From: a phage
Direction: 5' to 3' (one strand)
Sequence record: PZ171032.1
DNA length: 64,000 nt
Part shown: positions 1 to 64,000 of the stretch, one piece after another
How positions within the stretch are numbered: the stretch's first letter is position 1
Layout of the letters: every line of letters begins with the position of its first letter
Notes under the pieces: generated by a model
Databases searched by the model: none
Told to the model about the DNA's origin: nothing
The model's input: only the letters and a program-made list of their open reading frames with translations
Made by a program: the position numbers and the translations under genes

Positions 1-63
1 TAGTGTCCGTATCACGGACAGTAGTGTCCGTATCACGGACAGTAGTGTCCGTATCACGGACAG
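1..63. repeat. three tandem copies of a 21-bp unit TAGTGTCCGTATCACGGACAG, each holding a 7-3-7 inverted repeat (TGTCCGT-ATC-ACGGACA); array is cut by the window edge
   Basis: Read directly: identical 21-mers at 1-21, 22-42, 43-63. Palindromic arms at 21-bp (two helical turn) spacing are typical of operators for a dimeric HTH protein. Confidence 0.9.
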
Positions 64-137
64 TTACTGACCTCTATTCCAGAGCGAACATAAAATATAC
101 GAATCCTTATAGTACAGATATTTAAGTTTTTACTGGT

Positions 138-488
138 CTAACCAGTTGTTGACATCCGAATAACTTCTTCTGGTGGCAAAACTTTGGAAAATGTGCATCT
201 TTTACCTCTCCCTTGTGTGGATGTTTCAACCACCCCTGCACACTCTAAAGTTTTAACGCACGCTGCTGCTTTTGTTTTCTTTATCCCAACATCTGCTGCA
301 ATTTTCCTTGTGCTGGGTGTGAAGCGTGAATTTCCTCCAAGCTTATACCAGTTGTGCAGGTAGCAGTATACGATCTTGTCATACAAGTCAAGAACAACAA
401 CCTCTCCAGTTGTGTCATTCAAAACTTTTGACATAGACAGTATTTCAAGGGGGACTTTAAGATATAGCAGCTTATCCCCATCTTTCAT
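138..488 (-). CDS. small putative DNA-binding protein (HTH/winged-helix-like)
   Basis: 116-aa ORF with AGGAG Shine-Dalgarno just upstream of the ATG; segment TRKIAADVGIKKTKAAACVKTLECAGVV looks like a helix-turn-helix. Sits next to the palindromic repeat array. No family assignment by eye. Confidence 0.5.
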   Translation of the reverse strand: MKDGDKLLYLKVPLEILSMSKVLNDTTGEVVVLDLYDKIVYCYLHNWYKLGGNSRFTPSTRKIAADVGIKKTKAAACVKTLECAGVVETSTQGRGKRCTFSKVLPPEEVIRMSTTG

Positions 489-535
489 ATCTCCTGATTC
501 TCCTTGTGTGGCAATTTTCTTTAAAATAGCAGGGA

Positions 536-1090
536 TTACTCCCCGCTGTCAATAGAAAAACTCATTGCAATACGGTATGCCTCTTCTAATGGTAAGAGTC
601 TCCCCCACACATCCCAACCGACATCAAGCTGCCTGCCAAACAACTGTTGTGTGGTTCCGTGAGCATGACCGAACAGTTGGACTGATCCGTGAGGCTTTCT
701 GTTCCACTTTGCAAATTGGTAATGGCTCATACAGATCAAATTCTTGTTGTGGCGAAGCTCGTAATAATCTACAACCTCATGACCGAACTCTTTCATAATT
801 CTGACAGTCGTCCTTGTGTCATGGTTGCCACGAACAAGAATAATATGTCCGTTCAGCATATTTAGAACATCTGGAAGCAATTTGTTGATATTCTTATCAT
901 TAGTGCACGCAATATCCCCCAAGTGAAACACAGTGTCTGCAGGTGACACAATAGAGTTCCACTTGGTGATGATTCCCGCATTCATACTGTCAAGATTGTG
1001 ATCATACTGAGATCTGTGTTTTTGACATGAATCAAACTCCATGACCCGCTGGTGGAGAAAGTGTGTGTCGCTTGTTACAAAGTATTTCAT
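536..1090 (-). CDS. calcineurin-like metallophosphoesterase (lambda-phosphatase / Ser-Thr phosphatase type)
   Basis: Motifs SDTHF, LGDIACT, VRGNHD, GHAH in canonical order. Start placed at the internal ATG (MKYF...) preceded by GAGGAA; the track ORF extends 35 codons further upstream into the next gene. Confidence 0.75.
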   Translation of the reverse strand: MKYFVTSDTHFLHQRVMEFDSCQKHRSQYDHNLDSMNAGIITKWNSIVSPADTVFHLGDIACTNDKNINKLLPDVLNMLNGHIILVRGNHDTRTTVRIMKEFGHEVVDYYELRHNKNLICMSHYQFAKWNRKPHGSVQLFGHAHGTTQQLFGRQLDVGWDVWGRLLPLEEAYRIAMSFSIDSGE

Positions 1091-1097
1091 ACATTCC

Positions 1098-1508
1098 TCA
1101 TTTAAGTTTAATGCAGTTTTTAAGCTGGCGTTCCATACGATCCACAACCTTGTCTGGAACATCATGAATGCTTTTATTACCGTGGAGGTTTTCAACCACG
1201 ATCACGGTATAACTATATCCATGACTGATCGCCATGTCAATATATTCTTGCACATATTTTTCTTTTGTAAACGTATTACTTACCACGATACGGTCGTAGC
1301 CCATACGCATCATATCTTCTACGTTATCTTTGCACCATTTTGCTGCAAGTGTTACTTTACTTGCATCCCAATTGTAATTGCCGTCATCGTCGTACCAGAA
1401 CATATCGTTCTCAAAATGTGGATACAGACCTTCTAAAGATAGCGCATTTGCCAGTGTTGATTTGCCAGACCCTGGTAGACCACGCACGATATATAGCATT
1501 TTAGACAT
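1098..1508 (-). CDS. P-loop kinase, polynucleotide 5'-kinase-like
   Basis: Walker A GLPGSGKST six residues after the chosen start MSKMLYIV (GGAGAG SD upstream); size and context fit a Pnk-type kinase. Confidence 0.55.
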   Translation of the reverse strand: MSKMLYIVRGLPGSGKSTLANALSLEGLYPHFENDMFWYDDDGNYNWDASKVTLAAKWCKDNVEDMMRMGYDRIVVSNTFTKEKYVQEYIDMAISHGYSYTVIVVENLHGNKSIHDVPDKVVDRMERQLKNCIKLK

Positions 1509-1568
1509 AGTAACTCTCCGTTTTAATTTTAATAATAGTATACCTAACTGTTTTGTTAATTTCAAGTG

Positions 1569-1598
1569 TTGACACCAGGTTATTTGTGTGGCAGAATA
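1569..1598 (+). promoter_or_regulatory. candidate sigma70 promoter (TTGACA, about 17 bp, CAGAAT) upstream of the RNA ligase gene
   Basis: Consensus -35 read directly; -10 is weak. Confidence 0.3.
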
Positions 1599-1626
1599 AA
1601 GGGACAAAATGACAAATGAGGAATGT

Positions 1627-2544
1627 ATGATGAAGTATTTTAATGCAGACGACCTGGTTGACAAAGGTCTTGTAACCAGCAGATATTACCCAGATCTTGG
1701 ATTAAAGATCTACAAATATGCCAGAAAAGTATTCTACAACAATTTATGGCATTTGTCTCCGCGTTTACTAGAGTGCCGAGGCATTGTTGTCGGTAATGAA
1801 GGAAATGTTGTGGCATGGCCCTTCACAAAAGTGTTTAATTTGGGAGAAAACTCCACCAACCTGCCTGACAATAAACTTGTGACGGCGGTAGAGAAAAAGA
1901 ACGGATTCCTTGGTGTGGTATCATCTCATAAAGGTGAACTATTGTTTTCAACAACCGGGTCTCTTGATTCTCCATATTGTAACCTTGCAAAGGAAACCAT
2001 CCAGGAGCAATGTGGTAATTTAGATCTTATCAAGAAGGTTATGGGCCATGAAAACATGACATTCATGTTTGAAATTTGTCACCCTTCAGATCCGCATATT
2101 GTTCAGGAAGATCATGGCGCATATTTGATAGGTTGCAGATATAATGATTCCGGAATAATGCTACCAGAAGCGGCTTTAGATGGGATTGCCAAATACCTTG
2201 GTGCAAAACGTCCTCACACTGTGCGTGAAATTCCGTTCAGTTATGCAAAAGAATTAGCTGCAGAAACAAGAGGTGAAGGGTATATGATTCGTAAGCCTTA
2301 CTACCCTTATGACCTGCAGCTGAAGATTAAGTCTCCATACTATCTGGCACGGAAGGCCGTAATGAGGGGTAAAGCTTGGAAGATTTGGGATGATGATATC
2401 TTTAAACGTATTGACGAAGAGTTTTATGGCATGGTAAACTTCATTCGTAGCAATTACACAGAAGATGTGTGGAACTGCCTCCTGGAGCAGGAACGCCGTG
2501 AGATACTTGATTACTATTTCCACAACGAGAACTATATGCAATGA
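1627..2544 (+). CDS. Rnl2-family RNA ligase (nucleotidyltransferase)
   Basis: EGYMIRKPYYPY and KIKSP match recalled T4 Rnl2 motifs IV (EGYVLKP) and V (KxK); candidate motif I KKNGF; motif III-like FMFE. Start set at ATGATG (1627) behind the same 17-nt initiation cassette used by the phosphatase gene. Confidence 0.55.
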   Translation: MMKYFNADDLVDKGLVTSRYYPDLGLKIYKYARKVFYNNLWHLSPRLLECRGIVVGNEGNVVAWPFTKVFNLGENSTNLPDNKLVTAVEKKNGFLGVVSSHKGELLFSTTGSLDSPYCNLAKETIQEQCGNLDLIKKVMGHENMTFMFEICHPSDPHIVQEDHGAYLIGCRYNDSGIMLPEAALDGIAKYLGAKRPHTVREIPFSYAKELAAETRGEGYMIRKPYYPYDLQLKIKSPYYLARKAVMRGKAWKIWDDDIFKRIDEEFYGMVNFIRSNYTEDVWNCLLEQERREILDYYFHNENYMQ

Positions 2545-2589
2545 AGAAGTGGAAAGTTATTTTTAATCACTCCAGCTTAAGGGGCCTGT

Positions 2590-3198
2590 ATGAAACTTGT
2601 ACATGGTGTTGGTGTTAATGATGCAGACTATCCTGTCAGGGTTTTAGACAAGGATACTGGAAAGAGAATCATGTGTCCTTTTTATATGACATGGTCAAAT
2701 ATGCTAGGAAGGTGCTACCTTAAAAACAAGAAATTTGAAGCTTATGCTATGGTAGAAGTCTGTGAAGAATGGAAAATCTTCAGCAACTTCAAGCGTTGGA
2801 TGGAAAAACAAGATTGGCAGGATAAATTTTTAGATAAAGATATCCTCTTTGAAAATAATCTTGTATACTGTCCAGAAGCGTGTATTTTTGTTCCCCGTGA
2901 AATAAACAACTTCTTTGTAGCAAGGATGCCACAAAGAGGGGAGTGTTTAATGGGAGTAAGAAGAAAAGGCCCATCTTTTGCTGCCTATTGCAAAGATGGG
3001 GTTAAGGACACGCAGGTTTATCTTGGAACCTTCCCCACGCAGATTGAGGCACATATGAGATACTTAGAATGTAAACTGCAACTTCTTAGAGATTTGATTA
3101 GAACTGTAGATGACAGTAGGTTGCTATTAGGATTACGAAGAATTGAAAATAAGATAGTTTTAGCTTTATCTTCAAAAACACCGATAGAGAATTTTTAG
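2590..3198 (+). CDS. homing-endonuclease-like DNA-binding protein with C-terminal AP2 domain
   Basis: C-terminal GVRRKGPSFAAYCKDGVKDTQVYLGTFPTQIEAHMRY fits the AP2 DNA-binding domain found in phage HNH/homing endonucleases; N-terminal YxxWxxMxxRC-type motif. No clear catalytic motif seen. Confidence 0.45.
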   Translation: MKLVHGVGVNDADYPVRVLDKDTGKRIMCPFYMTWSNMLGRCYLKNKKFEAYAMVEVCEEWKIFSNFKRWMEKQDWQDKFLDKDILFENNLVYCPEACIFVPREINNFFVARMPQRGECLMGVRRKGPSFAAYCKDGVKDTQVYLGTFPTQIEAHMRYLECKLQLLRDLIRTVDDSRLLLGLRRIENKIVLALSSKTPIENF

Positions 3199-3206
3199 AG
3201 GGATGT

Positions 3207-3554
3207 ATGAAAGTTTGGATAGATGATTTGCGTAACCCTGCTGACTACGGGCAGACAGATGCAATTTGGTTTAAAACTTCACAAGAGGCTATGGAGTTTC
3301 TCAATAATCCTGCTAAAATGTATCGAAGAGTGACAGAGTGGTTCTTTGACCATGATTTGGGTGAAGCCTCTGATCAAGACGGGTATGCTGTTTTATTGCG
3401 CCTGGAAGAGCTATTTGTATTTGGTAAGCCCCCTGTAGTTGACAACGTGAAGATTTTCGTGCATACTTCTAACCCATCAGCGGCTCGTAAATTCATGCTT
3501 GCAGCTGACTCGTTTAAAAAGTTTGGAATAGAGATTAAACAAAACATCTACTGA
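3207..3554 (+). CDS. small protein with receiver (CheY-like) fold signature; function unknown
   Basis: WIDDLR ... FDHDLGE ... VHTSNP places acidic residues where a receiver domain has its DD/D/T pocket. Pattern only. Confidence 0.3.
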   Translation: MKVWIDDLRNPADYGQTDAIWFKTSQEAMEFLNNPAKMYRRVTEWFFDHDLGEASDQDGYAVLLRLEELFVFGKPPVVDNVKIFVHTSNPSAARKFMLAADSFKKFGIEIKQNIY

Positions 3555-3562
3555 GGACACTT

Positions 3563-4324
3563 ATGCGACGACTGATTATTATCTCCGGTGCTGGTTTGAG
3601 CGCTGAATCTGGTATTCCCACTTTCCGATCTGGTAGCACTGCAATGTGGGAGAATTTCAGCATCGATGAGGTGTGCAACATCCACACCTTTGCCAAGAAC
3701 TACTACAAGGTGCATGACTTTTACAATGCACGTCGTGTAGCTCTAGGCGGTGTTGAGCCTAACCTTGCACATCTTCGGATCGCTGAGTGGTATTCCCGCT
3801 GGTCTGGTCGTGTGATCAACCTTACCACCAATGTAGATGATTTGCTGGAGCGTGCTGGTGTAAAACATGAAGATATTTTACATGTTCACGGGTATTTGCC
3901 AGAAATAGTCTATGAGGACGATGAAGGAAGTGACGTCATTAAGGACATTGGATACTCTGAGGTAGATGCAGGAAAGTATACCTGGGTTAAACCTAATGTG
4001 GTGTTCTTCGGAGAAGTAGCTCCGAAGTATACAGACATGTATGACCTGTTGACTTCTCTTACAAGCAATGATATAGTTATCCTTGTAGGGTGTTCCAACA
4101 CAGTTATCAATTTTAACTGGGAGCTATTCCCTGCCTGCAATAAGGGCACCAAACTGCTGATCGTTAACAAATACGACTCACAGCATCTAGAGGAGAATGG
4201 CATTTCACGTAGTGATATTTACCAGTACGAGGATCGCGGCATCCCGGTTTGGTTTAACGGGGCGGTTGACGCTTTCTCTGATAAAACATTCATTGAGACC
4301 GTAGAAAACTTTATGGAACTTTAA
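3563..4324 (+). CDS. Sir2-family NAD-dependent deacylase / ADP-ribosyltransferase-like protein
   Basis: IISGAGLSAESGIPTFRS (GAGIS..GIP.FR motif), NVDDL, HVHG; lacks the paired CxxC zinc motif. Confidence 0.7.
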   Translation: MRRLIIISGAGLSAESGIPTFRSGSTAMWENFSIDEVCNIHTFAKNYYKVHDFYNARRVALGGVEPNLAHLRIAEWYSRWSGRVINLTTNVDDLLERAGVKHEDILHVHGYLPEIVYEDDEGSDVIKDIGYSEVDAGKYTWVKPNVVFFGEVAPKYTDMYDLLTSLTSNDIVILVGCSNTVINFNWELFPACNKGTKLLIVNKYDSQHLEENGISRSDIYQYEDRGIPVWFNGAVDAFSDKTFIETVENFMEL

Positions 4325-4337
4325 AAGGAGACCTTTA

Positions 4338-5051
4338 ATGCTGAATACTAAATTAATTGACAACCTGGAAAAACTATCCCAACCTGAAAACTACCTTTGG
4401 TCTGCCAACTGGGTGGAAAACTGGAACCGTGTGGCAGCTAAAGTGAAAAAATCATACACACCATTCGAATTACAGCTTAGCTTCATTGAGGAAGAGTTCA
4501 ATGAAGTTTTGGAAGAGCTGGAGAAAGGTGATGGTGGAGATCACCTGCTAAAGGAGGCCTGCGATCTTCACGTTGTCACAAGTTATGCAGCTTATCTTGT
4601 TAATGACAATCACGAAAAGTGGTCAAACCTGTTTGATAATCCACGAGGTCTTAAGTTCAAGATCGGTGAGTTCTATGACACACTGATCGCTGCGAAAAAC
4701 ACATCCAAGCAAAGAGCGTCAGCTTACCGTTTAGCGGAGTTGTCAACAGCTTTGCTGTTCCAGCTTAGCGGCGATGTGTGCGGGATGATGCGTAAGGTTC
4801 TCAAATCGAATGACAGCAAGTTTGCACGGGTCAACCATCTACGGTATTCACACGGTGCCAGTGCAGATATGCCTGCTGAACAACTCATAGAGTTGGAGAT
4901 TAAAGATCTTGAGCGACGCTTTGATGGTCGATATGAAGGTTTTGTTGCTAAGGAAGAATTCTACAACGGTAATAAAGTTATCATATTCCTTGACAGTAAA
5001 GGTAAGATCATGAAGCCTTCGAGCTTCAAGGATGTAGCAGAGTATATTTAA
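4338..5051 (+). CDS. MazG-like nucleotide pyrophosphohydrolase domain protein (tentative)
   Basis: Acidic helix pattern FIEEEFNEVLEELEKGDGGDHLLKEACD resembles the EExxE...E..D metal-binding signature of all-alpha NTP-PPases. Confidence 0.35.
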   Translation: MLNTKLIDNLEKLSQPENYLWSANWVENWNRVAAKVKKSYTPFELQLSFIEEEFNEVLEELEKGDGGDHLLKEACDLHVVTSYAAYLVNDNHEKWSNLFDNPRGLKFKIGEFYDTLIAAKNTSKQRASAYRLAELSTALLFQLSGDVCGMMRKVLKSNDSKFARVNHLRYSHGASADMPAEQLIELEIKDLERRFDGRYEGFVAKEEFYNGNKVIIFLDSKGKIMKPSSFKDVAEYI

Positions 5052-5058
5052 CAACATG

Positions 5059-5085
5059 GCCGGGATTACCCGGCTTTACTTGTTG
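5059..5085 (+). terminator. rho-independent terminator candidate (GCCGGG-atta-CCCGGC + TTTACTTGTTG)
   Basis: Hairpin plus T-rich tail read directly after the stop of the preceding gene. Confidence 0.55.
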
Positions 5086-5423
5086 TGGAAAGTATGCAAG
5101 TGAGGCAGATAGTTATGTACAAGCACTCTAGAGATCTTGAAAACGATGCTGTGTTTGGGGATCAGATGAAAGAGTTGGTTAAACTTATAGGCAGGATAGA
5201 GGATAAGTTTGACACTAAGATCTACATCGACAGCAAAGTATTCAACCACAAAATATGGACAAATCTGTGTGTTGGACTACATGGAGATAAAGATGTGGTA
5301 AATTTAGTTGTAATTAAGTTCATAGTGTGGCAGAATAAAACTATAAATTATTACGATCCACACCTGCTTGTTTACCCGATAAAAGACCTATTAGATAAGG
5401 AGGACTGCAATGCCGTTATTTAA
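5085..5423 (+). CDS. hypothetical protein
   Basis: 112-aa ORF in co-directional packed array. Confidence 0.45.
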   Translation: MESMQVRQIVMYKHSRDLENDAVFGDQMKELVKLIGRIEDKFDTKIYIDSKVFNHKIWTNLCVGLHGDKDVVNLVVIKFIVWQNKTINYYDPHLLVYPIKDLLDKEDCNAVI

Positions 5424-5679
5424 TCTTGCTAAACCTGTAGAAGCACACCAGTTTGACGGAAGCTCTTCATCAGTATCTGATCTGCAACGGTGGATTGATA
5501 CGGGTGTGTTTACATCGTCACCTGTTCGGACCAGAGATCTTCGTCGCATGTGTGAGCTTGTAGAGCCGTTTGGTAACCTAGTCTTGTACCAGGGTGATTG
5601 GCTTGTTGATTTTATGGGGGACTGGTTGGTAATGAGTAAAGAAGAGATGTTTAAAATTTTTAAGGAAGAGGCCGAGTAA
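5410..5679 (+). CDS. hypothetical protein
   Basis: 89-aa ORF overlapping neighbours by a few nt (translational coupling pattern). Confidence 0.45.
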   Translation: MPLFNLAKPVEAHQFDGSSSSVSDLQRWIDTGVFTSSPVRTRDLRRMCELVEPFGNLVLYQGDWLVDFMGDWLVMSKEEMFKIFKEEAE

Positions 5680-6962
5680 TGCATCAAATCAAAACAACAC
5701 TGTACGCACTGAACAAAGATGGCAGCTACCAACAGTGGAAAGTATTCACGGATGGTGATAAGGTTATCGTAGAGTTTGGCAAGCTTGATGGTAAACTACA
5801 ATACAAAGAGACGATCTGCACACCTAAGAACGTGGGTCGCGCCAATGAAACTACAGCTGAGCAACAGGCCGAGCTGGAAGCGATCAGTAAGTGGGAAAAA
5901 CAGGTCCGACTCGGGTACGTGGAGAGTATGGAAGATTGTGAGCAAGGTGTTGATCTTTTACCCATGTTGGTGCATGACTACCTGAAGCGTGGCAAGGCAC
6001 TTAAATTACCTTGCTGGATCTTGCGTAAGTTAGATGGCCTTCGTCTGCTTGTTGTTTTCCAAAATGGTGAGCCTAAATTTATTTCCCGTGGTAATAAGTC
6101 CTACCCTATTCAAGGAAAGCTTTTAGAGCAACTTCGTTCTTTCCATTCTACCACTGGGATTAAACAACTTGATGGGGAACTATACATTCATGGTCTTCCT
6201 TTGCAGAAAATAGTGTCTCTTGCTAAACGGTGGCGCACACAGGAAGAGATTCAGGCCGAGATCGATAAAGACTATGAGGCAGATAAAAAACGCCGTCATG
6301 CAGCAATTAAGGCAGGCTTATCAACATACAAAAACTTCAACAAGGTAGATATTCCTGTCGATGTTGAGCCTGTTCGTGATGATTTGCGTTACGGTGGGTA
6401 CTGTAGCTACGATCTGGAGTATCACATTTTTGATATTCCTAGCGACAAGGTGTGGTGGGATCCAGAAACAGAGTCTGGACGCTGCAAGGATCTTATGGAT
6501 GCAGAGGATACCGTTACCACTCTGATGCTTGACCATATCAAGGTTGTTGACGCAGAGCTTGCGTACACAGTTGATCATTGCGAAGAATCTGTTGGTATAT
6601 TCATGTCCGAAGGATATGAAGGTACTATCATGCGTAATTTCTGCGGTAAATACGAGTACGGTCAGCGAACATCTGAAGCATTGAAATGGAAAAAGTTCAA
6701 CGACGCAGAGGTGAAAGTTATTGACGTTGAGAAAGATAAGAATGATGAAGGTGTTCTTATCTGTGTTGACAAGGAAGGTGTTATTGTTAAAATGAAGATG
6801 AAAGGCACGCACGAGGAGCGTAGCTATGACAGGATGCAGGAAATGATCGGCAAGTTTGTCACCTTCAAATATCAATCAAGGACAGAAGACAACAACTACC
6901 AATTCCCTGTCGGTATCTGCGTCCGAAATGTTGACCCAGACACTTGGGAGGTTCTGGAATGA
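5679..6962 (+). CDS. ATP-dependent DNA ligase
   Basis: Motif I KxDG (ILRKLDGLR), motif IV-like EGTIMR, motif V-like KWKK; size about 427 aa. Confidence 0.7.
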   Translation: MHQIKTTLYALNKDGSYQQWKVFTDGDKVIVEFGKLDGKLQYKETICTPKNVGRANETTAEQQAELEAISKWEKQVRLGYVESMEDCEQGVDLLPMLVHDYLKRGKALKLPCWILRKLDGLRLLVVFQNGEPKFISRGNKSYPIQGKLLEQLRSFHSTTGIKQLDGELYIHGLPLQKIVSLAKRWRTQEEIQAEIDKDYEADKKRRHAAIKAGLSTYKNFNKVDIPVDVEPVRDDLRYGGYCSYDLEYHIFDIPSDKVWWDPETESGRCKDLMDAEDTVTTLMLDHIKVVDAELAYTVDHCEESVGIFMSEGYEGTIMRNFCGKYEYGQRTSEALKWKKFNDAEVKVIDVEKDKNDEGVLICVDKEGVIVKMKMKGTHEERSYDRMQEMIGKFVTFKYQSRTEDNNYQFPVGICVRNVDPDTWEVLE

Positions 6963-7086
6963 TGTAGGATGGTTTAGTAGGTAACGGTAGCCAATTGAAT
7001 GATGGTTTTTCAATTGGCACCTACATAACCACACTATGCAGTGTTGTTGATCGGGTTAGTTATGAGCAAACTGGAGAGTATGAAAA

Positions 7087-7584
7087 ATGAAACTTGATAA
7101 AAATGTTCAACGAAAAGCTTTCTTGGATCTTATTGGCTGGGCAGAGGGAACAACAACCCACCCTGCCACCAAATGTGGAGGATACGATGTTGTAGCATAC
7201 GGGATGGACGGAAAACCTGAAATCTTTACAGATTTTTCTACGCACCCTTTTGCAAACGGTCGCCCTGGTAAAGTGTTTAACTCAAAAGGGCAAAGAACTA
7301 CAGCCTGCGGTAAATATCAATTTCTTGTCAAATACTGGGAACACTACAAAAAACAGCTTAAGTTGCCTGATTTTGGACCAGACAGTCAGGATAAGTGGGC
7401 GATCCAGTTGATCAGAGAACGTAAAGCACTTGAAGATATAGATAACGGTCATATTAAATCTGCTATACGTAAGACCTCAAATATTTGGGCTTCGTTCCCA
7501 TACAACCAGTACGACCAAAATCCAAAAACCATTGACAAGTTGCTTAAGAAATTTGTAGAGTTTGGAGGTGTTGTTCTGGATTAA
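7087..7584 (+). CDS. lysozyme / lytic transglycosylase of the phage lambda R type
   Basis: QRKAFLDLIGWAEGT and downstream blocks (GKYQFL, KQLKLPDF, SNIWAS) are colinear with lambda R as recalled; 165 aa. Confidence 0.85.
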   Translation: MKLDKNVQRKAFLDLIGWAEGTTTHPATKCGGYDVVAYGMDGKPEIFTDFSTHPFANGRPGKVFNSKGQRTTACGKYQFLVKYWEHYKKQLKLPDFGPDSQDKWAIQLIRERKALEDIDNGHIKSAIRKTSNIWASFPYNQYDQNPKTIDKLLKKFVEFGGVVLD

Positions 7585-7638
7585 TGATCAAAAGGTAGGC
7601 CACTCGCCTACCTTGCTACACCAGAGGTGTGTTGAGAT

Positions 7639-8400
7639 ATGACGATACATTTCTTTTTTAATGATCACTATCCTTATTGGTACAAGGATGGTGATCTAAT
7701 CTTTTGGAAACCTGGCTGCAGTAGAAATGGAAATAGGGCTGGACACTACAACAAAAAGACTGGATATTTCCAAGTGTATAATAAGCTGACAAATGTTAAA
7801 CGTGGCAGACATAGGGAAATTTTTGACATGTTTTACGGATGTGTCACAGATACTTGGCATATCGATCATATTGTCTCTAAGAAAAATTCTACTAACGGGG
7901 TGCCTGTAGACAAGATAGAAAACCTTCAAATGTTGAAGCCTTGGGATAACTACTGTAAGAGAGCCTTGGAAAATGTACAAAGCAATAATACCTCTACAGT
8001 GACTGGGGTGGTATGGCTGAAAAGAGAGGGTAAGTGGAGGGCAAGTAGAAGGATAAATAGGGTAAATGTTAGGTTGGGAGATTTTGACACTTTCGAAGAG
8101 GCTAAGTCTAGGATTGAATGGTCAATAGCTAACCCTGAAGAGGCTTTAAAGATAGTTCCAAACCCGCACAAGAATAATATCCTGCCTGGTATTGATTGGT
8201 CTAAGAAAGATACCTGTTGGAGGGCACGAGATAACAAAGGAAGAAACTTAAGGTGCTTCAACGACAGGAAGTGGCTAAATCCGTGGTGGGAGGCAGTTTG
8301 TGCAAGAAAATCTTGGGAAGTAAACTGTCTCTACGGAGGGATGTCACTAACTGAGTGGAAGTTATCCAGAGGCTATCCAAGACCTTGTGTTGAGGATTAA
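7639..8400 (+). CDS. HNH homing endonuclease with AP2 DNA-binding domain
   Basis: HIDHIVSKKNSTNG...NLQML (HNH core) followed by GVVWLKREGKWRASRRINRVNVRLGDFDTFEEA (AP2). Confidence 0.7.
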   Translation: MTIHFFFNDHYPYWYKDGDLIFWKPGCSRNGNRAGHYNKKTGYFQVYNKLTNVKRGRHREIFDMFYGCVTDTWHIDHIVSKKNSTNGVPVDKIENLQMLKPWDNYCKRALENVQSNNTSTVTGVVWLKREGKWRASRRINRVNVRLGDFDTFEEAKSRIEWSIANPEEALKIVPNPHKNNILPGIDWSKKDTCWRARDNKGRNLRCFNDRKWLNPWWEAVCARKSWEVNCLYGGMSLTEWKLSRGYPRPCVED

Positions 8401-8463
8401 TCATTGACATAACCACACGGACGTGGTATTTTTACCTCATAAAATGTTTAGGAGGGTTTAACC

Positions 8464-8670
8464 ATGAAAGATTTTCTGTTGGCAATTTTGTTCATGGCAG
8501 CATGTCTGGCCTGTGGTGTCGTGTTTGCAGGTGAAACAGCGTATCTTGTCGATGTATATCGGGACAATGGTAAACGTATTTGCCTTTATGAGACAAGCCA
8601 AGGTGAGCTCTACGAACTTGTGAAACAAGGTGAGGCAGGTTCCTGCCCTCGCACCCATTTCTTTGAATGA
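8464..8670 (+). CDS. small secreted or lipoprotein-like protein
   Basis: N-terminal signal-peptide-like segment MKDFLLAILFMAACLACG with possible lipobox; 68 aa. Preferred over the antisense ORF 8458..8658. Confidence 0.45.
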   Translation: MKDFLLAILFMAACLACGVVFAGETAYLVDVYRDNGKRICLYETSQGELYELVKQGEAGSCPRTHFFE

Positions 8671-8679
8671 GGAGGATAC

Positions 8680-9144
8680 GTGGAAGACGGACGTTTAATG
8701 AAGTCTGAACGCAGGCTTATTGTGCAACTGATCCCAGAAACAGCTTGGTATAATAACCTCCGAAACGCTGTGAAGAAGAGTGAGTGGGATAAGATCCGTA
8801 AGAAGTGCTACAGAGAGGCAAACTACACTTGCGAGGTGTGCGGCGGTAAAGGCAGCAAACATCCAGTGGAGTGTCATGAACTTTACACTTTCGAAGAGGG
8901 AGTGATCCGGCTTGTCGGACTGATAGCGTTGTGCCCAGATTGTCACACATCGGTACATCCTGGATTAGCAAATATCCGTGGAAAGTATGCTCAGGCAGTT
9001 AATCAGTTGGCTAAGGTGAATAAGATCACCAGAGGTATGGCAGAGGCGTATTACCGAGACTGCTTTGCAGAGTGGCGCGAGCTTAGTAAAGTTCCAGAAT
9101 GGAAGACTGACTTTTCGTGGATAGAGGGTTACCTTGATGGCTAA
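8680..9144 (+). CDS. zinc-binding HNH / His-Me-finger-like protein
   Basis: CEVCGG ... HPVECHE ... CPDCH spacing resembles HNH-type zinc-coordinating nucleases. Confidence 0.35.
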   Translation: MEDGRLMKSERRLIVQLIPETAWYNNLRNAVKKSEWDKIRKKCYREANYTCEVCGGKGSKHPVECHELYTFEEGVIRLVGLIALCPDCHTSVHPGLANIRGKYAQAVNQLAKVNKITRGMAEAYYRDCFAEWRELSKVPEWKTDFSWIEGYLDG

Positions 9145-9427
9145 GAGATCTGTAAAAGAGAAATTCGATAAGACAGCTTTTGTATTCGATACACCTCTGG
9201 ACGATATCATCAGAGGTATGCAAGCCTTGTATCGGAAGGCTGAATCTGAGCAGTTGTCTGAATCAGAACTTTACTGGCTTGGTTGGTGGGAGTTAAACCT
9301 GCCTAAAGCTGAAAGCTCTTGTCTGAGAACTGTTAAAACGTGCGCCCAAGAAAACGCTGCACTTGGAATCTACCACAAAAGGAAAAGATCAACAAAAAGC
9401 TCTCCAAGAAAGACTAAAAAGTCTTGA
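9134..9427 (+). CDS. hypothetical protein with basic C-terminal tail
   Basis: 97-aa ORF; C-terminus KRKRSTKSSPRKTKKS. Confidence 0.4.
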   Translation: MMAKRSVKEKFDKTAFVFDTPLDDIIRGMQALYRKAESEQLSESELYWLGWWELNLPKAESSCLRTVKTCAQENAALGIYHKRKRSTKSSPRKTKKS

Positions 9428-9453
9428 CAAAAGTGTTATTAATCTGATATTAT
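9424..9453 (+). promoter_or_regulatory. sigma70-type promoter (TTGACA-17-ATATTA/TATTAT)
   Basis: Near-consensus hexamers read directly, about 35 nt upstream of the 9487 ORF. Confidence 0.6.
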
Positions 9454-9486
9454 CGGTCAGATATCTATAAACTAGGAGAACTAGGT

Positions 9487-9795
9487 ATGCTTAAAATTTT
9501 TATTGTTGAAGATAAAGATATTGTCCAGTTGTATGCAAACGAGAATCATAAAGGTATGATTCTGAAGAAGGCAAGCAACCTTCATGAAAACACAATTCAA
9601 CCTGGCGATGTAATTAAGATCTGTGGTTATATGATACCAGACTCCTTGATGAAAATAACCCACCACTGGGGGTCTAATCCGTTCCTTTTTGAAAAGTATT
9701 GGGATGTTGAGTCACTTATTGCAGAGAGTGATGATGCATTCCATTACAGCATCCAACCATCTTGCAGAATAACTAACAGGAGGGTCTTTGAGTAG
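9487..9795 (+). CDS. hypothetical protein
   Basis: 102-aa ORF downstream of promoter. Confidence 0.45.
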   Translation: MLKIFIVEDKDIVQLYANENHKGMILKKASNLHENTIQPGDVIKICGYMIPDSLMKITHHWGSNPFLFEKYWDVESLIAESDDAFHYSIQPSCRITNRRVFE

Positions 9796-10927
9796 AGAAT
9801 ATCCACTTATTGAGTCCATAGATTGTCTGGCTGATCTTCTTGAACCTGACGCTATAGTTTATTATGACTTCGATCAGGTTGCATATCAAGCTGCAGCAAG
9901 TTGTGAAAAAAGGACAATTGAGGTAACACACAAAGCCTCCGGACGTAAGAAGATGTTTAAAACACGAACAGAGTTCTGGGGGCGTCAGAAGAACACCGTT
10001 GGTGGTTGGCTAAAAGCTGAGAATACCAACCGTGAAGCCGCATGTAAAAAGTCTGGTAAGGAGTTTATTCCGTGGACACGTGAAGATTTTGATGTCTTGG
10101 ATATCCAAACACCTGACCCTGTAGAGAACTGCTTGCACACAATAAAATGTAAGGCAAATGCAGTTCTTAACTATCTTGGTATTCCGGAAGAGCGATGTGT
10201 CGGGGTGTTGGGAGGCACAGGTAACTTCAGACTAGATCTTCCAATGCCGGAAAGATACAAAGCCAACCGTAACAATACTCTTCGACCACTGCTGCTTGGA
10301 GATGCAAGACAGTATCTCCAAAAGCAGTATAATGCTCAAGTGATCAACGGTATCGAGGCTGATGACTGGTTAGCTATCCAGCAATTTGAAGGTTGGAACC
10401 ACTACCAAAAAACAGGTAAGTTCAACAAGTTTATTATCTCTATTGATAAGGACCAAAGAACACTACCGGGGCTTGTGTTCGATCCCATGCGAAACGATAA
10501 GGGAGATTTTGTAAGGGAAACCCCTATGCTGATCGATAACGGTATGGGGAACATCTTCATGAAGCCTAATGGAGAGGTTGGTGGTTACGGAATGCTGTTC
10601 TTCGGATACCAAATGCTGTGTGGTGACTCTGCTGACAACATCAAGCCGTATCAGGGACTTATCGGTAAGGGTAAGTTCGGAGATGCCTCAGCATTCTACC
10701 TACTGTCTCAGTGCAGCACTCCAAAGGAGATGTGGATGGCTATTATTGATCAGTACAAGAAGTGGTTCCCGAAAGGTGTTGTTAAGTATACTGACTTCAA
10801 TGGTATTGATCGTAGAATTTCCGTAGGTCAATGGATGAGTATAATTTTTGACTGTTTGTATATGAAGCGAACATTCAATGATCAAACAAAACTTGTTAAC
10901 GTTCTTAGAAATGTTGGAGCAATTTGA
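9788..10927 (+). CDS. 5'-3' exonuclease / flap endonuclease (FEN, T7 gp6 / T5 D15-like)
   Basis: YKANR, GIEADD and GDSADNIKP...GKGKFG (H3TH) motifs characteristic of the 5'-nuclease family. Confidence 0.8.
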   Translation: MSREYPLIESIDCLADLLEPDAIVYYDFDQVAYQAAASCEKRTIEVTHKASGRKKMFKTRTEFWGRQKNTVGGWLKAENTNREAACKKSGKEFIPWTREDFDVLDIQTPDPVENCLHTIKCKANAVLNYLGIPEERCVGVLGGTGNFRLDLPMPERYKANRNNTLRPLLLGDARQYLQKQYNAQVINGIEADDWLAIQQFEGWNHYQKTGKFNKFIISIDKDQRTLPGLVFDPMRNDKGDFVRETPMLIDNGMGNIFMKPNGEVGGYGMLFFGYQMLCGDSADNIKPYQGLIGKGKFGDASAFYLLSQCSTPKEMWMAIIDQYKKWFPKGVVKYTDFNGIDRRISVGQWMSIIFDCLYMKRTFNDQTKLVNVLRNVGAI

Positions 10928-11259
10928 TGACTAAAAATTCTGTAGATAACGCAATTATGGAAGCTGTTTTTGAGGATGATCACACAACAGGGACACTTAA
11001 AACAAAAAATACATTCGTTGTTGCCACAGGTATGTGGCGGTTGTATGAAGATGACACCATTTCATACATCCTGTACACGGATGATTACGCAGATGACCGT
11101 GTATGGTCTGCTGTTTTAAAAGAGGATTGTGAGCTGATTGAGGGCGAGCGGTTATGCATGTTCACCAGTGTGGAAACAGATGTTAAGCTTTGCTCTCTCG
11201 TCTTGTTCAAAGATAAGGCTTACGCTCCTGATGAAGGAGAGGAGGACGAAGAAGCATGA
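10924..11259 (+). CDS. hypothetical acidic protein
   Basis: 111-aa ORF; C-terminus EGEEDEEA. Confidence 0.45.
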   Translation: MMTKNSVDNAIMEAVFEDDHTTGTLKTKNTFVVATGMWRLYEDDTISYILYTDDYADDRVWSAVLKEDCELIEGERLCMFTSVETDVKLCSLVLFKDKAYAPDEGEEDEEA

Positions 11260-11885
11260 GAGAGCGTCTATTATCCATAGACCAGTCGTTGACGCACACA
11301 GCTTGCGTTGTATGGGACGATGGAAAGCCTGTTCATAAGGTTGTGTTACGAACTCAAAGCTCATCTGCAAAAGAGAAGAAACCAGGGACGGTTTCTTTTG
11401 CAACAGCTGCTGAGCGTATTGACTGGATCTGCAAACAGGTCAGATATTATATCCACACGCACGGCGTTGACACCGTAGTTATGGAAGGGCTTTCCTTTGG
11501 ATCACGCGGGGATGCCACACGTGAACTGGCTGGGTTGTTTTACGGTCTTGAAGTTATGCTTTGGGATGCCTTAGCCGATTGTGAAAATGACGGCCTGTTT
11601 AAGGTCCACACAGTGACACCAACAACTGCCAAAAAGTTTGCTCGTAGTCATCTTCCTGAGGAACTTGCTTTCGAGGAGAAGAAAAAGCTTGACAAAAAGA
11701 CAGGTAAAGAGCATACTGTGAAGAAACCTGTTACGATGGATAAAAAGTTGATGGTTAAGGCCTGCGAAGTATCTGAACCTGGGTTCCTAGATGGGATCAA
11801 TTTGGTACAAGGTAAGGCCGATCTTGCAGATGCTTATTGGATAGGCAGGGCGCATCTGGAGGGATTATCGCAAAGCGTAAAATAA
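11256..11885 (+). CDS. RuvC-like Holliday junction resolvase (tentative)
   Basis: LLSIDQSL (N-terminal Asp), VVMEG, VHTVTPTTAKK and KADLADAYWIGRA blocks parallel RuvC catalytic motifs. Confidence 0.55.
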   Translation: MRERLLSIDQSLTHTACVVWDDGKPVHKVVLRTQSSSAKEKKPGTVSFATAAERIDWICKQVRYYIHTHGVDTVVMEGLSFGSRGDATRELAGLFYGLEVMLWDALADCENDGLFKVHTVTPTTAKKFARSHLPEELAFEEKKKLDKKTGKEHTVKKPVTMDKKLMVKACEVSEPGFLDGINLVQGKADLADAYWIGRAHLEGLSQSVK

Positions 11886-12442
11886 GAAAGAAAGCTGTCA
11901 AAGCTCCCGTTCATAACGGGTGGTTAAAAGATTCTAAGGACATAGCCAACTTTCGAAAAGAATTGTCAGAGGAGCAGGATGGTCTTGATCCAATCTTGTG
12001 CGAGCCACTTCGTAAGCCTTGTTTAGATCATGATCATCTGACTGGTCGTTGCAGGGGTGTTTTGTCTCAATGCACTAATACCTTTGAGGGGTATGTGCTT
12101 AAATACTGGATGAAATACTGTAACGAGTATACAGATTGCAGTTTATCAGAGGCGTTGCGCCGGATGGCTGACTATTTGGAGAAAGACTACAGCGACTTCC
12201 CGCTCCACAAAAACTACAGAGATGATATGACAAAGTTCTTGAGGAGATGCTCTAAAGCTACGATCATTGCACGAGCAGAATCAGATCTCAATCTTGTCAT
12301 TAATCCGGAGTGCACCAAGCATGAGGCTATTGAGTTCTACATGCAGGAGTTTATAAAGAAAACTGAGGAGAGAGATTTCTATGGGGATGAAAAAGGTATT
12401 CAATCCTTGCGACTCAGTCCTGATCAGGATGAAATACCGTAA
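11837..12442 (+). CDS. endonuclease VII-type (His-Me finger) nuclease
   Basis: PCLDHDHLTGRCRGVLSQCTNTFEG matches the T4 endonuclease VII signature LDHDH..G...RG.LC..CN..EG. Start uncertain (49-nt overlap with upstream gene). Confidence 0.7.
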   Translation: MDRQGASGGIIAKRKIRKKAVKAPVHNGWLKDSKDIANFRKELSEEQDGLDPILCEPLRKPCLDHDHLTGRCRGVLSQCTNTFEGYVLKYWMKYCNEYTDCSLSEALRRMADYLEKDYSDFPLHKNYRDDMTKFLRRCSKATIIARAESDLNLVINPECTKHEAIEFYMQEFIKKTEERDFYGDEKGIQSLRLSPDQDEIP

Positions 12443-12602
12443 CTGGAAAGGTGTTGTTGCAGATCGCTGCGTTACTGAGCCTAATTTATGGTTTGGCTCT
12501 ACAGAGTATCATAAAGAAGAGCAGTGGTTGATGCGTGCCTTCGATGTAGACAAGGGCGAATATCGTGACTTCGCTTTAAAAGACATTCTTCAGTTTTACT
12601 AA
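12381..12602 (+). CDS. hypothetical protein
   Basis: 73-aa ORF; real start may be an internal ATG. Confidence 0.35.
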   Translation: MGMKKVFNPCDSVLIRMKYRNWKGVVADRCVTEPNLWFGSTEYHKEEQWLMRAFDVDKGEYRDFALKDILQFY

Positions 12603-12614
12603 GGAATCTTAACG

Positions 12615-13598
12615 ATGATGACAAAGTTAACTCTTGAGCAAATTTTAACACTAAAGCAACAGGGATACACTAATAGACGAATTGCTCGTGAATTTTTAGG
12701 CCGTGAGTCACGTGAGAGCTGGATCCGACTACAGCTTAAACGTGCACAAGAGAATATGTCAGAGATTGTAGGAGAAGCAACGGAGCGCTTCCTTGAAGAG
12801 CACAAAGGCGCTAAAGTTTGGGTGTATGATACAGAGACATCCCCAACAAACGGCTGGTTCTTTGGGCACTATAAGACCAACATTCAAACCTGTGGTATTG
12901 AAGTTATGCCTTATATGCTAACTTTCGCAGGTAAGTGGTTAGACAGCCCTAGTGTGGTTGACTGCGCTCTTCCAGATTACAAAATGTGGGATGAGGATAT
13001 TCACAATGATCTCGAATTGATTCAGGATTTGTGGTATTATCTGGATAAATGCGATGTCGCAGTAGCCCACAATTCAGGTTTTGACTGCGGGTGGGCCAAC
13101 CAACGATTTGCATTTCACGGGTTGCCTCCAACAAGCCCCTACAAAGAGGTTGACACCCTTAAAATGATCAAGAAGGCATTCCGTTTGAATGCAAACACTT
13201 TGGAGTATGCATGCAAATACTTCCAACTGGCCAGACAGAAACTGATTGATCACACATTTGAAATGTGGATCAAGTGTGTCCATGGCGATCTTGAGGCATT
13301 TAAACAGATGCGGGAGTATAATGTTGGTGATATCCTGTCTCTGGAAGGACTGTATTTGCTGGCTCGCCCGTTTGCTAAGCAGCACCCCAACATGTCATTG
13401 TACTACCAGGATGAGGAGCCAAAAGTTCGTTGCCCACGCTGTGGTGGAGAACACCTTCACGAGGAAGAAGCTTTGGCGTATACTCAACTGAGTGCATTTA
13501 AAACATACCGCTGCGAAGGTTGTGGATCTGTTGTTCGTGACCGTAACAACATCCGCACCAGAGAAGAAATGAAAAACACCCTGATTCAGATAATCTAA
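12615..13598 (+). CDS. DEDD-family 3'-5' exonuclease with N-terminal HTH and C-terminal zinc ribbon
   Basis: Exo motifs VWVYDTETS, AHNSGFDCGW, YNVGDILSLEGLY; HTH LKQQGYTNRRIAREF; CPRCGG...CEGCG. Confidence 0.65.
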   Translation: MMTKLTLEQILTLKQQGYTNRRIAREFLGRESRESWIRLQLKRAQENMSEIVGEATERFLEEHKGAKVWVYDTETSPTNGWFFGHYKTNIQTCGIEVMPYMLTFAGKWLDSPSVVDCALPDYKMWDEDIHNDLELIQDLWYYLDKCDVAVAHNSGFDCGWANQRFAFHGLPPTSPYKEVDTLKMIKKAFRLNANTLEYACKYFQLARQKLIDHTFEMWIKCVHGDLEAFKQMREYNVGDILSLEGLYLLARPFAKQHPNMSLYYQDEEPKVRCPRCGGEHLHEEEALAYTQLSAFKTYRCEGCGSVVRDRNNIRTREEMKNTLIQII

Positions 13599-13606
13599 CA
13601 ATTATA

Positions 13607-13636
13607 GGGAGGCTTGCGCCTCCCTTTTCCTTTTGG
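13607..13636 (+). terminator. rho-independent terminator (GGGAGGC-ttgc-GCCTCCC + TTTTCCTTTT)
   Basis: Perfect 7-bp GC stem plus U-tract read directly after the exonuclease stop. Confidence 0.75.
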
Positions 13637-13643
13637 AGGCACT

Positions 13644-14462
13644 TTGAGCAAGAAAGAATCCAACGACAAATATTACACAAACCCTGAGTATGCAGAATAT
13701 CTTGTTGGTAAAGTAAAAGATAAGTATGGGAATTGTGCATACGTTGAGCCTTCTGCTGGAAGGGGTTCTTTTTCAAAACTATTTTCAGAGATACTGTCGT
13801 ACGATTTAGTACCAGATCCTGAATTTGAAGGACCAACACCGTGCATTCAGGCAAACTTCTTGGAGGTGCATCCCAAGGCAGATGTCTTCATAGGTAACCC
13901 ACCATTTGGCAAGAATTCATCCTTAGCTTGCAAATTCTTTAACCATTGTGCATCATTGCTAGAGCTTGGAGGGGCTATAGCCTTCATCTTGCCACGGACA
14001 TTTGAAAAAATATTTTTTGCAAACAAACTGGACATGTCGATGCACCTTGTCTACAGCGAAAGGTGCCCTAAGAATTCGTTTTTACTTAATGGCAAACCTT
14101 ATGACGTGCCATGTGTTTTCCAAATTTGGGAGAAAAAGGCGTGCAATAGGGATCCTGTAGAGATTGGAGAGAATAAGTTATTTTCTTTTAGCACACCAGA
14201 TGACTACGACTTCTGTGTAAGACGTGTTGGGTATAATGCTGGAAAAGTATTGGGGGATGATGACCCAAAATCTGAAGAATCAACATATTTCATAAAATCT
14301 TTAGTTAACGGTGTTGACAGAGTGTTTGCTGAATGCTATTCTTCTTTTCAAGAAGAAGCAGGTAAGACTGCTGGAATGAAGAGTATAGGTAAGAAAGAAC
14401 TACAATACATTTTGGAGACCAGGTATGATCAAAAGCATAGACTTGACCAAAGAACTTACTGA
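13644..14462 (+). CDS. DNA N6-adenine methyltransferase (motif I then NPPF)
   Basis: VEPSAGRGSF (AdoMet motif I) and FIGNPPFG (motif IV). Start set at TTG behind GGAGG, downstream of the terminator hairpin; the track ORF start lies inside the hairpin. Confidence 0.7.
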   Translation: MSKKESNDKYYTNPEYAEYLVGKVKDKYGNCAYVEPSAGRGSFSKLFSEILSYDLVPDPEFEGPTPCIQANFLEVHPKADVFIGNPPFGKNSSLACKFFNHCASLLELGGAIAFILPRTFEKIFFANKLDMSMHLVYSERCPKNSFLLNGKPYDVPCVFQIWEKKACNRDPVEIGENKLFSFSTPDDYDFCVRRVGYNAGKVLGDDDPKSEESTYFIKSLVNGVDRVFAECYSSFQEEAGKTAGMKSIGKKELQYILETRYDQKHRLDQRTY

Positions 14463-14883
14463 TGCAAAAGCTTTTGGTGAGACAGCGGTACAAAGAGGAC
14501 AGGCGATGGGACTGGCACTACCTTTCGTCTTAAAAGAGCACTTTACAGATTTTCAACTTATCAAAGGTGATAAGGGAATGCTTATCCTGGAGCATAAGTT
14601 GAGTAAGAAACGCTATAAAGTCGTTTTTAATTCTAAAGCTCCAACAAAACTGGGATTCAGAACTTACAATCTTAACCCATCCTACACTAAGGGTGTTGGA
14701 AGGGTAGAACAACAGCATTTCAGTGCCAGAGCTTCTTTAGCCCCTTTGATGCTAAATTTCTCAGGGGTGGCTTTAGGATACCTTGATAAGAAAAGGGTTC
14801 TTCATGTTCGTTTCACAGACTTTGTAACGCTTTTAGCTAACAACGAGGTTGATGAGAAGGGACGTGTAAAAACAAACTTCTAA
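14425..14883 (+). CDS. hypothetical protein
   Basis: 152-aa ORF, GGAG SD, 38-nt overlap with the MTase gene. Confidence 0.5.
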   Translation: MIKSIDLTKELTDAKAFGETAVQRGQAMGLALPFVLKEHFTDFQLIKGDKGMLILEHKLSKKRYKVVFNSKAPTKLGFRTYNLNPSYTKGVGRVEQQHFSARASLAPLMLNFSGVALGYLDKKRVLHVRFTDFVTLLANNEVDEKGRVKTNF

Positions 14884-14898
14884 TAACGCATAGTATGA

Positions 14899-15102
14899 TT
14901 GGAGACCGAAATGACACTAGAGTTAACAATTCCAGACAGCTTTTCAGAAAACTTTATCCCAGAAATGATGAGTAAGATGCGATCATTGCTTGATCAGATT
15001 GAGGAGGCTGTTTGGGAAGACGATGCTGTAGTGGCTAACGAGCTGGTAGATAAGTGTAAAAGTATTATTGATGCAGTTGAAGAATACCACGGAGGTTTTT
15101 AA
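14899..15102 (+). CDS. hypothetical acidic protein
   Basis: 67-aa ORF. Confidence 0.4.
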   Translation: METEMTLELTIPDSFSENFIPEMMSKMRSLLDQIEEAVWEDDAVVANELVDKCKSIIDAVEEYHGGF

Positions 15103-15716
15103 TGGATATTATTGTTCTTAACGCCCCACCTAGCAGTGGCAAGGATCACATTGCAGATCTCTTGTTGGAAGCTATTCCTAACTCACACCACCGCGAGGTT
15201 AAGGAAATGCTCTTCAGTGTGGCAATTAAGGCAGCTGGTGTAACCCCTCAACTCTGGAATGCACTTTATGACCGCCACTACAAGGAAGAGCCTTGCCCTT
15301 TCTTAATGATAGACGGCAAGCATGTTTCTCCGCGAGAATGGATGATCCATTGTAGTGAAAATCTGATTAAACCTATTTTTGGTGAAGATGCTTTCGGTAA
15401 AGCCGCAGTCGCATCTTTGAAGAAAGATTTCCCTGAAGGTAAAGGGGTTGTTGTTTACTCCGATGGTGGATTCAAAGAGGAGCTGGCATGCCTTAGTGAG
15501 TACGCATACAGCACAGGTGGAGATCTGTTGTTGTTCCGTATTCACCGTGTAGGATATGACTGGGGAAATGATTCCAGAACCTATCTAAGTCTGGAAAAGA
15601 ACGGAATAAAAGGGGTTGAGTTTGATGTTGTAAACCCTGAAGGTGCACCTTGGGAATGTGCATCGGAGATTGTGTGCAAGTATATTGATGCTAAAGAGGC
15701 CCAAGAAGAATGTTAA
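15102..15716 (+). CDS. deoxynucleoside monophosphate kinase (T4 gp1-like)
   Basis: N-terminal IIVLNAPPSSGKDHIADLL resembles the atypical P-loop of phage dNMP kinases. Confidence 0.55.
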   Translation: MDIIVLNAPPSSGKDHIADLLLEAIPNSHHREVKEMLFSVAIKAAGVTPQLWNALYDRHYKEEPCPFLMIDGKHVSPREWMIHCSENLIKPIFGEDAFGKAAVASLKKDFPEGKGVVVYSDGGFKEELACLSEYAYSTGGDLLLFRIHRVGYDWGNDSRTYLSLEKNGIKGVEFDVVNPEGAPWECASEIVCKYIDAKEAQEEC

Positions 15717-16303
15717 TCGGAATTGATGTAGATTTGACACTGGTAGATTCAGGAACAGCATGGTGGGAGTGGTTGGAGCGTTTGTATGGTCCAGCCAGTA
15801 AGACAGTCGCTAAACCTTCTAACGGGCTGATGTATTACGATCTGTCAAAGTATTGGCCTGATCGCCCCAAAGAAAACATCATAGGGCCTTTTGATTTCTG
15901 GAGTGACCCGTTCCTTTACGACTTTCTTAAGCCTGAAGAGGGGGCTATTGAGGTTATGAAAGATTTGGTGGCTCGTGGTCACAAGCTTGCGTTTATCTCG
16001 GTATGCAAGAAAGGTCACCTTGCATCTAAATCAAGGTTCTTAAAGCGTTGGACCAGTGATTTTATGGATCTGGACGATCACACCCAGGGCCACGGCTTCT
16101 ACGCCACACATTTCAAAGGAAATGTGGCTGTAGATGTTATAATTGACGACAGGCATGAATACCTGAACCAATTCGCTTCACGACCTGAAGTTATTAAAAT
16201 CCTAAAAGATACGCCTTATGAGCAATTCGAGGAGTTAAAGGTCAGTGTTGACTATACCGCTAATAGCTGGTATAAAATAGGAAAGTTTTTAGAAGGTATT
16301 TGA
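15710..16303 (+). CDS. HAD-superfamily hydrolase, 5'(3')-deoxyribonucleotidase-like
   Basis: HAD motif I IGIDVDLTLVDSG (DxDxT), motif II AFISVC, motif IV DVIIDD. Confidence 0.6.
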   Translation: MLIGIDVDLTLVDSGTAWWEWLERLYGPASKTVAKPSNGLMYYDLSKYWPDRPKENIIGPFDFWSDPFLYDFLKPEEGAIEVMKDLVARGHKLAFISVCKKGHLASKSRFLKRWTSDFMDLDDHTQGHGFYATHFKGNVAVDVIIDDRHEYLNQFASRPEVIKILKDTPYEQFEELKVSVDYTANSWYKIGKFLEGI

Positions 16304-16304
16304 A

Positions 16305-16505
16305 ATGGGCAGATGTTCTAAAGGTGGCGATCCTGTAGTCAGATATGGAGACTGGCTAGAGGTATATAATCTGGAGGGAAAGCTGGTGTATGCTTCCAGG
16401 ATCACCCAGGATATGTGCTCTGATATGTTTAACAGGTACCTTGCATTTAAGGCCAACATAAACCCAGATGAAATTTCCAAAATTAAAACAAGGAGAGCTA
16501 AATAA
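16305..16505 (+). CDS. hypothetical protein
   Basis: 66-aa ORF, stop overlaps thyX start. Confidence 0.4.
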   Translation: MGRCSKGGDPVVRYGDWLEVYNLEGKLVYASRITQDMCSDMFNRYLAFKANINPDEISKIKTRRAK

Positions 16506-17488
16506 TGCTAAAACTGTGCACTGCAAAGATTATTGCTGACAGCATTTCCGAGAAAGGTAAGCGTATAACCACTTTTGAGCTAGAGTATCCTAGAATCATT
16601 CACTCTGAACTCATGACACACCGAGTTTTCAGCAGAAACGCCATGTCCTCTCGTGCAGTACCTGTTAACAAAATGCTGCAGCAGGTTGTGGAAAATCCTG
16701 CAATGCCAGTTCGTTTTGGTGTAAACCAGCGAGGTATGGAGGATGGTGGCGATCACGATCAGAAGATCCGTGTCGAGTATACTGATCTTGAGTTCTCTCC
16801 TGAAAAGTTCTGGAAAGAAGCTGCCAAAAATGCAGCCTGGCATGCTGAGAAGTTTGCTCTTGCTGGATACCATAAGCAGGTGTGTAACCGCTTAGTAGAG
16901 CCGTTTCAGCGCATGAAAACAGTTGTAACAAGCACCGAGTGGAATAATTTTTTCCACCTCCGTTGCTGGCACGATGCGGATCCTACGATTCAGATGTTGG
17001 CTAATTGTATGTGGGAGGCTATGGCTAATAGCACTCCTGAAATCCTTAAACCCGGTCAATGGCACACCCCATATGTAGAGCACATTTATTTGGACGGTGA
17101 GTTTAACTATGCTGTACGGGATGCAGAAGGAAAGCTCTGCGTTCTCAATACTGAAGAAGCTCTGTCTATTAGTGCAAGCTGTTGTGCACAAGTATCTTAT
17201 CGCAATATTGACAGCACGTTTGAAAAGGCAGACAATGTGGCTAAAAAATTGATTGGTGGGGATCGTATTCATGCAAGCCCTTACGAGCACCAGGCAACAC
17301 CTATGGATCACGATAATGCAATGGAACGTTTAAACTACTATCTGTCTTCATGTGAAATCACACAAGACAGTTGTGTTTGGCAGGAAGGTGTAACCCATCA
17401 AGACCGTGATGGTAAATTCTGGTCTGCCAACTTTTGTGGGTGGGTTCAGCACAGACAACTGCTTAATAACCACTTCATGAAAGGTTAA
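16505..17488 (+). CDS. thyX: flavin-dependent thymidylate synthase (ThyX-like)
   Basis: HRVFSRNAMSSRAVP (ThyX HR-x7-S signature; first Arg replaced by Thr) and NNFFHLRCWHDADPTIQ matching recalled Thermotoga ThyX block NFLNLRADSHAQWEIQ. Confidence 0.65.
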   Translation: MLKLCTAKIIADSISEKGKRITTFELEYPRIIHSELMTHRVFSRNAMSSRAVPVNKMLQQVVENPAMPVRFGVNQRGMEDGGDHDQKIRVEYTDLEFSPEKFWKEAAKNAAWHAEKFALAGYHKQVCNRLVEPFQRMKTVVTSTEWNNFFHLRCWHDADPTIQMLANCMWEAMANSTPEILKPGQWHTPYVEHIYLDGEFNYAVRDAEGKLCVLNTEEALSISASCCAQVSYRNIDSTFEKADNVAKKLIGGDRIHASPYEHQATPMDHDNAMERLNYYLSSCEITQDSCVWQEGVTHQDRDGKFWSANFCGWVQHRQLLNNHFMKG

Positions 17489-17489
17489 T

Positions 17490-17519
17490 CCTATCACAGT
17501 GATAGGTAACTTTTGTGTT
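17490..17519 (+). terminator. terminator candidate: palindrome CCTATCACAGTGATAGG followed by TAACTTTTGTGTT
   Basis: Read directly; the palindrome could instead be an operator for the adjacent promoter. Confidence 0.45.
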
Positions 17520-17546
17520 GACTAATAGTATCAGATAATCTATAAT
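17518..17546 (+). promoter_or_regulatory. sigma70-type promoter (TTGACT-17-TATAAT)
   Basis: Near-consensus hexamers with 17-bp spacer read directly. Confidence 0.7.
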
Positions 17547-17586
17547 AATGGCTCACTTTGTTGGTGAGCCAGAGATGGAGACAGAT

Positions 17587-18048
17587 ATGAGTAATGTTAT
17601 GATTCCTAAAAAGACATTTATTTCAGTTACTTTAGATTTCCTAGCTACCGTCCCTGGGTTTAACGTTCGCACACGAAACGGTCTCCGAGCTGCACTCTTC
17701 GCCGTAGGGTTTGATTTAAAAAATATTGATGTTCTTCGTGGAAAAAACGTTCGATGCAAAAATAAGCCAACCCATTATCGAAAGGCAGATGTATTTGCTG
17801 GTGTCATGCGTGCAGACTTTAGATACCCACAAATGTATAACGGTGTAGATATTTTAGATGTAGATAAAGCACCCGGTGAGGCAATGCTTGTTCAAGATCT
17901 TCCGTATGATATCCCTGTAGAGGATCGTGTTAATGTAAGAAAGTATACAAAACAATCTGAAAAGGCTGAAGATATTCATATTGTTGATGAACCTTTCAAT
18001 TTTGAAGATCTGCATCGCCTGGAAAAATTATTCGGTATTGAAAGCTAA
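17587..18048 (+). CDS. hypothetical protein
   Basis: Start moved to MSNVMIPKK (GGAGACAG SD) because the track start at 17548 lies within 2 nt of the -10 hexamer. Confidence 0.45.
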   Translation: MSNVMIPKKTFISVTLDFLATVPGFNVRTRNGLRAALFAVGFDLKNIDVLRGKNVRCKNKPTHYRKADVFAGVMRADFRYPQMYNGVDILDVDKAPGEAMLVQDLPYDIPVEDRVNVRKYTKQSEKAEDIHIVDEPFNFEDLHRLEKLFGIES

Positions 18049-18058
18049 GGTGGTGAAG

Positions 18059-18289
18059 ATGAGTCATAACTCCAAGTGGAAGGATCTTGGTTTTGCAAGT
18101 CGGGCAGAATATGTTGGTTGGCTTTGGTTCAACGGCCTGACAAACGATATTAAAATGTATGATGATGTTTATTATGACGAGTATACAGGCAAAATTATAA
18201 ATATCTCTGTAGAAGAGGATACCTTTATCCAGCAAGATACTGATACCTGCCTTGATAAATACGTTAATGAAGTGGAGGAAGCAAATTGA
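18059..18289 (+). CDS. hypothetical protein
   Basis: Start at MSHNSKW behind AAGGTGGTG; the longer track ORF overlaps the upstream gene. Confidence 0.4.
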   Translation: MSHNSKWKDLGFASRAEYVGWLWFNGLTNDIKMYDDVYYDEYTGKIINISVEEDTFIQQDTDTCLDKYVNEVEEAN

Positions 18290-20601
18290 TCACCAAGGTA
18301 ATTAAAAGCAACGGATGTGAAGTGGCATTCGATCCAGAACGTTTAAATAAGGCAGCTATTTTCGGTGACGACGGTAACGGCAATTGGTCACATATTGCAC
18401 TGGATGCATACAAACGACTGTATGATGGATGCACAACCAAAGAAGTTAACCAAGCTATTATAGACTCCTGTGTTAGCCGTAAAGACGAAGCACATTCCCG
18501 TATGGCTGGTCGTGTTCTTATTGGTCAGATTTATAAAGAGGCTTTTGGAGGGTTTACAAAGATCCCTTCCTTACCATCATTTTACAACGACATGGTTGAG
18601 AAAGGGTATTGGGAGGATATGGGTTATAGCTTTACCGAGTTAAACACTTTAGGCACTGTTATTGATCACAGTAAAGATCTCGGTTATGGCTATGCAGTCC
18701 TTAAACAGTTTCGCGACAAATACGGGATCAAGGATACTCTTAAAGACACCTTGTTTGAATCTCCTCAGATGATGTTTATGGGGATAGCAATGGCTGTCAT
18801 GAAGAATATGCCGAAAGAACGTCGTATCAACGATGTTGTAAAATTATACACTTATCTGTCCGACTTAAAGATCAATGCCCCGACACCGTACTTAAACGGG
18901 CTGCGCACAGGTAAGACAGGGTATGCATCTTGTTGTGTAATAAAAGCTGACGATACAGCAAAATCCATTGGTGTGGCACGTGAAGTTGCGTACACAATGA
19001 CGGTTAACCAGGCAGGTATCGGCTACTACTTATCCTCAAGATCTGCAGGCGATGGTGTTCGTGGTAACACTATTAAACATATGGGTAAGATTCCATATTA
19101 TCGAGGTATTGATGCTGGTGTTAAGGAGAACAGACAACAATCACGTGGCGGTTCTGCAACAGTATCATTCCTTGCACTGGACCCGCAGATTGATGAGCTA
19201 ATCCGTTTGAGAAACCCTATGACTGTTGCTTCAAAAAGAATCAACACCATGGACTACTCCATCGGTATTAATAGGTCGTTTATCAACCGTGTGGCTAAGA
19301 ATTTGGATTGGATGCTTGTTTCTTATAAGCACGCGCCTCAACTGCATGAGGGTATCTTCACCATGTCTATGGAGGAGTTTGATGCAGAGGTTGATCGTAT
19401 TGCTAAAGATGACAGTATTCCTAAAACATGGATCCGGGCCAGAGATCTTGCTGTTGAACTGATCACGCAGCGTACTGAGGTGGGAAGGCTGTATGTATAC
19501 TGGACAGATGAGATGAATAGACATACACCTTTTAAAGATGTGATCTATTCAAGTAACCTGTGTGCAGAAATAGCCCTCCCGACAAAAGGATATTCAGATA
19601 TGCGTAATATCTTCAAGTACGATGCTGATGATGGAGAGGTTGCATTGTGCTTCCTGTCATCTCTTGTAGCTGGGAGGGTTACTCCAGAGGAGTATGAGGA
19701 TGTTGCATACTATACGGTGCTTATGATTGACAATGTTATGGAAATCATGACATATCCGTATGAAAATATGGAAAGCACAGTTAAAAAACGCAGATCCATC
19801 GGGGTTGGCCTTACCAATGTTGCACATTTTATTGCCAGCCACAAGGTTACTTACGGATCTCCTGAAAGTAAACAGCTCGTTCACGATCTTGCAGAACTTC
19901 ACAGCTACAGCTTGCATAAGGCAAGTTTACGGTTGGCAAAAGAGCGTGGTGTCTGCGAGTGGATGCATAAAACAAAATATCCAGAAGGTTGGTTACCAAT
20001 CGACACCTATAACAAAGAGGTCGATAGCGTGGTGAAAGATCCTTCTCTTAAACAGGATTGGGAAGGGTTACGTAAAGAAATCATTGAGAATGGTGGGCTA
20101 CGTAATAGCGTTCTTGAAGCATATATGCCTAATGAAAGCTCTTCGCTGGCAACAAACACCACTAACGGGGTTTATCCTGTCCGTGAGCACATTATCTTTA
20201 AAAAGTCGCCACAAGGGCAGGTGCTGTTTATCGTTCCTGACTATGATGAGTTGAAAGAGTATTACACCTCGGCTTGGGACGTTGATACTAACGACATGAT
20301 CGATATGTATGCCGTGATTCAAAAATTCACAGGTCAGGCAATCAGCGCGGATTTATACATAGACTACACCAAGTTGAAAGATGGTAAAATTTCAATGAAG
20401 GAGCAGTTAGGGTACCTTATCCGTGCCACTAAATTCGGGATGAAGACATGGTATTATTTAAACTCTAGGGTTGGTGCTGGTGACTCCTTGGCAGAGGAAC
20501 TTCATGCCAAGAAACAGGCTGAAGATGAAACCAGAAAGAACTATCCTTTGATTGCAGATAGTTCAGTTGAAGATTCGTATTGCGAAAGCTGTGCACTATA
20601 A
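18286..20601 (+). CDS. nrdA: ribonucleoside-diphosphate reductase large subunit (class Ia)
   Basis: 771 aa; N-terminal ATP-cone (VIKSNGCEVAFDPERLNKAA); overall length and conserved blocks typical of NrdA. Confidence 0.9.
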   Translation: MITKVIKSNGCEVAFDPERLNKAAIFGDDGNGNWSHIALDAYKRLYDGCTTKEVNQAIIDSCVSRKDEAHSRMAGRVLIGQIYKEAFGGFTKIPSLPSFYNDMVEKGYWEDMGYSFTELNTLGTVIDHSKDLGYGYAVLKQFRDKYGIKDTLKDTLFESPQMMFMGIAMAVMKNMPKERRINDVVKLYTYLSDLKINAPTPYLNGLRTGKTGYASCCVIKADDTAKSIGVAREVAYTMTVNQAGIGYYLSSRSAGDGVRGNTIKHMGKIPYYRGIDAGVKENRQQSRGGSATVSFLALDPQIDELIRLRNPMTVASKRINTMDYSIGINRSFINRVAKNLDWMLVSYKHAPQLHEGIFTMSMEEFDAEVDRIAKDDSIPKTWIRARDLAVELITQRTEVGRLYVYWTDEMNRHTPFKDVIYSSNLCAEIALPTKGYSDMRNIFKYDADDGEVALCFLSSLVAGRVTPEEYEDVAYYTVLMIDNVMEIMTYPYENMESTVKKRRSIGVGLTNVAHFIASHKVTYGSPESKQLVHDLAELHSYSLHKASLRLAKERGVCEWMHKTKYPEGWLPIDTYNKEVDSVVKDPSLKQDWEGLRKEIIENGGLRNSVLEAYMPNESSSLATNTTNGVYPVREHIIFKKSPQGQVLFIVPDYDELKEYYTSAWDVDTNDMIDMYAVIQKFTGQAISADLYIDYTKLKDGKISMKEQLGYLIRATKFGMKTWYYLNSRVGAGDSLAEELHAKKQAEDETRKNYPLIADSSVEDSYCESCAL

Positions 20602-20608
20602 TTTTAAA

Positions 20609-20630
20609 GGGGCTTCGGCCCCATTTTAGA
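20609..20630 (+). terminator. hairpin GGGGC-ttcg-GCCCC + ATTTTAGA between nrdA and nrdB (attenuator or terminator candidate)
   Basis: Read directly. Confidence 0.45.
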
Positions 20631-20639
20631 GGTAGAATA

Positions 20640-21728
20640 ATGGCTGTATTTAATGCTGAGAACACCGCTCATAAAACTGGTGACTATCCGCTGTTTCTGG
20701 GACAGCAAATGGGTATGTACGACTCTATCAACAAAAAATATCCACAACTGTTTGAACTATACAAAAAACAAAAAGAGCAAGATTGGGCAGAGGATGAAGT
20801 GGATTTGTCGCAATCTATTTCAGATTTTGTGACATGCTCAAAGTCAACTTATGACGTGATGGTGCAGACCTTGATGTGGCAATGGGAGGCTGATAGCGTT
20901 GCGGCAAGATCGATCATCTGCCTCTTTTCACCATTCATCACTAATAGTGAGCTTTTCACTCTATTGATGAAACAGTCAGAGATTGAAGTTCTTCACGCAC
21001 TAACTTACTCAGAGATTGTTAGACAATGCCTCCCCAATGCCCGTGAGATTATAGAAGAGATTCAGGAAAACCAAAACGTTCTGAGCAGATCCGGCGTTAT
21101 TGTCAAATACATGCAAGAGCTTGAGGTTATTGGTGCAAAATACCGACTGGATCCTTCTAGTGTTGAAGAAGATGTTGTGCGGAAATGCATTCTTAGAGCG
21201 CTTTTTGCACTTTTAGCTCTGGAAAGTATTGAGTTTATTGCAAGTTTTGCATGCACTTTCGCAGTAGCTGAACAGGGTATCTTTGTTCAGGTGGCGCAGC
21301 TTGTTCAAAAAATCATGCTTGACGAAATGCTACATTCGAAAGGTGATTTTGCCATCATTGATATCTTGCTTAATGATCCCGCATGGGAGAAAAGCTTCCT
21401 TGAGATAAAGGGGGAGTTAAAAGAGATTCTTGATGAAGTACGAACCAAAGAGTACGGTTGGAGTGACTATATTTTCAGCGAAGGAAGAGCGATTATAGGT
21501 CTTAACTCACCGTTGCTTAAAGAGTGGGTTGACTATAACTGCTCACCGATTTATGATTACTACGACATCGACAAAGACTTTGTGCCGCCAACAAAGGACC
21601 CGCTACCGTTTATGCAGGTGTGGATGAAACCTTCATTACAACAGACGGCGAACCAAGAAATGTCGAACACTGACTACCGCGTCAACACAACTGTTAACGA
21701 CGCTGAAGAAGAAATTTGGGAGTTTTAA
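20640..21728 (+). CDS. nrdB: ribonucleoside-diphosphate reductase small subunit (class Ia)
   Basis: Start at MAVFNAEN behind GAGG; NrdB-like iron-ligand helices; follows nrdA. Confidence 0.9.
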   Translation: MAVFNAENTAHKTGDYPLFLGQQMGMYDSINKKYPQLFELYKKQKEQDWAEDEVDLSQSISDFVTCSKSTYDVMVQTLMWQWEADSVAARSIICLFSPFITNSELFTLLMKQSEIEVLHALTYSEIVRQCLPNAREIIEEIQENQNVLSRSGVIVKYMQELEVIGAKYRLDPSSVEEDVVRKCILRALFALLALESIEFIASFACTFAVAEQGIFVQVAQLVQKIMLDEMLHSKGDFAIIDILLNDPAWEKSFLEIKGELKEILDEVRTKEYGWSDYIFSEGRAIIGLNSPLLKEWVDYNCSPIYDYYDIDKDFVPPTKDPLPFMQVWMKPSLQQTANQEMSNTDYRVNTTVNDAEEEIWEF

Positions 21729-21731
21729 TAT

Positions 21732-22010
21732 ATGAGCTGCGAAAAATCTTTTTTCATCATCATTTACGGTAAGGATAACTGCCCACATTGTGTCAGAGCA
21801 AAAGAATTTGCAATCAGCAAAGGTCTGCCTTTTGTATATAAGACACTTGGCGAGGGCTACACAAAAGAAGAGCTTATTGAGAAGTGCAGTCCAATTGTCC
21901 CCAGAACGTTGCCGCAGATCTTCTTAGAAAGCGATCTTGACAGTGTCCATATAGGCGGTGCCGACGATTTCATCTCTTTTGTTAAGAATGGTTTTGGAGA
22001 GAAAAAGTGA
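21732..22010 (+). CDS. glutaredoxin/thioredoxin-like redoxin (NrdH/NrdC-like)
   Basis: YGKDNCPHCVRAKEF CxxC active site; 92 aa; placed between RNR genes. Confidence 0.75.
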   Translation: MSCEKSFFIIIYGKDNCPHCVRAKEFAISKGLPFVYKTLGEGYTKEELIEKCSPIVPRTLPQIFLESDLDSVHIGGADDFISFVKNGFGEKK

Positions 22011-22867
22011 AAGTTGTAAAACGGGACGGTAGAGAAGAGTTCTATAACGGAATTAAGGTGATCAAGGCGGCAGAGTCCGCCTTACTTGAGTCTGGACATA
22101 CTGAAGAAGAAGCTTACCGGATCGCCTGCGCGGTTAATGAAGTTGTTGCTAACAATCTACCAACCGACCAGTGCACGATCTCTGTAAAAAATATCCATAT
22201 CCTTGTTGAAGATGCTCTTATGGATATGGGTTTAAAATGTGCAGCCAGAGAATACATCCAGTATAGACAGACAAGAGATAATAACAGAGAGGCAGGTGGA
22301 AAACTGCTTGCAGATATTAGTGGCTTCTTGGATCGAACTTGTGATGAATTTACAAAAGAAAACGCAAATAAGCCTACTAATCATGTACACACTCATCGCG
22401 ACCTGCTTGCAGGTATTCTTAGCAAACACCTTGCATCAACACAGATCCTGCCAGACCGTGTCTCCGAAGAGCACAATAAAGGATTCATCCATGTGCATGA
22501 TCTTGACTACTTGATCAGTCCGTTAACAAACTGTTGTTTGGTAAATTATCCAGATATGTTGGAAAACGGATTCAACATTGGTAACGCCCATGTCAGTAAG
22601 CCGAAGTCAATAGGGGTTGCAACAACAATCCTTAGCCAAATCTCTAGTGCGGTAGCTAGTGCTCAATATGGTGGTCAGACTATGAGCCATATTGATCATT
22701 ATCTGGCACAGTATGCTGAAGCGACCTATGAGAAGAACCTTAAATTTTGCCAGGAACATTGGTTGCCAGATGCTGAAACTGTTGCAATGCAAATGACAGA
22801 TAAAGACGTGTTTGACAGCATGCAGACGTTGCTTTATCAGATCAACACACTAACCTCGGTAAACGGT
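22007..22867 (+). CDS. nrdD: anaerobic ribonucleoside-triphosphate reductase, exon 1 of 3
   Basis: ATP-cone VVKRDGREEFYNG; sequence colinear with recalled T4 NrdD up to ...INTLTSVNG. Exon ends with U (GGT), followed by an in-frame TAA that opens the intron. Confidence 0.85.
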
Positions 22868-23124
22868 TAACAAACTGGCCGTTTTAAAACTCTGCTAACC
22901 TCAGTATGAGGGGTCAGCTGATCGCTGGCTAACGGGGAACGCTAAGGCGAAAGCTATGCCAATCCCGTGACTAGCTTCACAAGGAGTGAGGCGGTTGTAA
23001 CGACTAACCTTTTGGTGTAGGGATTATGGAAGATTCCGAAACGCAGGGGTCTGATTAATAATCACACGGTGTGATTTCAGGCAAGAGATAGTCTGGCCTT
23101 GTGGAAACATAAGGGTGGGGACCG
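22868..23124 (+). mobile_element. group I intron 1 in nrdD (257 nt, no ORF)
   Basis: Exon ends in U, intron ends in G. Internal guide GCCGUUU (22878-22884) pairs with the last 7 exon nt AAACGGU. R-like GTTGTAACGACTAAC and S-like AAGAGATAGTC core elements. Exon 2 reading frame resumes exactly as in T4 NrdD (NG|QTPF). Confidence 0.8.
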
Positions 23125-23424
23125 CAAACCCCTTTTATCACATTAAGTTTAGGTCTGGACACCTCAGTATTTGGTAGAATGATTACCAAAAACTACTTGA
23201 AAGTCCACAAAATGGGTCTTGGTGAAGAACGTATCACACCTGTGTTCCCTAAGGTGCTGTTCTTCCTGGAAGATGGTGTCAACATGAACCCTGGAGATCC
23301 TAACTATGATTTGAAACGATTAGCTCTGGAATGCTCTGCAGAGCGGATTTATCCTGACTTTGTTTCTGTTCCACTAAATCGTAAAGTGACAGGCTCGACA
23401 GATGGCAAAGTAACGAGCATGGGT
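23125..23424 (+). CDS. nrdD: anaerobic ribonucleoside-triphosphate reductase, exon 2 of 3
   Basis: Translation QTPFITLSLGLDTSVFGRMITKNYLKVHKMGLGEERITPVFPKVLFFLEDGVNMNPGDPNYDLKRLALECSAERIYPD... is colinear with the central part of T4 NrdD; the track ORF 23179..23433 is this exon. Confidence 0.8.
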
Positions 23425-24186
23425 AAACTATAACTGCTCATGTAAAATCTATCTAAACGGGGAAACTCCAGAACGGACAATCCCGTGCTAAACGTAACAG
23501 AACTCCTGACCAAGAGGAGTCCTGAAATGAGAAAACAAATTCGTGATTTTGAAGGTTATGAAATTGACGAGATGGGCAATGTTTATTGCACCCGCTACGA
23601 AAATGAAAGAATTATTCATTCGTGGGAAGAGATAAACACAGGTTACCGTCTTGTTAGGATACGCAAGAACAAAAAGACTGTTTGCCTAAGGGTTCACAGA
23701 CTTGTTGCTGAAGCGTTCTTACCAAATCCAGACAATTTACCCTATGTTAAGCACAAAGGGGACAACAGGAAAGATAACAGTGTGTACAACCTTGAGTGGG
23801 GAGCTTGCCCAGACAATACGCAAGAAGGATACAACAACAACTGTTATGCTTTTTACACAAGATGCCACGGTGTGAAAGCCACCAACAAATTAACTGGTGA
23901 GGTTTTCCACTTTAAAAGTCTGAGATGTTGTGCTGATGTTTTAGGAGTAGATAGAAAAAGAATATCTGCTATCCTGAAACGTGGTGCGCCTAATAACTAT
24001 GATTACGAGTTCTGTTACGAAATGCCTAACGACTAACCGTGATGAATGTAGCGGTGTAGGGTGTAAGCCGATGACACTCGAAATGGTAGACACACTAAGT
24101 GTGAAGATATAGTCTGATCTGCATGGGGACATGCAGCAGCACGTAAAGGTGCGGGGGTGGACTTGCGAACCACCCTGAACATAATG
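23425..24186 (+). mobile_element. group I intron 2 in nrdD (762 nt) carrying an HNH homing endonuclease ORF
   Basis: Exon 2 ends in U (ATG GGT), intron ends in G (..ACATAATG). Candidate guide GCUCAUG near the 5' end; S-like AAGATATAGTCTG near the 3' end. Exon 3 resumes at CRSFLS exactly as in T4 NrdD. Confidence 0.7.
23485..24036 (+). CDS. HNH homing endonuclease (intron-encoded)
   Basis: VHRLVAEAF...HKGDNRKDNSVYNLEW HNH_3-type motif; lies wholly inside intron 2. Confidence 0.75.
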   Translation: MLNVTELLTKRSPEMRKQIRDFEGYEIDEMGNVYCTRYENERIIHSWEEINTGYRLVRIRKNKKTVCLRVHRLVAEAFLPNPDNLPYVKHKGDNRKDNSVYNLEWGACPDNTQEGYNNNCYAFYTRCHGVKATNKLTGEVFHFKSLRCCADVLGVDRKRISAILKRGAPNNYDYEFCYEMPND

Positions 24187-25149
24187 TGTAGAAGTTTCTT
24201 ATCGAAATATAGCGACCCTGTAACAGGTGAGGAGAAATACCTTGGCAGATTTAACTTAGGCGTTGTTAGCCTTAACCTGCCAATGATTGCGGCAAAAGCT
24301 AAGATGGAAGGTGTTGATTTCTTTGCAGTTCTTGACGAATACTTGGATCTTGCATACGAGGCTCACCTTGTAAGGGTTAACCGTCTAAAAGGAACAAAGG
24401 CAGGGCAGAACCCCATCATGTGGTGTGAAGGCGCTCTTGCTCGCCTAGATCCTGAAGAAAGTATTGATAAACTCTTCTATGACGGGTACGCTTCCATCAG
24501 CATTGGGTACATTGGTGTGTATGAAACCTGTCAGATTTTGGGCAGAGAGGGTGACAAGGCTTTAGCTCTTGGAATCCTTCAGCACATGAGAGATGCTTGT
24601 GAGCGATACAAGAAGGAAAGTAGACTAGCATTTAGCTTGTACGGCACTCCTTCTGAGAGTCTATGCTATAAAGCTGCAACCTGTCTGGATCGTGAATATC
24701 CGGAAGTGTTGAAGCACGAGCATGAATATCTCACCAACAGTTTCCATCAGCCAGTGTGGATAAATAGCTCTCCTTTTGATAAGTGGGAGTATGAGGAAGG
24801 TTTTGCTATGATCTCCTCTGGTGGCAACATTGGATACGTAGAGACACCTAACCTGAAAAACAACCTGGATGCTTTAGAGGCTCTTGTTGACTTCGGGTAT
24901 AAACATATTATGTATTTTGGTATTAACCAACCTGTGGATAAATGTCTCAAGTGTGGTTTCTCTGGTGAGTTCAGTGCAACAGCTAAAGGGTTCTGCTGCC
25001 CTGCGTGCGGATGCCACGATGAACAATATATCTCAGTGATCCGAAGAGTGTCTGGATATCTTTCCAGTCCTAACTCCCGTCCTTACAATAAAGGTAAGCA
25101 AGCGGAAGTTATCGAGCGAGTTAAGCACTACGGAAGTTGTGGTTGCTGA
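24187..25149 (+). CDS. nrdD: anaerobic ribonucleoside-triphosphate reductase, exon 3 of 3 (glycyl-radical domain)
   Basis: C-terminal zinc site CLKCGF...CCPACGC and glycyl radical motif RRVSGYL; colinear with T4 NrdD C-terminus. Confidence 0.85.
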   Translation, partial: CRSFLSKYSDPVTGEEKYLGRFNLGVVSLNLPMIAAKAKMEGVDFFAVLDEYLDLAYEAHLVRVNRLKGTKAGQNPIMWCEGALARLDPEESIDKLFYDGYASISIGYIGVYETCQILGREGDKALALGILQHMRDACERYKKESRLAFSLYGTPSESLCYKAATCLDREYPEVLKHEHEYLTNSFHQPVWINSSPFDKWEYEEGFAMISSGGNIGYVETPNLKNNLDALEALVDFGYKHIMYFGINQPVDKCLKCGFSGEFSATAKGFCCPACGCHDEQYISVIRRVSGYLSSPNSRPYNKGKQAEVIERVKHYGSCGC

Positions 25150-25212
25150 TTCTTGACAAAAGCCACAAGGATGTGGCATATTATTGACACACAGTGAGCT
25201 AGGAGGTGCAGT

Positions 25213-25329
25213 ATGTCATCAGGTATTTATAAAATTTGCAAGTGCGGCTGTAGTTGTAATCTTCGTTGGTGCAAGGCACTAGACGATTTTATTTGGCATT
25301 GCCCTAAATGTGATGCGGAGTATCTATGA
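25213..25329 (+). CDS. small Cys-rich (zinc-ribbon-like) peptide, 38 aa
   Basis: AGGAGGTG SD 5 nt upstream of ATG; MSSGIYKICKCGCSCNLRWCKALDDFIWHCPKCDAEYL; stop overlaps nrdG start (ATGA). Below the track size cutoff. Confidence 0.45.
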   Translation: MSSGIYKICKCGCSCNLRWCKALDDFIWHCPKCDAEYL

Positions 25330-25799
25330 ACATTGCTGGATACACAGAAGTATCTTACACAGAAGGGCCAGGTATTAGAACTGCCTTGTGGGTATCTGGG
25401 TGCCCACACGCTTGCCCTGGTTGCTTTAATCAGGCATTTTGGTCAAAAGATAAGGGGAGGGAGTTCACTGAAGAAGATTTGCAAAAAATCTTGTCAGATC
25501 TGGATAACCCGTCTGTGTGCGGTATCTCTCTGCTGGGTGGAGAACCATTAGCATACTATAATGAGCCAGGTATTATTAGCCTGATGGAGAAAATTAAGGA
25601 AAAATTTGGTGACAAGAAAACTATTCTTGTATATACTGGGTTCACATTTGACCATATCTCTAGTGATGTTCTTAAACTGGCTGATATCATCATTGACGGT
25701 AAGTATGTAAAAGATTTACCAACCAAGAAACCGTTCCGAGGCAGTGATAACCAAAGAATGTTTAAAAAAGTATCAGGTGGTTGGGTTCAGGTAGACTAG
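25326..25799 (+). CDS. nrdG: anaerobic ribonucleotide reductase activating protein (radical SAM)
   Basis: CPHACPGCFN CxxxCxxC cluster motif; 157 aa; directly downstream of nrdD. Confidence 0.85.
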   Translation: MNIAGYTEVSYTEGPGIRTALWVSGCPHACPGCFNQAFWSKDKGREFTEEDLQKILSDLDNPSVCGISLLGGEPLAYYNEPGIISLMEKIKEKFGDKKTILVYTGFTFDHISSDVLKLADIIIDGKYVKDLPTKKPFRGSDNQRMFKKVSGGWVQVD

Positions 25800-25802
25800 T
25801 TG

Positions 25803-25832
25803 TTGACAAAGCTTTGTTTAGATAGGTATAAT
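25803..25832 (+). promoter_or_regulatory. sigma70-type promoter (TTGACA-18-TATAAT)
   Basis: Consensus hexamers read directly. Confidence 0.7.
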
Positions 25833-25863
25833 TATCGTAAAATGAAAGCAGAGGAGGTGCCAA

Positions 25864-25977
25864 ATGGCTAAAAAAGCCTTGAAGAAGGCGTACAAGAAAG
25901 AGATTGCGCTTGAGCTTAAGAAAAAACACAAGCGTGAAAAGAAACATCATGAAGATGAAGAGGGGGTGCAACAGTGA
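25864..25977 (+). CDS. small Lys-rich peptide, 37 aa
   Basis: GAGGAGGTG SD; MAKKALKKAYKKEIALELKKKHKREKKHHEDEEGVQQ; stop overlaps GTG start of the next ORF. Confidence 0.35.
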   Translation: MAKKALKKAYKKEIALELKKKHKREKKHHEDEEGVQQ

Positions 25978-26324
25978 CACAAGAACGTATCGATTTGGCT
26001 AATAAGTTTGTAGACCTCATTTTGCCACGGTTAGTTACTCAACATGCAGATGCTATTTCTACTAATCTTGATGGCTTACGCCTAATGCTGAATCGCACAG
26101 ATGACCCTCGTATTCGGGCTGATTTAGAAGCCTCTGCCAACAAACTGGAAAAGTTCTTGCAAGTAGACACGCAAGAAGCCTTGCACAAGATTATGGTGGA
26201 AGGTTTCTCTAAAGAATTTACCATTAAAGAGCTTAAGGAGCTGATCCACCAAGAAGAGATGAATATCCGAGTTCAGGCTGTTGCAAGCAGCATGGAAGCG
26301 GCTATTGAAAAACTGTTGCAGTAA
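25974..26324 (+). CDS. hypothetical protein
   Basis: 116-aa ORF, GTG start. Confidence 0.45.
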   Translation: MTQERIDLANKFVDLILPRLVTQHADAISTNLDGLRLMLNRTDDPRIRADLEASANKLEKFLQVDTQEALHKIMVEGFSKEFTIKELKELIHQEEMNIRVQAVASSMEAAIEKLLQ

Positions 26325-26362
26325 AAGTACTTGGCACATCTCAATCTGAAAGGAGTCCCAAC

Positions 26363-27151
26363 ATGGGTCGAGCTAAAGAAACAAAACGCATGCGTGATGA
26401 AGCTAGAGAGGCTCGCAAATCTGATCGCCTGCGTAAGGCTGCTGAGAAATTTGCTGACGAAAGAGAGCACACCGCTCCAGCTCTCCGACCAATGAATAAG
26501 AAGCAGCAAAAGTATCTTGATTATCTAGGGTCACGTAAGATTATTATTGTAAACGGCGTGTTTGGATCCGGTAAGACATTCATGGCATCTGCATATGCAG
26601 GTGATCTTCTGCGTAAGAACGAGATTGATAAGATCATTGTTGCACGCCCTTACGTTCAGACAGGGAAGACTTCAGGATTTAAACCTGGAAATGCAATGCA
26701 GAAACTGTGGCCCTATCTTCGAAGCATGATGGACACGATTTGTCGCCGTGTTGGCAAAGGTGCTTTTGCCGCAATGCTGGGAGACGGTCAGAACAGCCGT
26801 ATCGAGATTTGTGAAGTTGAAAGCATTCGTGGTCGTAGTTTCGATGAGCGATGCTTTGTCCTGATTGACGAGGCACAGCAAACTAACCCTGAAGAAATGT
26901 TGTCAATTATCACAAGGATCTCTGATCAGGCCACCCTTGTAATTATGGGGGATAATAGCCAACGTGACATCCCTGGTAAATCTGGACTTGCATGGGTGAC
27001 GGATTTCTTTACTCGTCATCCAGATCCTGATGTTGGAATGATCAGCTTTGATAGTCCAGACGATGTCGTTCGTTCCGGGTTGGGTCGTCAGATCGCACTC
27101 AATCTTATTGAGGATCGTGCAAATCATATTTGGACCCCTGTTTCCGAGTAA
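26363..27151 (+). CDS. phoH: PhoH-like ATPase
   Basis: Walker A GVFGSGKTFMA and PhoH-typical downstream blocks; 262 aa. Confidence 0.85.
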   Translation: MGRAKETKRMRDEAREARKSDRLRKAAEKFADEREHTAPALRPMNKKQQKYLDYLGSRKIIIVNGVFGSGKTFMASAYAGDLLRKNEIDKIIVARPYVQTGKTSGFKPGNAMQKLWPYLRSMMDTICRRVGKGAFAAMLGDGQNSRIEICEVESIRGRSFDERCFVLIDEAQQTNPEEMLSIITRISDQATLVIMGDNSQRDIPGKSGLAWVTDFFTRHPDPDVGMISFDSPDDVVRSGLGRQIALNLIEDRANHIWTPVSE

Positions 27152-27195
27152 TATAGAAGGGTGGTTATTCCACCCTTAAATATCTAAAACAGTTG

Positions 27196-27224
27196 TTGAC
27201 AAATAGGCAAGCTTTAGATATTAT
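27196..27224 (+). promoter_or_regulatory. sigma70-type promoter (TTGACA-17-TATTAT)
   Basis: Consensus hexamers read directly. Confidence 0.7.
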
Positions 27225-27252
27225 TATCGGACAAAACAAAGAGAAGGACAGT

Positions 27253-27564
27253 ATGGCTACAATACAAGAGAGATTGAATAAAATATACTGCCTGTTTGTC
27301 TATAACGGCGAGACAATTTTGGCAAATAAAGGATCCAAGAATGTGTGGACCAAGGACAGCGGTGGTAATATAATTAACTTAGCGTTGCTACGTGAGCGCC
27401 GACACAGATTCTTTATCGAGTCTCGAATTATTGAAAGCAGCACTTGCTACAGAACAGGCGATAAAGTAATTGTTGACAATGATACGTGGTATGTGGTAGA
27501 CTGGCAATCATTGAGTTGTGATGCTTCTGACAATCGTAAGTATTCCATAGTGATTGCTAAATAA
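27253..27564 (+). CDS. hypothetical protein
   Basis: Start moved to MATIQERL (GAGAAGGA SD) downstream of the promoter, which overlaps the track ORF start. Confidence 0.45.
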   Translation: MATIQERLNKIYCLFVYNGETILANKGSKNVWTKDSGGNIINLALLRERRHRFFIESRIIESSTCYRTGDKVIVDNDTWYVVDWQSLSCDASDNRKYSIVIAK

Positions 27565-27624
27565 AGGTAAATGTGAATCAGGTTTAAATAAATAGCTTTC
27601 AACTTCCAATATTAAGGATTTCTC

Positions 27625-28674
27625 ATGAATTTAACACCTCGCAGCACCATGGTACACGGCATGAAAGAAAAACAGAACGGTTTCGAACCTATGAGTAATA
27701 AAATGTTTGGTATGCCGGGCGGTATCATGGAAACATACAGCTACCCAACACCTGTTGTTGACCACGTTCTTTATATCGACGATTTGGAAGACCTGCAGGA
27801 TCATATGTCTCGTCTGCAGACGATCCGTATGGCTCAGCCGGAAGAAAGCATTCGGGTGATCATCAATAGCCCTGGTGGTTGCGTGCACATTGCAATGGCT
27901 TATCTGCAGGCATTCCGCGAGTCTCAGGCAAGCGTTGTTGCACATGCTGAAGGGATGTGCTGCTCTGCGGGAACAATCTTATGGCTGGGTTGTAAAGAAC
28001 GCACTGTGGCTCCGGACACAGAATTTATGTTCCACTATTATCAAGGTGGCACTTATGGTAACGGTGTGAACATGAATACTCAGGTCAGCTACTGGAAAAA
28101 ACGTTTTGAACGCCTGATCGAAAAATACTACGGTGGGGTGCTGACAGAAGATGAGATCGCATCCATCACAGCTGGTGGCGAAGTGTGGTTGGACGGAGAA
28201 GAGCTGGCAGCACGCACTGGAGCTATTATTCTGGATGAAGGCAACATACAACGCATCCAGAACGGACAAAAACCGAAAAAGCTTCTGGCAAAAGGTGATG
28301 AAGAAGGCGTGTTAGGTGAAGCAGGTCTTCCGGAGATTCACCAGTGCACATCTTTAGATGAGTTAGTTCATGCTGTTGAATCTGCAAAAGCGGGTGGTTC
28401 GAAAGGTGATGTTCACACTGTGTTCCTGAATCTGCAGATGGAAAGTGGCGAGACCGTCAGAATTGCCCTGGGTGAGATTACTTCAGAAGATCTGCAGAGA
28501 TTCTCTGTCGTTGAACTTCAGGATATTCTGTCTCAATTGAAGACTACTCTGAACGGCGGTGAAGAGGTTAAGGTGAAAGATAAGACGCGCAAGCGTCTGG
28601 TGGACAATATTATTAAAACAGCAAAAGAGCTCAATGAAAAAATCCTGGGTGCAGGAATTGTCGAAGAAGCTTAA
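27625..28674 (+). CDS. ClpP-family (S14-like) serine peptidase with about 150-aa C-terminal extension
   Basis: VIINSPGG, catalytic-Ser context GMCCSAGTILWLG, His context FMFHYYQ, in ClpP order. Confidence 0.55.
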   Translation: MNLTPRSTMVHGMKEKQNGFEPMSNKMFGMPGGIMETYSYPTPVVDHVLYIDDLEDLQDHMSRLQTIRMAQPEESIRVIINSPGGCVHIAMAYLQAFRESQASVVAHAEGMCCSAGTILWLGCKERTVAPDTEFMFHYYQGGTYGNGVNMNTQVSYWKKRFERLIEKYYGGVLTEDEIASITAGGEVWLDGEELAARTGAIILDEGNIQRIQNGQKPKKLLAKGDEEGVLGEAGLPEIHQCTSLDELVHAVESAKAGGSKGDVHTVFLNLQMESGETVRIALGEITSEDLQRFSVVELQDILSQLKTTLNGGEEVKVKDKTRKRLVDNIIKTAKELNEKILGAGIVEEA

Positions 28675-28686
28675 ACATTAATTCTA

Positions 28687-28712
28687 AAGCCCTCTTCGGA
28701 GGGCTTTTATGA
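28687..28712 (+). terminator. rho-independent terminator (AAGCCCTC-ttcg-GAGGGCTT + TTAT)
   Basis: Read directly after the ClpP-like gene. Confidence 0.7.
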
Positions 28713-28725
28713 TCTGGAGATTTGC

Positions 28726-29259
28726 ATGACTTGTGCTAGAAAACCTGATGAACAACGTAACGCCTACGATGAGTATGTGACACCGGAGTGGTGTGCAGAA
28801 GGGCTGTATGACCTTATTCCGTTCCCAGAAGACTGGACCTACTTAGAGCCTTGCAGGAATAGTGCCTCAGGTGTGTTCTACTCCCGTATGCCGTTAGGAT
28901 CTGCATGGGGAGAAATCCAAGAAGGTGTTGACTATCTGAATACAGAATACAACCATGTTGACTGTATTATCACCAACCCGCCGTACAGCCTGGCTCGTGA
29001 GTTTGTGGACAAGGCGTTGAAAGATGCCGACGTAGTTATTATGCTTTTGCGTCTTAATTTTCTGGAAAGCAAGGCCAGATTTGAATGGTGGCTTGATAAT
29101 GCACCTACCACTGTGATTACAATATCTAAGCGCCCGTCATTCCAATCCAATGGTAGAACGGATGGGCAGGCATATGCATATTTTGTATGGGACAAGAAAA
29201 ACCGTCTAGACTTGCCGCCATTTATGTGGTTGGCACCACCAGAGGTAGATTTGAAATGA
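28726..29259 (+). CDS. small DNA methyltransferase (NPPY motif; N6-adenine or N4-cytosine)
   Basis: DCIITNPPYS motif IV; 177 aa. Confidence 0.6.
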   Translation: MTCARKPDEQRNAYDEYVTPEWCAEGLYDLIPFPEDWTYLEPCRNSASGVFYSRMPLGSAWGEIQEGVDYLNTEYNHVDCIITNPPYSLAREFVDKALKDADVVIMLLRLNFLESKARFEWWLDNAPTTVITISKRPSFQSNGRTDGQAYAYFVWDKKNRLDLPPFMWLAPPEVDLK

Positions 29260-29540
29260 AAATGAGTGCTAAGGACAAGTTGCACCAGTTAGCGCTAAAA
29301 CGTCCTGTAACGCTCCCTGACGAGCTTAACTCCATTTATGATGCGATTGTAGGGGAGATACAAAATAAAGCGTTAGCAGGCTTTCTGGGATGCGGATTTT
29401 CGATAAATCTACCCTCACATCTCTCAGATTACTTCCCGCATATTGTTGGGGATTTGAGGGCAGGAGGTCTGCAGGTAGATGTTGTTGGCATCTCTCCAGA
29501 GAAAAATAGCACGGTTGCCTACTTGACAGTAACCTGGTAG
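29256..29540 (+). CDS. hypothetical protein
   Basis: ATGA overlap with MTase stop. Confidence 0.45.
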   Translation: MKMSAKDKLHQLALKRPVTLPDELNSIYDAIVGEIQNKALAGFLGCGFSINLPSHLSDYFPHIVGDLRAGGLQVDVVGISPEKNSTVAYLTVTW

Positions 29541-29574
29541 TTATGTATTGTTGTTCTCAACAAGGGGGTCATTT

Positions 29575-29814
29575 ATGTACAAGTCATTTTCAATTTACTC
29601 AAGACAGGCGAAACACTACACAGAGATCCTGATTACTCAGAAAAAATCTGTAGAAGGTGAGTGGGAATATCACCATAAAATGTTGCGTCCAGATTGGGTT
29701 TTTGATAGACTTATTGCTATGATCCCTCTTGGAGAAGTATACCCTCTGACAGCCCATCGCGATGCTTGGGATTTAATTTATTACATAGATTCATTTAAGG
29801 AGCCTAGATTATGA
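29575..29814 (+). CDS. hypothetical protein
   Basis: Start at MYKSF behind AAGGGGG. Confidence 0.4.
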   Translation: MYKSFSIYSRQAKHYTEILITQKKSVEGEWEYHHKMLRPDWVFDRLIAMIPLGEVYPLTAHRDAWDLIYYIDSFKEPRL

Positions 29815-30209
29815 AGATTGAGATTACTAAAGAAGGTAAGAAAGTGTCCGGCAACTATGCAACAGTAATTCGGGATTTAATGTTTGAAGCCACCAAGATC
29901 GGTACATCTAAAGTTGGTCAAACTGTTAGTGTGAAAAGTAATATCTCCACAGGAGAGAAGGTATTCATTGTGGTCAAAGGGCAGGATCCCGTGGGAGGAA
30001 CAGTGGGCCGAGGTGGCTACCTGTGCATTTCTGAAGAGCCGCGTATGTTAGTGGCTGACGCTACTATGGGTGGGAAACGTGTGTGCGAGGCGGATGAGGT
30101 AATGATTATCCAACCTGTTGATCCAGATGACCCAGCAACTTGGGTGGTAGGAAATGAAATCTTCTCTTTAGAAGAGTTATCCTTCCCAGCACCGCGCTCT
30201 GTTCAGTAA
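29811..30209 (+). CDS. hypothetical protein (MKIEIT... N-terminus)
   Basis: 132-aa ORF. Confidence 0.45.
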   Translation: MKIEITKEGKKVSGNYATVIRDLMFEATKIGTSKVGQTVSVKSNISTGEKVFIVVKGQDPVGGTVGRGGYLCISEEPRMLVADATMGGKRVCEADEVMIIQPVDPDDPATWVVGNEIFSLEELSFPAPRSVQ

Positions 30210-30246
30210 TAATTTATCTTACCAGGGACGGTAGGTAGGAGGTAGC

Positions 30247-30480
30247 ATGAAAGTTAAATTTCTTACAGATTTAGGGTACCCTTCCTTAGTTGACTGCGTT
30301 GGTAAAATTGTGGAAGCAAAACGACTATCTGCAAACGATAATGTTGTCATGGTTAAGGGAAAAGATTTACTATCTGCAGGTGCAGAGTCTGGCAGGATCT
30401 CTCCTGATTATATGTATTACCTATCTTTAAGTAATCTGCCAGAGCGAGGCGGTAAAGGCCTTGAAGTTGTGGAGGAGTGA
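30247..30480 (+). CDS. small acidic protein, paralog family A
   Basis: MKVKFL... VVMVKGKDLLSAGAESG ... GLEVVEE. Confidence 0.55.
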   Translation: MKVKFLTDLGYPSLVDCVGKIVEAKRLSANDNVVMVKGKDLLSAGAESGRISPDYMYYLSLSNLPERGGKGLEVVEE

Positions 30481-31010
30481 CAGGTATGCTTCTGATTAAC
30501 CGGGAAGACCTCTATGGGGACAAAGACCCTGTTGTGTTTGTTGATCGTAGGTGGAGATACACTGAAGAACAATTGGCGGCAAAAAATTTAACTGCAAAAC
30601 GCAGAAAGATCATCCAGTGCAAATACAAATACGCACAGTTTGCTGCAAAAGTGTCTCCACAAATCGAGAGCTTTGTGCTTAAATTGTATGACGAATACCT
30701 CAAATTCAAATTGGATTTTGTACAGGTATACCGTGCACAGATACGCCCAGATACCAACATATGTAGATGGAAGGTTGTTTGTGACGGTAAAGATTTGCCG
30801 CTCAGCTTGACAATTGAGCGGCGTTATGGATATCATGAGTGTGGTCTGTATGATATTTGGGATGTCATTGTAGATCCTGCTAAGTACCTGAACACAGAGG
30901 AGCTGGAATATATCAATAAGGTTATTCTAGATATGTTTTTCAACTACACCCGTGAAAACTCCGAGAAAGAACGAGATAATTTTCTTGACACCATCAGCAA
31001 CCATCTGTAG
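30477..31010 (+). CDS. hypothetical protein
   Basis: 177-aa ORF. Confidence 0.45.
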   Translation: MTGMLLINREDLYGDKDPVVFVDRRWRYTEEQLAAKNLTAKRRKIIQCKYKYAQFAAKVSPQIESFVLKLYDEYLKFKLDFVQVYRAQIRPDTNICRWKVVCDGKDLPLSLTIERRYGYHECGLYDIWDVIVDPAKYLNTEELEYINKVILDMFFNYTRENSEKERDNFLDTISNHL

Positions 31011-31040
31011 TATATAATTTAACCTACAAAGGGAGGACTA

Positions 31041-31277
31041 ATGAGTATAAATGTTGTGCTAATAGGTTACCTGGTAATAGCCGTTATAACGGCGGTATTC
31101 TTGACAGGTGTATGCATCGTGTTCACACGAAGGGTGAAGTTTGATGATTTTATCATTATCATCACTGCTGCACCTTTTTGGCCTGTTGTTATCCCCATCG
31201 TGATAATGTGCCTGGTGGATTACTACAAGAATATCCGTAAGGAGAAAAAGGAGAGTAGGGATGGAGACCGCACCTAA
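31041..31277 (+). CDS. small membrane protein (two predicted TM helices)
   Basis: Hydrophobic stretches VVLIGYLVIAVITAVFLTGVCIVF and IIIITAAPFWPVVIPIVIMCLV. Confidence 0.5.
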   Translation: MSINVVLIGYLVIAVITAVFLTGVCIVFTRRVKFDDFIIIITAAPFWPVVIPIVIMCLVDYYKNIRKEKKESRDGDRT

Positions 31278-31402
31278 AACTGTTTATACTGTTCTTAAAG
31301 AGATTGCGTTCTACGCAGATCTTAGCCAGGCACCTTTATGGGAAAAGAGCATGTATTTAAAATGGTGCGTTAATTTAGGGAGACCTTCCAGTGTTTCAAG
31401 CC

Positions 31403-31510
31403 ATGTTTATTGAGATGCTATCTGGGGTATTGTTACTGGTAGCCATCTTAGGTGGTGCAGTTCTGATGTATAACTATCTTGAAAAAGGAGACAGTAATGG
31501 CAAAAAATAA
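31403..31510 (+). CDS. tiny hydrophobic peptide, 35 aa (tentative)
   Basis: MFIEMLSGVLLLVAILGGAVLMYNYLEKGDSNGKK; below track cutoff; weak SD. Confidence 0.25.
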   Translation: MFIEMLSGVLLLVAILGGAVLMYNYLEKGDSNGKK

Positions 31511-31682
31511 ATCTTTAGAGCAGGCTGAAAACCTTCTCCACGAGCTGGTAAAGGAGTGGAAAGTTGAATACTCAGATTTTAATGCACGGGAGGGTGAAGA
31601 TTATTGGCCTACGGAGCGATCAGAGGGCGAATGGTATCAAGATTTTATAGAGTGGCTATATCAGACGTGTGATGAGGGGTGA
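31497..31682 (+). CDS. hypothetical acidic protein
   Basis: Start at MAKNKSLEQ behind AAGGAG. Confidence 0.45.
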   Translation: MAKNKSLEQAENLLHELVKEWKVEYSDFNAREGEDYWPTERSEGEWYQDFIEWLYQTCDEG

Positions 31683-32140
31683 CGATGTTTGTTAAATATG
31701 TAAAAACGTGCCTCAACAATCTTGGTAGAGAGCATTGGTACACCTTGCTTGAAAAAGGAGAAATTCTAACAAAATCTGGAAAGATAACTTTGATACCCTT
31801 GGACGATAAATACCCGTCACTCCTTGTCATAGATGATTACGTTACAGGTGTATCGTACGAGGTCTCTGTGGAGAGGTTAATACGCAGATCTGGAGGTCCT
31901 TATGACCGAAGAGAGTATGTTTTCGATTCTGTTACAGAGAGGGAAGATCCGTCTCTAATGTTCAGGATGGTAATCAGAGATATGAGGTCATCTATAGACA
32001 GGATCGTAAAGGACATTAAGGAGCCTTTTAGGGTAAAAGTTAAGAAGTTTTTTGATTCTAAGATTAACATACTTGCCGTTGTGCTAGGCGTAATTCAACT
32101 TCTGTTAATTTTGCACTATCTTGAACTGTTGTTTAAGTAG
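31679..32140 (+). CDS. hypothetical protein with C-terminal TM helix
   Basis: 153-aa ORF; C-terminus ILAVVLGVIQLLLILHYL. Confidence 0.45.
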   Translation: MTMFVKYVKTCLNNLGREHWYTLLEKGEILTKSGKITLIPLDDKYPSLLVIDDYVTGVSYEVSVERLIRRSGGPYDRREYVFDSVTEREDPSLMFRMVIRDMRSSIDRIVKDIKEPFRVKVKKFFDSKINILAVVLGVIQLLLILHYLELLFK

Positions 32141-32200
32141 TGTGCAATAAGGCACAAAGGATGTGCCATAACTAAATAAACTAAGAAAGAGGTAGAGAGA

Positions 32201-32548
32201 ATGCCAAAGATTAAATCGATATTAATGTGGGTAGCTGTTGTAGCTTTTGTAGGATACTGGACTTGGGAAACTGAATTAAAAGATATTGGATATACCAGTC
32301 TTGAGAACAAGGCGTGCATTGGCATAACCGATGCATTCAGGCAAAATGCTATGGATCACGAATGTGTCGATGCAGACATAGATGAGAAACTGTCTAAGGA
32401 CAAAGACTTCTACCACGGGTATGCTTTGCTTGATAGTGGGGACACTGTAGAGTTCTGGTCGTGGTTCCGTAAAGATGGAACAATAAAAACAGCAGTAAAG
32501 ATCTCTAACAAAGAGTTAATGCTGTTGCAGCAGAAGGAGGCTCAATGA
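32201..32548 (+). CDS. hypothetical protein with N-terminal TM/signal anchor
   Basis: ILMWVAVVAFVGYWTW. Confidence 0.45.
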   Translation: MPKIKSILMWVAVVAFVGYWTWETELKDIGYTSLENKACIGITDAFRQNAMDHECVDADIDEKLSKDKDFYHGYALLDSGDTVEFWSWFRKDGTIKTAVKISNKELMLLQQKEAQ

Positions 32549-32832
32549 TCTGGATATCCTATGCTGATGGCACCATGCTGTATACTGCAGGTACCAGATA
32601 TGAAGTTCAGGAGAACGATAAAAAATTTATCGTAAGAACATTTGACAAGGACGACAACCTTTTGCTAGAATTAACTTACAAGGTTGGGGATGTATCTAGC
32701 ATCCAATTGGATTGTGGTCATAAAGATAACCCCCTCAAAAAACCTGGAATAGGCAAGGCTTCAGAAGAACGTTTGTCTCGTATTGCAGAAAGCGTTTCTA
32801 ACCAAAAACCCAAAAAGAGGACCAGAAAATGA
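32545..32832 (+). CDS. hypothetical protein
   Basis: 95-aa ORF, overlapping stop/start. Confidence 0.4.
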   Translation: MIWISYADGTMLYTAGTRYEVQENDKKFIVRTFDKDDNLLLELTYKVGDVSSIQLDCGHKDNPLKKPGIGKASEERLSRIAESVSNQKPKKRTRK

Positions 32833-33029
32833 GTGACAAAATTCTTAAATTTAATACCTACTACGAGAATGATTTGAACGATCTGTATTATATAGTGCGT
32901 AGCGAAAACCCGAATGTAGTGCTGTTTTGCAGAGAACCTTTCAAAAGAGAGGAGATTGAATCTACCATGGATGTGGATCAGATTTCACACCTGCTGCTCC
33001 TTGGATCATTAAAAGAGGCAGTATTCTAA
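32829..33029 (+). CDS. hypothetical protein
   Basis: 66-aa ORF. Confidence 0.35.
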   Translation: MSDKILKFNTYYENDLNDLYYIVRSENPNVVLFCREPFKREEIESTMDVDQISHLLLLGSLKEAVF

Positions 33030-33048
33030 ACCAGGGTGGAGGGTTTTT

Positions 33049-33234
33049 ATGAAGCACTATTGTCTATCTGGTAGAATGGGTGCAGATTGTGATTGGGTTT
33101 TCTTAAAACTTGTCAGCATTCGAGAGTTCATCCCGGAGGAAGAGCAAGAAAGCGAGCTGATGTCATGGATCAACCATTACGGTAACACTTTTCGGCATGT
33201 TAAGGTGGAAGAGTTGCCAAGCGAGGCTGATTGA
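33049..33234 (+). CDS. hypothetical protein
   Basis: 61-aa ORF. Confidence 0.35.
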   Translation: MKHYCLSGRMGADCDWVFLKLVSIREFIPEEEQESELMSWINHYGNTFRHVKVEELPSEAD

Positions 33235-33236
33235 CT

Positions 33237-33326
33237 ATGATTGCATCAATATTAACGTTTATGGGCGGCGTGGCATTCGGATTCATTGTTTGCCTGTTTA
33301 TAGTGATTATGTCTATGCGAGGCTGA
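33237..33326 (+). CDS. tiny hydrophobic peptide, 29 aa
   Basis: MIASILTFMGGVAFGFIVCLFIVIMSMRG; fills the gap between two genes exactly. Confidence 0.3.
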   Translation: MIASILTFMGGVAFGFIVCLFIVIMSMRG

Positions 33327-33329
33327 ATT

Positions 33330-33626
33330 ATGAAACTTTTTGAGTGGTTTAAAAAGTTTAAATATAAAGCTGTAGCCATCGTGCCATGGTCCATTCAATG
33401 GGTGGACGATGAGGGATTACCAATTCCAGGTGATAAAGACACGGGATACTGGATCATGCTTGAAAACGGGTTTGGAAAGCGAAAATATACGTGCACAAAC
33501 TCTACTCGATCTGCACTTAATAGAGTGCCTGGTTACAAACTTATGGTTGTGTGGAAAATGTCAGGCGTGCCTCCAGCTAACGCTCAATTTCTTACTGACA
33601 ATCCAACCACGGTGGAGGGAGATTGA
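33330..33626 (+). CDS. hypothetical protein
   Basis: 98-aa ORF. Confidence 0.4.
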   Translation: MKLFEWFKKFKYKAVAIVPWSIQWVDDEGLPIPGDKDTGYWIMLENGFGKRKYTCTNSTRSALNRVPGYKLMVVWKMSGVPPANAQFLTDNPTTVEGD

Positions 33627-33910
33627 CAATGAAAAAGATTAACAGTGGTGAAGTTGAGTTTAAACTTGTCGGGAAAGGCACTTACTGGGAAGTTCGTCAA
33701 AAGGTATATTTGTTCGGTCTTATTCCCTATTGGTCTAAATTCTACTGGGGAGCTAACGAGTTGGGAAGATACGCCACCAAATCAATGGTACTTATTGGTA
33801 TAGCAGAGTACATTGCAGCCAGAGATAGGGTTGGAGACACTTATTACTATACTGCGGACGATATTCGTAACAGTGTTTACGTCCCACAACCACCTGATGG
33901 AGACCGTTGA
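33623..33910 (+). CDS. hypothetical protein
   Basis: 95-aa ORF. Confidence 0.4.
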   Translation: MTMKKINSGEVEFKLVGKGTYWEVRQKVYLFGLIPYWSKFYWGANELGRYATKSMVLIGIAEYIAARDRVGDTYYYTADDIRNSVYVPQPPDGDR

Positions 33911-34134
33911 TGAAAGTTAAAGTTTTAGATTCAAGCTTCTATATTGGTCAGGAGCCTTTAGTAGGAAAAGTGTTTACTGCTATCCCTAACGAAGATTACC
34001 CTGACCTTTTAAAAATAAAAGGAGCAGATCTTATTGCCGCTGGTGCATCTCAGGACTGCTTTGACAGTCAGTGGACCTACAACTTTGCCCTAGGCGAGGA
34101 TGTAGAGGTAGTGGAGGACGATCATGAAGGTTAA
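33907..34134 (+). CDS. small acidic protein, paralog family A (duplicated module 1)
   Basis: MMKVKVLDSS...LLKIKGADLIAAGASQD...DVEVVEDDHEG. Confidence 0.55.
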   Translation: MMKVKVLDSSFYIGQEPLVGKVFTAIPNEDYPDLLKIKGADLIAAGASQDCFDSQWTYNFALGEDVEVVEDDHEG

Positions 34135-34378
34135 AATTCTTGATTCTAACGTCTACTTGGGACAATCCTTCCTGAAGGGAAAGGTCGTTCCTGCGGTATA
34201 CTTTGAAGGGTTGCCGTGGGATGATCCTGTGCGGCAACATCACAGTTATGTAGGCCACAACGTGGTGTTTATCTTGGGATCAGACCTGATCACCGCTGGT
34301 GCACCTGAATATTATTTCGGGGAAGAGTCCTATTATGCCTTTGGGGTAGGGTCAGATGCGGATATTGTAGAGCTGTGA
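34124..34378 (+). CDS. small acidic protein, paralog family A (duplicated module 1)
   Basis: MKVKILDSN...VVFILGSDLITAGAPEY...YYAFGVGSDADIVEL; C-terminus matches 36241 ORF (FAFVVGSDVEVIEE). Confidence 0.55.
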   Translation: MKVKILDSNVYLGQSFLKGKVVPAVYFEGLPWDDPVRQHHSYVGHNVVFILGSDLITAGAPEYYFGEESYYAFGVGSDADIVEL

Positions 34379-34390
34379 TGGGTAACCGTT

Positions 34391-34789
34391 GTGAAAAATA
34401 AACTGTTTAAAGTTACAATGAAAATTCGCGGAGCTTGGAGCGTAAAGCAAGGGCGTATTCCGGAATTTGAGAAAGACTTCTACGTAGTCTCCACCTCGGA
34501 GGAGGCTGCATGCTGGCAGGCTGGCTATGCCTATGCAAGAACCTGGTACGAAGGATACCAGACTGGGGGCTATGACGGAGAAATTATCAGCAAGGGTGTA
34601 GAAGAAATTAATGTGTTGACAAGTGAAAAAGTTTTTGTTATAGTGCATCCAGATTCCAGAGTGAAGCATTACTGGAATGCCAGAACAAAAACTTGGACAC
34701 CGTTTGCAGATTCTGCTACACCACTTTTAAACCAAAAAGCTCTTGACTCTGCCCCAAGCTATGGGGTTGTTGAAGAAAAGCTAAACTGA
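34391..34789 (+). CDS. hypothetical protein, paralog of 36600 ORF (family D)
   Basis: FVIVHPDSRVKHYWNARTKTWTPFADSATPLL aligns with FVMRHPHSNIAYYWDVLNNEWTPDLQKATVL of 36600..36995. Confidence 0.5.
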   Translation: MKNKLFKVTMKIRGAWSVKQGRIPEFEKDFYVVSTSEEAACWQAGYAYARTWYEGYQTGGYDGEIISKGVEEINVLTSEKVFVIVHPDSRVKHYWNARTKTWTPFADSATPLLNQKALDSAPSYGVVEEKLN

Positions 34790-34806
34790 AACAGTGAGGT
34801 GTCACT

Positions 34807-35097
34807 ATGATGGATTTAGTTCTGAATATTGATAACGCAGGAGAGGTTAAAGACGATGGTGTAACAAGCATGGACCAACCATGCCCTGCCAAGATTGACT
34901 CAAAATGGACATATAAGTTTGACGGAGAGATCTTTGCAAATGATGAAAAGGTTGTAGATGCTGCAGCCATTTTGAACGCTCTAGGGTACGACCCTGTGAA
35001 TTCTTTGATCAAGGATCCTGTTGAGTTTGCAGAGTATGTTCGAAAAATGGCAGATCTTGCTGTAGATATTTTAGATACTATCGATAATAAGCTGTAA
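34807..35097 (+). CDS. hypothetical protein
   Basis: 96-aa ORF. Confidence 0.4.
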   Translation: MMDLVLNIDNAGEVKDDGVTSMDQPCPAKIDSKWTYKFDGEIFANDEKVVDAAAILNALGYDPVNSLIKDPVEFAEYVRKMADLAVDILDTIDNKL

Positions 35098-35103
35098 AAA
35101 CTG

Positions 35104-35132
35104 TTGACACAACGCTTCAGCTATAGTATTAT
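35104..35132 (+). promoter_or_regulatory. sigma70-type promoter (TTGACA-17-TATTAT) upstream of the HPF-like gene
   Basis: Consensus hexamers read directly. Confidence 0.7.
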
Positions 35133-35184
35133 TGTTTTCAAAGAGAGATGGTTGTTATTCTCTCTTCCTTAAAAGGAGCACGTT

Positions 35185-35502
35185 ATGCAAATTGAAATCA
35201 CTGGCAACGTAGAAATCACTGAAGGTATGGTGTCTTTCATTTCCCACAAAATGTCTAAGCTGGAGCGTTTGCACCCCTCTGCCAACTATGCACGTGTTAG
35301 TGTAAAAGTTGAAAATGATCACCAGGAAGTTATGGCGTTCATTTTTGACAATTCTGGAAAAGAAGTTATTGCCAAAGCTAAAGGCAGTGATGCTTACGAG
35401 GCAACTGACCGTATGGTAGATGTTGCAGCACGTCAGCTGGCTAAATGCGGTGGAAAGAAAGGTAAGGGGAAAGGCAAAGTAAAGATTGACTTTGGAGAAT
35501 GA
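35185..35502 (+). CDS. ribosome hibernation promoting factor / RaiA (YfiA)-family protein with Lys/Gly-rich tail
   Basis: MQIEITGNVEITEGMVSFISHKMSKLE...VSVKVE...AKAKGSDAYEATDRMVDVAARQLAK matches recalled E. coli HPF (MQLNITGNNVEITEALREFVTAKFAKLE...VLKVE...ASAEGQDMYAAIDGLIDKLARQLTK). Confidence 0.75.
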   Translation: MQIEITGNVEITEGMVSFISHKMSKLERLHPSANYARVSVKVENDHQEVMAFIFDNSGKEVIAKAKGSDAYEATDRMVDVAARQLAKCGGKKGKGKGKVKIDFGE

Positions 35503-35511
35503 GGTGCTACA

Positions 35512-35613
35512 ATGGGCGTGATTAAGAAATTAGTCCCAAATGTAGAGATTGCATGCTTTGAAATTATGTTTGCAATCGCAGTTGTAGTTAATGTGTTAGG
35601 TTACGGCTATTAA
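35512..35613 (+). CDS. tiny hydrophobic peptide, 33 aa
   Basis: GAGGTG SD; MGVIKKLVPNVEIACFEIMFAIAVVVNVLGYGY. Confidence 0.3.
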   Translation: MGVIKKLVPNVEIACFEIMFAIAVVVNVLGYGY

Positions 35614-35639
35614 TATCAAATAATTGAGGAGACCTCTAA

Positions 35640-35909
35640 ATGAAAATTAAATTATTCAAAACTGAGCTGGCAGACAAAAATTGTGGTCTGGTTGAAGGCA
35701 TGATTGTTGAAGCACAACCAGTGGACTATATGAAGGTGGTTCGTGATGCCCTGGGTGAAGGTTTTGATCTGATGGAGCCAGCTCTGCGGGAAGATGTTAT
35801 CGAGATGGCTAAAAAGCACACACCTGAAGGTTTGGTGGTGTTTATTGCACCGGGTAACGGAGAAGAGTTGATTGTAACTCCTGATGTGTATGAGATTGTA
35901 GAGGAATAA
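35640..35909 (+). CDS. small acidic protein, paralog family A
   Basis: MKIKLF... ends VYEIVEE. Confidence 0.5.
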   Translation: MKIKLFKTELADKNCGLVEGMIVEAQPVDYMKVVRDALGEGFDLMEPALREDVIEMAKKHTPEGLVVFIAPGNGEELIVTPDVYEIVEE

Positions 35910-35999
35910 TCCTGCTTGTATTAGCATACTTCCTCGATAAGGAAGGTTTGTAATTATTTGTGGGAAAGGAATCCCATCTCTTACCAGAGGTGATACTAT

Positions 36000-36263
36000 A
36001 TGATTGTTTATTTTAAAACTTCAGGTGGATACCCTGATTCTCAAAGCTTGATCGGAAAAACGTGCACAGCATACTCACCTCTTGATGAGGAGGTAAGCGA
36101 TATTCTACGAAATATGTATCGGATTGATCCCCAAGAAGCTTTTGATCAAAACCTTGTATTTGTCAAAGGCTCAGACATGAAGTCTTTGGGAGCATTCCCT
36201 GAAGCAGATGATGATGCCGTTTATTCGTTCATGACCCCTTTTGAAGCTATGGTTGTTGGGTGA
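36000..36263 (+). CDS. small acidic protein, paralog family A (duplicated module 2)
   Basis: ...LVFVKGSDMKSLGAFPE... Confidence 0.5.
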   Translation: MIVYFKTSGGYPDSQSLIGKTCTAYSPLDEEVSDILRNMYRIDPQEAFDQNLVFVKGSDMKSLGAFPEADDDAVYSFMTPFEAMVVG

Positions 36264-36600
36264 TAATATGAAAGTACGCTTTATTGGTGAAACAATTCCT
36301 GTGCATCTCCGGTCGCCTGAAGATTCTGCGGATCTTGCATCTCAGAAGGCGAGAGGTTATGATAAGAAAGTAATCTCAACCGATGTAGAACTTGAGGCTA
36401 CTAGTCTACCTGACCCTGCTGCATTCTTTAATCATTATGGATACTATTTCAGCAATCTGATGAATATCGGTGAGCTTGTGTTTATTAGTGGTGGAGAAAT
36501 TGTTAGCAAGCTTGGCGGAGATCCGGATGTCTTTCATGAAACCTGTCCTTTTGCATTTGTGGTGGGTTCGGATGTGGAAGTTATTGAGGAGGTGCAGTAA
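36241..36600 (+). CDS. small acidic protein, paralog family A (duplicated module 2)
   Basis: MKVRFIG...LVFISGGEIVSKLGGDPD...FAFVVGSDVEVIEEVQ. Confidence 0.55.
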   Translation: MKLWLLGDNMKVRFIGETIPVHLRSPEDSADLASQKARGYDKKVISTDVELEATSLPDPAAFFNHYGYYFSNLMNIGELVFISGGEIVSKLGGDPDVFHETCPFAFVVGSDVEVIEEVQ

Positions 36601-36995
36601 TGGTAAGCCTATACCGTGTTGAGTATAGCTCAGATACTGTATACAACGTAAGAAGCAAAGATCGCAGCGACAGAGTGCAAGAAATGTATGTTCTTGCCGA
36701 CAGTCCGTTATCTGCAGCGTTCAAGGCAGGGGCTCTTGCATCTCGTTGGAAATTTGAAGGCGGATCTTTCTATGAAGAAACCCTTGAAGATTCTGTTGTT
36801 ATTTCTTCTGTAGAGGTTTCAGATGACTACGAAGGGAAAAAGTTCGTAATGCGGCACCCACACAGCAACATTGCGTACTACTGGGATGTTCTGAACAACG
36901 AGTGGACCCCAGATCTTCAGAAGGCCACTGTGCTAACACCGTTTTTGGCAGATAAGTTCCCACCAGAAGGTAATTTATCCGCACTGTTTCAGTAA
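36600..36995 (+). CDS. hypothetical protein, paralog of 34391 ORF (family D)
   Basis: See 34391..34789; same position relative to two family-A genes. Confidence 0.5.
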   Translation: MVSLYRVEYSSDTVYNVRSKDRSDRVQEMYVLADSPLSAAFKAGALASRWKFEGGSFYEETLEDSVVISSVEVSDDYEGKKFVMRHPHSNIAYYWDVLNNEWTPDLQKATVLTPFLADKFPPEGNLSALFQ

Positions 36996-37013
36996 TTTTC
37001 TTGCACACAGGTG

Positions 37014-37042
37014 TTGACAACACCAACCCTGTGTGAAATAAT
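37014..37042 (+). promoter_or_regulatory. sigma70-type promoter (TTGACA-17-AATAAT) with flanking inverted repeat ACACAGG/CCTGTGT
   Basis: Read directly. Confidence 0.55.
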
Positions 37043-37071
37043 ACCTTCATCTTAACAAGACGGGAGACTGA

Positions 37072-37332
37072 TTGATGAAGATTAAACTGAAAAACCTTGA
37101 AATGGCAGAGATTCAGAATGGTGTTGATTTCCGCTCTAAAGATGGTGACATCTTAGAGGTAAATCTTCCAACCTACGAGCTGATTAAAGGTTTTGGCAAC
37201 GTTCAGGAAGAGGATATTCCAGAAATTCTTATGATGTTGATTCTTGACGGAACTGTGTTTGTAGGTGAAGGTGAGAACGCTATTGCAATCCCAGGCCATT
37301 TTTATGAAGTAGTTGACGAAGAGGTGCTGTAA
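37072..37332 (+). CDS. small acidic protein, paralog family A
   Basis: MMKIKLK... ends FYEVVDEEVL. Confidence 0.5.
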   Translation: MMKIKLKNLEMAEIQNGVDFRSKDGDILEVNLPTYELIKGFGNVQEEDIPEILMMLILDGTVFVGEGENAIAIPGHFYEVVDEEVL

Positions 37333-37683
37333 ATGAAAGTAGAAATTACTGGTTTTGATGTTAGTGTGGTTCCGGAAGATATTTTAGCTAAACTCCCGGA
37401 AGGTTTTGGTAACGGTGTTGTGGTGGATGCTGTTCCTCCTACTAAAGACATTCTGCTGCAGTATGGTGTAGCAGAGGAAGATGTCGATAAAGTTCTTACA
37501 ATGATGGCAATCGATCGTGTTGTCGTTGTTAAAGGTCTCGATAATTTTGAGAGTGATCCTCTGATTATTCGCGGGGATGACTATAAAATCATCGATAATG
37601 AAGGCCAAGAGTTCTATGAGCCTTGTGCAGAAGATATTCTTAACTTATTACTGGAAGCAGGCACCGAAGAGGAGGACGAATAA
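37333..37683 (+). CDS. small acidic protein, paralog family A
   Basis: MKVEITG...RVVVVKGLDNFESDP... acidic tail EAGTEEEDE. Confidence 0.5.
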   Translation: MKVEITGFDVSVVPEDILAKLPEGFGNGVVVDAVPPTKDILLQYGVAEEDVDKVLTMMAIDRVVVVKGLDNFESDPLIIRGDDYKIIDNEGQEFYEPCAEDILNLLLEAGTEEEDE

Positions 37684-38012
37684 TGAAGATTGACCCGTTA
37701 CTGAAGGCTCGTGCAGAAAAAGCGTACACCATTAAGCTGACCAACCTGGTTCCTACTTGTCATCCAGATGTAGGTTGGCCTGAAGGTCTGGTAGAGGGGA
37801 CTGTAACAGCTGCATACCTTCCTAACATCAAATACCTTATGGAAATCTTAGAGATGGATGAGGAAACTGCAGAACAGTTCCAGTTGGATATGAAACAGAG
37901 TGGGACTCTGGTTATTCACGGGTGGTATAATACTAAAGATGCAGAAGACCCTCTGGTAACTTCTAATCTGGCATATGAAATCTTAGGGCCTTTGAACCTG
38001 GAGGAAGACTAA
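37683..38012 (+). CDS. small acidic protein (family A-like)
   Basis: MKIDPL... ends LNLEED. Confidence 0.45.
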   Translation: MKIDPLLKARAEKAYTIKLTNLVPTCHPDVGWPEGLVEGTVTAAYLPNIKYLMEILEMDEETAEQFQLDMKQSGTLVIHGWYNTKDAEDPLVTSNLAYEILGPLNLEED

Positions 38013-38299
38013 TGAAAGATCTGGTTAAGATTAAGATTAAAGATACCAATGGGGAGCTCAGCCATTTTGGAATTAATGATGGTGACGAGCTGATCGCACA
38101 CCTGCCTACCAAGGAGGTTGTAAGCAAAGCAGTTGCCGGAGAAGAAGCTGCAATGCAGGCTGCAGGTGTGGATGAAAACTATGTAGCTATGTGCATGTGC
38201 CGAGATCAGGTTGTTCTGTATAAAGCGTATCGACCAAACGGAGCCACGGAGTGGCTTGTATTCCGACCCGAAGGATATGAAATCTTAGAGGCACTATGA
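38012..38299 (+). CDS. small acidic protein (family A-like)
   Basis: MKDLVKIKIK... ends GYEILEAL. Confidence 0.45.
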   Translation: MKDLVKIKIKDTNGELSHFGINDGDELIAHLPTKEVVSKAVAGEEAAMQAAGVDENYVAMCMCRDQVVLYKAYRPNGATEWLVFRPEGYEILEAL

Positions 38300-38379
38300 T
38301 AAATCTTGCCAAGGTTGCAACGGCACTGTTAATTATTTGCTGGTCAGTAACCTTAACACTGTGTCTTGTATTTCAGTGA
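38296..38379 (+). CDS. tiny hydrophobic peptide, 27 aa
   Basis: ATGA overlap with upstream stop; MINLAKVATALLIICWSVTLTLCLVFQ. Confidence 0.3.
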   Translation: MINLAKVATALLIICWSVTLTLCLVFQ

Positions 38380-38388
38380 GGTGCTTGT

Positions 38389-38652
38389 ATGAACATCCTG
38401 ATGTGGGTTATAGCAGTGGCGTTTGTTGCATGTTTTTGCTGCTGGGTTGTGGTGAGGATTTCTGTAGCTACCCTTCGGAAGTTGGGGTTCTCAGAATGGG
38501 ATATTAATATCCTTTCTTTTCGCAATGAAACAATCTCAGCCGCCCTGCTTTGTAAGAAATTTAAGTGGGAACCTTGTGAGGTCATGAGCTATCTAAGAAC
38601 AGGCGATATCCCTGAAAGATTTAAAAAAGTTCTTGACGGCAAGGATAAATGA
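38389..38652 (+). CDS. small membrane protein
   Basis: N-terminal TM ILMWVIAVAFVACFCCWVVV. Confidence 0.45.
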   Translation: MNILMWVIAVAFVACFCCWVVVRISVATLRKLGFSEWDINILSFRNETISAALLCKKFKWEPCEVMSYLRTGDIPERFKKVLDGKDK

Positions 38653-38807
38653 CAGTATAGTGACTAACAAGAGGTGAGGGGTGACTGATTTTACTGAAGC
38701 TTTAATGATGGCCTTGTCTGTTTTAGCGCTATCGGTGTGTTTTGGGGCGTTATTCACATCTCTGGTTAAAGTTTTACATACAGTATTATTACCCAAGGGG
38801 CGCAGTA

Positions 38808-39059
38808 ATGACGAAGATTGACTTGAATGCTGGCGATCATGTTGTTGTCAAATGCATTGGAGATTATCTTGGATTCACAATCGGCAATACTTACGAGGCG
38901 ATAGTGGCGAAGGTTTATCATGATAAAGTCCTCAGTCTTGTATTTGACTGCGATGATGATGGGGATGACCGATACGTCTGTGAGGTGCTGGCACGAGACG
39001 ATAGTGAAGACCAGAAATTTCTGGTTATTGAACTGAACGGTATTTTTGTAGAACGTTAA
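38808..39059 (+). CDS. hypothetical acidic protein
   Basis: Start at MTKIDLNAGDH; the track ORF starts upstream at 38742. Confidence 0.45.
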   Translation: MTKIDLNAGDHVVVKCIGDYLGFTIGNTYEAIVAKVYHDKVLSLVFDCDDDGDDRYVCEVLARDDSEDQKFLVIELNGIFVER

Positions 39060-39087
39060 TTTAAAACAACATAAGGAGACTCTTACT

Positions 39088-39393
39088 ATGGCTAAATCTA
39101 AAGTTGAACTGTTCACCTCTCTTCCTTCTGACACTGCAGAGCGTGATCGCCTTCGCAAAACAATCGAAGAACTGGTGGAACTCCAACTTCAGATTAAAGA
39201 TCTGAAAGATGCCATTAAGGATATCATTCTCGTTGAGAAGCAGGATCATCTGTATTCTCCTAAATTCATCAAATCTTTGGTGGCTACAGAGTTTGATATC
39301 CGCTACGAAGCTGAAAAACGTCGCGCTAAGATTGAAGAAGAGGTTGAGCACATGTCTGAGGCAGACATTCTGTTCAAACGCTCTGTAGAATAA
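39088..39393 (+). CDS. hypothetical coiled-coil protein
   Basis: AAGGAG SD; heptad-like sequence. Confidence 0.5.
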   Translation: MAKSKVELFTSLPSDTAERDRLRKTIEELVELQLQIKDLKDAIKDIILVEKQDHLYSPKFIKSLVATEFDIRYEAEKRRAKIEEEVEHMSEADILFKRSVE

Positions 39394-39400
39394 TATGGCA

Positions 39401-39430
39401 GAGGGGCTACGGCCCCTCTTTCACTATTTG
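39401..39430 (+). terminator. rho-independent terminator (GAGGGGC-tacg-GCCCCTC + TTTCACTATTT)
   Basis: Read directly. Confidence 0.65.
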
Positions 39431-39445
39431 CAAAAGGAACCAGCT

Positions 39446-39772
39446 ATGAGAATGCCAATCACTGTGAAAGAGCTAAATGAACGTGATGCAGGTGGTCTAT
39501 GGCCTGCACGAAAAATCCGCTGCGTCTATATGAAAGAGAATCTTGAACACCTTGATCAACAGATCAAGGTCGGTGATATTTTCGAGGTCTTCTATTCCAA
39601 TCGTCGCAACTGGGAAACCATTCAGCCTTCTGGTTTTGTTCTTGCCAAACTTGACACTGGAGAAGTGATTATCCCTGGGTTGGATATTGTCTTCGAAATT
39701 ATCCAGGAGTGGGATCCGGATAAGATTAGATACGAAGAATTATTCGGTAAAGGTATTATCAAACCTGTGTGA
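39446..39772 (+). CDS. hypothetical protein
   Basis: Start moved to MRMPITV downstream of the terminator hairpin. Confidence 0.45.
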   Translation: MRMPITVKELNERDAGGLWPARKIRCVYMKENLEHLDQQIKVGDIFEVFYSNRRNWETIQPSGFVLAKLDTGEVIIPGLDIVFEIIQEWDPDKIRYEELFGKGIIKPV

Positions 39773-40080
39773 GGTGGATTATGTCTACAAAGGCAGCTAA
39801 ATACTCTTATATGCCATCAACCTCTGCAGAGGTAGACTTTAGTTTCGATGTATTTCCACTGTTTGAGGTGGTTCTGGCATACCCTACAATACTATCTACA
39901 CCTGAATCACTTGTGCCTGTTAAGTTGCAGAACGCTATGCATTCCATGCACTACAACAATAAATGTAGGCACAGATGGTGTCAGGACGAGGAAAAAGATT
40001 TGGATAGTTTGAGGGATTTTGACAGTCACCTTTTGACACCTTTTAGCTACTCCAATCTTGATAAGCCCTCTTGGGTATAG
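39769..40080 (+). CDS. hypothetical protein
   Basis: 103-aa ORF. Confidence 0.4.
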   Translation: MRWIMSTKAAKYSYMPSTSAEVDFSFDVFPLFEVVLAYPTILSTPESLVPVKLQNAMHSMHYNNKCRHRWCQDEEKDLDSLRDFDSHLLTPFSYSNLDKPSWV

Positions 40081-40104
40081 CAAAATATCAAATTTAAGAC
40101 ACCT

Positions 40105-40134
40105 AGGACGCTCTGTGGCGTCCTTTTCTTTATC
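40105..40134 (+). terminator. rho-independent terminator (AGGACGC-tctgtg-GCGTCCT + TTTCTTTAT)
   Basis: Read directly. Confidence 0.75.
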
Positions 40135-40293
40135 TGGTGCACGATTGCATACCTTTGACAGATAATCTCATTACAGAGCGTTTAAGAGCTTCCTACAAAC
40201 AAATCTCTCTTTCGAGCGTAGCGAGAACGCACGTCCGTTTTGACCCAAATCACCATACGCTCGGATTTTAACCAAACCCTCGCGGCGTTTCTG

Positions 40294-40322
40294 TTGACAC
40301 ATTACCGCTTCAGTGATAGTAT
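40294..40322 (+). promoter_or_regulatory. sigma70-type promoter (TTGACA-17-TAGTAT)
   Basis: Read directly; drives the small peptide gene at 40343. Confidence 0.55.
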
Positions 40323-40342
40323 CCACACATAGTTTGGAGAAT

Positions 40343-40444
40343 ATGGAATACACAATGAAAACACTGTCAGAGGTTTTAGTGGTGATCCTGATGATCATTA
40401 CGTCCATAGCAGCTGTTGCCGGAATACTCACGGGTGGAACATGA
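40343..40444 (+). CDS. tiny hydrophobic peptide, 33 aa
   Basis: GGAG SD; MEYTMKTLSEVLVVILMIITSIAAVAGILTGGT; stop overlaps next start (ATGA). Confidence 0.35.
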   Translation: MEYTMKTLSEVLVVILMIITSIAAVAGILTGGT

Positions 40445-40653
40445 TCAACACACATGCATCTGAAGAGATATCCGAAGGAGTGACCATATGTCCCTTGGCT
40501 GAGCTAGGGAAAGAGGAAAACTTCGATTCTGAAGATTCTCCATCTCCGTCCCAGGGAGACCCTGAGGCTGATGACCTAACGTGGGAGGATATCATAGCCA
40601 TCTGGTTCTCTATTATGCCTGAGCACGAAGAGTTCAGAGGTGGGAGACTATGA
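40441..40653 (+). CDS. hypothetical acidic protein
   Basis: 70-aa ORF coupled to the upstream peptide gene. Confidence 0.4.
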   Translation: MINTHASEEISEGVTICPLAELGKEENFDSEDSPSPSQGDPEADDLTWEDIIAIWFSIMPEHEEFRGGRL

Positions 40654-40774
40654 AGCACCGAGCCCACACAGGTTCCTCATGCTTTAGCATGGCCTGAAGA
40701 GGCAAACGTGCATAATTCCTGTGCATTGGAACGTATAAAACCCTGTTCACACTCTCATTTCCAGAGGAGATTTC

Positions 40775-40990
40775 ATGAAAATAGAAATATTTGGTGGGGC
40801 TGACAACACTCGTGGCCTGATTTACCTTGAATTCGATGAATCATACCTGCCAGAGGTGTTAAATATGGACTCTGTTGCTGAGGCTTTGGGGGTAAGTCCT
40901 AAAGAACTCCACTCTTGTGCTGAGATCGATGGTTGGGAAGAGACCATGAACATTGATTTCAGTGAAGTAGGTGATGAACCGCTGGACTGA
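40775..40990 (+). CDS. small acidic protein (family A-like), last gene of the rightward block
   Basis: MKIEIFGG... acidic C-terminus. Confidence 0.45.
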   Translation: MKIEIFGGADNTRGLIYLEFDESYLPEVLNMDSVAEALGVSPKELHSCAEIDGWEETMNIDFSEVGDEPLD

Positions 40991-41119
40991 CACACAATAT
41001 TAGATGTCCGGCTAAAGTGCTGGAAGCACCTATAGCATATCTTTCAACTAAATTTCCTACCACCACAATCACTTACCTCCCACACATGACTGTTTGCTTG
41101 TTTAGTGAGCAGTCATGCC

Positions 41120-41147
41120 TTGACATTCTTGCCTATCCTGATAAAAT
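41120..41147 (+). promoter_or_regulatory. candidate sigma70 promoter (TTGACA-16-TAAAAT) firing into the ORF-free region
   Basis: Read directly; no ORF of 60 aa or more follows for about 900 bp. Confidence 0.4.
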
Positions 41148-42489
41148 TAAGTTCTTCTCTTTTCTTTTACCGAGTAATTCGGGTTTTCTGTTCTCTTCGG
41201 TTTGAAGGGGTATGGAGATACACCTGAGTGAACAGGGTGAACAACCGAACATTCGGCTATGGCATTAGCATGGCGAAGCGAACGGGTGACGAAAGAGGGG
41301 CCGGAGGACACCAGTCACTGCCATATGATATATGGGTGATAACCTGAAGAGTCTGAATAAGTGTTTAAGTACCAGTCAGAGGAAAAGGTGAATGGTAGCC
41401 GAAGGGGGAGGGGGGGTTTCTTGTATCTTTAATTTGTATATTATGTATACACTTGTAAACCAATTTCATCTGAATCTGTTTACCATACAAAGTGGATTGA
41501 GACAAATATTACCTATTAAACTTGAATTATTTATAGAAAATACCACAACACACCTTAAGTCTTTGATTTTACACATAAATCCTACAGATATTCAACCTCC
41601 ATATTTAACATACTTGTAACATATCCTATACCACACCTGCCTGATCAATTTCCCCAACTACATCCTCTATATTTTACCTGCCTGTACTACCCCTGCCCCG
41701 CCGGGAGTCCCGTCATATCTGGCTTTCCAGCAAATATCCCACCAACAAATATCATTGCCTGAAGAGGGTTTCATCCCATAATACATGCCTTATCTGAAGA
41801 GCGCTTCATACACCACGTAAATTTTTTAATTGACCCCTCCCCGCCGCCGGAGAGGTTGGCTTTTCCCACACAGACCTGAAGAGTCAGCCAGAAATATCTG
41901 AATAGGCCCAATTCTACCACGATTTTGACCTGACCTACAGGGAGGCCCGAAGGGTCTAGCTTTCAGCTAGAGTCCTTGCAGGACCTACAGGAGTGCTGCC
42001 AGGCGGACGGAATGGGAATACTTCTCATTTTTATAATAATTCTCAAATATCGAGGCAGTGAGGCAAATTAATAGGTGAGGCCGTTCACACAGTGGCACAA
42101 CATTTGCAACCTATCTTGTGTGGGGGAATGATAATACCTATCATTGTGAGAACCATTATCATTACGGGCAATTTAACATAATACCCATTATGCGCACCAC
42201 TGGCGATACATACAGGGATTGATAACATGAGTTACAGTTTACGCATATAACAATTATATTTCTTATCATTTGTGTGGGATATAGTTAGCAGCCAATAGAT
42301 TAGATATTGACCTGCATACTTCCAACCGTCTAGACGTCTAAACGCCCACACACCAAGGATTATACATACACTCCTGAATGTAAACAGGGCCGCAAAAATG
42401 CTACCATACAAGCTTGTAAATTTTTCATGCAGCACTTGACAAAGAGGAGAAAAACTTGTCTGACATAATGTGACCTAACTGACACAACA

Positions 42490-42590
42490 TGACACTTTTA
42501 CACACCTATTAGTTTACACACTGGATTGTTTACATTCCTGATTGTTCACATGCTAACCATTTACATGATTGACTGTTTACACACCGATAA
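42490..42590. repeat. iteron-like array: six copies of a TTTACA(C/T)-containing motif at roughly 15-bp spacing
   Basis: Read directly: cTTTTACACAcc, aGTTTACACAct, tGTTTACATtc, tGTTCACATgc, cATTTACATga, tGTTTACACAcc. Confidence 0.6.
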
Positions 42591-42594
42591 TCAG

Positions 42595-42843
42595 CCATGC
42601 CATTCGTTTGCATGACAATAATTATACATGACAATAATCGCACTGATTATAATTAGCATGACATAATATAAAAGCAGGGCAACTATTAGCAGATCTATAG
42701 TTGCCCTGCTTGTTATGTCATGATTAACTAAATACAAGGCAACTATGATCTGATTAATAGTTTGCAGACAAACTATCACGGGGGTGATGGTTACTGCTTT
42801 TATATTATGTCGCGACTCCGTCGCGCCATGCCATTCGTTTGCA
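42595..42843. repeat. direct repeat pair CCATGCCATTCGTTTGCAT (about 230 bp apart) flanking a perfect 14-bp-stem palindrome (42673-42710) and CATGACAATAAT repeats
   Basis: Read directly. Confidence 0.6.
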
Positions 42844-43454
42844 TAGTTGCCTTATTGTTACAGGTAAAATAATTACATTATTAATTATTTCTTATCTTTC
42901 TCTTAGTCATCTAATGATTCCAGTCAGTATAGTAATGTACAGTAAACATTAGACGACTAAATATTTCTATGCTTATGATAACTTGCCGTGACAATTTCGG
43001 ACTGTTTACGAAAAATGTTGACACCTGGGCGGGTTTATGTTATGCAGTTTACACGAATAATTATTTCATACAGGTATTGACTATTCCGTTATTCTGTGGT
43101 TGGAATAAATACTTTGCAGGCTATAGAATGGTGTGCGTACGTGAATTCTAAGATCTGGCGGCTATAGTTACACCCGATTTTTCACGTAGAACACGCTTTT
43201 TGGTTTGTGTAAGTGTATGACTTATAAAGATTTTTAGTTGTTGACAGGATATTGAAGATGTGCATCAGGTTAAATTTTGTGCAATAGCTGCAGTACGTGC
43301 ATTTTTGGAAGGAAAAACGTGTAAAAATGGTCCTGCTACCACATAATGAAAGATTATGCAATAGCTATTTTATATGTATATTTGTACAGTGTGTGGGATT
43401 GATGGCTCGTCAATTATTCCACTTGCTGGGTGGGGCCGTTTGTGGTAGGAGGAG

Positions 43455-43486
43455 AGCAGACAAAAAGAAAGGGGCCTAAGCCCCTT
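43455..43486 (-). terminator. rho-independent terminator for the leftward block (AAGGGGC-ttag-GCCCCTT + TCTTTTTGTCTG on minus strand)
   Basis: Read directly, just downstream of the last minus-strand gene. Confidence 0.7.
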
Positions 43487-43505
43487 GATAATGTAAATTG
43501 TTGTA

Positions 43506-43770
43506 TTATTTGTTACTCATCCAGTTTTCCCAAGCTGCCTGATAATCTGCCTCACTGCGGCGGATCTCTTCTTGTTCTTCAAGCCGGATCTCTTCTTCCA
43601 GGTACCCCAAGATATCGGCTTTTTTTGGTCTGGCGTAACATCCAATCATCTTTTTTACGGGTAAAGATCTTATATGCTTTCTCGCAAACCTCTTTTTTGC
43701 TACCTTTTTGGACTTCAAGAACTTTGTAGGCCATGTACTGAACTAGTTTGAGCTGATCAAGACGTTTCAT
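43506..43770 (-). CDS. hypothetical basic protein; two overlapping frames (43579..43770 and 43506..43718) joined across an A7 run
   Basis: AAGAGG SD before the 43770 ATG; frames switch at CCAAAAAAAGCC (about 43605-43615). Confidence 0.4.
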
Positions 43771-43833
43771 GATGTTTACCTCTTTATGGGGTTCTGGTTT
43801 GGTGTGGGCCTTTTGGCCCGTGTCATTATCTTA

Positions 43834-44106
43834 TTACTTACGGCGGCAAAATTCAAGTGTTTTTAATTGATAATCTTCCTCAGCTTGGAGTACAACCGCC
43901 TCGATCATTTCGTTGGCATTGGTGAAGCCATACCCTTGAGCGAACTCATCCGCGCCACCTTCGTGATCATGTTCTGCGTTCATCGCTTCCACAAAATGGA
44001 ATTCAAGATTGTTGAGGTAAGGGCTTGATGTTCCGTCCTCTTTTTCGATGAGATCCCAGATAGCATTAAAACGTGATTCGACTTCTTGATTAATCCAGCT
44101 TGACAT
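43834..44106 (-). CDS. hypothetical acidic protein
   Basis: 90-aa ORF. Confidence 0.45.
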   Translation of the reverse strand: MSSWINQEVESRFNAIWDLIEKEDGTSSPYLNNLEFHFVEAMNAEHDHEGGADEFAQGYGFTNANEMIEAVVLQAEEDYQLKTLEFCRRK

Positions 44107-44318
44107 AATGTTTTCCTCTCTTCTGGTTGTTGTGTGGGCACTTTTGCCCCTTCAAGATAAATGATACCCCCACCACCTGGCAGATGTCAACGGTTTTTAT
44201 AGTTTTTTATATAACAGGCACCCACGGTGATTGTCTCCCCCCGTCGCCAAGTGCCACCCGTGAGACAAGTATACCAAAAAACAGGACCATTGCAAGCCCT
44301 GTTTATAGTCTATAAGGA

Positions 44319-44510
44319 TTATATTTTTTCGCCTATGTAGTCCGGCCTATTCTTTTCGGTCATACGCTTAAGCATTTTTTGCATATGGCTTATAGCTTGT
44401 AATGTATCCTCTTCCAGGGATGAATCTAGATAATCAGGATCATTCTTCACCTTGCAATGATTATGATAACGCAGTACCGCCAGTACTTTTTTAACTTCTT
44501 CCGCTGTCAT
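44319..44510 (-). CDS. hypothetical protein
   Basis: 63-aa ORF. Confidence 0.4.
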   Translation of the reverse strand: MTAEEVKKVLAVLRYHNHCKVKNDPDYLDSSLEEDTLQAISHMQKMLKRMTEKNRPDYIGEKI

Positions 44511-44518
44511 TATCGCGC

Positions 44519-44653
44519 CTAAAACAATGAGTTAATATATAACACCAGATCGCTGACTACCAGGACAACATTAATCAGCACATACCTAACCATAAAGGGA
44601 AAGATCGCCAACATTGCCGCCACGATCCCCATGGTAATAATTATCTTTCTCAT
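44519..44653 (-). CDS. small membrane peptide, 44 aa (tentative)
   Basis: MRKIIITMGIVAAMLAIFPFMVRYVLINVVLVVSDLVLYINSLF; below track cutoff. Confidence 0.3.
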   Translation of the reverse strand: MRKIIITMGIVAAMLAIFPFMVRYVLINVVLVVSDLVLYINSLF

Positions 44654-44918
44654 GGTTAACGGTTCACGTAAGTTTTCCCGTTTACGGTTATCGGCAGATC
44701 CTCCAGGTCTGGATCTTCTTTAAGGTCGCGAGCAAGTTCACCGCACCGAACGCCCTCGAATCCGTAGTACTCTGTCGTGCCATCCTGGAAAGTTTTAGCG
44801 GCAAGGCATAGGCGATAAGTAACACCGATTTGATTGACGGCATGGATATCAGTTAGATCTACCTCTTTTGCCAGCTTTTTGGCGCTTACAGGGCCAACCA
44901 GGGGCGCTATTCGTAGGA

Positions 44919-44950
44919 TAGAAATAAAAAGCCCCGCACAATGGCGGGGC
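44919..44950 (-). terminator. rho-independent terminator (minus strand GCCCCGC-cattgt-GCGGGGC + TTTTTATTTC)
   Basis: Read directly, immediately downstream of the 44959 gene stop. Confidence 0.8.
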
Positions 44951-44958
44951 GTTGGTTG

Positions 44959-45156
44959 TTATTTGTCTTTATGGCGGTATCGTTCTGCCTGTCGTTCACG
45001 TTCCAAAAGTAGGCCGGGCAATTTACGATCATAATGGTTACGCCAGATCTTCCCAAACCTTTTTGGCTTATTCAGTTTATTGTTACGCTGGCGGCGTTCT
45101 GGCAGCTCTTCGGAATCATGAGGGCGCTTTACAATTTTCTCGAAATTAATTTTCAT
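44959..45156 (-). CDS. small highly basic (Arg/Lys-rich) protein
   Basis: Start at MKINFEKIV behind AAGGGGGG; the track ORF starts 8 codons upstream. Confidence 0.45.
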   Translation of the reverse strand: MKINFEKIVKRPHDSEELPERRQRNNKLNKPKRFGKIWRNHYDRKLPGLLLERERQAERYRHKDK

Positions 45157-45517
45157 ATATTCCCCCCTTACTGATCTCAATATTTGCCTGAATCGCCCGG
45201 ATACGGCGCTTTATAACTTCCTGATCTGTGTGGTCGTATCCCCAAAAGTCCACAATTTTTGCGCCCCCCGCCTCCAGGCGGTATAGTGTTTCCTGCATTT
45301 TGTAAGCCGGGATCGGTCGCGGTGTTACTTGGTCACCTTCTTTATTTTTATACTTTATAATATAATCTTCGTTATCGTTGAATGTCCAAAATGGATATTC
45401 TGCAAGGGCGGCACTTCCTCTTTCCTTTTTGTCCTGGATCTTATTTACAATTAAAGCCGTAGCAATAGCGCCAATAATAAAACTTGCCCCGCTGATCATG
45501 TTACTTTCTCCTTTCAT
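45146..45517 (-). CDS. membrane-anchored hypothetical protein
   Basis: N-terminal TM ISGASFIIGAIATALIV; likely start at second Met behind AAAGGAG. Confidence 0.45.
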   Translation of the reverse strand: MKGESNMISGASFIIGAIATALIVNKIQDKKERGSAALAEYPFWTFNDNEDYIIKYKNKEGDQVTPRPIPAYKMQETLYRLEAGGAKIVDFWGYDHTDQEVIKRRIRAIQANIEISKGGIYEN

Positions 45518-45575
45518 TGTGTTGATAAACTATCTTTATAGATGGCCCTGCTACCAGGACCACCGAAAAAACAGT

Positions 45576-45821
45576 TTATTTGACGATACCGACAAAACAG
45601 ATCCCGCCTTCCCCTATATAGGCAATATCGGTAATTTTATAATTTGTCAAGATCCGCGTGTTCAGCTCATTAATAAAATCGGTCATCGCGTTGGTGTAGT
45701 TGTCTTCCGTATCTAAGGCATAATCCCAGGTGTAAACCTTTTTACGTCCGAAGCCTTTTACCATGATACGGGCGCTTTTGGTGTTAGTAGGGGCATAATA
45801 CTTGGTGATTAGTGCTGCCAT
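45576..45821 (-). CDS. hypothetical protein
   Basis: AAGGAG SD; 81 aa. Confidence 0.5.
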   Translation of the reverse strand: MAALITKYYAPTNTKSARIMVKGFGRKKVYTWDYALDTEDNYTNAMTDFINELNTRILTNYKITDIAYIGEGGICFVGIVK

Positions 45822-45862
45822 GGTTTTAACTCCTTTGCATTAGTTCAGTGTTAACAGTATAA

Positions 45863-45909
45863 AGTTTACTTTATTGATGGCCCTGGAGTCAAGGCCATCT
45901 AAAAATAAA
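45863..45909 (-). promoter_or_regulatory. conserved 47-nt intergenic cassette, copy 1: hairpin GATGGCC...GGCCATC with embedded minus-strand promoter TTGACT-18-TAAACT
   Basis: Identical except one base to copy 2; on the minus strand the -35 sits in the hairpin loop and the cassette begins 2 nt after the upstream stop codon. Confidence 0.5.
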
Positions 45910-45911
45910 TT

Positions 45912-46253
45912 TTACTCGTTTTCTTCCAGCTCTGAAAGCTCTTCTTTCACTTCTTCCAGCTCTGTCTGCAATTCCCGGTATTCTTCATCGTCCTCAATAT
46001 CCAGGCTGTCGATGTAGTCGCTAAATCCGCAGCGGTAAGCGATAGGATCTAACTCCTTGAGGATACGCGACGGAAGAAAAGAAATGTTTCCGATCATAAT
46101 TTCGCCGTAGATCTCGTCTAACCATTCATCATAGTTTTCGTCGTACTTGTCCTCGTCGATTTCAAAGTTATCGATCTTGTTCTCAAGGTCTGCGATCTGT
46201 TTTTTCAGCGCGGCGATCTGCATAGCTTTTTCTGCGGCGGTCATAGTAGTCAT
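45912..46253 (-). CDS. hypothetical acidic coiled-coil protein
   Basis: AAGGAG SD; 113 aa. Confidence 0.5.
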   Translation of the reverse strand: MTTMTAAEKAMQIAALKKQIADLENKIDNFEIDEDKYDENYDEWLDEIYGEIMIGNISFLPSRILKELDPIAYRCGFSDYIDSLDIEDDEEYRELQTELEEVKEELSELEENE

Positions 46254-46304
46254 GGTGTTTTCTCCTTTTGTGTGTTCTGGGAAGTTTTCCCGTTTACGTG
46301 TCTA

Positions 46305-46332
46305 AGTATACCGATTTGGGTTAGCTTGTCAA
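46305..46332 (-). promoter_or_regulatory. minus-strand sigma70-type promoter (TTGACA-16-TATACT), followed by AGACAC and a GGGAA-aac-TTCCC 5'-UTR hairpin
   Basis: Read directly on the reverse complement. Confidence 0.55.
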
Positions 46333-46452
46333 TTAAAAATTTAAGAAAAATTTTGCGACACCGTTGGCGCTACCCATCAACATTTGCGCCAGGATGTACC
46401 CAATGATGCAAACGATGATGGTTACCTTTGTGTGCTGGCGTGTAGTGCTCAT
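46333..46452 (-). CDS. small membrane peptide, 39 aa
   Basis: AAGGAGG SD; MSTTRQHTKVTIIVCIIGYILAQMLMGSANGVAKFFLNF. Confidence 0.4.
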   Translation of the reverse strand: MSTTRQHTKVTIIVCIIGYILAQMLMGSANGVAKFFLNF

Positions 46453-46483
46453 CTTCAAGCCTCCTTTTAGCCTAACTGAGATT

Positions 46484-46530
46484 AGTTTACTTTATTGATG
46501 GCCCTGGTGTCAAGGCCATCTAAAAATAAA
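46484..46530 (-). promoter_or_regulatory. conserved 47-nt intergenic cassette, copy 2 (hairpin with embedded TTGACA-18-TAAACT)
   Basis: See copy 1. Confidence 0.5.
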
Positions 46531-46531
46531 C

Positions 46532-46927
46532 TCAATAAGTTTTTAGTACTTTCCCGTCCAATCTGTCAAGCTGGATCTCGATAGCTGCAGAAAACCTATT
46601 GTAAACCACATCACCCAGGGAGTCCAGCCAATCTATGACGTTATATACCTGCTCTTTATTCTTGCAAGTCCGGATCCGTTTCATTACGTAAGACGGATCA
46701 ATATTAGCGCTCTCGTTGTTGTGGTCCTGCGCATGGCCTGCTGCGCTAGTTATAGATTTTACAACCACCTGAAAGGGCTTTAAGGTGCCTTTTGCGTTCA
46801 TCTCACGCGCTTTTGCTGCGCGGTTGTTATATGTTACACAACGGCGGCAAATGTTGACCAAATGCATATCAATAATTTTTTCATCGTTTGCCAGTTCGTT
46901 CATGATGCGGCGTACGTTCTTATTCAT
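46532..46927 (-). CDS. hypothetical protein
   Basis: 131-aa ORF. Confidence 0.5.
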   Translation of the reverse strand: MNKNVRRIMNELANDEKIIDMHLVNICRRCVTYNNRAAKAREMNAKGTLKPFQVVVKSITSAAGHAQDHNNESANIDPSYVMKRIRTCKNKEQVYNVIDWLDSLGDVVYNRFSAAIEIQLDRLDGKVLKTY

Positions 46928-46975
46928 GATCTTTTTCCTTTGTGCTGGCGGGAAACATTCCCGCCTTTTGTGTCT

Positions 46976-47003
46976 AGTTTACTTAAATTTTGCAGCGTGT
47001 CAA
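46976..47003 (-). promoter_or_regulatory. minus-strand sigma70-type promoter (TTGACA-16-TAAACT), followed by AGACAC and a GGCGGGAA-tgt-TTCCCGCC hairpin
   Basis: Read directly on the reverse complement; same architecture as 46305..46332. Confidence 0.55.
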
Positions 47004-47009
47004 TGATTT

Positions 47010-47408
47010 TTATTCGTGGGCGCATGTTACAATGTGTTTTTTATAGCCCAGGTGGTCAGCAAGTGCCGACAAAAACTCTTCTTCGTAGATCCAGCCGTCG
47101 GCAGTGATCCCCATAGCATTTAATGCGCTCTCAAGTGCTGCGTTAGCTTTATCGTAACCGTGACCGCTCGCCTTGCCGCCAGTATAACCGTACTTATTGT
47201 TCTTGTTGTCGTGAATCCAAAACACGCAGTAGTGAGTGTTCCCGCTGGCGGCGGCATAATACCGGATCTCAGCTACTTCGTGCAAATTATTGCCATCGTC
47301 CAGGCCAACCAGATTATAAGCCTTGTAGAATCCACGATCACGGCGGCAGTTCTTGACATCAGAAAAAGAAAAGTCCGCATTATCAAAATTAAAGGTAGTG
47401 GTTTTCAT
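47010..47408 (-). CDS. hypothetical protein
   Basis: 132-aa ORF. Confidence 0.5.
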   Translation of the reverse strand: MKTTTFNFDNADFSFSDVKNCRRDRGFYKAYNLVGLDDGNNLHEVAEIRYYAAASGNTHYCVFWIHDNKNNKYGYTGGKASGHGYDKANAALESALNAMGITADGWIYEEEFLSALADHLGYKKHIVTCAHE

Positions 47409-47472
47409 GATTTTATCCTCTTAGTGTCTTTTGTGCTTTTAGTGTATTTGGTGTCGGACTATATGTCAATAC

Positions 47473-47670
47473 TTATTTTTTATTAAACCAGTGGTTGATC
47501 TGGCCTTTTGTCAGGGCGCAACGATTAAGCTGTTGCCGGGTATAGCTCTGACCGCGACGGAATTTATAAAGGCCTTGCCCGTTGTTGATGGTTACGTCCA
47601 CCTGGCAAACCATTTGATCGGTGACGGCCTGGCGAGTGTTGCGACGTACTTTAATTCCGTAGGCGTTCAT
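47473..47670 (-). CDS. hypothetical basic protein
   Basis: 65-aa ORF. Confidence 0.4.
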   Translation of the reverse strand: MNAYGIKVRRNTRQAVTDQMVCQVDVTINNGQGLYKFRRGQSYTRQQLNRCALTKGQINHWFNKK

Positions 47671-47687
47671 GATTTTTATCCTCTCTG

Positions 47688-47930
47688 TTAATTAGTGTGG
47701 TGTTGTTCACCTTGCGAGGATAAGAATAACAGAACTATCCGAGCTGTCAACCATTGGTTAGAATTATTTTTTGGGCAGAATTCTCCAGCCGCCGCCCCTG
47801 CCAGGTTAACCATCATTTTTTCGTACTCTTCTTTATGTTCCAACGCTCCCGCCATAGCCTTTTCAACCAGGGTGATAGCCTCAGCGTCATTAATCGCTAC
47901 ATTTCCCAGGTGAGTAGCATTACCTTTCAT
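47688..47930 (-). CDS. hypothetical protein
   Basis: 80-aa ORF; GGAGG SD. Confidence 0.45.
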   Translation of the reverse strand: MKGNATHLGNVAINDAEAITLVEKAMAGALEHKEEYEKMMVNLAGAAAGEFCPKNNSNQWLTARIVLLFLSSQGEQHHTN

Positions 47931-48087
47931 TTTTGCACCTCCTCTTCAATTGTTTACCCTACAGCATGGGCCTACCAGGTTTGCAAGATTTCACCCTCTC
48001 CCACCTGGTCAGTTAGGTCCTGCCAGGCTGGCCCCGCCAGGTTGCAACGGTTAGCGCATCAGGTTAGAAAAATTTTTTGAAAAGGTG

Positions 48088-48116
48088 TTGACAGCGGCCC
48101 CGCCAGGTGGCACAAT
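48088..48116 (+). promoter_or_regulatory. candidate plus-strand promoter (TTGACA-17-CACAAT) inside the leftward block, preceded by four CCAGGT(T/G)GCA-like repeats
   Basis: Read directly. Confidence 0.4.
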
Positions 48117-48119
48117 ATA

Positions 48120-48230
48120 CCTATCGAAAGGACGGCAGGCACCGGTGACGGGGGAGACAACCACCGGGGATGGGCGCTGCATAAAATGAGAACGGTTATC
48201 ATTATCATTTAAAAATTTATGCAAAAAATC
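48120..48230 (+). ncRNA. candidate small RNA unit 1 (structured, GC-rich stem then AT-rich tail)
   Basis: Downstream of promoter; CCGGTG...CACCGG stem, GAGACAA core, GCATAAA...TTTATGC inverted repeat. Homologous to unit 2. Confidence 0.3.
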
Positions 48231-48264
48231 CTTGCCTTCTTTGTCCTGTGTGATACTATAATAA

Positions 48265-48360
48265 CAAGCCGGGGCAACAGGGGCCGGGAGACAATCACCG
48301 GGCCTGCCCGTTATTCTGCAAACGAGAATGATTATCATTCAAAATTCTAAATGAGAACTC
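48265..48360 (+). ncRNA. candidate small RNA unit 2 (paralog of unit 1)
   Basis: Own promoter-like site (TTGCCT ... TATAAT at 48232-48262); shares GGGAGACAAnCACCGGG and GAGAAnGnTTATCATT blocks with unit 1. Confidence 0.3.
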
Positions 48361-48459
48361 CTCGCATTTAATAAATTTAATTAGCACGCTAATTACCCTC
48401 CGTAACAATTTCCTATAAAATAGTATCCACTAAAATATTCCCATATAGAAATTTTAAAA

Positions 48460-48640
48460 ATCCATTTCTGAAAACGAAAAATCGATTTCGTCCCCAAAAA
48501 TTTCAGGTCGAGAGCCGGAACGATTTCCAGAAAATCCGATTCAGAAAACGAAAAACAGATCGAGTACTGAGAAATTTATCGAGAAAAATTTTCAGAAAAT
48601 TCAATCTTTGAAACGAAAAACAGATCGAGTACTTGGAAAG
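48460..48640. repeat. three degenerate tandem repeats of about 68 bp, each with GAAAACGAAAAA(C/T)AGATCGAGTACT core
   Basis: Read directly at about 48467, 48540 and 48607. Confidence 0.6.
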
Positions 48641-48943
48641 CTGCGCCACAACTTCAAGGTAGTGGTTGGATTATTACTATAAAAGGTCAAGGGTAAGTGG
48701 GGGAAGTTCTAGTAGAAGGGTGTGAGCATGTGCGGGAAATCTGTAATGGTGGTCTGGAATATGGTGCAGACGATAGGATGAGTGGTTCATCTCGTCGTGC
48801 CTGCTCTGAAAAATCCATTTTAGTTTTCGATCCATTTTCTGATTTTCTAAGGATTTTAAAATATCCTGGTAGGTAAAATATCAAAAGGAGGAAATCCATT
48901 TTAGAAATCCTCCTGATCTCTGGCAACCTGATAACTTAAAATA

Positions 48944-49276
48944 TCAGGCTCCCAGTGTGTTCTTTCCTTTATACAACCGTAAGGGTATAGTTTTTGTAAC
49001 AGTCCATCTCCCCAGCCCTTCCCAGTTCCAGTTGTAGGCATGGTACCCGGTTACGCATGCACTGCTGGAGTGATCATAGGCATAAGAGAACGCTATACGC
49101 ACCAAATGAAACCAGTCTTTCCACGGTTGTGGTCCGTAAGCTTTTCTCCAACACCGACACAAGCTAAATGTCTCAAGAATAGGCAGGATAACAAATCCAT
49201 ACACCGCCACCAGAATAGCCAACGCAATGATTGTCAGGAATACATACCCTGCAGTTGAAACGATGATCTCTGTCAT
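48944..49276 (-). CDS. membrane protein (two or more TM helices)
   Basis: IIVSTAGYVFLTIIALAILVAVYGFVILPI. Confidence 0.5.
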   Translation of the reverse strand: MTEIIVSTAGYVFLTIIALAILVAVYGFVILPILETFSLCRCWRKAYGPQPWKDWFHLVRIAFSYAYDHSSSACVTGYHAYNWNWEGLGRWTVTKTIPLRLYKGKNTLGA

Positions 49277-49476
49277 TTGTCGTCCCCTTTCTTATGGATA
49301 TAGATATGAGAGCCTGCCTGTATATAAATTTCTCGACCATCTTCTGCAAAGATATGAAATACACGATCACCTTCATACTCGATACGAGATATCTTCATAA
49401 TGGTCTTTCCACCTGGGATACGGATCTCGTCCCCCACAGCGATGTTCCATGCAGATTTAAGCTTAAACATCTGCAC
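49273..49476 (-). CDS. hypothetical protein
   Basis: 67-aa ORF. Confidence 0.4.
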   Translation of the reverse strand: MQMFKLKSAWNIAVGDEIRIPGGKTIMKISRIEYEGDRVFHIFAEDGREIYIQAGSHIYIHKKGDDK

Positions 49477-49708
49477 CCTCCTTTGGGAACTTGAACTCTG
49501 GCATAGCCATATACGCTACAACAGGGTTGTGATCAAAGTAGAACTGACCGTTAATTATCCCGGTTTTACTCACATAGTTACCAGATCCTGCAAGAGCAAC
49601 CTCGCAAGCTCCGAAATCTACATTGCCATCCTCATCAGCCATGGCTACGATATACTTTCCTAGAGGCATGTTTTTAACGCCGTCTACAAATGTCCACCCT
49701 TTGTTCAT
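49463..49708 (-). CDS. hypothetical protein
   Basis: 81-aa ORF. Confidence 0.45.
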   Translation of the reverse strand: MNKGWTFVDGVKNMPLGKYIVAMADEDGNVDFGACEVALAGSGNYVSKTGIINGQFYFDHNPVVAYMAMPEFKFPKEGADV

Positions 49709-49728
49709 ACTTTATCTCCTGCACTTTC

Positions 49729-50061
49729 TTAAGGTAACCAGTAAACAATCTCGCCTTTCAGCTTCATGTCGTTTCCAACATAAATTTCCCAGCCATCCAT
49801 CTTAGCAACTGTAGGCCCAAAGTCATCCGCACCCCTTACCTCTTTCCAGGCTCCGTAGTCAGGTTGCCAGATATAGAATCCACCTTCTTTGTCCCATGCT
49901 CCGTACACTACGTTTAACAGGTTTCCCATTGCAACAATGGTGGGCCGTGGGAATAATACATCTACAGATGCGCCACAATTTCGGGTATCTTTTAAGTTGC
50001 AATCCCAAAAGATGTCTGCCAGTGTGGCGGCGATAGCTTTACGTCTTTCCAATGTTACCAT
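49729..50061 (-). CDS. hypothetical protein
   Basis: 110-aa ORF. Confidence 0.45.
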   Translation of the reverse strand: MVTLERRKAIAATLADIFWDCNLKDTRNCGASVDVLFPRPTIVAMGNLLNVVYGAWDKEGGFYIWQPDYGAWKEVRGADDFGPTVAKMDGWEIYVGNDMKLKGEIVYWLP

Positions 50062-50071
50062 GGCACGATAC

Positions 50072-50263
50072 TCACTTGTTGTTAATAAGTTCTAAAACTT
50101 TCTGTCTTACTTTGTCAAGGTCTGTTGATTCAAAAACTGTGCGATATCCCCAACTTTGCCCATAGGAGTGACTGCAATCTCCGTAGCACCATTGCTCAAT
50201 TTGATAGTATTCAAGGAAGGGGTGCTGTCTAACTATGATGCCATCCCGGTTAAAAATTACCAT
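50072..50263 (-). CDS. hypothetical protein
   Basis: 63-aa ORF. Confidence 0.4.
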   Translation of the reverse strand: MVIFNRDGIIVRQHPFLEYYQIEQWCYGDCSHSYGQSWGYRTVFESTDLDKVRQKVLELINNK

Positions 50264-50326
50264 AATACGTCGCTCTCTGTTAGTCTGTGCGTATATTATA
50301 CACTGTAGTTTTCAGATGTCAATCTT

Positions 50327-50521
50327 TTACAGGTTACTCCAGTATACTCGGCATTTACATTTCGGGCAATGAGGCTCTTTTATGTAATAACCATCAGTCT
50401 TTGGAACACTTTTTGGTGCAGTTTTAAGATTGTACCGAGTAAAACACCGGAAGCAGGTTACCTCTCCAACCTGTTGATCGTTTATCCACTCGCCAGAGTA
50501 AAGCTCTCTCTTGTTTCTCAT
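50327..50521 (-). CDS. small zinc-ribbon protein
   Basis: CFRCF...CPKCKC; start set at MRNKREL behind GGGAGAG (the track ORF starts at an upstream GTG). Confidence 0.45.
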   Translation of the reverse strand: MRNKRELYSGEWINDQQVGEVTCFRCFTRYNLKTAPKSVPKTDGYYIKEPHCPKCKCRVYWSNL

Positions 50522-50547
50522 AATTCTCTCCCAAATCCTCTGCAATC

Positions 50548-50718
50548 TTATACCAAAATCTCCAGCCAGAAAGCACACGGGAACACTTTGATGATTGAAT
50601 CTTTACCTGGTTCAGCAGTTCTTTTTCCGTAGGGTAGGTAGAAATACCCTCCTGCAGATTCGAACACAGCCCCTTCGGTTGTATCTATCACAGCCAGAAT
50701 TAAGATTTTAGTCTCCAT
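50548..50718 (-). CDS. hypothetical protein, 56 aa
   Basis: GAGAGGGAG SD; METKILILAVIDTTEGAVFESAGGYFYLPYGKRTAEPGKDSIIKVFPCAFWLEILV; below track cutoff. Confidence 0.35.
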   Translation of the reverse strand: METKILILAVIDTTEGAVFESAGGYFYLPYGKRTAEPGKDSIIKVFPCAFWLEILV

Positions 50719-50771
50719 AGTGCTCCCTCTCTCAATCGTTGTGGTGACTATACCATCTCAAAAACCCGCTG

Positions 50772-51230
50772 TCAACACTTTTTGTACTCCACCACGATAA
50801 TATTCATATCAAAAGTGGCAAGGTTAATAACGTCCTCTACGTGCTCCCACTTCAAACCGCCTATGCCGCACCCGATCTTAGGGATGTAGAATGGTAAAGT
50901 CGATCCACTGAATACCTCATTGACTAGCTCAAAGCCTTTCAGGATTGAGAAATATTCAGCATTAGGTCCTGGGTAGAACTGAGTATACAGATTGATTCCG
51001 TAGACAATACCTCTCGGAGATAAGTGCTCCCATCGGGAGAACGCACCCAGTTTACTTAGGCAACCGTGTCTGGTCTCTTTGTCAGCTGCCAATGCTTGAG
51101 GGAACTCACGGGCAATCTGTTTTGCTATCCCCTTGCCCATTGTGTGGAAGCAGTTACAACCGTGGATCAGGTGACCAGCACCGCTCTTAAAAAGGGAGAT
51201 TAAATCTCCCTCTACAGTATCAATAATCAC
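50772..51230 (-). CDS. macro domain protein (ADP-ribose binding / ADP-ribosyl hydrolase-like)
   Basis: VIIDTVEGDL...GAGHLIHGCNCFHTMGKGIAKQIAREFP and later IGCGIGGLKWEHV match macro-domain glycine-rich loops (compare recalled DarG-type HGCNAQGVMGSGIA). Start set at GTG behind GAGGAG, overlapping the upstream stop. Confidence 0.6.
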   Translation of the reverse strand: MIIDTVEGDLISLFKSGAGHLIHGCNCFHTMGKGIAKQIAREFPQALAADKETRHGCLSKLGAFSRWEHLSPRGIVYGINLYTQFYPGPNAEYFSILKGFELVNEVFSGSTLPFYIPKIGCGIGGLKWEHVEDVINLATFDMNIIVVEYKKC

Positions 51231-51645
51231 GGTATGCCAGCTCCTCTTCCGCAATTTCAAAAAACTCAGTCCAGCACTGTGGCATATTGGAGTTACCGAA
51301 GTGGCTTTCATAGTAAAGGTTCTCACCACTTGGAAGATAGAAATCTGTTACCTCATAGAATCCACAATCGTCGCACTCGCCTTCTTCAAACTTAGCCTCA
51401 ACCTTAATACCGAGGAAGGTGAAAAGTTTATGGATATCTTCAGTTTCGAACTCCCAGTGAATGTTGTTTTCCGCATCGGTGTAGAACTGGATCAGCAGAC
51501 CATTGTCCAGTTTACCAAAATACTCTGTGAAGTAACTTCCTTCCCAGAAATCTTTATGACAAATAATATCCATGCGTTTGCCCATAATAATGGTGTGAGC
51601 GTTTTGGGCATCGTCACGAATCAGTTTTGGCATTTCATAGATCAT
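51220..51645 (-). CDS. hypothetical acidic protein
   Basis: 141-aa ORF. Confidence 0.45.
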   Translation of the reverse strand: MIYEMPKLIRDDAQNAHTIIMGKRMDIICHKDFWEGSYFTEYFGKLDNGLLIQFYTDAENNIHWEFETEDIHKLFTFLGIKVEAKFEEGECDDCGFYEVTDFYLPSGENLYYESHFGNSNMPQCWTEFFEIAEEELAYRDY

Positions 51646-51713
51646 CTTAGTTCTCCGGGTTCAACAGGTGGTGGTGCTACAGGAAGATCATAAAACATGG
51701 CTATCACAGTCTC

Positions 51714-51911
51714 TTACACAGGAATTGCTTCAAACAGGCCGTTATCTATACCATCCTTCAGATAAAGATTATACTCTATGTCGGTATCTGTATAAAGGGC
51801 AGCATCCAGCATTCTATCTGTGAGTCCATCCATTGGGTGGAGAAACCACCACCCACGCCAGTCAAAGTAACAACCTGGTGCATCTTCTCTTACACGGATT
51901 CGATAAATCAT
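51714..51911 (-). CDS. hypothetical protein
   Basis: 65-aa ORF. Confidence 0.4.
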   Translation of the reverse strand: MIYRIRVREDAPGCYFDWRGWWFLHPMDGLTDRMLDAALYTDTDIEYNLYLKDGIDNGLFEAIPV

Positions 51912-52007
51912 GGGCAGTGGCCTCCTGTTAGTTATACATCCCAGTTTTCTTCGTTCATCACGTCCTCCCGTTTTATGAAGTTATAATTGCACACCTTTCA
52001 ACCTGTG

Positions 52008-52424
52008 TCAACAGAAAACTTCAACAAATTCTTCCACAGTTTTAATGTCGTGGGAAAAAGGTTTACGGCTATAACGGGCAATAGCACTATCAACCACCGC
52101 CCGGTACTCAAGATCTTCAGAGTATTTCATGAAGCATTGCAGTGTTTCTGGACAGATAGCCAGATAGCTCCACCACCCTTCATCAGATTGATAGTCAAAG
52201 CCCATGCTCTCCAACCATGAAGCATATACTCCAGCACCCTCAAGCCAGTGAGTATTTTCATCCAGAAACTTGTTAACAGACATGTGAGCTTCTAAGCACT
52301 TGTCCAGCTCTTTTCCGTTAACCAGCCACGCACTGACCGTGGCGCATCCAAGGTCTACAGATTGAGTTGACAGGTTGTATTGGTCATAGTTCTCAGGTTT
52401 AACAATGATATCTTCTAATGTCAT
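52008..52424 (-). CDS. hypothetical protein
   Basis: 138-aa ORF. Confidence 0.45.
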   Translation of the reverse strand: MTLEDIIVKPENYDQYNLSTQSVDLGCATVSAWLVNGKELDKCLEAHMSVNKFLDENTHWLEGAGVYASWLESMGFDYQSDEGWWSYLAICPETLQCFMKYSEDLEYRAVVDSAIARYSRKPFSHDIKTVEEFVEVFC

Positions 52425-52486
52425 TTTTCAGATCTCCTTATACAAAAATGCCCCACCCTTTCGGGCAGGGCTATGTCAGTTAGGTG

Positions 52487-53110
52487 CTAAAAGTATTCAT
52501 AGAGGTATCCATCGGGAGCTGGAATTTTTTCATGAATGTAGTAATCAACACATATTCCGGTTTCTCTTCTACAAGAGTTGTGGGATACCCATTCTTTAAG
52601 AATGTTGCCATTCATGTCCAGCCTCCTTACATTTTTACACCGTCTACCGCTGGTGCTTCTATGCAACAGAATATCCTCCGTCTGCTTGTCTTTATTTTCT
52701 CCCCAGGTCGTTAAACGGATATTATCAAAAGAGTACCCTTTGAAATCATCTATCCTGTCACAAGAAGGCTTTTTCCTTTTGTCGTATCCGCTGGCTACCC
52801 ACTGATCATACAACTCTTTGTAACCGTTTAGGTATAGCCACTCCTTAAACTCTTTTTTGGTGTAAGTCGGAGGAGGGTGACCTCTTTGCTTGCTGTTGCA
52901 CTTTTGAGACTTGTACAGCACGCGTATTACACCTTTTTCTGAAGAGTCGTGGGAAAACTGGTCAGCCTCTCTGCTGGCCTTCTTACAGCACTCTTTGCAC
53001 TTATTAAGATGACCGTCAGCCATCTTTGGATGTTTGTAAAACTCGGAGAGGTTTTTCACCTCTCCGCACTTGATGCACCTCTTACAATGCGTAGATTCTA
53101 CTTTTACCAT
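52487..53110 (-). CDS. zinc-finger protein, possibly a free-standing homing-endonuclease-like gene
   Basis: N-terminal CKRCIKCG...CKECC zinc finger with F.K motif and basic C-terminal region; no catalytic motif recognised. Confidence 0.3.
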
Positions 53111-54353
53111 ATTGCAGACCTACCGGAGCGAAAGGTATGTCATCACAGAAGTCATACTGCGCCGGATTCTGACCCATCGGGTCATCTTCCGCATCATTTA
53201 CAGGAGGAGCGTCTACAGTGTTTTGCTGTGGAGCTGCTTCCTGTTTGGCAGCCTGAGGTTCTTGATGGTCGGTTGACCCAGCACCGTTCTTGATCCAATC
53301 GTACAACGGTTCAGCCAGATTAGTCAAGACATCTTTTGCTTCTGCAGTAATTGCCGCTGCAAAATCATCAACTTTCGTTTTCTTGTCAATACGGCGACAA
53401 GCGTTCAACACCGCATTACCGACACTGGCACCTACTTCATCTTCAGTTCGGTTGGTGGCTTGAGCATACTCTTTCTTAAGCTCAATAGTGACTACGTGTA
53501 GTGTTTTAGCCACTCCTAGTGGGTCGTCTACCTTAAACCCGCGATCCAGGATGATTTGCAACGCATTGATGCTATGCCCCGTTTCCACACCGATAGGGTC
53601 GTAAGAGGATTTACGCTTGCCACCAGAGCCTTGAGTACCGTTCTCTGCCTTAGGAGGATAGGCCTTGAAACCACTGATAATGTTTCCGGTGTCTTTGTCA
53701 ACAATGGCTGCAACACGACCACCTACCACCAGGTCTTTAAGCTGCTCATCAGTTACAACCATAGCACCTTCGCCAATCTTGTGGTCATTAACAGTAACCA
53801 CGTTGCCAACAATCTGAGTCACATCACCATAGATGCGTAAAACGTCCTGATTGGCATTCTGCTGAGGTTTCTGCTTCTGGCCTTGTGATTGTGCACCTTG
53901 TTGCTGTTTTTGCTGCTGAGTCGCTGCTGGAGCCTCTCCTGCACCCAGCTTAACCATCTTAGCCAGTGAGCCTTTGTAGTAGGTCTTACCGTTATGCTCG
54001 TTTGCCTTCAAAGGGATATTTACGATCCATCCTGGCGTTACGGTTTCCCACTTGTCATCAATTTTAACAGAGACAGAGTCTTGATGACCCGGTTTAAGCA
54101 GCTTATCGCCCATACTGATCCAAACTTCTTCACCACCTTGAAGTAGGTTATCAGAGGAATCCAGTTCAGAAATCAGTAAAGAGATGGTGTGGCTGGATTC
54201 AATTTTCTTACCTTGCCACACAGTGGTTTTAATACCTGTTGTAGGATCAGCACCTTTGATAGGCTTGATGCTGACACGTTTAATCATGCCGTGAGCTAGT
54301 AAAACAGTTTCACGCGGATTCATCGGGTTAGCGAATTGTTGAATAACGCTCAT
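53082..54353 (-). CDS. SSB-like / ssDNA-binding or recombination-associated protein (tentative) with Q-rich linker and internal DFCDDIPF motif
   Basis: Gln-rich low-complexity linker ([20 protein letters not shown]) and ...YDFCDDIPF resembling the E. coli SSB C-terminal tip, but followed by 19 more residues that overlap the downstream gene. Confidence 0.35.
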
Positions 54354-54718
54354 TATTTGTCTCCTTGTTCTTCGTTAGTGTTTGCCGTGTGTGCAAACCC
54401 TGCTTGAATTAATTTGTCCTGAACTTGAGCCAACAGGCCCATTGCAAAACTTGTGGTCCCAGAGAGGGCCATCAACATATCTCGTTGTTGAGCTACCCAA
54501 CCTAAGGCATAGTCCAAACGACGATATTTTTCTTCTTCACGCAGAGCCTGAAATAATTGTTCAGCCTCCGGTTGTTGTGTGAGCTCCTGAAGTCTTCCCA
54601 TGAAAGAAGAAAGCACTAGCAAAAGAGACACTTGATCTTTACTTAACCCTAAGAAAAATTCTTGAGGTTGTTCTTGCTCGTTCATCGCAACCGACTCTTG
54701 ATCGTTCATTTGTTCCAT
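54353..54718 (-). CDS. hypothetical protein
   Basis: 121-aa ORF. Confidence 0.45.
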   Translation of the reverse strand: MEQMNDQESVAMNEQEQPQEFFLGLSKDQVSLLLVLSSFMGRLQELTQQPEAEQLFQALREEEKYRRLDYALGWVAQQRDMLMALSGTTSFAMGLLAQVQDKLIQAGFAHTANTNEEQGDK

Positions 54719-54801
54719 TATGGAATCTCCGATTTTATTTGAACAACATAGAAGGAGACACTATTTTAGCATCCCCTTCTGTAAATTACAATAGGTATTT
54801 G

Positions 54802-55047
54802 TTAGCCAATCACTTCGAAAGTTCCCCAATTCCCGTCCAGCAGGCAGGTGATCGGATCCCCATCGTCGTCAAAGATTTCAAAGTTTTCAGCATCCAGGAT
54901 GTGGCCCTCAAACACAATACTTTCGTCGCCACCACCAGAGATAACAGCGTATTCCTTACCTTGAGTCAAGTTTTGACACCCTTTGCCACCAAAACCTACT
55001 TCAACACAACGTACTTTCTGTCCTGCGCGAGCAACTACTCCAGTCAT
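54802..55047 (-). CDS. hypothetical protein
   Basis: 81-aa ORF. Confidence 0.4.
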   Translation of the reverse strand: MTGVVARAGQKVRCVEVGFGGKGCQNLTQGKEYAVISGGGDESIVFEGHILDAENFEIFDDDGDPITCLLDGNWGTFEVIG

Positions 55048-55064
55048 CTTAAGGTCTCCTGATA

Positions 55065-55385
55065 TTAATCGTCAAGTTCAAAATAGATTTTAACAGCTTC
55101 ATCGAAGATTGGAATCCCGATGTTGTTGATAAGCTGCCAAACTACCATATCTTTACCTGGATCTGGGAGAATGTCAACCTTTCTCCATGCGCTGTATACC
55201 CAGTTCGGACCGCCTTCTGCACTAACTGGCAGATTTTCACCAGCCTCCTGTAGATACTTATACAGCAAAAGATATTCTGGATACTCCAGAACACTGTCCT
55301 CTGTAGTATATAGCAGTTCACGGTATACTTTTAAGAACCCTGCTGGGGTGATGTTTTCAGTCTTCATTTGCTGCTTCTCCTGCAT
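55065..55385 (-). CDS. hypothetical protein
   Basis: 106-aa ORF. Confidence 0.45.
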   Translation of the reverse strand: MQEKQQMKTENITPAGFLKVYRELLYTTEDSVLEYPEYLLLYKYLQEAGENLPVSAEGGPNWVYSAWRKVDILPDPGKDMVVWQLINNIGIPIFDEAVKIYFELDD

Positions 55386-55746
55386 TCATCAGATCTGCCA
55401 TAGCGTCACCCACGAAGAGAACAACCACATCGTTTACCGCGTCAGCATCATCTTTGTTGACGTTGCTGAATTTAGGACACACAGCAATAATCATATAGAC
55501 ACCGTTACCCACCTGAACTGTCCGTGTGGTGCACATCATGGCGGTATTTGTGCCTTCTTTGAAGGCGAAGCCTTGAAGACGCTCCTCTAGAGTGTTACCG
55601 GTAGACTTCAGAAGCGCCAGCTCGTCCAAGGCATAGATGATATCTCCGGAAGTTAGTGTTGCCTTGCCATCAGACACCATAATCACTCCATCAGCACCGT
55701 CAAGCTTAGAGGCTTCAAAGATATCAATATCCCAAATATTTTTCAT
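55357..55746 (-). CDS. hypothetical protein
   Basis: 129-aa ORF. Confidence 0.45.
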   Translation of the reverse strand: MKNIWDIDIFEASKLDGADGVIMVSDGKATLTSGDIIYALDELALLKSTGNTLEERLQGFAFKEGTNTAMMCTTRTVQVGNGVYMIIAVCPKFSNVNKDDADAVNDVVVLFVGDAMADLMNAGEAANED

Positions 55747-56078
55747 TACGCTTCCTCGTCGTCTAAGTAATCATCAAGAGAGGTGAAGATTTCACCGAAG
55801 TATTCTAAGATTTCTAGCTCACGTGTGGTGCAGCAAACATAATCGCCCTGGTCGTCCTTAATAGTGGCCTCTTTACCCAGAATATCTACTTCAAGTTCAT
55901 CGTTCAACAGGACTGTCCCTGTGTAAACTTTGTCAGCTGTGCAGTCCCGAAAAGCAGAGTCCTTCTCCAGATAGTCTGGCTTAACCTTGGCTTTAATTCG
56001 TTGGTATTGTTTGGTCATTGTTGTGGTCCCCTTTCGTTTTGATAGGACCATTGTATTAGGTCCTATCGCTGTTGTCAA
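55746..56078 (-). CDS. small protein, paralog family C
   Basis: KAKVKPDYLEKDSAFRDCT...IKDDQGDYVCCT aligns with KITLKPECVANDRAFKDCT...FKDDEGDSVWCT of 56082 ORF; likely start at internal MTKQYQ. Confidence 0.5.
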   Translation of the reverse strand: MTTAIGPNTMVLSKRKGTTTMTKQYQRIKAKVKPDYLEKDSAFRDCTADKVYTGTVLLNDELEVDILGKEATIKDDQGDYVCCTTRELEILEYFGEIFTSLDDYLDDEEA

Positions 56079-56081
56079 GTA

Positions 56082-56336
56082 TTAATGTTCAGGTTTTACA
56101 AAAACGACTTCATTAACAGTGCACCAGACAGAGTCTCCTTCATCATCTTTAAAGGTAAGGCACTGTGCTGAGTTTTCCAGCTCATCGATCTCTTCTTGTG
56201 ATAAAGGGGCCCCTTCTTCCAGAAGGGCTTTTACCAGAGGGTTCTCACAAAACTCTGCTTCATAAATTGCACCGACTGTGCAATCTTTAAAAGCTCGGTC
56301 ATTTGCAACGCATTCTGGCTTCAAAGTAATTTTCAT
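56082..56336 (-). CDS. small protein, paralog family C
   Basis: See 55746 ORF. Confidence 0.5.
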   Translation of the reverse strand: MKITLKPECVANDRAFKDCTVGAIYEAEFCENPLVKALLEEGAPLSQEEIDELENSAQCLTFKDDEGDSVWCTVNEVVFVKPEH

Positions 56337-56412
56337 CTTGGCAGTCTCCTTAGTTATTTAAAAATCACCGATCTGTTTGTGTGAAGCATCTTATATCTAA
56401 TCTTACTTCTTG

Positions 56413-56811
56413 TCAATGGCTATTTTCAATCAGCCACACAGGGTCGAGGTAAATTTGTTGGCGTGTTGCCCAATGACAAACTTCATTGTACATCTGAATC
56501 TCTTTGTCCGTCAGTTCACGAATAGGCTCATCTATACCCTCATTTTTGTGGTAATCCCAGTCGGCATCGATTTCCCACAGCCATGACTTGTTGTCACCAC
56601 GCTTACGCACACAGAAGTCACCGGGACGGCCTGCCAATGCATTTAAGAACTCGTTCTCCGCTCGCTCTTGGAGAATACTAAGGAGCAAAACGTTAGAACA
56701 TGACCGTAGAATATGCTTCAGCTCACAATCATCAATCTCAACTTCAATACGTTGTTTGACTGTGTGGGTACCTTTTACTAACATCCTACCTCCTCTAAAC
56801 GAACTCTGCAA
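56413..56811 (-). CDS. hypothetical protein
   Basis: 132-aa ORF. Confidence 0.45.
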   Translation of the reverse strand: MQSSFRGGRMLVKGTHTVKQRIEVEIDDCELKHILRSCSNVLLLSILQERAENEFLNALAGRPGDFCVRKRGDNKSWLWEIDADWDYHKNEGIDEPIRELTDKEIQMYNEVCHWATRQQIYLDPVWLIENSH

Positions 56812-56989
56812 GGGTTGTGTTGTTCACTGCACCGCAGTAAATGGAGTATCCCAGCCCATTAGAGTGCAGAAACCACGGCGTGCCGAAATTATCTTTCACG
56901 TAGACATCGCCGTTGCTTGTAAAGGGCCAATATTCTTCACCAAGGGTGAAATACCTACTCATACCCTCAGCCAGATACTTTACTTTCAT
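56795..56989 (-). CDS. small protein, paralog family B
   Basis: YFTLGEEYWPF...YVKDNFGTPWFLHS... aligns with neighbours. Confidence 0.5.
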   Translation of the reverse strand: MKVKYLAEGMSRYFTLGEEYWPFTSNGDVYVKDNFGTPWFLHSNGLGYSIYCGAVNNTTLAEFV

Positions 56990-57213
56990 AGGCCCTCTTC
57001 AACAGCTACAAACTTGGCAAGCAGGGTGGTTCCGTAGATATGATACTCACCGTTTGCCAGATGGGAGATAAACCAGGCAATCCCTTCCTCGTCTTTAATC
57101 ATCTTGTTTGCACGATTTTTATCGTAATAAACCTCGTAGGTCTTTCCTTCTTTAAAGAATGACAGGTCTGTCATCTTTTCTTCTACAAAAGTAGCTTTAA
57201 CCAAAGTTGTCAT
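56986..57213 (-). CDS. small protein, paralog family B
   Basis: FFKEGKTYEVYY...MIKDEEGIAWFISH... Confidence 0.5.
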   Translation of the reverse strand: MTTLVKATFVEEKMTDLSFFKEGKTYEVYYDKNRANKMIKDEEGIAWFISHLANGEYHIYGTTLLAKFVAVEEGL

Positions 57214-57584
57214 TGATCGGTCTCCTTCTTGTTAAGTCTGAATACTGCAATAATAGCATTCCCAAGGTGCAGTGTCAAATCATTTCCAAGATACCACAGC
57301 ATTCCACGGTCATCTTTGATGAAAGGGTGACAATCTGGTGCCTTCCAGACATTGTACACTTTCCCAACCTGAAAGAAATCAGGCCCTGTTGGGATTTTAG
57401 TGCCTGGCCACACTTGAGATACCTGAACACACTCCACCTGCATAATAACAGGGATAGTCATGGATGTAAATGTTTTTGTTGGTTCTACTACCATAAAAGT
57501 CTCCTCTTTGCTCAACAACACTTCCATGTGTTGATAGTTTACATTAGTGACAATCACCCCAATTACGACCACACAGGTATTCAC
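57210..57584 (-). CDS. protein with C-terminal paralog family B domain
   Basis: FFQVGKVYNVWK...FIKDDRGMLWYLGN...; N-terminal part may be shorter than the track ORF. Confidence 0.45.
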   Translation of the reverse strand: MNTCVVVIGVIVTNVNYQHMEVLLSKEETFMVVEPTKTFTSMTIPVIMQVECVQVSQVWPGTKIPTGPDFFQVGKVYNVWKAPDCHPFIKDDRGMLWYLGNDLTLHLGNAIIAVFRLNKKETDQ

Positions 57585-57897
57585 CTGTGATCTGGAACGG
57601 GACGCCCATCATTTTAGAAGCTTGCCAGAAGCAATGCACCACCATTTCACCCACAGGGCTCCAGATAAGTTCAAGCTTTCCGTCATCGTTCAGGATAGGA
57701 TCGTACACCGTGTTTCCGTCTCTGTCAACCACTTCGTTTCCGTCCTCATCCTTGCGTGCCTTTTTGTACTTATGACCGTCGAACACATGAAGTTTGGCCT
57801 CCTGCTCTGCCTTAAATGCTTCCAGTTCTTCAATTGTGTCGAAGGTGTACACAGTCTTATACTTCGGTGTGTCAGGCACTTGAAGTTGGTACTCATC
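57544..57897 (-). CDS. DNA polymerase (family A, T7 gp5-like), exon 2 of 2 (motif C to C-terminus)
   Basis: Exon begins DEYQLQV, completing ...YYH|DE (motif C HDE); C-terminus ...GEYLCGRNWGDCH matches recalled T7 gp5 end ...GKMGPNWAICH. Confidence 0.75.
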   Translation of the reverse strand, partial: DEYQLQVPDTPKYKTVYTFDTIEELEAFKAEQEAKLHVFDGHKYKKARKDEDGNEVVDRDGNTVYDPILNDDGKLELIWSPVGEMVVHCFWQASKMMGVPFQITGEYLCGRNWGDCH

Positions 57898-58739
57898 CAA
57901 TAGTTCAGGTAGGTCGTTAAGCTACCCCGCACCATTACGTGCACAGCCATACAGTTTCCTGTATGGATCGGACTATCTCACTACCTTGTTACCAAGGCAC
58001 CTCCCATTTCGACCGCACTTGCTGGCCTACTCTACTCGCTTCTTCGCACCAATTTATGTTGGCGCTATGCTTTCGATAGTCTCTGAACGTTACTACCAGG
58101 TGTAGTTTTTAGAGATATGTTTCCACTGTCTTCTTTGCTTTATGGCTCTGACCGTCTCATAAGGATACCCAAGATCCCTAATCTCGCATTGTCGTAAACC
58201 ACTTTGTAACAGTTCGCAAATCTCCGTTACCTCATCCTCGGTCAGTACAGCGTTGGCATTATACTCACCGACTGGCCTTACTCTGAGGTCATTATCATAA
58301 GCGTGTTTGATATTTCCACCAGGGGTGGTCCATTCAAGGTTCCAGTATGCATTGTTGTATTTGTTTCCGTCCTTATGGTTCACCCATGTGAGCCTTTCAG
58401 GATCAGGGTTTGATACAAAGCATTCAGCAACCAAGTGGTGGACACCTTTTGTGCACTGCTTCCCCTCGATGAACATGGTTACGCAAAGGTAACCTCGACC
58501 ATTATCAAAACAGAACATTGTTGTATGATCACGTTTCGATAAAGGTATTGTTCCATCATCAAACACGGTATATCCGTGATAATCAACTGATCTAGCCATT
58601 TTAACTACACCCCTTTAGTCTTCGCTGCGGATTAGCATATTGAGCTTTTACCATGTTTAGGTGTAAAAGTCAACTTAGCCTTCCCGTCAATTAAAGAGGT
58701 TTTCGACGTGCATCACTGCACGAAGCCACAATGTTATTT
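57898..58739 (-). mobile_element. group I intron in the DNA polymerase gene (842 nt) carrying an HNH homing endonuclease ORF
   Basis: Exon 1 ends in U (CAT), intron ends in G (..TTG). Minus-strand R-like GTTCAGAGACTATCG directly after the HNH stop and S-like AGATAGTCC core elements. Frame and motif C are restored across the junction. Confidence 0.75.
58093..58599 (-). CDS. HNH homing endonuclease (intron-encoded)
   Basis: VHHLVAECF...VNHKDGNKYNNAYWNLEW HNH_3-type motif; AAAGGGGTG SD. Confidence 0.75.
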   Translation of the reverse strand: MARSVDYHGYTVFDDGTIPLSKRDHTTMFCFDNGRGYLCVTMFIEGKQCTKGVHHLVAECFVSNPDPERLTWVNHKDGNKYNNAYWNLEWTTPGGNIKHAYDNDLRVRPVGEYNANAVLTEDEVTEICELLQSGLRQCEIRDLGYPYETVRAIKQRRQWKHISKNYTW

Positions 58740-61163
58740 ATGGTAATAGATAATACGACGAACACCTTCATCGTACCACCCACGCTTCACCATTTGGTGG
58801 TGCATAAGTATCCCAACTAAGTCACACAGCGATGCACCACCATTCTGTTGGTATGCATTAAGTAAAGAGTGTTTAGATCGGGTCCAGATGGCATGACCAT
58901 CAAAAGAGTAGATAAACTTCTTACCCGTTGCTTCCCAGAATTTCTCCAGATCCTCTTTACGCCCCTTAAGACCAGGGTTGGCATCCCAAAGTGCATCGAT
59001 CACCCTTTGTCCCAACTCTGGAGAGATGTCCAGCATATCTGCAACTTTATCTTTTTGTGCCCCGTACATAACCCCATACGTGATAGGTTTACCGTCGTTA
59101 CGAGACACCTCTCTGCCTGCTACTTTTGTATATGCCTCAGCATTGTTTTGGTGTGCGTCCCCGTTACTTACAACATCATAATACAAGCCGTTGTCGAACT
59201 CAAAGGCACCCCAAGCCCCGATAAGCTGCTCTAAGTTGGACCCGTCAATACCGATCTCAAAGTATCCTGGAGGAACACCCCACAGACTACGCATCTCTTT
59301 ACCCATAACCACTTTAGGAGATGGTTTAGGCATGTTTGCACAAATACTGTGTTTCTGTCTGGAAGTGTTTGTTAATCCAGAGCTTTTAGCAGGAAGCTTA
59401 TGGTCAATCTTCAAACGTGGGTGATTAAGAAGACCAGTATCAACCTTATCCTCCTTAATTGGATCAAGGACCGATCTGCGGTTTCGCAATGATAACCACA
59501 AGACGATATCTTTAGCCATCTCTCCGTTCAATTTTTCAAGATTCGGACATAGGTGTCCAAACGTATCTTTCAGTTGCGGAGAAGTAATAAGTGCTCTGGC
59601 TTTTCTACGTATTTTCCCGAATACTTCCTTTTTAATCCTTTCGGAGTTAGGAAAGCTTCGGAACTTGTGCACGGTTGTCTGGAACTTAGCATCAGTTTTG
59701 TTCCAGAAGTTGATAATCAGGTCACAATACTCTGACTCTAAAAGCTCGTCCATATATGCATATACTCGTGCATCAACATCTGCATCAGGTAGAGCTTTCT
59801 TCTTGCTGTCTTTAGTTACATCCTTAGTTCTCCACATTGTCGGAAGCCAACCAGCACTGATCAGGTATCGCTTAATATCGTCCTGATTGCTGATTTTCAT
59901 AGGTATCTTGCAGTCAGGCATTCGCTTCTGCTGCAGATCGCTTATTGCCTGATCCATCAGCTCTTTAGGTAAAGGTTGTGGTGTGGAGGTGCCCTTAATA
60001 TAACCTCTCAAGAAATCAGCCATCTTGTCTGGGTCTTTGCAGCCCATCTCTTCACACCATTTTATCCCCATTTTACTGACATCTCCTGTGGAGGTAAATG
60101 CTCGCTTAGGTGGGGCTTTGAACTCTAAAGCGCTCATGTCTACAGGATAGCCAAGCTTATCTTTTAACCATTTCCAACCATTATTGGAGATTGTCCCATC
60201 TTGGTTAAACGGCTTTTCAGGGAACTTGGGCCGCTGAGACATTGACAGCTCTTTTAAAGGTAGTTGTGGTTCAACACGATCAGCTATTTCTTTCATCCAC
60301 GCATCGCAACGGTCACGTAAAGCAATAGCCCCGTCTATGTCGAAATACACACCCTGACGGGCCTGCAGCTCCATCAGGAAGTGCTGCAGCATGCCTCGGC
60401 GTAATGCGTTCTTCCAGGTGATCTTCTTGAACCCTTTTGGCTTCTCTTTGGCAGGATCGTACATAAAGTTCTGCATGTCAGATTTGCCGTAGAATACACC
60501 TTTTGATTCCGCTACCAGCTCTTTCCAGAGCAGCTCCTGGATGATAACGTCCTCGAATACACGATCCACATACTTCCACAGCGGAAGATCGCGCCAGTCA
60601 TCAATTTGAACTTTCTGGTTACCAAGAGCGTAGCCCCATGCCATAAGGCCGTGAGGACCAACAGGCTGCATTTTCTTAGTAACCGGGTTGAATACAGAGT
60701 CCGGACAACCTTTTGGTAAAGGGCGATCAGGCCACAAGATTCGGCTCATCGCCAACGTATCGAACAGGTTAACCTGGTGGTCGTTGATAGTCCCCATACA
60801 TTTAGGATCACGGAACATATCAAAATGAATACCGGATAATCTCTCCATCAGCATAAAGTCATAACTGTAGCAGTTATGGCAGTTCAAAGCTGTTGGTGAC
60901 CAGTCGGAATTTCCTGTAAGCCAACCTTCCAACTCCGAAAAATCTGCTATGCGAACTTCAAAATCTTTATAAAGAGTTTTCTTTGCCAGAATAAAGTTCT
61001 TAGCCTTCTCTATATCCTCCTCGGAGTAGTGTGTGCGGTCATTTAGAGGAAGGAACAGCATAAAACGGTTCTTATTCAGCTCTTTAAACAGGCCGCAATG
61101 ATAATAAAGATCTGGGTCTTCCAGCAAACCGGATGACTCAAAATCGAACGACCACATGCTCAT
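58740..61163 (-). CDS. DNA polymerase (family A, T7 gp5-like), exon 1 of 2
   Basis: 3'-5' exo motif FDFESSG; LMAWGYALGN, GIDGSNLEQL (motif A), KPITYGVMYGAQ (motif B) colinear with recalled T7 gp5; track ORF stops just before motif C. Confidence 0.85.
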
Positions 61164-61221
61164 ATACAGTTCTCCTTAAAGGGGAGGCGGTTGTACTACC
61201 CCTCCCACTCTTTGTTAAACA

Positions 61222-63300
61222 TTAAAAAGGTGTTTCATCATCCTCAAAACCAGGAACATGGTCAGAGGACGGATCATCGTACTGGAGGTCTTCCTGCGTG
61301 TCAACAGGCTTAACAGTAGGAGTTACAACCTTATCAGCCACAACCTTACCCATAGGTGTTTCTACAACTGCATGCTCCTGATCCTCAAACATAGCCTGAG
61401 GTCTCCAAACAACCTCCCCACCTTCTCCATCTGTAAACATTTGCATTTCTTTGTCCCAGTACCAATTACTGGCATCATGGAACTTACCTGTATGTGGGTC
61501 CATAACCAAAGTGTCTGCAATACCTAAAGTTTTTGCTGGACGGTTTTTAAGACCTACCAGTCGGACACGCCCACGAGAACGATCCACCATTTCTTCGGCC
61601 TCGACACCTATGACTACCCAACTCAACTGTTCAAGCCCAGCCGATCCTCGCAAATTCTCTTTTCGCACAGGATACCAGAAAGGTAACGGGTTACCATCCT
61701 TGTCCTTAGGAGGCACAATCTCTGTACGTTTGAGGTGAGCGATCACCAAGATAAACACATTGAACTGCTTACAAAACGCAGCCAGCTGGGTCATAGCCAT
61801 GTCCAGTTCTTTTCGCTCATCCTTAACATTAAGCCCCGAAATTACCATAGACAGGTGATCCAGCACAATATAACGGCAATGGTACAGGCAAACCATTTGC
61901 TTAAGCTTGGTAATCAACTCGTCCACCGGAATAGACCCGAAATGTTTGAACACTTTGATTTTTCCAGCTTTTGCCCATGATTGGTGAATCTCTGCGTGTT
62001 CTTGATCAGTTAAAAACTGGCTAGGATCTTCAACAAACTCTTTAACATCAAACCCTAGCTGGTTTGCATACAAGGAGTTAATTGCTTCCTCTGGGTCCTC
62101 CTCAAGATGGATCATGCATAGACGATCATCCTCTTCATAGTCATCGGCCTTCGGGCATGTCGGGTCCATCAAGTATCTTGCAATACAATGTTCCAGTTTT
62201 TTAGCTACAGTTGTTTTACCGCCCCCTGATGGCCCTGTAAGCATTACGAGTGTCCCTTTGTGCAAGCCTTTTAGCATTTTTTGCAGTTTTGGAAACTCTG
62301 CGCTGATATCTACCCCGTTGGAAGTCTTTTTCCGCAAAGATTCGATAGAGAAGTCTTCTAAATCCGACACAGCATCAGGCACATACTTAACAGGATGCCG
62401 GAACATGTTTACAATATCTTCCAGCTTTTTAGCCTTTAGCATGTCACGGATATCTTTTACACCGTCAGGATCGTTTACCTCACCGGGGTATTCTACGTGG
62501 TAAACGTTATCAGCCATCAAAAATGCTGCGATATTGTGCGTGGCCTCAACACCTTTAATGACGTGTTTTTGCTTCTCTACCTCGTTAGCTGCATCGTTAT
62601 CCATTGCCAGCACAACTGTTCCATAGCTACGGATAAACTTCTCATTGTTTGCAAAAGTATCTACTGCGTTTGCACATCCACAGTTAATTCCAACAAAAGG
62701 CAGGCATGGTTTTCCTGCCAGATCGCCACCGTTGATAACTGCATCGATCCCGTCCTGGACCTCTTTAGCCCACTGTTTCACCTTTGCCGGGGCTTTAGCG
62801 TTGGTGAGAATCCCTTTTACTTGTATCTGATATGCAGCCTGCCATGCTGCAATAACATCACCTTCTCCCTCACAAACGTTAATCTGCTTACGGTTGTTGG
62901 AAGATGCACACAGCTTTTGACCAAACATCTGAGAGTTAGCCTTTACTATGCCAACAACGGAGAAATGGCCTCTTTGCTCTTTAGGAATCGTCCAGTCACG
63001 CTTTTTGAAACCGGACAGATTTCCGTAGCGGTCGTAATATGGGAAATATGTTGCAGTGACTGTCACACCATCTTCTTGGGATAATGCTGATCGCACACCA
63101 AAATATTGTGCAGCCATCAGACCGATATTTTGTTGTGGGACAGGGACAATTTTAGTATTTTCTAAAACAGTCTCTACAGTTTCAACTTCTTTTTCATCAC
63201 GATAGTCTCGTTTCACACTTCCCCCACTTTTATACTTAGTTGCTTTCGGGTTTGGCTCACCGAAACGGTTGTATGCAGATGCCATAAATTTACTTCCCAT
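61222..63300 (-). CDS. DNA primase-helicase (T7 gp4-like: TOPRIM + DnaB-family helicase)
   Basis: TOPRIM VCEGEGDVIA; Walker A LTGPSGGGKTT; Walker B IVLDHLS; acidic C-terminal tail ending ...EDDETPF. Confidence 0.85.
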   Translation of the reverse strand: MGSKFMASAYNRFGEPNPKATKYKSGGSVKRDYRDEKEVETVETVLENTKIVPVPQQNIGLMAAQYFGVRSALSQEDGVTVTATYFPYYDRYGNLSGFKKRDWTIPKEQRGHFSVVGIVKANSQMFGQKLCASSNNRKQINVCEGEGDVIAAWQAAYQIQVKGILTNAKAPAKVKQWAKEVQDGIDAVINGGDLAGKPCLPFVGINCGCANAVDTFANNEKFIRSYGTVVLAMDNDAANEVEKQKHVIKGVEATHNIAAFLMADNVYHVEYPGEVNDPDGVKDIRDMLKAKKLEDIVNMFRHPVKYVPDAVSDLEDFSIESLRKKTSNGVDISAEFPKLQKMLKGLHKGTLVMLTGPSGGGKTTVAKKLEHCIARYLMDPTCPKADDYEEDDRLCMIHLEEDPEEAINSLYANQLGFDVKEFVEDPSQFLTDQEHAEIHQSWAKAGKIKVFKHFGSIPVDELITKLKQMVCLYHCRYIVLDHLSMVISGLNVKDERKELDMAMTQLAAFCKQFNVFILVIAHLKRTEIVPPKDKDGNPLPFWYPVRKENLRGSAGLEQLSWVVIGVEAEEMVDRSRGRVRLVGLKNRPAKTLGIADTLVMDPHTGKFHDASNWYWDKEMQMFTDGEGGEVVWRPQAMFEDQEHAVVETPMGKVVADKVVTPTVKPVDTQEDLQYDDPSSDHVPGFEDDETPF

Positions 63301-64000
63301 TAATTCTGCTCCTTACTACAGGCTCGTTTGCTAAGAATACGGCTTTTGCCCAGCCACGTGGTGTGAGGCTTCGAATCATCTTCGTTCTTGCACTCTTTCC
63401 ACCCAGCTTGGCGTGTTGCATGGAATACCCGCTAACCACGTCAACTATTTGCGGGACAGGTTTTGTGGCCGGGATTATAAATCCATTACCTATCCAGCCG
63501 CAAGTTATTTTTGGATAGGCATCACGTGGAGCTATAAATTCAGGAAACCATGGGTTTACATCATCTTCCGGTAAATACCCGCCATAGTCAGAAGGATGAA
63601 AACGGTAATCAGGTTTGCGCCACAGTGTGGACATAACACCTACAGGATTCTCTACATGCCACGGGCAATCGTAAATCTCTCCCAGCTCTTCCGCAACCCG
63701 AGCATCCCTTACAGCATTAATTTGGATCATGGGATCCTTAGCCAGCTTTTTCTTAAAATGTGCAGCACCTGATACCGCTAAATGCGTGCACGGAGGAAAT
63801 GCAAGAATAAAGTCTGGAGCTGGGTACATGCAAAAAGTTTCCTGAGGGAACCATGGGTCAATCCAATAATCCACATAGTGAATGTTGGGATGATCGGTTA
63901 TCACCTCTGCATAACTGCCGTGATCAGCACCTTCTGCATTAAAGCACAGGCACAGATACCCAGCTTTTGCCCAGTCAATGACTGCACCACCAGATCCGTC
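63290..64000 (-). CDS. DNA cytosine-5 methyltransferase (5' end lies beyond the window)
   Basis: Motif IV AFPPCTHLAVSGA (PC), motif VI HVENPVG (ENV-type); reading frame continues upstream of the track start to the window edge, where DGSGGAV resembles motif I. Confidence 0.65.
   Translation of the reverse strand, partial: DGSGGAVIDWAKAGYLCLCFNAEGADHGSYAEVITDHPNIHYVDYWIDPWFPQETFCMYPAPDFILAFPPCTHLAVSGAAHFKKKLAKDPMIQINAVRDARVAEELGEIYDCPWHVENPVGVMSTLWRKPDYRFHPSDYGGYLPEDDVNPWFPEFIAPRDAYPKITCGWIGNGFIIPATKPVPQIVDVVSGYSMQHAKLGGKSARTKMIRSLTPRGWAKAVFLANEPVVRSRINGK

Follow-up and report, generated by a model that had tools for sequence, protein, structure and literature searches.

A candidate iteron-type replication origin of rV5-like coliphages beside a gene for a RepA-NTD-like winged-helix protein

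Results

Repeat array and neighbouring genes

The window, i.e. the whole stretch of phage DNA analysed here (64,000 nucleotides of sequence record PZ171032.1), starts inside an array of short repeats, which is followed by a small gene and its neighbours. The features are listed below by their positions in the window.

1..21: iteron unit, the first visible one; half-sites TGTCCG at 4-9 and CGGACA at 15-20; aligned to unit 2 of four in relatives
22..42: iteron unit with the same sequence as the first; half-sites 25-30 and 36-41
43..64: iteron unit with identical core; half-sites at 46-51 and 57-62; followed by 'gtta', as is the last unit in all relatives
65..137: spacer of 73 bp between the array and the stop codon
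138..488, minus strand: gene for a winged-helix protein of 116 aa, the proposed iteron-binding protein; stop codon at 138-140
523..552, minus strand: sigma-70-like promoter of the 116-aa gene (TTGACA, 18 nt, TATTTT with TG)
536-1090, minus strand: metallophosphoesterase
about 1098-1508, minus strand: AAA_33 kinase-like protein
1609-2544, plus strand: T4 Rnl1-type RNA ligase

The 21-bp unit TAGTGTCCGTATCACGGACAG was found three times at positions 1-64 with zero mismatches. TRF described the array with a period of 21, 3.0 copies, and 100% matches (score 128), and the next-best tandem repeats in the 64-kb window scored 42 or less. Every unit contained the interrupted palindrome TGTCCGT-ATC-ACGGACA and can be written as TGTCCG-N5-CGGACA, i.e. 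as a semi-palindromic direct repeat. Hence, the three perfect repeats reported in the initial annotation were borne out, as was their phasing at two helical turns. The half-sites TGTCCG and CGGACA are 11 bp apart from centre to centre, which corresponds to one helical turn. When up to 3 mismatches were allowed, the 17-mer palindrome was absent from the window outside the array; six strand-hits were observed versus 0.08 in shuffled sequences, and none of the 100 shuffles reached six.

The gene at 138-488, previously described as encoding an HTH-like protein of 116 aa, was confirmed on the minus strand. As its stop codon occupies 138-140, the gap between array and gene is 73 bp, in agreement with the earlier estimate of about 75 bp. 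The array was also suspected to continue beyond the window. Indeed, relatives carry one more unit upstream, and the window cuts off one unit because position 1 aligns to their unit 2. The first visible unit is preceded by 'tag', like internal units, and the extra upstream unit of the relatives is preceded by 'tatg'.

The gene trio at 536-2544 looks like an RNA-repair module. The same genes were also observed near winged-helix homologues in unrelated contigs, namely the kinase and the ligase in L028 and the phosphoesterase and the ligase in L031.

Array and AT-rich tract in relatives

Positions 1-3000 of the window matched 121 phage records with 90-98% identity, essentially all of which were rV5-like coliphages of the genus Vequintavirus. 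With the same positions, 18 GenBank records (MG0656xx) were found that are named 'Campylobacter phage' with Campylobacter jejuni as the host and are about 97% identical to this coliphage; these are probably mislabelled or contaminant assemblies.

Among the ten relatives inspected, three-unit arrays were found in V18, bov10K2, and JES2013, and four-unit arrays in rV5, naam, ECP2303, Aya, SYGMH1, and MiataMamis. The spacing from start to start of the units was 22, 21, and 21 bp. In all relatives, unit 1 was immediately preceded by a tract of approximately 130 bp with 22-26% GC. This tract and the first unit lie outside the window and are known here from the relatives at about 97% identity.

The complete genome of rV5 (137,947 bp) was scanned for the GC minimum, GC skew, the array motif, and tandem repeats. 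The lowest-GC 120 bp of the whole genome was found at 65024-65143, with 19.2% GC against a mean of 43.6% and 25% for the runner-up, and it abuts the rV5 array at 65152-65232. The array was also the top-scoring tandem repeat of this genome (TRF scores 126/110; next 65), and its motif was found nowhere else in the genome. The global minimum of the cumulative GC skew was at 66689, 1.5 kb from the array; this is weak evidence because it coincides with the switch of transcription direction. The same view of the skew was taken in the rV5 genome paper, in which an origin was sought and not located (PMC3606486).

As for DnaA boxes, there was no TTATCCACA-like site with one mismatch or fewer in positions 3840-4070 of the naam locus (L001), and six DnaA-box-like sites were counted over the whole locus versus 2.6 expected, with no cluster. 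Many plasmid origins, though not every one, contain host DnaA boxes. The absence of a cluster is neutral, since the phage brings its own replisome. When treated as single-stranded DNA, the AT-rich tract showed no unusual folding (z -1.1). A perfect 9-bp inverted repeat, GATCTAGTA / TACTAGATC, was noted within the tract of the relatives (L001 3881-3889 and 3930-3938); two GATC (Dam) sites lie within it, and its arms are separated by 40 bp.

Just past the AT-rich tract, all Vequintavirus relatives carried a conserved, ORF-poor block of about 300 bp with 55-60% GC (naam L001 3560-3850, corresponding to rV5 ~64700-65020). It is probably non-coding because deletions of 18 nt in rV5 and of 1 nt in V18 occur in it. 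No Rfam family matched the block, and RNAalifold gave 98 pairs with 1 compensatory change, the variation being too low for covariation analysis. The block could represent a structured RNA or belong to the origin region.

Another region was noted at about 40990-43480 of the window, corresponding to rV5 104013-106618, where a 2.6-kb stretch without ORFs has been described (PMC3606486). It contains two of the genome's lowest-GC windows and weak 15-16-bp tandem repeats, and it sits between convergent gene blocks. An origin or a pac site might alternatively be located in this stretch. An Rfam search over 38000-42500 of the window, which covers the ORF-free stretch up to 42500, gave no match.

The initial annotation had offered a genome terminus or a partition site as further readings of the array, and parC/parS-type sites as well as the ends of some phages do have phased repeats with a small DNA-binding protein. 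A fixed terminus is not supported, given the circularly permuted, headful-packaged genomes of Vequintavirus, which have no fixed ends (PMC3606486, PMC8407724, PMC13211470), and the many different positions at which the GenBank records start. Against a centromere-like site, the phage is virulent and the vicinity contains no gene of the ParA/ParM type; the neighbours are the metallophosphoesterase, the AAA_33 kinase, and the RNA ligase, and not ParA/ParB-type genes. Both readings are scarcely credible.

Identity of the units in this genome

In the present genome, the visible units do not differ from one another, their 'gtag' spacer included, whereas units 2 and 3 have diverged in all ten relatives. 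No record among 119 exceeded 95.6% identity over window positions 1-137. A duplication of the last unit that replaced the inner units would explain the identical array, and comparable restructuring of iterons has been documented for PLE1 (PMC8263062). Alternatively, the identical units may be an assembly artefact in a repeat: a short-read contig of one relative ends inside the array, and the present window likewise starts inside it.

Conservation of the units

We then compared 37 units from 11 genomes, which comprised 11 distinct sequences and are not phylogenetically independent. The left half-site TGTCCG was invariant in all 37. The right half-site CGGACA changed at a single position, which was altered in 7 of the 37 units, all of them unit 2, and the central positions 7, 8, 10, and 11 varied. 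Constant half-sites around a variable centre are the pattern expected of two recognition helices placed in successive major grooves.

The same comparison bears on a reading at the RNA level, in which the palindromes would form 3' hairpins on the minus-strand transcript and act as a terminator or as a REP-like stabiliser of mRNA. The array is located directly after a gene, and the minus-strand RNA of window positions 1-140 folds at -46.2 kcal/mol (z -3.96); this z-score is little informative because any tandem palindrome folds well. No T-run comes after the array, and a terminator scan was empty. Furthermore, no compensatory changes were present in the 37 units, the recurrent change of A to G in the stem of unit 2 turns a pair into a C-A mismatch on the minus strand, which is the transcribed one, and hairpins need neither the strict 21-22-bp phasing nor the conserved unpaired flanks. 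We consider an RNA element highly improbable.

The 116-aa neighbour protein

Against Pfam, the single sequence reached 27.4 bits for DUF6945 and 24.5 bits for HTH_36, just short of the respective cut-offs of 28 and 25. RepA_N (PF06970) was not among the Pfam matches at E-values up to 1, and Phage_rep_O did not match the protein. Its PHROG family is 12838, 'replication initiation protein' (5e-80). When 1.84 billion representatives were searched exhaustively with HMMER, one strong cluster and about a dozen weak matches emerged, which mostly carry HTH_36, DUF6945, DnaD_N, or RepL signatures; an alignment including the weak matches recovered 27 proteins. The tblastn search against phages found Vequintavirus only, and the word-index protein and IMG/VR locus searches gave near-identical proteins or nothing. 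The family is thus very small.

The structure was predicted with AlphaFold from a 26-sequence alignment (pLDDT 80.3, pTM 0.76), which was used instead of a 5-sequence alignment whose AF2 model was unusable (pLDDT 45). The model consists of an N-terminal beta-hairpin, three helices including the recognition helix at residues 71-83, a two-stranded wing, and a short C-terminal helix. Whole-length Foldseek matches included the N-terminal domains of the staphylococcal RepA_N proteins 4PQL, 5KBJ, and 4PT7 (110-114 alignment columns). When the family profile was compared with the PDB, 4RO3, the N-terminal domain of PLE RepA, was matched over profile positions 7-111 at an E-value of 5.7e-14, and the next entry followed at 3e-4. 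By sequence, repressors scored ten orders of magnitude worse than the initiator domain. The protein ends after the wing and one helix, and its length is constant in 119 phage records.

Judged from its fold and profile match, the 116-aa protein appears to be a stand-alone copy of the DNA-binding and dimerisation domain of an initiator, without the C-terminal domain. We therefore label it 'stand-alone RepA-NTD-like (DUF6945)' and not RepA_N proper, because neither Pfam RepA_N nor Phage_rep_O was matched, the C-terminal domain is missing, and the iterons lie outside the ORF. In RefSeq, the gene already carries the name 'replication initiation protein' by way of PHROGs, and one record marks a 'repeat_region'.

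Winged-helix proteins with repeated elements as binding sites occur among the small terminases, e.g. lambda Nu1. The array might accordingly be a pac site at which the 116-aa protein, as the small terminase subunit, starts a headful packaging series. No small terminase has been annotated in these phages, their genomes are headful-packaged, and the locus and terL belong to one leftward gene block. However, no terminase small-subunit family was found among the Pfam or PHROG matches, and both fold and sequence are RepA-NTD-like. In addition, about 4.3 kb with tRNA and spanin genes separate the locus from terL, and an extreme AT-rich tract is a feature of origins rather than of pac sites. The neighbouring small ORFs matched no functional family, including no small terminase. 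A pac site is thus very unlikely.

Homologues and their repeats

In the metagenomic relative L027, the protein is 70% identical and the recognition helix and wing are kept. The half-sites are also kept at an equal distance past the stop codon, though the 73-bp spacer has diverged. More distant homologues of about 26% identity, found in Seunavirus, Mydovirus, and two metagenomic contigs, adjoin different semi-palindromic repeats. The Seunavirus/Mydovirus-type repeats consist of a GTGCTCAAATTGAnnnTAGGC pair, 22-23 bp apart, after a T-rich tract containing GATC. The repeats thus co-vary with the protein across the genera, in line with a link between the two. The order of T-rich tract and repeats is kept, while in Vequintavirus the gene has the opposite orientation and is found at the opposite side. 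This conserved order suggests that the AT-rich tract and the repeats form one unit. PHROG families named 'replication initiation O-like' matched the Seunavirus homologue. In the homologue group of 182-195 aa, two AGGTACA heptamers at a distance of 22 bp formed a weak pair, and nothing stronger was seen.

Longer homologues (P0009, P0016, P0017, P0019, P0025-P0027, and P0039) had acidic tails ending in -PF or -NF, e.g. DEDPDAPF, DTGEPF, and CDEAPF; the window protein is without such a tail. Acidic tails that end in Phe resemble the replisome-recruiting C-terminal tips of SSB and T7 gp2.5.

A tandem of TGTCCG-N5-CGGACA was also observed in two high-GC IMG/VR contigs (L006 4906-5030 and L007 820-880), inside Rep-like ORFs and straight after an N-terminal winged-helix domain; L007 matched 'replication initiation' PHROGs. 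A scan of public collections found the tandem motif in seven high-GC MAG contigs as well, beside assorted HTH genes. These high-GC contigs were not accepted as support, since their proteins are without detectable similarity to the 116-aa protein and convergence or chance is possible. Synteny by way of the neighbouring phosphoesterase was likewise set aside, as other genera arrange the region differently.

The initial annotation had interpreted the array as the binding sites of a cooperative dimeric regulator, i.e. as operators. The repeats do look like such sites, and the product of the neighbouring gene is their obvious binder. What was not supported is the operator function, for which neither a sigma-70-like promoter nor a second site was found. 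Under this reading, the winged-helix protein would bind the repeats only to regulate transcription or as a roadblock, with no role in replication, and the regulated transcription would run from its own operon into the GC-rich segment, gp73-72, the tRNA genes, and the late genes. The protein is a small DNA-binding domain without an obvious effector domain, and its gene is called a transcriptional regulator in many database records. The Seunavirus/Mydovirus-type repeats, moreover, are placed between the AT-rich tract and the start codon of the gene, a typical autoregulatory position. This layout is not discriminating, because initiators commonly autoregulate too. In Vequintavirus, by contrast, the array is located 3' of the gene, with no copy at the promoter of the gene or elsewhere in the genome. 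The promoter at 523..552 (naam L001 4552..4523), which is annotated as P76 in rV5, contains no iteron motif, and a scan for the sigma-70 consensus found no sigma-70-like promoter in or beside the array or the AT-rich tract. Finally, the only strong relative of the protein is an initiator domain, repressors being far weaker. The operator reading is weakened by the lack of a sigma-70-like promoter or second site, and we regard it as unlikely.

Discussion

At least three phased direct repeats, an AT-rich tract (in relatives), and a RepA-NTD-like gene 73 bp away were found at this locus, and these are features of iteron origins. We propose, with a probability of roughly 0.6, that the array represents the iterons of the replication origin of rV5-like phages and that the window shows its right-hand part; the initial annotation had not named this reading. 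We infer that the neighbouring 116-aa protein binds these repeats and that this binding starts replication. In the literature, we found no paper in which the repeats are connected with the AT minimum and with the protein, or in which an origin is placed in Vequintavirus.

The proposed origin would work as follows. Dimers of the 116-aa protein would each bind one semi-palindromic unit, and three to four or more dimers would be aligned on one face of the DNA, because the units repeat every 21-22 bp, i.e. every two turns. The DNA would be bent or strained by such an array of dimers, and the neighbouring AT-rich tract (about 130 bp) would open. This tract would then be the loading place of the T7-like replisome that the phage itself encodes (gp4-type primase-helicase, PolA, and SF1B helicase). 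RepA_N initiators need their C-terminal domain for the replication function. As the 116-aa protein is an N-terminal domain only, its role, taken alone, may be limited to marking or regulating the site. A further point against the proposal is that replication in many large virulent phages involves no initiator and begins from transcripts or by recombination.

A more specific version of the origin reading, which we hold to be quite improbable, is that the rV5-like origin is fired by a split or minimal initiator and that the homogenised array reflects restructuring of the iterons under selection. The stand-alone RepA_N-type N-terminal domain would then only mark and bend the iterons, and another phage protein would supply the recruiting role that the C-terminal domain or the acidic ...PF tail has in relatives. 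The source of the selection would be, for instance, a nuclease that targets the origin or a satellite that copies it, as in the arms race between ICP1 Odn and PLE1-Mut.

The closest comparison is with PLE, the phage satellite of Vibrio cholerae. Its RepA, an initiator of the RepA_N type, was shown by EMSA to shift the satellite's semi-palindromic iterons, on which PLE replication depends (PMC7145576, PMC8263062; Barth et al. 2020 NAR, 2021 eLife). Several differences were evident. PLE RepA has a C-terminal domain, whereas the 116-aa protein corresponds to the N-terminal domain alone. The PLE iterons are about 30 bp long with a poly-A centre, and the rV5-like units are 21 bp long with a variable centre of 5 bp. 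Furthermore, PLE is a satellite that depends on the replisome of ICP1, whereas the rV5-like array is in the phage's own genome.

ICP1 itself encodes Odn (gp88), whose RepA-NTD-like DNA-binding domain was matched by the profile at an E-value of 4.5e-12. The N-terminal domain of Odn copies that of RepA, and the domain is thus reusable beyond initiation. In Odn, this domain is combined with a GIY-YIG/T5orf172 nuclease domain, and the target is a foreign origin; the 116-aa protein is without a nuclease, and its presumed sites are beside its own gene. Around the coverage-mapped origin of ICP1 (~60 kb), no homologue or comparable repeat was found in 45-75 kb, where only Odn (47.8-48.6 kb) matched.

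The RepA_N initiators of Firmicutes plasmids (pSK41, pTZ2162; 4PQL, 5KBJ, 4PT7, 4PTA) show fold similarity over the whole length of the DNA-binding and dimerisation domain. Their dimers bind iterons with inverted sub-repeats, as is likewise proposed here. The iterons of RepA_N plasmids lie just 3' of the part of the rep gene that encodes the N-terminal domain, inside the gene. The rV5-like iterons have a similar position, 73 bp after the gene for the N-terminal domain, and are outside the ORF. Unlike these plasmids, the present replicon is a virulent myovirus of 137 kb with a Gram-negative host, and the C-terminal domain is absent.

The lambda origin offers another parallel: it has four phased iterons of dyad symmetry, which are bound by dimers of O through a winged-helix N-terminal domain, followed by an AT-rich region of unwinding. 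It is inside gene O, and the C-terminal domain of O recruits P-DnaB. In contrast, the rV5-like array is outside the ORF, and rV5-like phages carry their own primase-helicase, unlike lambda.

Iteron origins of this kind are already known, and the unusual part is an initiator with the N-terminal domain only. If the 116-aa protein were only a regulator, the finding would be an ordinary one. Phages of the rV5 type (Vequintavirinae) have been isolated widely, and both O157 biocontrol and phage-therapy cocktails make use of them. For these phages, the locus provides a concrete origin candidate, consisting of about 220 bp of iterons and AT-rich tract, together with a 116-aa candidate binder. A mapped origin would aid phage engineering and the reading of coverage data. 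If the proposal is true, this would be a case in a Gram-negative virulent phage of a RepA_N-type DNA-binding domain that works without the usual C-terminal domain.

Follow-up and report, generated by a model that had tools for sequence, protein, structure and literature searches.

The window, a stretch of 64,000 nucleotides (sequence record PZ171032.1), was assigned to a Vequintavirus (rV5-like E. coli phage) with 95-97% identity to many records, and the whole gene block described here was found at 94-97% identity in more than 100 phage genomes. On the minus strand lie the genes for a calcineurin-fold metallophosphoesterase (536-1090, 184 aa) and a stand-alone P-loop kinase (1098-1508, 136 aa), and on the plus strand, beyond a divergent intergenic region (1509-1626), those for an Rnl1-type ATP-dependent RNA ligase (1627-2544, 305 aa; ORF opening at 1609), an HNH-family homing-endonuclease-like protein (2590-3198, 202 aa), a cREC (cyclic-phosphate-processing receiver-like) protein (3207-3554, 115 aa), a CobB/Sirt5-like Sir2-family protein (3563-4324, 253 aa) and an all-alpha, MazG/HisE-like nucleotide pyrophosphohydrolase-like protein (4338-5051, 237 aa); a phage ATP-dependent DNA ligase gene lies nearby (5679-6962). 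The ORFs are not chance, since each matched a curated or phage family, with Pfam matches above cut-offs (PF12850/PF00149, PF13671, PF09511, PF20274, and PF02146) and PHROGs matches at E values from 1e-22 to 1e-108. All ORFs named in a preliminary description of the locus were recovered at or near their positions, and the divergent arrangement of the trio and the occurrence of Sir2 within 2 kb of it were borne out by the ORF coordinates, but the HNH-family ORF between the ligase and cREC genes had been omitted.

The ligase was matched by Pfam RNA_lig_T4_1 (8e-15) and by no other ligase family, and its profile retrieved T4 Rnl1 (2c5u/9do4) alone from the PDB (E=2e-12); the enzyme is therefore of the Rnl1 type, and the Rnl2-like identity given to it earlier was rejected. 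Residues R57, K74, F76, K96xN98G99, E155, E223G224, and K239xK241, which cover all the nucleotidyltransferase motifs and include the lysine nucleophile motif K96-x-N-G99, were invariant in 40 homologues and were aligned with R54, K75, F77, K99/G102, E159, E227/G228, and K240/K242 of T4 Rnl1. A start at 1627/1630 is favored because homologues begin at MKYF/MKF. The score of 39 bits fell far below the NCBIfam T4 RnlA equivalog cut-off of 242 bits, and the C-terminal region after motif V is much shorter in the phage ligase (about 65 residues) than in T4 Rnl1 (about 120 residues). The domain after motif V of T4 Rnl1 is held to confer tRNA preference, so that with this short region the tRNA specificity of the phage ligase is putative.

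The kinase was matched by Pfam AAA_33 at 6e-10, and its profile matched Pnkp1 (4xrp), T4 Pnk (1ly1/1ltq), and CthPnk (4gp7) in the PDB at E values of about 1e-5 with the whole domain covered, the Mucorales stand-alone RNA 5'-OH kinases 9d8a and 9drz being also among the matches. When the AF2 model (pLDDT 90) was searched with Foldseek, T4 Pnk and CthPnk were the top matches (TM 0.72-0.79), and adenylate/UMP-CMP kinases scored about 0.5. By both profile and fold, the protein is thus closer to polynucleotide kinases than to adenylate or nucleotide kinases, and it is a candidate RNA 5'-OH polynucleotide kinase. Its catalytic Asp35 was aligned with Asp35 of T4 Pnk and was invariant among homologues. 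Two features count against this assignment: the counterpart of T4 Pnk Arg38 is missing, W/F occupying that site in the family, and residue 108 is Leu in the window and Arg in 42 of 45 homologues and in most rV5-like phages.

The mechanical ORF of the phosphoesterase extends to 1195, and homologues begin at MKYF. The protein has a calcineurin fold with a complete metal-binding signature and is encoded by a separate gene, as the preliminary description had said in contrasting it with the fused HAD phosphatase of T4 Pnkp. Its assignment to the lambda-phosphatase type was rejected in favor of the Aq_1665 type, because the nearest structure was Aq_1665 and the GDxxDRG signature was absent from the sequence. 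Two points count against an end-healing reading: Aq_1665 itself, the nearest solved relative, has no known function, and more distant members of the family are found in prophages with no ligase alongside. The metallophosphoesterase domain of CthPnkp heals 2',3'-cyclic phosphate ends (PMC2190708, PMC3675462), and the phage protein is a candidate enzyme for healing 2',3'-cyclic-phosphate or 3'-phosphate ends.

The HNH-like protein matched PHROG 953 'HNH endonuclease' at 2.5e-69, and a Pfam search of this ORF gave no match. Its gene was absent from other rV5-like phages, in which the ligase gene runs 4 nt into the start of cREC, and the tract from about 2550 to 3410 was 85% identical to Phapecoctavirus SKA64, where the same HNH-like gene lies directly upstream of cREC. 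This gene is a mobile insertion within the cassette and no repair component. The cREC gene (Pfam PF20274, 3e-16) is chimeric, with the first ~68 codons Phapecoctavirus-like and the remainder rV5-like, and its D6D7, FD48xD50LG, and H86-T/S-S-N-P90 motifs were conserved in 12 phage homologues.

The Sir2 protein was matched by Pfam SIR2 (5e-27) and E. coli CobB (1s5p, 1.6e-21) and retains the GAGxSxxSG motif, TTNVD, and His109, and the zinc-binding Cys tetrad, looked for between HG and KPNVVFFGE, was found in none of 12 phage sirtuin homologues. The missing cysteines count against ordinary protein deacylation by the phage sirtuin. The MazG-like protein matched PHROG 671 (7e-22), Pfam PRA-PH only at E=0.079, and, in a profile comparison with the PDB that aligned the ExxE...ExxD segment, HisE (1yvw) at E=0.009; its E52, E53, E56, and D76 were invariant in 9 homologues.

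In the divergent intergenic region, sigma-70-like promoter matches stand back to back, TTGACA-17-CAGAAT with TG on the plus strand (1569-1597) and TTGAAA-17-TATACT on the minus strand (1565-1537), and GAGGA occurs 6-9 nt ahead of the ligase ATG at 1627 as a ribosome-binding-site match, all three being consensus matches only. The trio may be transcribed divergently from this single short control region, with the ligase gene as the first of an operon that would run on into cREC, the zinc-less sirtuin, and the MazG-like hydrolase. A GC-rich hairpin just past the MazG-like stop (5058-5075; 7-bp stem, 6 of its pairs GC; seen on either strand; likewise a consensus match only) is a candidate terminator that would close the ligase-cREC-Sir2-MazG unit.

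Linkage was examined in 80 viral loci from IMG/VR, picked on the ligase alone (36-89% identity). The kinase gene was near the ligase gene in 73 of them (within 500 bp in 60), the phosphoesterase gene in 62, and both in 59, with gene order shuffled between two different orders and the divergent rV5 order. Kinase-ligase fusion ORFs were found in 11 contigs, one of them confirmed by Pfam. The conserved linkage and the fusions support a single end-healing and sealing pathway. tRNA or tmRNA genes lay within 8 kb in 30 of the 60 loci scanned, and rV5-like genomes carry a cluster of tRNA genes about 3 kb past the phosphoesterase gene.

The preliminary description had considered the domain combination unusual. 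The ligase family was present in 760 phage records, so the combination is not unusual; bacterial Pnkp is itself built from kinase, metallophosphoesterase, and ligase (PMC2190708, PMC3675462), and the split trio is widespread. The cassette is already known from comparative genomics: Iyer, Burroughs, Anantharaman, and Aravind (2022, Viruses 14:1977, PMC9503650, section 3.7.3) described a sirtuin-centered RNA-repair neighborhood type 2 with Escherichia phage V5 and Proteus phage Mydo as prototypes; for phage V5, this is an independent earlier proposal of the RNA-repair idea. The present locus does not differ substantively from that purely computational description, to which are added the trio as a widely conserved core, the kinase-ligase fusions, the sirtuin clade without zinc cysteines, and the HNH insertion in the window's copy. 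The literature search brought up no study in which a cassette protein had been tested biochemically or genetically.

The RNA-repair function read into the trio at the outset is thus supported in silico, and the three genes are likely to form a module with which the phage heals and seals RNA ends. In such a module, the 136-aa kinase would phosphorylate the 5'-OH, the binuclear metallophosphoesterase would open and remove the 2',3'-cyclic or 3'-phosphate to leave a 3'-OH, and the ligase, adenylylated on Lys96, would join the 3'-OH to the 5'-PO4; these activities, and RNA (tRNA) as the substrate, are what we infer from motifs and folds. This would combine the logic of T4 Pnkp and Rnl1, which counter the PrrC anticodon nuclease by 5'-kinase, 3'-end phosphatase, and Rnl1-family ligase, with the phosphatase chemistry of bacterial Pnkp in three separate small proteins. 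In T4, kinase and HAD (DxDxT) phosphatase form one fusion protein (PMC3592404), whereas the kinase in the window stands alone. The P-loop polynucleotide kinase, binuclear metallophosphoesterase, and ATP-dependent ligase are shared with Clostridium thermocellum Pnkp/Hen1 and Capnocytophaga Pnkp1-Rnl-Hen1 (PMC2190708, PMC3675462, PMC4411300), whose kinases are among the best PDB matches noted above. The cREC, sirtuin, and MazG-like proteins, which are confined to rV5-like phages and a few relatives of ~145 kb, would be accessory; their probable task is the processing of by-products that carry a cyclic phosphate or 2'-phosphate or derive from NAD.

Alternatively, all six genes may serve one NAD-dependent route like that of fungal and plant Trl1 and Tpt1 (KptA), as proposed by Iyer et al. 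(PMC9503650), who assigned removal of the RNA 2'-phosphate to the sirtuin. Here cREC or the phosphoesterase would turn the cyclic phosphate into a 2'-phosphate, the kinase and ligase would join the ends, the zinc-less sirtuin would move the 2'-phosphate to NAD+ in the manner of KptA/Tpt1, and cREC, the phosphoesterase, or MazG would degrade the resulting ADP-ribose 1''-2'' cyclic phosphate. The co-directional, tightly packed ligase, cREC, Sir2, and MazG genes (8-13-nt spacers, a single terminator-like hairpin past MazG), the ligase-cREC overlap in relatives, and the retention of NAD-binding motifs and catalytic His without zinc-module cysteines in 12/12 homologues agree with this route. So does an independent second connection with RNA-end processing: in T5-like contigs, the neighbor of the same sirtuin clade is an RNA-repair phosphatase of the 'Swiss-army-knife' HAD kind (PF18143, E=2e-20). 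Trl1 systems also pair a kinase with a PF09511-family ligase, the window shares with them an NAD+-using enzyme encoded beside the ligase, and the KxNG of motif I in the phage ligase is motif I of fungal Trl1. The PDB structures retrieved with the ligase profile, however, were of T4 Rnl1, none being of Trl1, the Trl1 cyclic phosphodiesterase is a 2H enzyme where the window has a metallophosphoesterase and cREC, and Tpt1 has an ADP-ribosyltransferase fold, not that of a sirtuin. No sirtuin is known to act on RNA 2'-phosphate. Most loci have the trio without Sir2, cREC, or MazG, the counts over the 80 ligase loci being only 11 for Sir2, 10 for cREC, and 13 for MazG, so these three are not needed for healing and sealing, and among 35 loci of the sirtuin clade, a ligase, kinase, or phosphoesterase gene lay within 8 kb in only 11-12, the distance being about 30 kb in Phapecoctavirus contigs. 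The six-gene route is accordingly unlikely.

Small-molecule counter-defense or nucleotide metabolism, in which a nucleotide kinase would manipulate NAD+, ADP-ribose-derived, or cyclic-nucleotide immune signals together with Sir2, cREC, and MazG and the ligase would be a mere neighbor, is very unlikely. Iyer et al. did term the protein a 'nucleotide kinase' and placed cREC, sirtuin, and MazG in an NAD+/ADP-ribose network (PMC9503650), and gluconate, adenylate, and UMP-CMP kinases were among its fold matches, but polynucleotide kinases came first with clearly higher TM, and the kinase was fused or adjacent to the ligase mostly in loci without Sir2, cREC, or MazG.

The least probable reading is DNA-end processing, the kinase-phosphoesterase pair preparing 5'-OH/3'-phosphate DNA nicks for sealing by the DNA ligase, or that the 'RNA ligase' is mainly a non-catalytic tail-fiber attachment factor like T4 gp63; T4 Pnk acts on DNA too, 34 of 84 loci included a DNA ligase gene, and many records annotate the ligase as 'RNA ligase and tail fiber attachment catalyst', but the conserved partner and fusion partner of the kinase is the RNA ligase, not the DNA ligase.

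For the healing and sealing module, the role is probably counter-defense, as judged from sequence, predicted structures, and comparative genomics. According to Extended Data Table 8 of 10.1101/2025.11.20.689424, by our own reading of its columns, the Bas54 orthologues bas54_0206-0211 accept transposon insertions on E. coli K-12, and in the transposon comparisons available from that source none of the six genes was significantly depleted (q 0.75-1.0). That no host requirement was revealed is a point against the proposed module. Such dispensability is also as expected for an accessory counter-defense module. Mean reads per TA site in the same data were 192 for the Bas54 RNA ligase gene, 36 for T4 rnlA, and 6 for Bas37 rnlA; the Bas54 gene thus takes insertions freely, unlike the other two, which makes a role of the ligase in virion assembly unlikely in Vequintaviruses.

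Nucleotide comparison of the first 8 kb of the window identified the phage as an rV5-like myovirus of E. coli (Vequintavirus), with 94-97% identity to Shigella phage CM1 and Escherichia phage 241Ecol014PP as well as to over 100 further records. Identity of 95-96% was also found in the search with window 1-8000 for 19 'Campylobacter phage' records (MG0656xx, host Campylobacter jejuni), which points to errors in the host labels of that data set or to contamination by coliphages.

By ORF calling combined with Pfam and PHROG matches, seven genes were located within 536-5051. The minus strand carries the gene for a P-loop kinase (1098-1508, 136 aa) and that for a metallophosphoesterase (536-1090, 184 aa), which begins 7 nt after the kinase gene. 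The plus strand carries, in order, genes for an RNA ligase, an HNH-family protein (2590-3198), a receiver-like protein termed cREC (3207-3554), a Sir2 protein (3563-4324), and a MazG-like protein (4338-5051). The ligase ORF opens at 1609, and its start is most likely at 1627 or 1630, because the homologues begin with MKF or MKYF and GAGGA precedes that ATG. Back-to-back sigma-70-like matches in the 100-nt divergent spacer and a GC-rich hairpin after the stop codon of the MazG-like gene, both consensus matches only, suggest two transcription units, namely kinase-phosphoesterase and ligase-(HNH)-cREC-Sir2-MazG. No tRNA gene was detected by a tRNA scan of the 64-kb window; in rV5-like genomes, a tRNA cluster lies some 3 kb past the phosphoesterase gene, a position slightly beyond the left end of the window.

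The ligase matched the Pfam model PF09511 (RNA_lig_T4_1) with 55.7 bits (cut-off, 28.3; E=8e-15), which was its sole Pfam ligase match in a scan at E<=0.1. Among the NCBIfam models, only that of T4 RnlA (TIGR02308) was matched, with 39 bits against an equivalog cut-off of 242. Judged from its sequence, the protein is a member of the Rnl1 family and not an equivalog of T4 RnlA. Single-sequence searches of the PDB with the ligase, and likewise with the kinase, gave noise, and profiles built from homologues were required. A profile of 40 ligase homologues (45-49% identical) matched T4 Rnl1 alone (2c5u, E=2e-12), with no Rnl2 structure among the PDB matches at E<=1, so that the assignment as an Rnl2-like ligase in the preliminary description was withdrawn on the results of both searches. 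The lysine nucleophile motif named in the same description was found: motif I reads K96-K-N98-G99 and is invariant in 40 sequences, as are motifs III (E155), IV (E223-G224), and V (K239-x-K241) and the upstream Rnl1-specific residues R57 and K74/F76. Ligase residues R57, K74, F76, K96, and G99 align with R54, K75, F77, K99, and G102 of T4 Rnl1, and E155, E223, G224, K239, and K241 align with E159, E227, G228, K240, and K242, respectively. According to the published mutational literature, these motif residues of T4 Rnl1 are essential. D101 and K119 of T4 Rnl1 are replaced by Asn and Thr, respectively, in the window ligase. The alignment stops at motif V, after which approximately 65 residues remain in the window ligase versus approximately 120 in T4 Rnl1, and therefore the T4 C-terminal helical domain, which gives T4 Rnl1 its tRNA preference, is not obviously present. 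The region after motif V of the window ligase contains invariant K249, R253, E270-E271, W288, and R296.

The kinase belongs to a family of 4,773 relatives, which are mostly stand-alone proteins of 127-140 aa. Its Walker A motif (G10-x-P-G-S-G-K16-S17-T18) and D35, which aligns with the catalytic Asp35 of T4 Pnk, are invariant in 45 sequences. When the profile of these 45 sequences was compared with the PDB, the top full-length matches were RNA/DNA-end kinases only (Capnocytophaga Pnkp1, E=1.1e-5; T4 Pnk, E=1.3e-5; C. thermocellum CthPnk, E=8.6e-5), followed by the tRNA kinase PSTK. A Foldseek search with the AlphaFold model (pLDDT 90) gave T4 Pnk and then CthPnk with TM values of 0.72-0.79, and values of approximately 0.5 for adenylate/UMP-CMP kinases. 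By profile and predicted fold, the protein thus appears nearest to the polynucleotide kinases, with modest margins (E ~1e-5), in agreement with the polynucleotide kinase proposed initially. Identity as an adenylate or nucleotide kinase was ranked lower on the basis of the profile, the Foldseek result, and the fusions with the ligase described below. The fusions also lend indirect support to the predicted phosphorylation of 5'-OH RNA.

Two positions of the kinase depart from expectation. In T4 Pnk, the polynucleotide and the NTP are held by the basic residues Arg38 and Arg126. The position D35+3 is occupied by W or F, with no counterpart of T4 Arg38, and in the E-N-R-H-G motif, Arg108, which is present in 42/45 homologues and in 35/35 motif matches among the fetched loci, is Leu in the window (codon 108, window 1185-1187, CTC on the minus strand). 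Leu108 is also found in the BASEL phage Bas56 AlexBoehm, and other rV5-like phages, including JEP1, 241Ecol014PP, and SophiaRose, have Arg. Because Bas56 has Leu too, a private, possibly inactivating mutation was rejected and the substitution was regarded as a lineage polymorphism. Leu108 may lower or alter the kinase activity, and Lys112 may act as a substitute basic residue, with the residue correspondence to T4 in the lid region being uncertain.

The phosphoesterase retains all five metal-binding motifs (DxH, GD, GNH[DE], H, and GHxH) as D8xH10, G58D59, G88N89H90(D91), H123, and G141H142xH144, which are invariant in 39 sequences, and the calcineurin-like fold was confirmed, so that the 'calcineurin-type' label stands as a statement of superfamily membership. 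By far the nearest solved structure was Aquifex Aq_1665 (profile E=3.5e-28), and as read from its motifs and profile the protein is an intact, Aq_1665-type binuclear metallophosphoesterase. The narrower label of a lambda-phosphatase-type enzyme is not specifically supported, because the DRG that marks motif II in lambda/PPP enzymes is missing and neither the GDxxDRG and GNHE signatures nor the nearest structural neighbours fit that group. The phosphatase of CthPnkp belongs to the lambda/PPP-type clade. Distant phosphoesterase homologues were found in prophage-like contexts with no ligase, and these contexts are therefore uninformative on the function of the enzyme.

To define linkage of the three genes, 80 IMG/VR loci were fetched by the ligase alone (36-89% identity) and then searched with the window proteins. 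The kinase was found in 73/80 loci, in 60 of them no more than 500 bp away from the ligase and in 72 on the strand that carries it; the phosphoesterase was found in 62/80, and both in 59. Gene order varied by lineage, being phosphoesterase-ligase-kinase, kinase-ligase-phosphoesterase, or the divergent order of rV5, and in 11 of the 80 loci (L039, L042, L044-L046, L049, L050, L052, L053, L055, and L056) the kinase and ligase were fused as one ORF of approximately 430 aa on an uncultivated viral contig. In the fusion at L052:7527-8825, Pfam assigned residues 16-115 to AAA_33 and residues 184-367 to RNA_lig_T4_1. No phosphoesterase homologue was found within 8 kb on the fusion contigs. Shuffled gene order with kept linkage, together with the fusions, provides strong evidence from genome comparison that the trio is a conserved module acting in one pathway. 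In six fusion contigs, a phage-borne tmRNA gene follows the fusion gene at a distance of 5-6 kb, and one is also present at L054, whose contig holds the ligase part only; tRNA or tmRNA genes were within 8 kb in 30 of the 60 loci scanned.

Among approximately 50,700 phage genomes searched, the ligase family was found in 760 and the kinase family in 622, including Vequintavirus, Phapecoctavirus, and Klebsiella and Pseudomonas Pakpunavirus-like phages, as well as Vibrio, Acinetobacter, and Streptomyces phages. The cassette is, moreover, already known. GenBank records name the RNA ligase, polynucleotide kinase, phosphoesterase, and cyclic-phosphate-processing-domain protein, and exactly this neighbourhood, that of phage V5, was described as a prediction by Iyer, Burroughs, Anantharaman, and Aravind in 2022 (PMC9503650, section 3.7.3). 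It is consequently not new as a discovery, and the suggestion that the domain combination was unusual had to be abandoned.

The trio probably constitutes an RNA heal-and-seal pathway that shares the logic of T4 Pnkp/Rnl1, has bacterial-Pnkp-like phosphatase chemistry, and is split into three small proteins. We infer that the kinase, phosphoesterase, and ligase would heal and seal RNA breaks with 5'-OH and 2',3'-cyclic-phosphate ends, with tRNAs cut by host anticodon nucleases as the most plausible substrates and counter-defence as the putative role. The RNA-repair interpretation of the preliminary description was thus retained at the level of sequence analysis, with two of its family labels replaced and one gene added. 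Defences that cleave tRNA, such as PrrC, RloC, PARIS, retron-associated PtuAB, Cas13 collateral cleavage, and OLD, form a major anti-phage arm, and to our knowledge T4 Pnkp/Rnl1 is essentially the sole phage repair answer worked out so far. The cassette is a compact three-protein candidate alternative to it. Therapeutic candidates are found among the carriers (Vequintavirus, Phapecoctavirus, and Pakpunavirus), and a functional cassette would account in part for the range of defences that these phages evade and could be a source of small new RNA-end-modifying enzymes.

The main alternative, which we consider unlikely, is an NAD-dependent, Trl1/Tpt1-like pathway formed by six genes. The zinc-less sirtuin would then act as an RNA 2'-phosphotransferase that depends on NAD+ and, with its Sir2 fold, be the functional counterpart of Tpt1/KptA, and cREC would be a cyclic phosphodiesterase that makes the 2'-phosphate substrate of the sirtuin or destroys its ADP-ribose cyclic-phosphate product. 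Iyer et al. put this pathway forward as a proposal (PMC9503650), with the sirtuin removing the 2'-phosphate as KptA does.

The Sir2 protein matched Pfam SIR2 with 95.5 bits, and its NAD-binding Rossmann motifs G9AGxSxxSG and T88TNVD and its catalytic H109 are invariant. It is CobB/Sirt5-like, with E. coli CobB as the best PDB match (1s5p, E=1.6e-21), and every score against the NCBIfam CobB equivalogs was far below the cut-off. The zinc-binding cysteine tetrad of the small domain was absent, with no cysteine cluster between H-G and KPNVVFFGE in the window sirtuin and 11 phage homologues. The cREC protein matched PF20274 (cyclic-phosphate processing receiver domain) with 60.3 bits (cut-off, 27; E=3e-16), and its receiver-type D6-D7 and D48/D50 are kept in 12 phage homologues; the family was defined in a 2021 jumbo-phage paper (PMC7824862), and its catalytic activity is a prediction (PMC7824862, PMC9503650). 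The MazG-like protein contains E53xxE56...E73xxD76, with E52, E53, E56, and D76 invariant, and matched PHROG 671 at 7e-22; Pfam PRA-PH (E=0.079) and HisE in the PDB (E=0.009) were weak matches.

Beside the ligase, cREC was found in 10, Sir2 in 11, and MazG in 13 of the 80 loci. Conversely, only 11-12 of 35 viral loci with the sirtuin clade had the trio nearby, and a sirtuin that always accompanies the trio was rejected. On a T5-like contig (L092:7986-9491), the gene directly after that of the zinc-less sirtuin encodes an RNA-repair phosphatase of the HAD 'Swiss-army-knife' type (PF18143, E=2e-20), as in neighbourhood type three of Iyer et al., and on Phapecoctavirus contigs the sirtuin is approximately 30 kb from the ligase trio and adjoins a C5 DNA methylase. 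The link between the sirtuin and RNA-end processing thus recurs but is far less tight than the linkage among the three genes of the trio. Were the six-gene pathway correct, the reaction of the sirtuin would be new to sirtuins and cREC would receive its first assigned activity, and the sirtuin, cREC, and MazG neighbours of the trio offer a testable route to new sirtuin chemistry. A small-molecule or NAD-signal role of the cassette is less likely than either pathway.

No study of the cassette by biochemistry or genetics was found in the literature searches, and the nearest experimental data were transposon-insertion maps of the Vequintavirus Bas54 (bioRxiv 10.1101/2025.11.20.689424). In that data set, with columns as interpreted here, bas54_0206 to bas54_0211, the orthologues of six cassette genes, were rich in insertions on E. 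coli K-12, with means of 88-406 per TA site, and the adjoining regulator gene had a mean of 13.6. No significant depletion of the six genes was present in the comparisons examined (q 0.75-1.0). These data fit an accessory, condition-specific module. A role of the cassette at DNA ends or in assembly is likewise less likely, and a T4-gp63-like assembly role of the ligase is disfavoured because the bas54 orthologue accepts insertions, whereas rnlA of T4 and Bas37 tolerates them poorly in the same data set.

The HNH gene (2590-3198), the one gene missing from the preliminary description, lies in a mosaic tract (window 2550-3410) that consists of this gene and the first ~205 nt of cREC. Over the HNH gene and the 5' two-thirds of cREC, the identity with Phapecoctavirus SKA64 is 85%, and in SKA64 the same HNH gene immediately precedes cREC. 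In other rV5-like phages, the ligase stop overlaps the cREC start, and in the window the original cREC start (ATGAAGAAGTGG) persists as a remnant after the ligase stop. From these sequences, the tract looks like the product of a homing-endonuclease transfer between phage subfamilies in which the flank was co-converted, leaving cREC chimeric but intact.

The early-gene region downstream of the cassette is dense in homing-endonuclease-like genes, and 7639-8400 and 8680-9144 correspond to two further HNH endonuclease genes in the annotation of relatives. A gene for an ATP-dependent DNA ligase is located just downstream of the cassette (5679-6962). At the left end (window 1-64), a 21-bp unit occurs in three perfect copies arranged in tandem, each with the 17-bp palindrome TGTCCGT-ATC-ACGGACA, and no further copies were found elsewhere in the window. 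The window edge truncates the array (241Ecol014PP has four copies), which is located just downstream of a small gene (138-488) annotated as a transcriptional regulator or replication initiator. The repeats resemble an operator or iteron array.

Follow-up and report, generated by a model that had tools for sequence, protein, structure and literature searches.

Genomic neighbourhoods of RNA end-healing and sealing genes, including those of a cREC-linked RNA ligase, have been described (PMC7824862), and the locus analysed here resembles them in that cREC and Sir2 genes follow its ligase gene. Judged by sequence, it also shares its enzyme set with T4 Pnk plus Rnl1 and with bacterial Pnkp (kinase-phosphoesterase-ligase), as it encodes a P-loop kinase, a metallophosphoesterase and an Rnl1-type ligase. 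However, unlike in those systems, the predicted kinase and phosphatase are separate small proteins whose genes are divergent from the ligase gene. The kinase-phosphoesterase junction is built like that of translationally coupled pairs, in which a stop codon overlaps the next Shine-Dalgarno (SD) sequence: the kinase TGA lies over GAGGA and the phosphoesterase ATG stands 5 nt past GAGG. The only departure from such pairs is a near-copy of the junction in front of a divergently transcribed gene. In the modular-evolution view, short conserved sequences occur at module boundaries of mosaic phage genomes. Here, too, a patch of similarity of ~25 nt is found at the edges of a relocated module, together with a boundary of discordant similarity, but its copies are inverted rather than direct and are not conserved as a pair.

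The window, i.e., the whole 64-kb stretch of DNA that was analysed, derives from a Vequintavirus, an rV5-like coliphage. Its relevant features are:

536 to 1090, minus strand: phosphoesterase gene, encoding a calcineurin-like metallophosphoesterase of 184 aa that begins MKYFVTSDTHF (Pfam Metallophos and Metallophos_2)
1078 to 1086, minus strand: phosphoesterase codons 2-4 (AAA TAC TTT, K-Y-F), an extension of the similarity past the 17-mer
1087 to 1103, minus strand: left arm of the repeat, consisting of AAA (last kinase codon), TGA (kinase stop), GAGGA, a short spacer, ATG and A
1098 to 1508, minus strand: kinase gene, encoding a predicted P-loop kinase of 136 aa (Pfam AAA_33), the segment enclosed by the arms
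1532 to 1565, minus strand: two overlapping promoter candidates for the kinase-phosphoesterase operon, sigma-70-like by consensus only, facing away from the ligase promoter
1569 to 1597, plus strand: ligase promoter candidate, sigma-70-like (TTGACA, 17 nt, CAGAAT, with TG present) by consensus match only
1614 to 1630, plus strand: right arm of the repeat in the RNA ligase leader, with GAGGA as SD and the ATG at 1627-1629 as the first of an ATGATG doublet
1630 to 2544, plus strand: RNA ligase gene, Rnl1-type, product beginning MKYFNADDL (Pfam RNA_lig_T4_1, PF09511, E 8e-15, above the curated cut-off)
1633 to 1641, plus strand: ligase K-Y-F codons (AAG TAT TTT), matching the phosphoesterase extension after the extra ATG

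A Pfam scan of the seven gene products encoded between 138 and 4324 returned HTH_36/DUF6945, Metallophos, AAA_33, RNA_lig_T4_1, cREC_REC (the cyclic-phosphate-processing receiver domain) and SIR2, with no match for the ORF at 2590-3198; the AAA_33 and Metallophos matches both exceed the Pfam cut-offs. Annotations in relatives agree, naming the 536-1090 gene 'phosphoesterase' and the 1098-1508 gene polynucleotide kinase. Sequence searches of the PDB added little for the three proteins: the phosphoesterase matched 1xm7, an uncharacterised Aquifex protein (E 1e-10), and the kinase retrieved no relative.

The initial annotation had drawn attention to a 17-nt sequence present in inverted orientation at the starts of the phosphoesterase and ligase genes, with the kinase gene between the copies. 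This description is accurate: AAATGAGGAATGTATGA occurs at 1614-1630 on the plus strand and as its reverse complement at 1087-1103, exactly two copies in the window, and the kinase gene is enclosed by them. No third copy was found in the window when up to three mismatches were allowed. Dinucleotide shuffles of the window yielded a mean of 0.02 matches, and two or more matches in 0 of 100 shuffles. Because start regions resemble one another anyway, we added a stricter control in which 94-127 putative start regions of the window were aligned on their start codons. Identity of 17/17 was confined to this pair, the next best value being 14/17 (three pairs) and others reaching 13-14/17. Under a position-specific model, 7e-4 start-region pairs are expected at 17/17, 0.02 at 16/17 and ~0.3 at 15/17 per window (94 starts); a specific adjacent and functionally linked pair such as this one would reach at least 15-16/17 with a probability of 7e-5 to 5e-6. 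The exact repeat is real and lies far beyond chance, even among start regions. We also considered that the 17-mer might be the usual ribosome-binding-site consensus of this phage, and ruled this out: the remaining starts have common AGGAG-type sites, and 14/17 is the most that any other pair attains. The resemblance continues past the 17-mer, where, after a gap of 3 nt owing to the ATGATG of the ligase, both genes read AA(A/G)TA(C/T)TTT (K-Y-F), so that the arms share AAATGAGGAAYRT, then differ by 3 extra nt (ATG/ATA), and then share ATGAARTAYTTT. A literature search returned no paper on this repeat, only general RNA-repair context.

Comparison with related phages, the check proposed for an identical cassette, did not bear the identity out. 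Arm-to-arm identity was scored in 24 related loci, with base-by-base reading of 16 of ~119 Vequintavirus records; values ranged from 13/17 to 17/17. Perfect identity is found in this phage and ECP26 only. Identity is 16/17 in rV5, MaxBurger, phiWec193, ECP32, JEP1 and three metagenome contigs, 15/17 in Mangalyan, ime, FV3 and SYGMH1, and 13-14/17 in isim, SophiaRose, PMBT16, Aya and four loci of the P0002 clade. Base changes are independent in the two arms, and the ligase copy is absent from L009, a relative in IMG/VR. The 41 nt around the right arm are matched at ≥99% identity in only 8 of ~119 phage records, so at most these eight can carry a perfect repeat. The 17/17 state of the window is that of a small subclade and lies one base from the majority state (T vs C at arm position 11); C prevails in the majority, including the divergent Aya and P0002 lineages, and T appears in two non-sister groups on trees. 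The two copies are thus not preserved together; on the preferred reading the repeat has no function as such, and each arm works simply as the ribosome-binding site of its own gene. The case illustrates how a chance change of one base can turn a modest, older resemblance into a striking exact repeat.

The two arms also differ in their setting and in the constraint they are under. The left arm appears from its layout to be an internal initiation site coupled to the kinase stop codon: its GAGGA overlaps the TGA and the phosphoesterase ATG (1090-1088) is invariant among the relatives read. In 107 of ~119 Vequintavirus records the surrounding 41 nt are identical, and the diversity of the arm is like that of coding sequence (π 0.036); this conservation is attributable to the end of the kinase protein, its stop codon, and the phosphoesterase SD and start codon all being located there. 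The right arm evolves at a neutral-like rate (π 0.103 vs 0.102 for the intergenic region), with C at position 11, CA at positions 11-12, ATA for ATG and C at position 4 as variants in relatives. It lies ~10-25 nt downstream of the promoter-like site and probably forms part of a short promoter-proximal leader, a context unlike that of the internal phosphoesterase site. The ligase transcript would start at ~1604, which would leave the ATG at 1609 without a leader; promoter-like matches such as these occur at only ~2x the shuffle expectation. Local RNA folding around each start site gave nothing beyond shuffles (z = 0.12 and 1.10).

GenBank records place the ligase start inconsistently, at equivalents of 1609, 1627 or 1630. 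The ATG at 1627 is replaced by ATA in seven relatives (ECP32, Mangalyan, ime, isim, SophiaRose, PMBT16 and L030) and is therefore dispensable, whereas every rV5-type leader that was read has the second ATG, at 1630. Its equivalent is thus the conserved start of the ligase, which settles this three-way disagreement for annotation. GAGG stands 5 nt from the ATG at 1627 and 8 nt from that at 1630, in each case within the 4-10 nt expected of an SD, as at the phosphoesterase start. That the two genes share SD, spacing and N-terminus through one identical cassette is not supported: GAGGA and the KYF residues occur in both, but the spacing is ~8 nt for the ligase and 5 nt for the phosphoesterase. The supposedly shared 'EEC' residues are a conceptual translation of the ligase leader and of the overlapping kinase 3' end and probably belong to neither protein. 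Ligases of other genera begin MKFN or MKLN; that of L009 begins MKYF from a single ATG, preceded by an unrelated leader, AACAGAGGTCTTATT.

Recombination or module shuffling at this site, as previously suggested, is supported both by gene orders in other genera and by the discordance of neighbouring segments within the genus. The order is phosphoesterase, ligase, kinase on one strand in Seunavirus, Mydovirus, Henunavirus, Justusliebigvirus, Phapecoctavirus and a Vibrio phage, i.e., the kinase gene lies downstream of the ligase gene in the same orientation. In rV5-like phages the kinase gene adjoins the phosphoesterase gene and the two run opposite to the ligase gene, which documents these phages as rearranging an otherwise collinear RNA-repair gene set. 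Within the genus, the P0002 clade, which the protein database supplied through a kinase ~80% identical, shows 75-77% identity for kinase and phosphoesterase and 89-91% for the ligase, and L009 shows ~85% for kinase and phosphoesterase, 48% for the intergenic region and 71% for the 5' part of the ligase gene. These values point to discordant histories of the kinase/phosphoesterase and ligase segments and mark the kinase/ligase intergenic region as a mosaic boundary. An intermediate gene arrangement was sought in IMG/VR and in the protein database and none was found, L009 and the P0002 clade both being rV5-arranged; kinase identities among relatives drop from ~78% straight to ≤54%. Exchange using the arms as crossover points was not observed.

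The most likely explanation, to which we assign a probability of roughly 60%, is that the arms are ordinary, independently evolving initiation regions across an rV5-specific junction, and that their resemblance is the remnant of a decaying copy. The left arm would be the native kinase-stop/SD/phosphoesterase-start junction of a translationally coupled pair, a short copy of which would have been placed before the ligase's own ATG, presumably during kinase relocation, when the kinase-phosphoesterase pair became divergent from the ligase; the two arms would then have drifted apart. We infer both the copy event and its direction. Copying would account for two features of the ligase leader, its ATG-ATG doublet and an AAATGA that has no function there, and the extra ATG sits at just the point where the start of a copied phosphoesterase junction would meet that of the ligase; the ligases of L009 and of other genera have one ATG only. 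Several observations weigh against it. At the likely ancestral identity of 15-16/17, 0.02-0.3 pairs are expected per 94 starts, which is suggestive, not overwhelming; the MK(Y)FN of the ligase is for the most part ancestral, other genera having MKFN, and some of the coding similarity therefore predates any copy; L009 and rV5-type leaders can alternatively be aligned (GACAAAA...GAGG...ATGAA), in which case a small tandem duplication, GACAAAAT GACAAAT, suffices; and an originally identical copy predicts an ancestral T at position 11, yet C is the majority base. The first three of these, together with the 13-14/17 identity of other start pairs in the window and the free divergence of the arms in relatives, speak for coincidence combined with convergent constraint. 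Both start regions would then have arisen independently as GAGG, a short A/T-rich spacer and ATG followed by A, with MK-aromatic shared by chance and one later change completing the identity. We regard this as an unlikely account, though one to be taken seriously, given the low probability of ≥15-16/17 for this adjacent linked pair and the extension of similarity into the KYF codons; convergence also leaves the extra ATG and the AAATGA unexplained.

Explanations that assign the repeat a function fare considerably worse. Co-regulated translation, which the initial annotation had suggested, found no support, as the ligase arm varies at the intergenic background rate and identity is 13-16/17 in most relatives. 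One form of this idea, a 17-mer bound by a single repressor, activator or small RNA that would fix the phosphoesterase:ligase ratio, recalls T4 RegA-type operators in that two mRNAs carry one sequence from SD to start codon; both genes are assigned by their domains to one pathway of RNA end-healing and sealing, and the 41-mer on the phosphoesterase side is unusually conserved. However, unlike in RegA-type operators, the ligase-side copy shows no constraint and has given way to another sequence altogether in one lineage (L009), most genomes have 1-4 mismatches between it and the phosphoesterase arm, the conservation of the other side is accounted for by the coding and initiation signals noted above, and the kinase, the third pathway member, has a start region different from those of the phosphoesterase and ligase. 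A shared operator is accordingly improbable. Long-range pairing is a shade less credible still: a leftward RNA from the ligase 5' region would carry the right-arm complement (anti-SD) and mask the phosphoesterase SD/AUG 510 nt downstream, making phosphoesterase translation dependent on which promoter made the operon mRNA. A promoter-like site on the minus strand (1664-1637) would start such a transcript at ~1630, and its predicted fold pairs the arms. By our reading, moreover, all five kinds of arm difference in the main rV5/FV3 group are transitions that keep G-U pairs (~4% by chance), and do so in the leftward RNA but not in RNA of the opposite strand. Yet transcription from the better candidates for the kinase promoter (1565-1532) would begin to the left of the right arm, and the main operon mRNA would not contain the complement of that arm; promoter-like matches number only ~2x the shuffle expectation, the fold follows trivially from the presence of the repeat (z = -1.39), and transversions in Aya and the P0002 clade break the pairs. 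Least probable of all is an active inversion in which the arms are recombination sites and the segment with the kinase gene and promoters flips, coupling the kinase to either the phosphoesterase or the ligase. As in the Mu G segment (Gin) and Salmonella hin, an inverted repeat flanks a segment with a gene and promoters, and flipping 1104-1613 in the sequence would give an intact kinase followed by a stop, an SD and the ligase ATG, both forms being intact because the last kinase codon and stop lie within the repeat. In contrast to those switches, a single orientation occurs in all ~119 phage records, the P0002-clade contigs and three metagenome contigs (~140 genomes/contigs), the arms are imperfect in most relatives, with 17 bp being short for homologous recombination, and no recombinase family was detected among the seven gene products scanned. 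The predicted flipped junction, with the kinase 3' end joined to ATGATGAAGTATTT, had 0 matches in metagenome and viral collections, where a control matched only three contigs and power was low; the more telling test is the phage collection, whose ~119 records are all unflipped.

Under the preferred reading of two ordinary start sites, the repeat matters little as a regulatory or recombination element, because its copies are not preserved as a pair. That the kinase 3' flank might be deeply conserved was considered separately and rejected: in PHB05 the sequence after the kinase, TAAGGAGAGTGTATG, is rV5-like, but the related SKA64 has TAAGGAGAAATAATG. The same layout, with a stop codon inside the SD, also occurs at the cREC/Sir2 junction in the window and at kinase junctions of other genera.

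The first 4.4 kb of the window match 121 phage records at 90–99% identity, and the window belongs to a Vequintavirus, an rV5-like myovirus of E. coli. A search of the 64-kb window confirmed the 17-nt inverted repeat that the initial annotation had reported at the phosphoesterase and ligase starts: AAATGAGGAATGTATGA lies at 1614-1630 on the plus strand (ligase-side arm) and its exact reverse complement at 1087-1103 (phosphoesterase-side arm), with no further copies in the window at up to three mismatches. Shuffling of the window gave an expectation of 0.02 matches. Because function alone makes start regions resemble each other, a stricter control was used, in which the start regions of the 127 putative genes called in the window were aligned on the start codon and all pairs were compared over positions -13 to +4. 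Phosphoesterase and ligase formed the sole 17/17 pair, the runners-up being three pairs at 14/17. The position-specific model predicted 7e-4 pairs at 17/17, 0.02 at 16/17 or more, 0.29 at 15/17 or more and 2.5 at 14/17 or more; the identity in this window is therefore real rather than chance. Similarity extends past the 17-mer, with a 3-nt gap (ligase ATGATG), into AA(A/G)TA(C/T)TTT, the codons for K-Y-F in each protein. The exact repeat is nevertheless ordinary: both arms are ribosome-binding sites, and the mosaic junction where they lie is of a known kind, in a phage genus that has been well sampled.

Pfam and GenBank annotations were used to check the gene products, and comparative work on phage RNA repair describes neighbourhoods of this type, devoted to RNA end-healing and sealing (PMC7824862). 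Product names are wrong in several GenBank records, e.g., the kinase as 'putative phosphoesterase' and the phosphoesterase as 'transcriptional regulator'.

Features of the RNA-repair region
138-488, minus strand, HTH protein
536-1090, minus strand, calcineurin-like metallophosphoesterase
1098-1508, minus strand, AAA_33 P-loop kinase ("polynucleotide kinase" in several records)
1565-1532, candidate kinase promoters, in the opposite direction to the ligase promoter-like site
1569-1597, promoter-like site on the ligase side (TTGACA, 17 nt, CAGAAT, TG upstream)
1609/1627/1630-2544, plus strand, Rnl1-type RNA ligase
2590-3198, plus strand, inserted ORF without a Pfam match
3207-3554, plus strand, cREC (cyclic-phosphate-processing receiver) domain protein
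3563-4324, plus strand, Sir2

The left arm is a standard translationally coupled junction, comprising on the minus strand the last kinase codon AAA, the kinase stop TGA, an overlapping GAGGA and the phosphoesterase ATG. The right arm is part of the ligase leader, some 17 nt 3' of the promoter-like site. Local RNA structure was unremarkable at either start region. Phosphoesterase, ligase, inserted ORF and cREC all have TGTATGA at their starts (1084-1090, 1621-1630, 2584-2593 and 3201-3210), and TGT precedes the ATG in just one more of the ATG-start genes among the window's 127 putative starts. Both homologous starts in the Phapecoctavirus SKA64 read TATATGA instead, and the motif common to the four adjoining starts may be due to chance.

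Of the 24 related loci in which both arms were read, 16 are phage records, three are metagenome contigs and four belong to the P0002 clade, whose kinase is ~80% identical; the last is the IMG/VR contig L009. The phosphoesterase-side arm is almost invariant, with position 9 changed to G in JEP1 and the FV3 group and to T in the P0002 clade, and positions 10-11 changed in L009 and Aya. The ligase-side arm is highly variable: position 11 is C in rV5, MaxBurger, phiWec193 and two metagenome contigs, positions 11-12 are CA in isim-type loci and in the P0002 clade, position 4 is C in FV3 and SYGMH1, and ATA replaces the first ligase ATG in ECP32, Mangalyan, ime, isim, SophiaRose, PMBT16 and one metagenome contig. 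Two groups have T at position 11 (window/ECP26/ECP32/JEP1 and FV3/SYGMH1); they are not sisters in neighbour-joining trees of the flanking segments, which are short and recombining, and T may be either a retained original or a base that arose twice. By BLAST, the 41 nt that surround the phosphoesterase arm in the window are present unchanged in 107 of ~119 Vequintavirus records, and those around the ligase arm in just 8 of ~119 at ≥99% identity. Across 15 rV5-type sequences, the phosphoesterase arm has a nucleotide diversity of 0.036, like coding sequence; the ligase arm (0.103) is as diverse as the intergenic region (0.102) and falls within the third-codon-position range (0.09–0.18), and the ligase-side copy is thus constrained no more than its neighbours. 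Neither the 24 loci nor these diversities gave any sign that likeness between the arms is kept up. The two arms match at 13 to 17 of 17 positions, and completely only in this window and ECP26, so that the proposed identical cassette is confined to a small subclade.

GenBank records place the ligase start at the equivalent of 1609 (rV5, FV3, Mangalyan, SophiaRose, PMBT16), 1627 (MaxBurger, JEP1, phiWec193) or 1630 (ECP26, ECP32, SYGMH1, isim, ime), all in one frame. Seven relatives have ATA in place of the ATG at 1627; the ATG at 1609 would lie ~5 nt from where the transcript is inferred to start, and in our reading of the aligned arms most substitutions at 1612-1629 would be non-synonymous in its frame. 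Ligases of other genera and of L009 have a single start, with MKFN, MKLN or MKYF as their first residues. Together these observations favour 1630, which is therefore the conserved start. The spacing from GAGG to ATG is then 8 nt for the ligase and 5 nt for the phosphoesterase; the "same spacing" claimed for both holds only if the ligase starts at 1627.

In Seunavirus, Mydovirus, Henunavirus, Justusliebigvirus, Phapecoctavirus and a Vibrio phage, the RNA-repair genes all lie on one strand in the order phosphoesterase, (small ORFs), ligase, (cREC), kinase, often then Sir2. Loci of Seunavirus and Mydovirus (L004 and L005, 2480-2930) carry similar stop-plus-GGAGAG sequences on both sides of the kinase, between cREC and Sir2. 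The kinase is gone from this place in all rV5-type genomes, where cREC runs directly into Sir2 (TACTGAGGACACTTATG, window 3540-3570), as if it had been precisely excised. It lies instead upstream of the phosphoesterase, both genes being inverted relative to the ligase, and the arms sit exactly at the two new junctions. In the P0002 clade, identity is 75–77% for kinase and phosphoesterase, 78% for the intergenic region and 89–91% for the 5' part of the ligase; the corresponding values for L009 are ~85%, 48% and 71%. Judged from such identities, the kinase/phosphoesterase-ligase region is mosaic within Vequintavirus, and the recombination or module shuffling suggested at this site is supported by both the relocated, inverted kinase and these discordant values. 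An E. coli-associated contig clade (L010-L015, compared with window 1-5200), with two members in bacterial assemblies (GCA_012894635, GCA_034560175), has a kinase/phosphoesterase module ~75% identical to that of the window next to a ligase ~90% identical, which speaks for exchange of modules at a boundary near 1500-1600.

We favour, with a probability of roughly 60%, a short copy of the kinase/phosphoesterase junction that later decayed. An ancestor of the rV5-type leader would have received it 5' of the ATG that the ligase already had. Such an event would account for the doubled ATG, for the AAATGA that has no function in the leader and for an identity rare by chance (5e-6 to 7e-5 for 16 or 15 of 17 in a named pair under the start-region model). 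The copy event is not proven, because MK-F-N is the ancestral ligase N-terminus, chance yields some pair per genome at 15/17 (0.29 expected in this window at ≥15/17) and a small tandem duplication lets the rV5-type leader align to that of L009; pure coincidence of two start regions, which these points favour, nonetheless appears rather unlikely.

Explanations in which the arms act together fare worse, and the co-regulated translation proposed earlier found no evidence of such joint action. An operator shared by both arms is very unlikely, given the unconstrained ligase arm and the different ligase leader of L009 (…AACAGAGGTCTTATT, followed by a single ATG, with the ligase still beginning MKYF). 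Every arm difference in the main clade would preserve G-U pairs in a leftward RNA, as expected from long-range pairing of the arms, but such pairing depends on a weak promoter-like site, and the fold is trivially implied by the repeat itself; we regard it as still less probable. Least credible is an inversion switch: the flipped orientation is absent from ~119 records and ~30 contigs, and none of the seven gene products scanned matched a recombinase family in Pfam.

The inserted ORF encodes 202 aa, and annotations of its relatives read HNH endonuclease or DNA-binding protein. Other Vequintavirus genomes are without this ORF, the ~45-nt remnant of a foreign upstream gene and the cREC 5' half (window 2545-3400), which together are 87% identical to SKA64, where a homologous ORF likewise lies just upstream of cREC. 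The segment, whose left joint falls at the microhomology GAAGT, resembles a homing-type cassette that passed between subfamilies together with its flanks. A second perfect inverted repeat, of 15 nt, joins 3440-3454, within the cREC gene, and 4564-4578, within the next-but-one ORF (TGACAACGTGAAGAT / ATCTTCACGTTGTCA). At 1-64, just past the 3' end of the HTH gene, the 21-nt unit TAGTGTCCGTATCACGGACAG forms three head-to-tail copies in an array cut by the window edge. Each unit holds the palindrome GTCCGT-atc-ACGGAC, and the array could be an operator, an iteron-like array or a hairpin set; MaxBurger has four copies in the same place.

Follow-up and report, generated by a model that had tools for sequence, protein, structure and literature searches.

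Conserved methyltransferase genes without partner nucleases in an rV5-like Vequintavirus whose near-identical relatives are strongly restricted

The 64 000-nucleotide stretch of phage DNA analysed here (the window) carries three genes, A, B and C, which probably encode conserved SAM-dependent DNA methyltransferases that lack a partner nuclease, methylate the phage DNA and give narrow protection at most. An earlier note on this DNA had read them as broad self-methylation and an anti-restriction strategy; this is contradicted by published plating data on near-identical phages, which suffer strong restriction by EcoRI, EcoRV and EcoCFT_II and in most cases by EcoP1 too. The features referred to below are as follows.

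13606..13625, + strand: terminator-like hairpin in the gap from the exonuclease gene to gene A (stem of 8 bp with 6 G–C pairs, T-rich tail)
13635–13639, + strand: Shine–Dalgarno sequence GGAGG before gene A
13644..14462, + strand: gene A (272 aa, TTG start), predicted gamma-class M.TaqI-like N6-adenine methyltransferase
13671–13682, + strand: gene A, motif X, YYTN
13746–13772, + strand: gene A, motif I, EPSAGRGSF
13896–13907, + strand: gene A, motif IV, NPPF
about residues 169–272 of protein A: C-terminal domain, presumed target-recognition domain
14425..14883, + strand: ORF downstream of gene A (152 aa), overlapping the end of gene A by 38 nt; ORFan
28726..29259, + strand: gene B (177 aa, ATG start, GGAG 7 nt upstream), predicted gamma-type amino-methyltransferase core
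28846–28872, + strand: gene B, motif I, EPCRNSASG
28975–28986, + strand: gene B, motif IV, NPPY
63290..64000, − strand: gene C (236 of 254 residues in the window), predicted compact C5-cytosine methyltransferase
63353–63373, − strand: gene C, motif IX, RSLTPRG
63644–63652, − strand: gene C, motif VI, ENP
63788–63793, − strand: gene C, catalytic PC
63986–64000, − strand: gene C, motif I, DGSGG

The window belongs to a Vequintavirus, an rV5-like E. coli myovirus, and is 98–100% identical to phages isim, JES2013 and JeffSchatz. Megablast searches with three parts of the window returned 117–122 GenBank phage records at 90–100% identity, nearly all of them rV5-like Vequintavirus, and the phage is therefore well sampled and well annotated. 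Among the GenBank phage records, isim is 100% identical over segment 62800–64000, and JeffSchatz and nom are 98.9% identical over segment 12600–16600. At the three methyltransferase loci the nucleotide identity between JeffSchatz and the window is 97.5–99.5%, and the same genes are annotated. Intact reading frames for A, B and C are kept across about 115–121 phage records (the conservation figures for the three loci are 121, 119 and 117 records), and the three are conserved core genes of the rV5-like phages (genus Vequintavirus). The matches to 12600–16600, 28000–30000 and 62800–64000 also include 16–20 unannotated GenBank records within MG065644–MG065690 that are named 'Campylobacter phage', with Campylobacter jejuni as the host, and are 97–99% identical to the window; these records are probably mislabelled or contaminant assemblies.

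GenBank labels A, B and C as putative methyltransferases, and public annotation and papers already cover both the genes and their reading. Methyltransferase sets have been described in phage BME3 (phi92-like), in Pectobacterium phage CB7 and in the BASEL and Danish Vequintavirus genomes; from these relatives the window shows no difference of substance, being another isolate of the same genus. As the genes are already annotated and near-identical phages are strongly restricted, the finding is an ordinary one.

The presence of three methyltransferase reading frames at the positions claimed in the earlier note was confirmed by comparison with PHROGs, in which protein A matched phrog_5172 (E = 4e-129), protein B phrog_799 ('DNA methyltransferase', E = 8e-67) and protein C phrog_757 ('DNA methyltransferase', E = 1e-70). 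The same note had assigned them to three different classes, of which two remain: the A and B families align with an hhalign probability of 96.5% (E = 1e-9) over residues 2–168 of A and 9–161 of B, and because B thus aligns with the core of A the two are homologous gamma-type amino-methyltransferases of one class, the other class being that of the C5-cytosine enzyme C. All three proteins stay below the curated threshold of every Pfam and NCBIfam model, and the assignments are therefore based on PHROGs, PADLOC, profile and fold comparisons; single-sequence searches of solved structures gave nothing significant. Comparison of all 518 stop-to-stop ORFs with profiles of the A, B and C families and of a fourth enzyme of the relatives revealed no further methyltransferase in the window. 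This fourth methyltransferase (441 aa; PF01555, E = 3e-42; PADLOC Type III Mod, E = 1e-204) is encoded in relatives about 1.3 kb past the window end (JeffSchatz bas55_0069, isim_60). JeffSchatz, MaxBurger and isim have it, whereas AlexBoehm, MaxTheCat and HeinrichReichert lack it, and from this patchy presence it is taken to be an accessory indel gene.

Gene A coincides exactly with an annotated CDS in nom, APECc02 and JeffSchatz (bas55_0193/nom_92/FDG86_gp124) and starts with TTG rather than ATG. The upstream TTG at 13614, which had been chosen by the ORF lister, lies within the hairpin at 13606–13625, and this speaks against its use as the start. In phage Gotham a 'terminator' feature is annotated somewhere under the 12600–16600 query match. 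A G+C-rich hairpin with a weak T tail, followed by the Shine–Dalgarno sequence, was also seen upstream of gene B at about 28687..28706 (+ strand); with such hairpins directly 5' of both, genes A and B lie just past likely transcription stops. Protein A shows the gamma-class motif order (YYTN, EPSAGRGSF, D54, (N/D)FL and NPPF, i.e. motifs X, I, II, III and IV), and across 24 aligned homologues, the most distant at 40% identity, DxxYT, EPSAGxGxF, D54, GNPPFG and further positions are invariant. It matched the PADLOC Type II MTase model PDLC03255 (E = 3e-34, residues 8–253) and, at full length, a second PADLOC Type II RM methyltransferase model (E = 1.5e-25); the gathering score of Pfam Eco57I (PF07669) was missed (15.5 bits, cut-off 25.3). 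Many A-family homologues carry Pfam PF26055 ('Mtase_EDM2', named after plant EDM2), to which the window protein gave no match in the local Pfam. In the confident AlphaFold model of protein A (pLDDT 90.9) the core is followed by a domain of about 100 residues.

Gene B is the annotated CDS bas55_0173. The B family comprises 312 proteins, mostly of 160–227 aa, and keeps YxTP, EPC, TNPP, LLRLNF, RPSF and D...Y...W; in protein B itself the motifs follow the gamma order (YVTP, EPCRNSASG, EI, DYL, NPPY), and Tyr86 of NPPY is Phe in some family members (NPPY/F). With the B-family profile the best match among solved structures was M.TaqI (E = 1.8e-4); further matches were to Type I M subunits and Erm/KsgA enzymes. 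Protein B has no target-recognition domain, ending 16 residues past the position that matches residue 168 of A, and the C-terminal extensions of the 226–227-aa family members are not conserved. It is the catalytic core alone, with all SAM-binding and NPPY motifs. When Eco57I (PF07669), N6_Mtase and EcoRI_methylase were tested, protein B remained below the curated Pfam cut-offs (20.1 versus 26.4 and 13.3 versus 25.3 bits). It resembles the small phage 'Dam' family (PF05869, TIGR01712) in being of similar size, phage-borne and orphan and in its NPPY-type motif, but it falls under both curated thresholds (PF05869, E = 1e-3, 19.2 bits, cut-off 28.1; TIGR01712, 16.1, cut-off 97) and is therefore not a member by these thresholds; one B homologue carries PF05869.

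Gene C is the annotated CDS isim_56/bas55_0073 ('Dcm-like C5 cytosine methyltransferase'). The C5-cytosine methyltransferase that the earlier note had placed at 63290..64000 is indeed found there, but the gene is incomplete: its first 18 codons lie past the window end, the CDS in isim and JeffSchatz being 765 nt (254 aa) long, and by homology to isim the start therefore maps to 64054. The 236 residues encoded in the window do not differ from those of the isim protein. Searches for the C family gave 3,559 matches, nearly all of 225–260 aa. The protein contains SLFDGSGG, FPPC, VENP and IRSLTPRG, its counterparts of the C5 motifs I (FxGxG), IV (Pro-Cys), VI (ENV, with the glutamate) and IX (RxLTxRE); in an alignment of 22 diverse members PPC, ENP and IRSL-PR are invariant, and G20/S21 (motif I) and T231/G234 (motif IX) are nearly so. 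All 14 matches of the C-family profile to solved structures at E ≤ 10 are C5 DNA methyltransferases, each with an E of about 0.07–1.2, and the viral structural neighbours of C are named cytosine methylases. The predicted fold of protein C is that of C5 methyltransferases. Pfam PF00145 had no match in the window protein or in its full-length counterpart from isim, and it is carried by three of the 120 listed C homologues. Compared with M.HhaI, M.HaeIII and the DNMT3 catalytic domain (PF00145), protein C is short (254 aa versus at least 327). Only about 40 residues separate RDAYPK (177–182) from IRSLTPRG (227–234), between motifs VIII and IX, where canonical C5 enzymes have a large recognition domain; the alignment showed no clear equivalents of motifs VIII (QxRxR) and X (GNxV), and motif IX seems to be merged with motif X. 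As a C5 enzyme protein C is minimal, and in build it comes nearest to the compact DNMT3 catalytic domain. An E. coli homologue (54% identical) is located in the nin region of a lambdoid prophage, near a PF05869 Dam gene. In HeinrichReichert an inserted gene for a putative homing endonuclease (bas58_0074) separates gene C from the primase/helicase gene, and the last residues of C differ.

The absence of a cognate nuclease for A, B and C was borne out, within the limit that restriction enzymes are hard to recognise by sequence: the neighbours were identified and none is a restriction enzyme, and the BASEL annotation of JeffSchatz likewise has none near A, B or C. Gene A is located between a DnaQ-like exonuclease gene and small ORFs, ahead of thymidylate synthase and ribonucleotide reductase genes; gene B follows a ClpP-like protease gene and has small hypothetical ORFs nearby; gene C overlaps a primase/helicase gene. 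The records of nom and APECc02 give the ORF at 14425..14883 the label 'putative DNA N6-adenine methyltransferase'. It was rejected both as a partner nuclease and as a second methyltransferase, with no Pfam, PADLOC, methyltransferase, nuclease or defence-model match. Among phage families it matched only phrog_9938 (function unknown), a search of 1.84 billion proteins gave only five matching representatives, and the GenBank label is probably a propagated annotation error. Its similarity to the ORF downstream of a bacterial A homologue is weak (E = 0.002 over 37 residues). A conserved partner gene beside the A-family homologues was likewise rejected, the downstream genes differing in every context examined. 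In other phages the A and B homologues have differing neighbours (A relatives in one phage lie between primase-helicase and DNA polymerase genes), and elsewhere the families of all three genes are found in replication or nin-region modules of phages or prophages with no conserved partner. In two bacterial genomes the A homologue is followed by a small ORF of unknown function; one of these ORFs matches REase_II weakly and has a Type I system next to it. This context fits an origin from Type II RM systems and is not proof of it.

Plating data for the near-identical phages were taken as raw counts from the BASEL S1 Data of Maffei et al. (PMC8594841), in which six systems were tested. The EOP of JeffSchatz was 0.1–0.6 on EcoKI, 0.5–1.4 on EcoCFT_I, 3.5e-4 to 1.7e-3 on EcoRI and at most 2.4e-3 on EcoP1; there were no plaques on EcoCFT_II, and none on EcoRV except in one replicate at 3e-7. 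MaxBurger, AlexBoehm, MaxTheCat, HeinrichReichert and EduardKellenberger behaved alike for EcoRI, EcoRV and EcoCFT_II, as did the phage of a further table that precedes MaxBurger and is probably JohannBauhin. The stocks had been raised on a restriction-free K-12 host (PMC8594841), and the phage enzymes therefore had every chance to act. On EcoP1, AlexBoehm and MaxTheCat gave an EOP of 0.12–0.57, compared with about 1e-2 or less for the five other Vequintavirus isolates (PMC8594841). The fourth, Type III Mod-like methyltransferase was rejected as the cause of this resistance for want of a correlation: neither EcoP1-resistant phage carries the gene, nor does the most sensitive one, whereas two sensitive phages do. 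The alleles of C, which differ by at most six residues among Vequintavirus isolates, were rejected as well, showing no pattern. The counts of AGACC sites are similar (about 200–218, taking the last column of the S5 table as EcoP1 sites). In the Drexlerviridae, too, no simple link was seen between methyltransferase genes and restriction resistance (BASEL, PMC8594841). The literature covered yielded no methylomes or restriction digests of rV5-like phages and no enzymology of these proteins, and methylation is not mentioned in the rV5 genome paper.

Other readings of the three genes were weighed against these results. A small probability is kept for protein A being an RNA N6-adenine methyltransferase (METTL5/COG2263-like) that acts on host or phage RNA instead of DNA. 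Searched against solved structures, the A-family profile ranks Ta1320 first (E = 1.5e-4) and then METTL5, both of which are RNA m6A enzymes, ahead of M.TaqI; the NPPF motif is common to METTL5, and some homologues are named 'predicted RNA methylase' or 'RNA methylase'. However, these profile matches span only the motif I–IV region, a generic Rossmann core of about 140–150 residues, whereas 229–250 of the 272 residues of protein A can be superposed on DNA enzymes like TaqI, BseCI, CamA and MmeI, which exceeds the core alone, and from the aligned lengths the superposition would take in part of its C-terminal domain. The Type II RM methyltransferase models match at full length, and the bacterial A homologue with the REase_II-like ORF behind it adjoins a Type I RM system. 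Protein A is concluded to be a compact M.TaqI-type DNA adenine methyltransferase, with a Rossmann core of about 168 residues and, C-terminal to it, some 100 residues forming a domain by which a short DNA site is presumably read. M.TaqI, M.BseCI and CamA are gamma-class N6-adenine DNA methyltransferases of 421–585 aa with a C-terminal recognition domain; A differs from them in its length of only 272 aa, in having no partner nuclease and in scoring below the Eco57I gathering score, and B differs in having no recognition domain at all. That at least one of the genes, B above all, is an inactive remnant or depends on a partner is improbable. The missing recognition domain and the motif I of the rV5 clade (EPCRNSASG, compared with EPCxGxG in distant relatives) point in this direction, as does the absence of a protection phenotype in the BASEL plating data. 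Yet the reading frames are intact throughout the phage records, TNPP, R109, R136, D146, Y150 and W155 of B are invariant in homologues down to 36% identity, and motif I of M.TaqI (EPACAHGPF), which aligns with that of B, is likewise non-GxG.

What the methylation is for was considered in the same way. The proposal that the enzymes jointly methylate the genome so widely that host restriction is evaded in general has very little left in its favour. Several methyltransferases within one genome would agree with it, and there is experimental precedent in lactococcal 936-type phages, which have reportedly acquired orphan methyltransferases, without nucleases, that protect against restriction endonuclease activity, the protection having been measured. 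The same anti-restriction reading, the textbook one, is also in print for the phi92-like relative BME3. Given the positions methylated by M.EcoRI and M.EcoRV, neither EcoRI nor EcoRV could cut DNA with non-specific adenine methylation. Restriction by these two enzymes therefore means that the adenines modified by M.EcoRI and M.EcoRV are unmethylated on virion DNA, by which broad or non-specific adenine methylation is ruled out for virion DNA. Phages with the same genes plate at an EOP of about 1e-3 to 1e-4 on EcoRI and form hardly a plaque on EcoRV; EcoCFT_II allows none, and EcoP1 restricts most of them (PMC8594841), so that general evasion is contradicted for four of the six systems tested. 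The protection measured in the 936-type phages thus contrasts with the sensitivity seen in the available plating data on rV5-like phages. A role in the phage's own biology instead of in defence evasion is unlikely, with an appreciable chance all the same; marking of replicated DNA, timing of packaging or gene expression and escape from host mismatch repair are possible roles. The Dam enzymes of phages P1 and T4 provide precedent for them. The positions of A and C inside replication and nucleotide-metabolism modules (C overlapping the primase/helicase gene, A following the DnaQ-like exonuclease gene) and of the A relatives noted above agree with such roles, as does the near-invariance of these core genes in phages that show no protection; against this, the families are also found in many unrelated phages of different lifestyles. 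Rather doubtful is a joint reading in which B is an active free-standing core, C represents an uncharacterised minimal family and A, B and C together guard against defences absent from the BASEL panel. In that case the choice of site by B would depend on a partner protein, on the DNA structure at replication forks or on loops of the core; C would stand for more than 3,500 minimal C5 methyltransferases of 225–260 aa with specificity set by the region of about 40 residues; and the defences would be, for example, BREX/DISARM-type systems or rarer Type II systems of wild E. coli.

The favoured reading is that of conserved orphan enzymes with narrow effect. If the proteins are catalytically active and act on DNA, genes A, B and C would be expressed along with the adjoining replication and nucleotide-metabolism genes, and the enzymes would methylate newly made phage DNA at specific short motifs. 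Progeny would then be protected only against host systems whose sites overlap the methylated motifs, and there would be no general shield. To this extent the earlier note is right that the target specificities would predict the host RM systems evaded. From the restriction by EcoRI, EcoRV, EcoCFT_II and mostly EcoP1 it follows that any protection must be narrow and site-specific, possibly directed against systems outside the six-system BASEL panel. The case cautions that the number of methyltransferase genes does not predict restriction resistance: Vequintavirus phages have three or four methyltransferases, yet they are among the most restriction-sensitive E. coli phages measured. The target motifs, if determined, would show which natural defences, if any, shaped the rV5-like phages and whether compact enzymes of 177 and 254 residues can be sequence-specific.

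An attempt to guess the target sites from site avoidance was set aside as not diagnostic. GATC (351 sites, observed/expected 1.04), TCGA, TGCA and AGCT are not avoided in the window; under a maximal-order Markov expectation GTAC (observed/expected 0.54), CTAG (0.53) and ACGT (0.71) are under-represented. The window contains eight EcoRI sites and 28 EcoRV sites.
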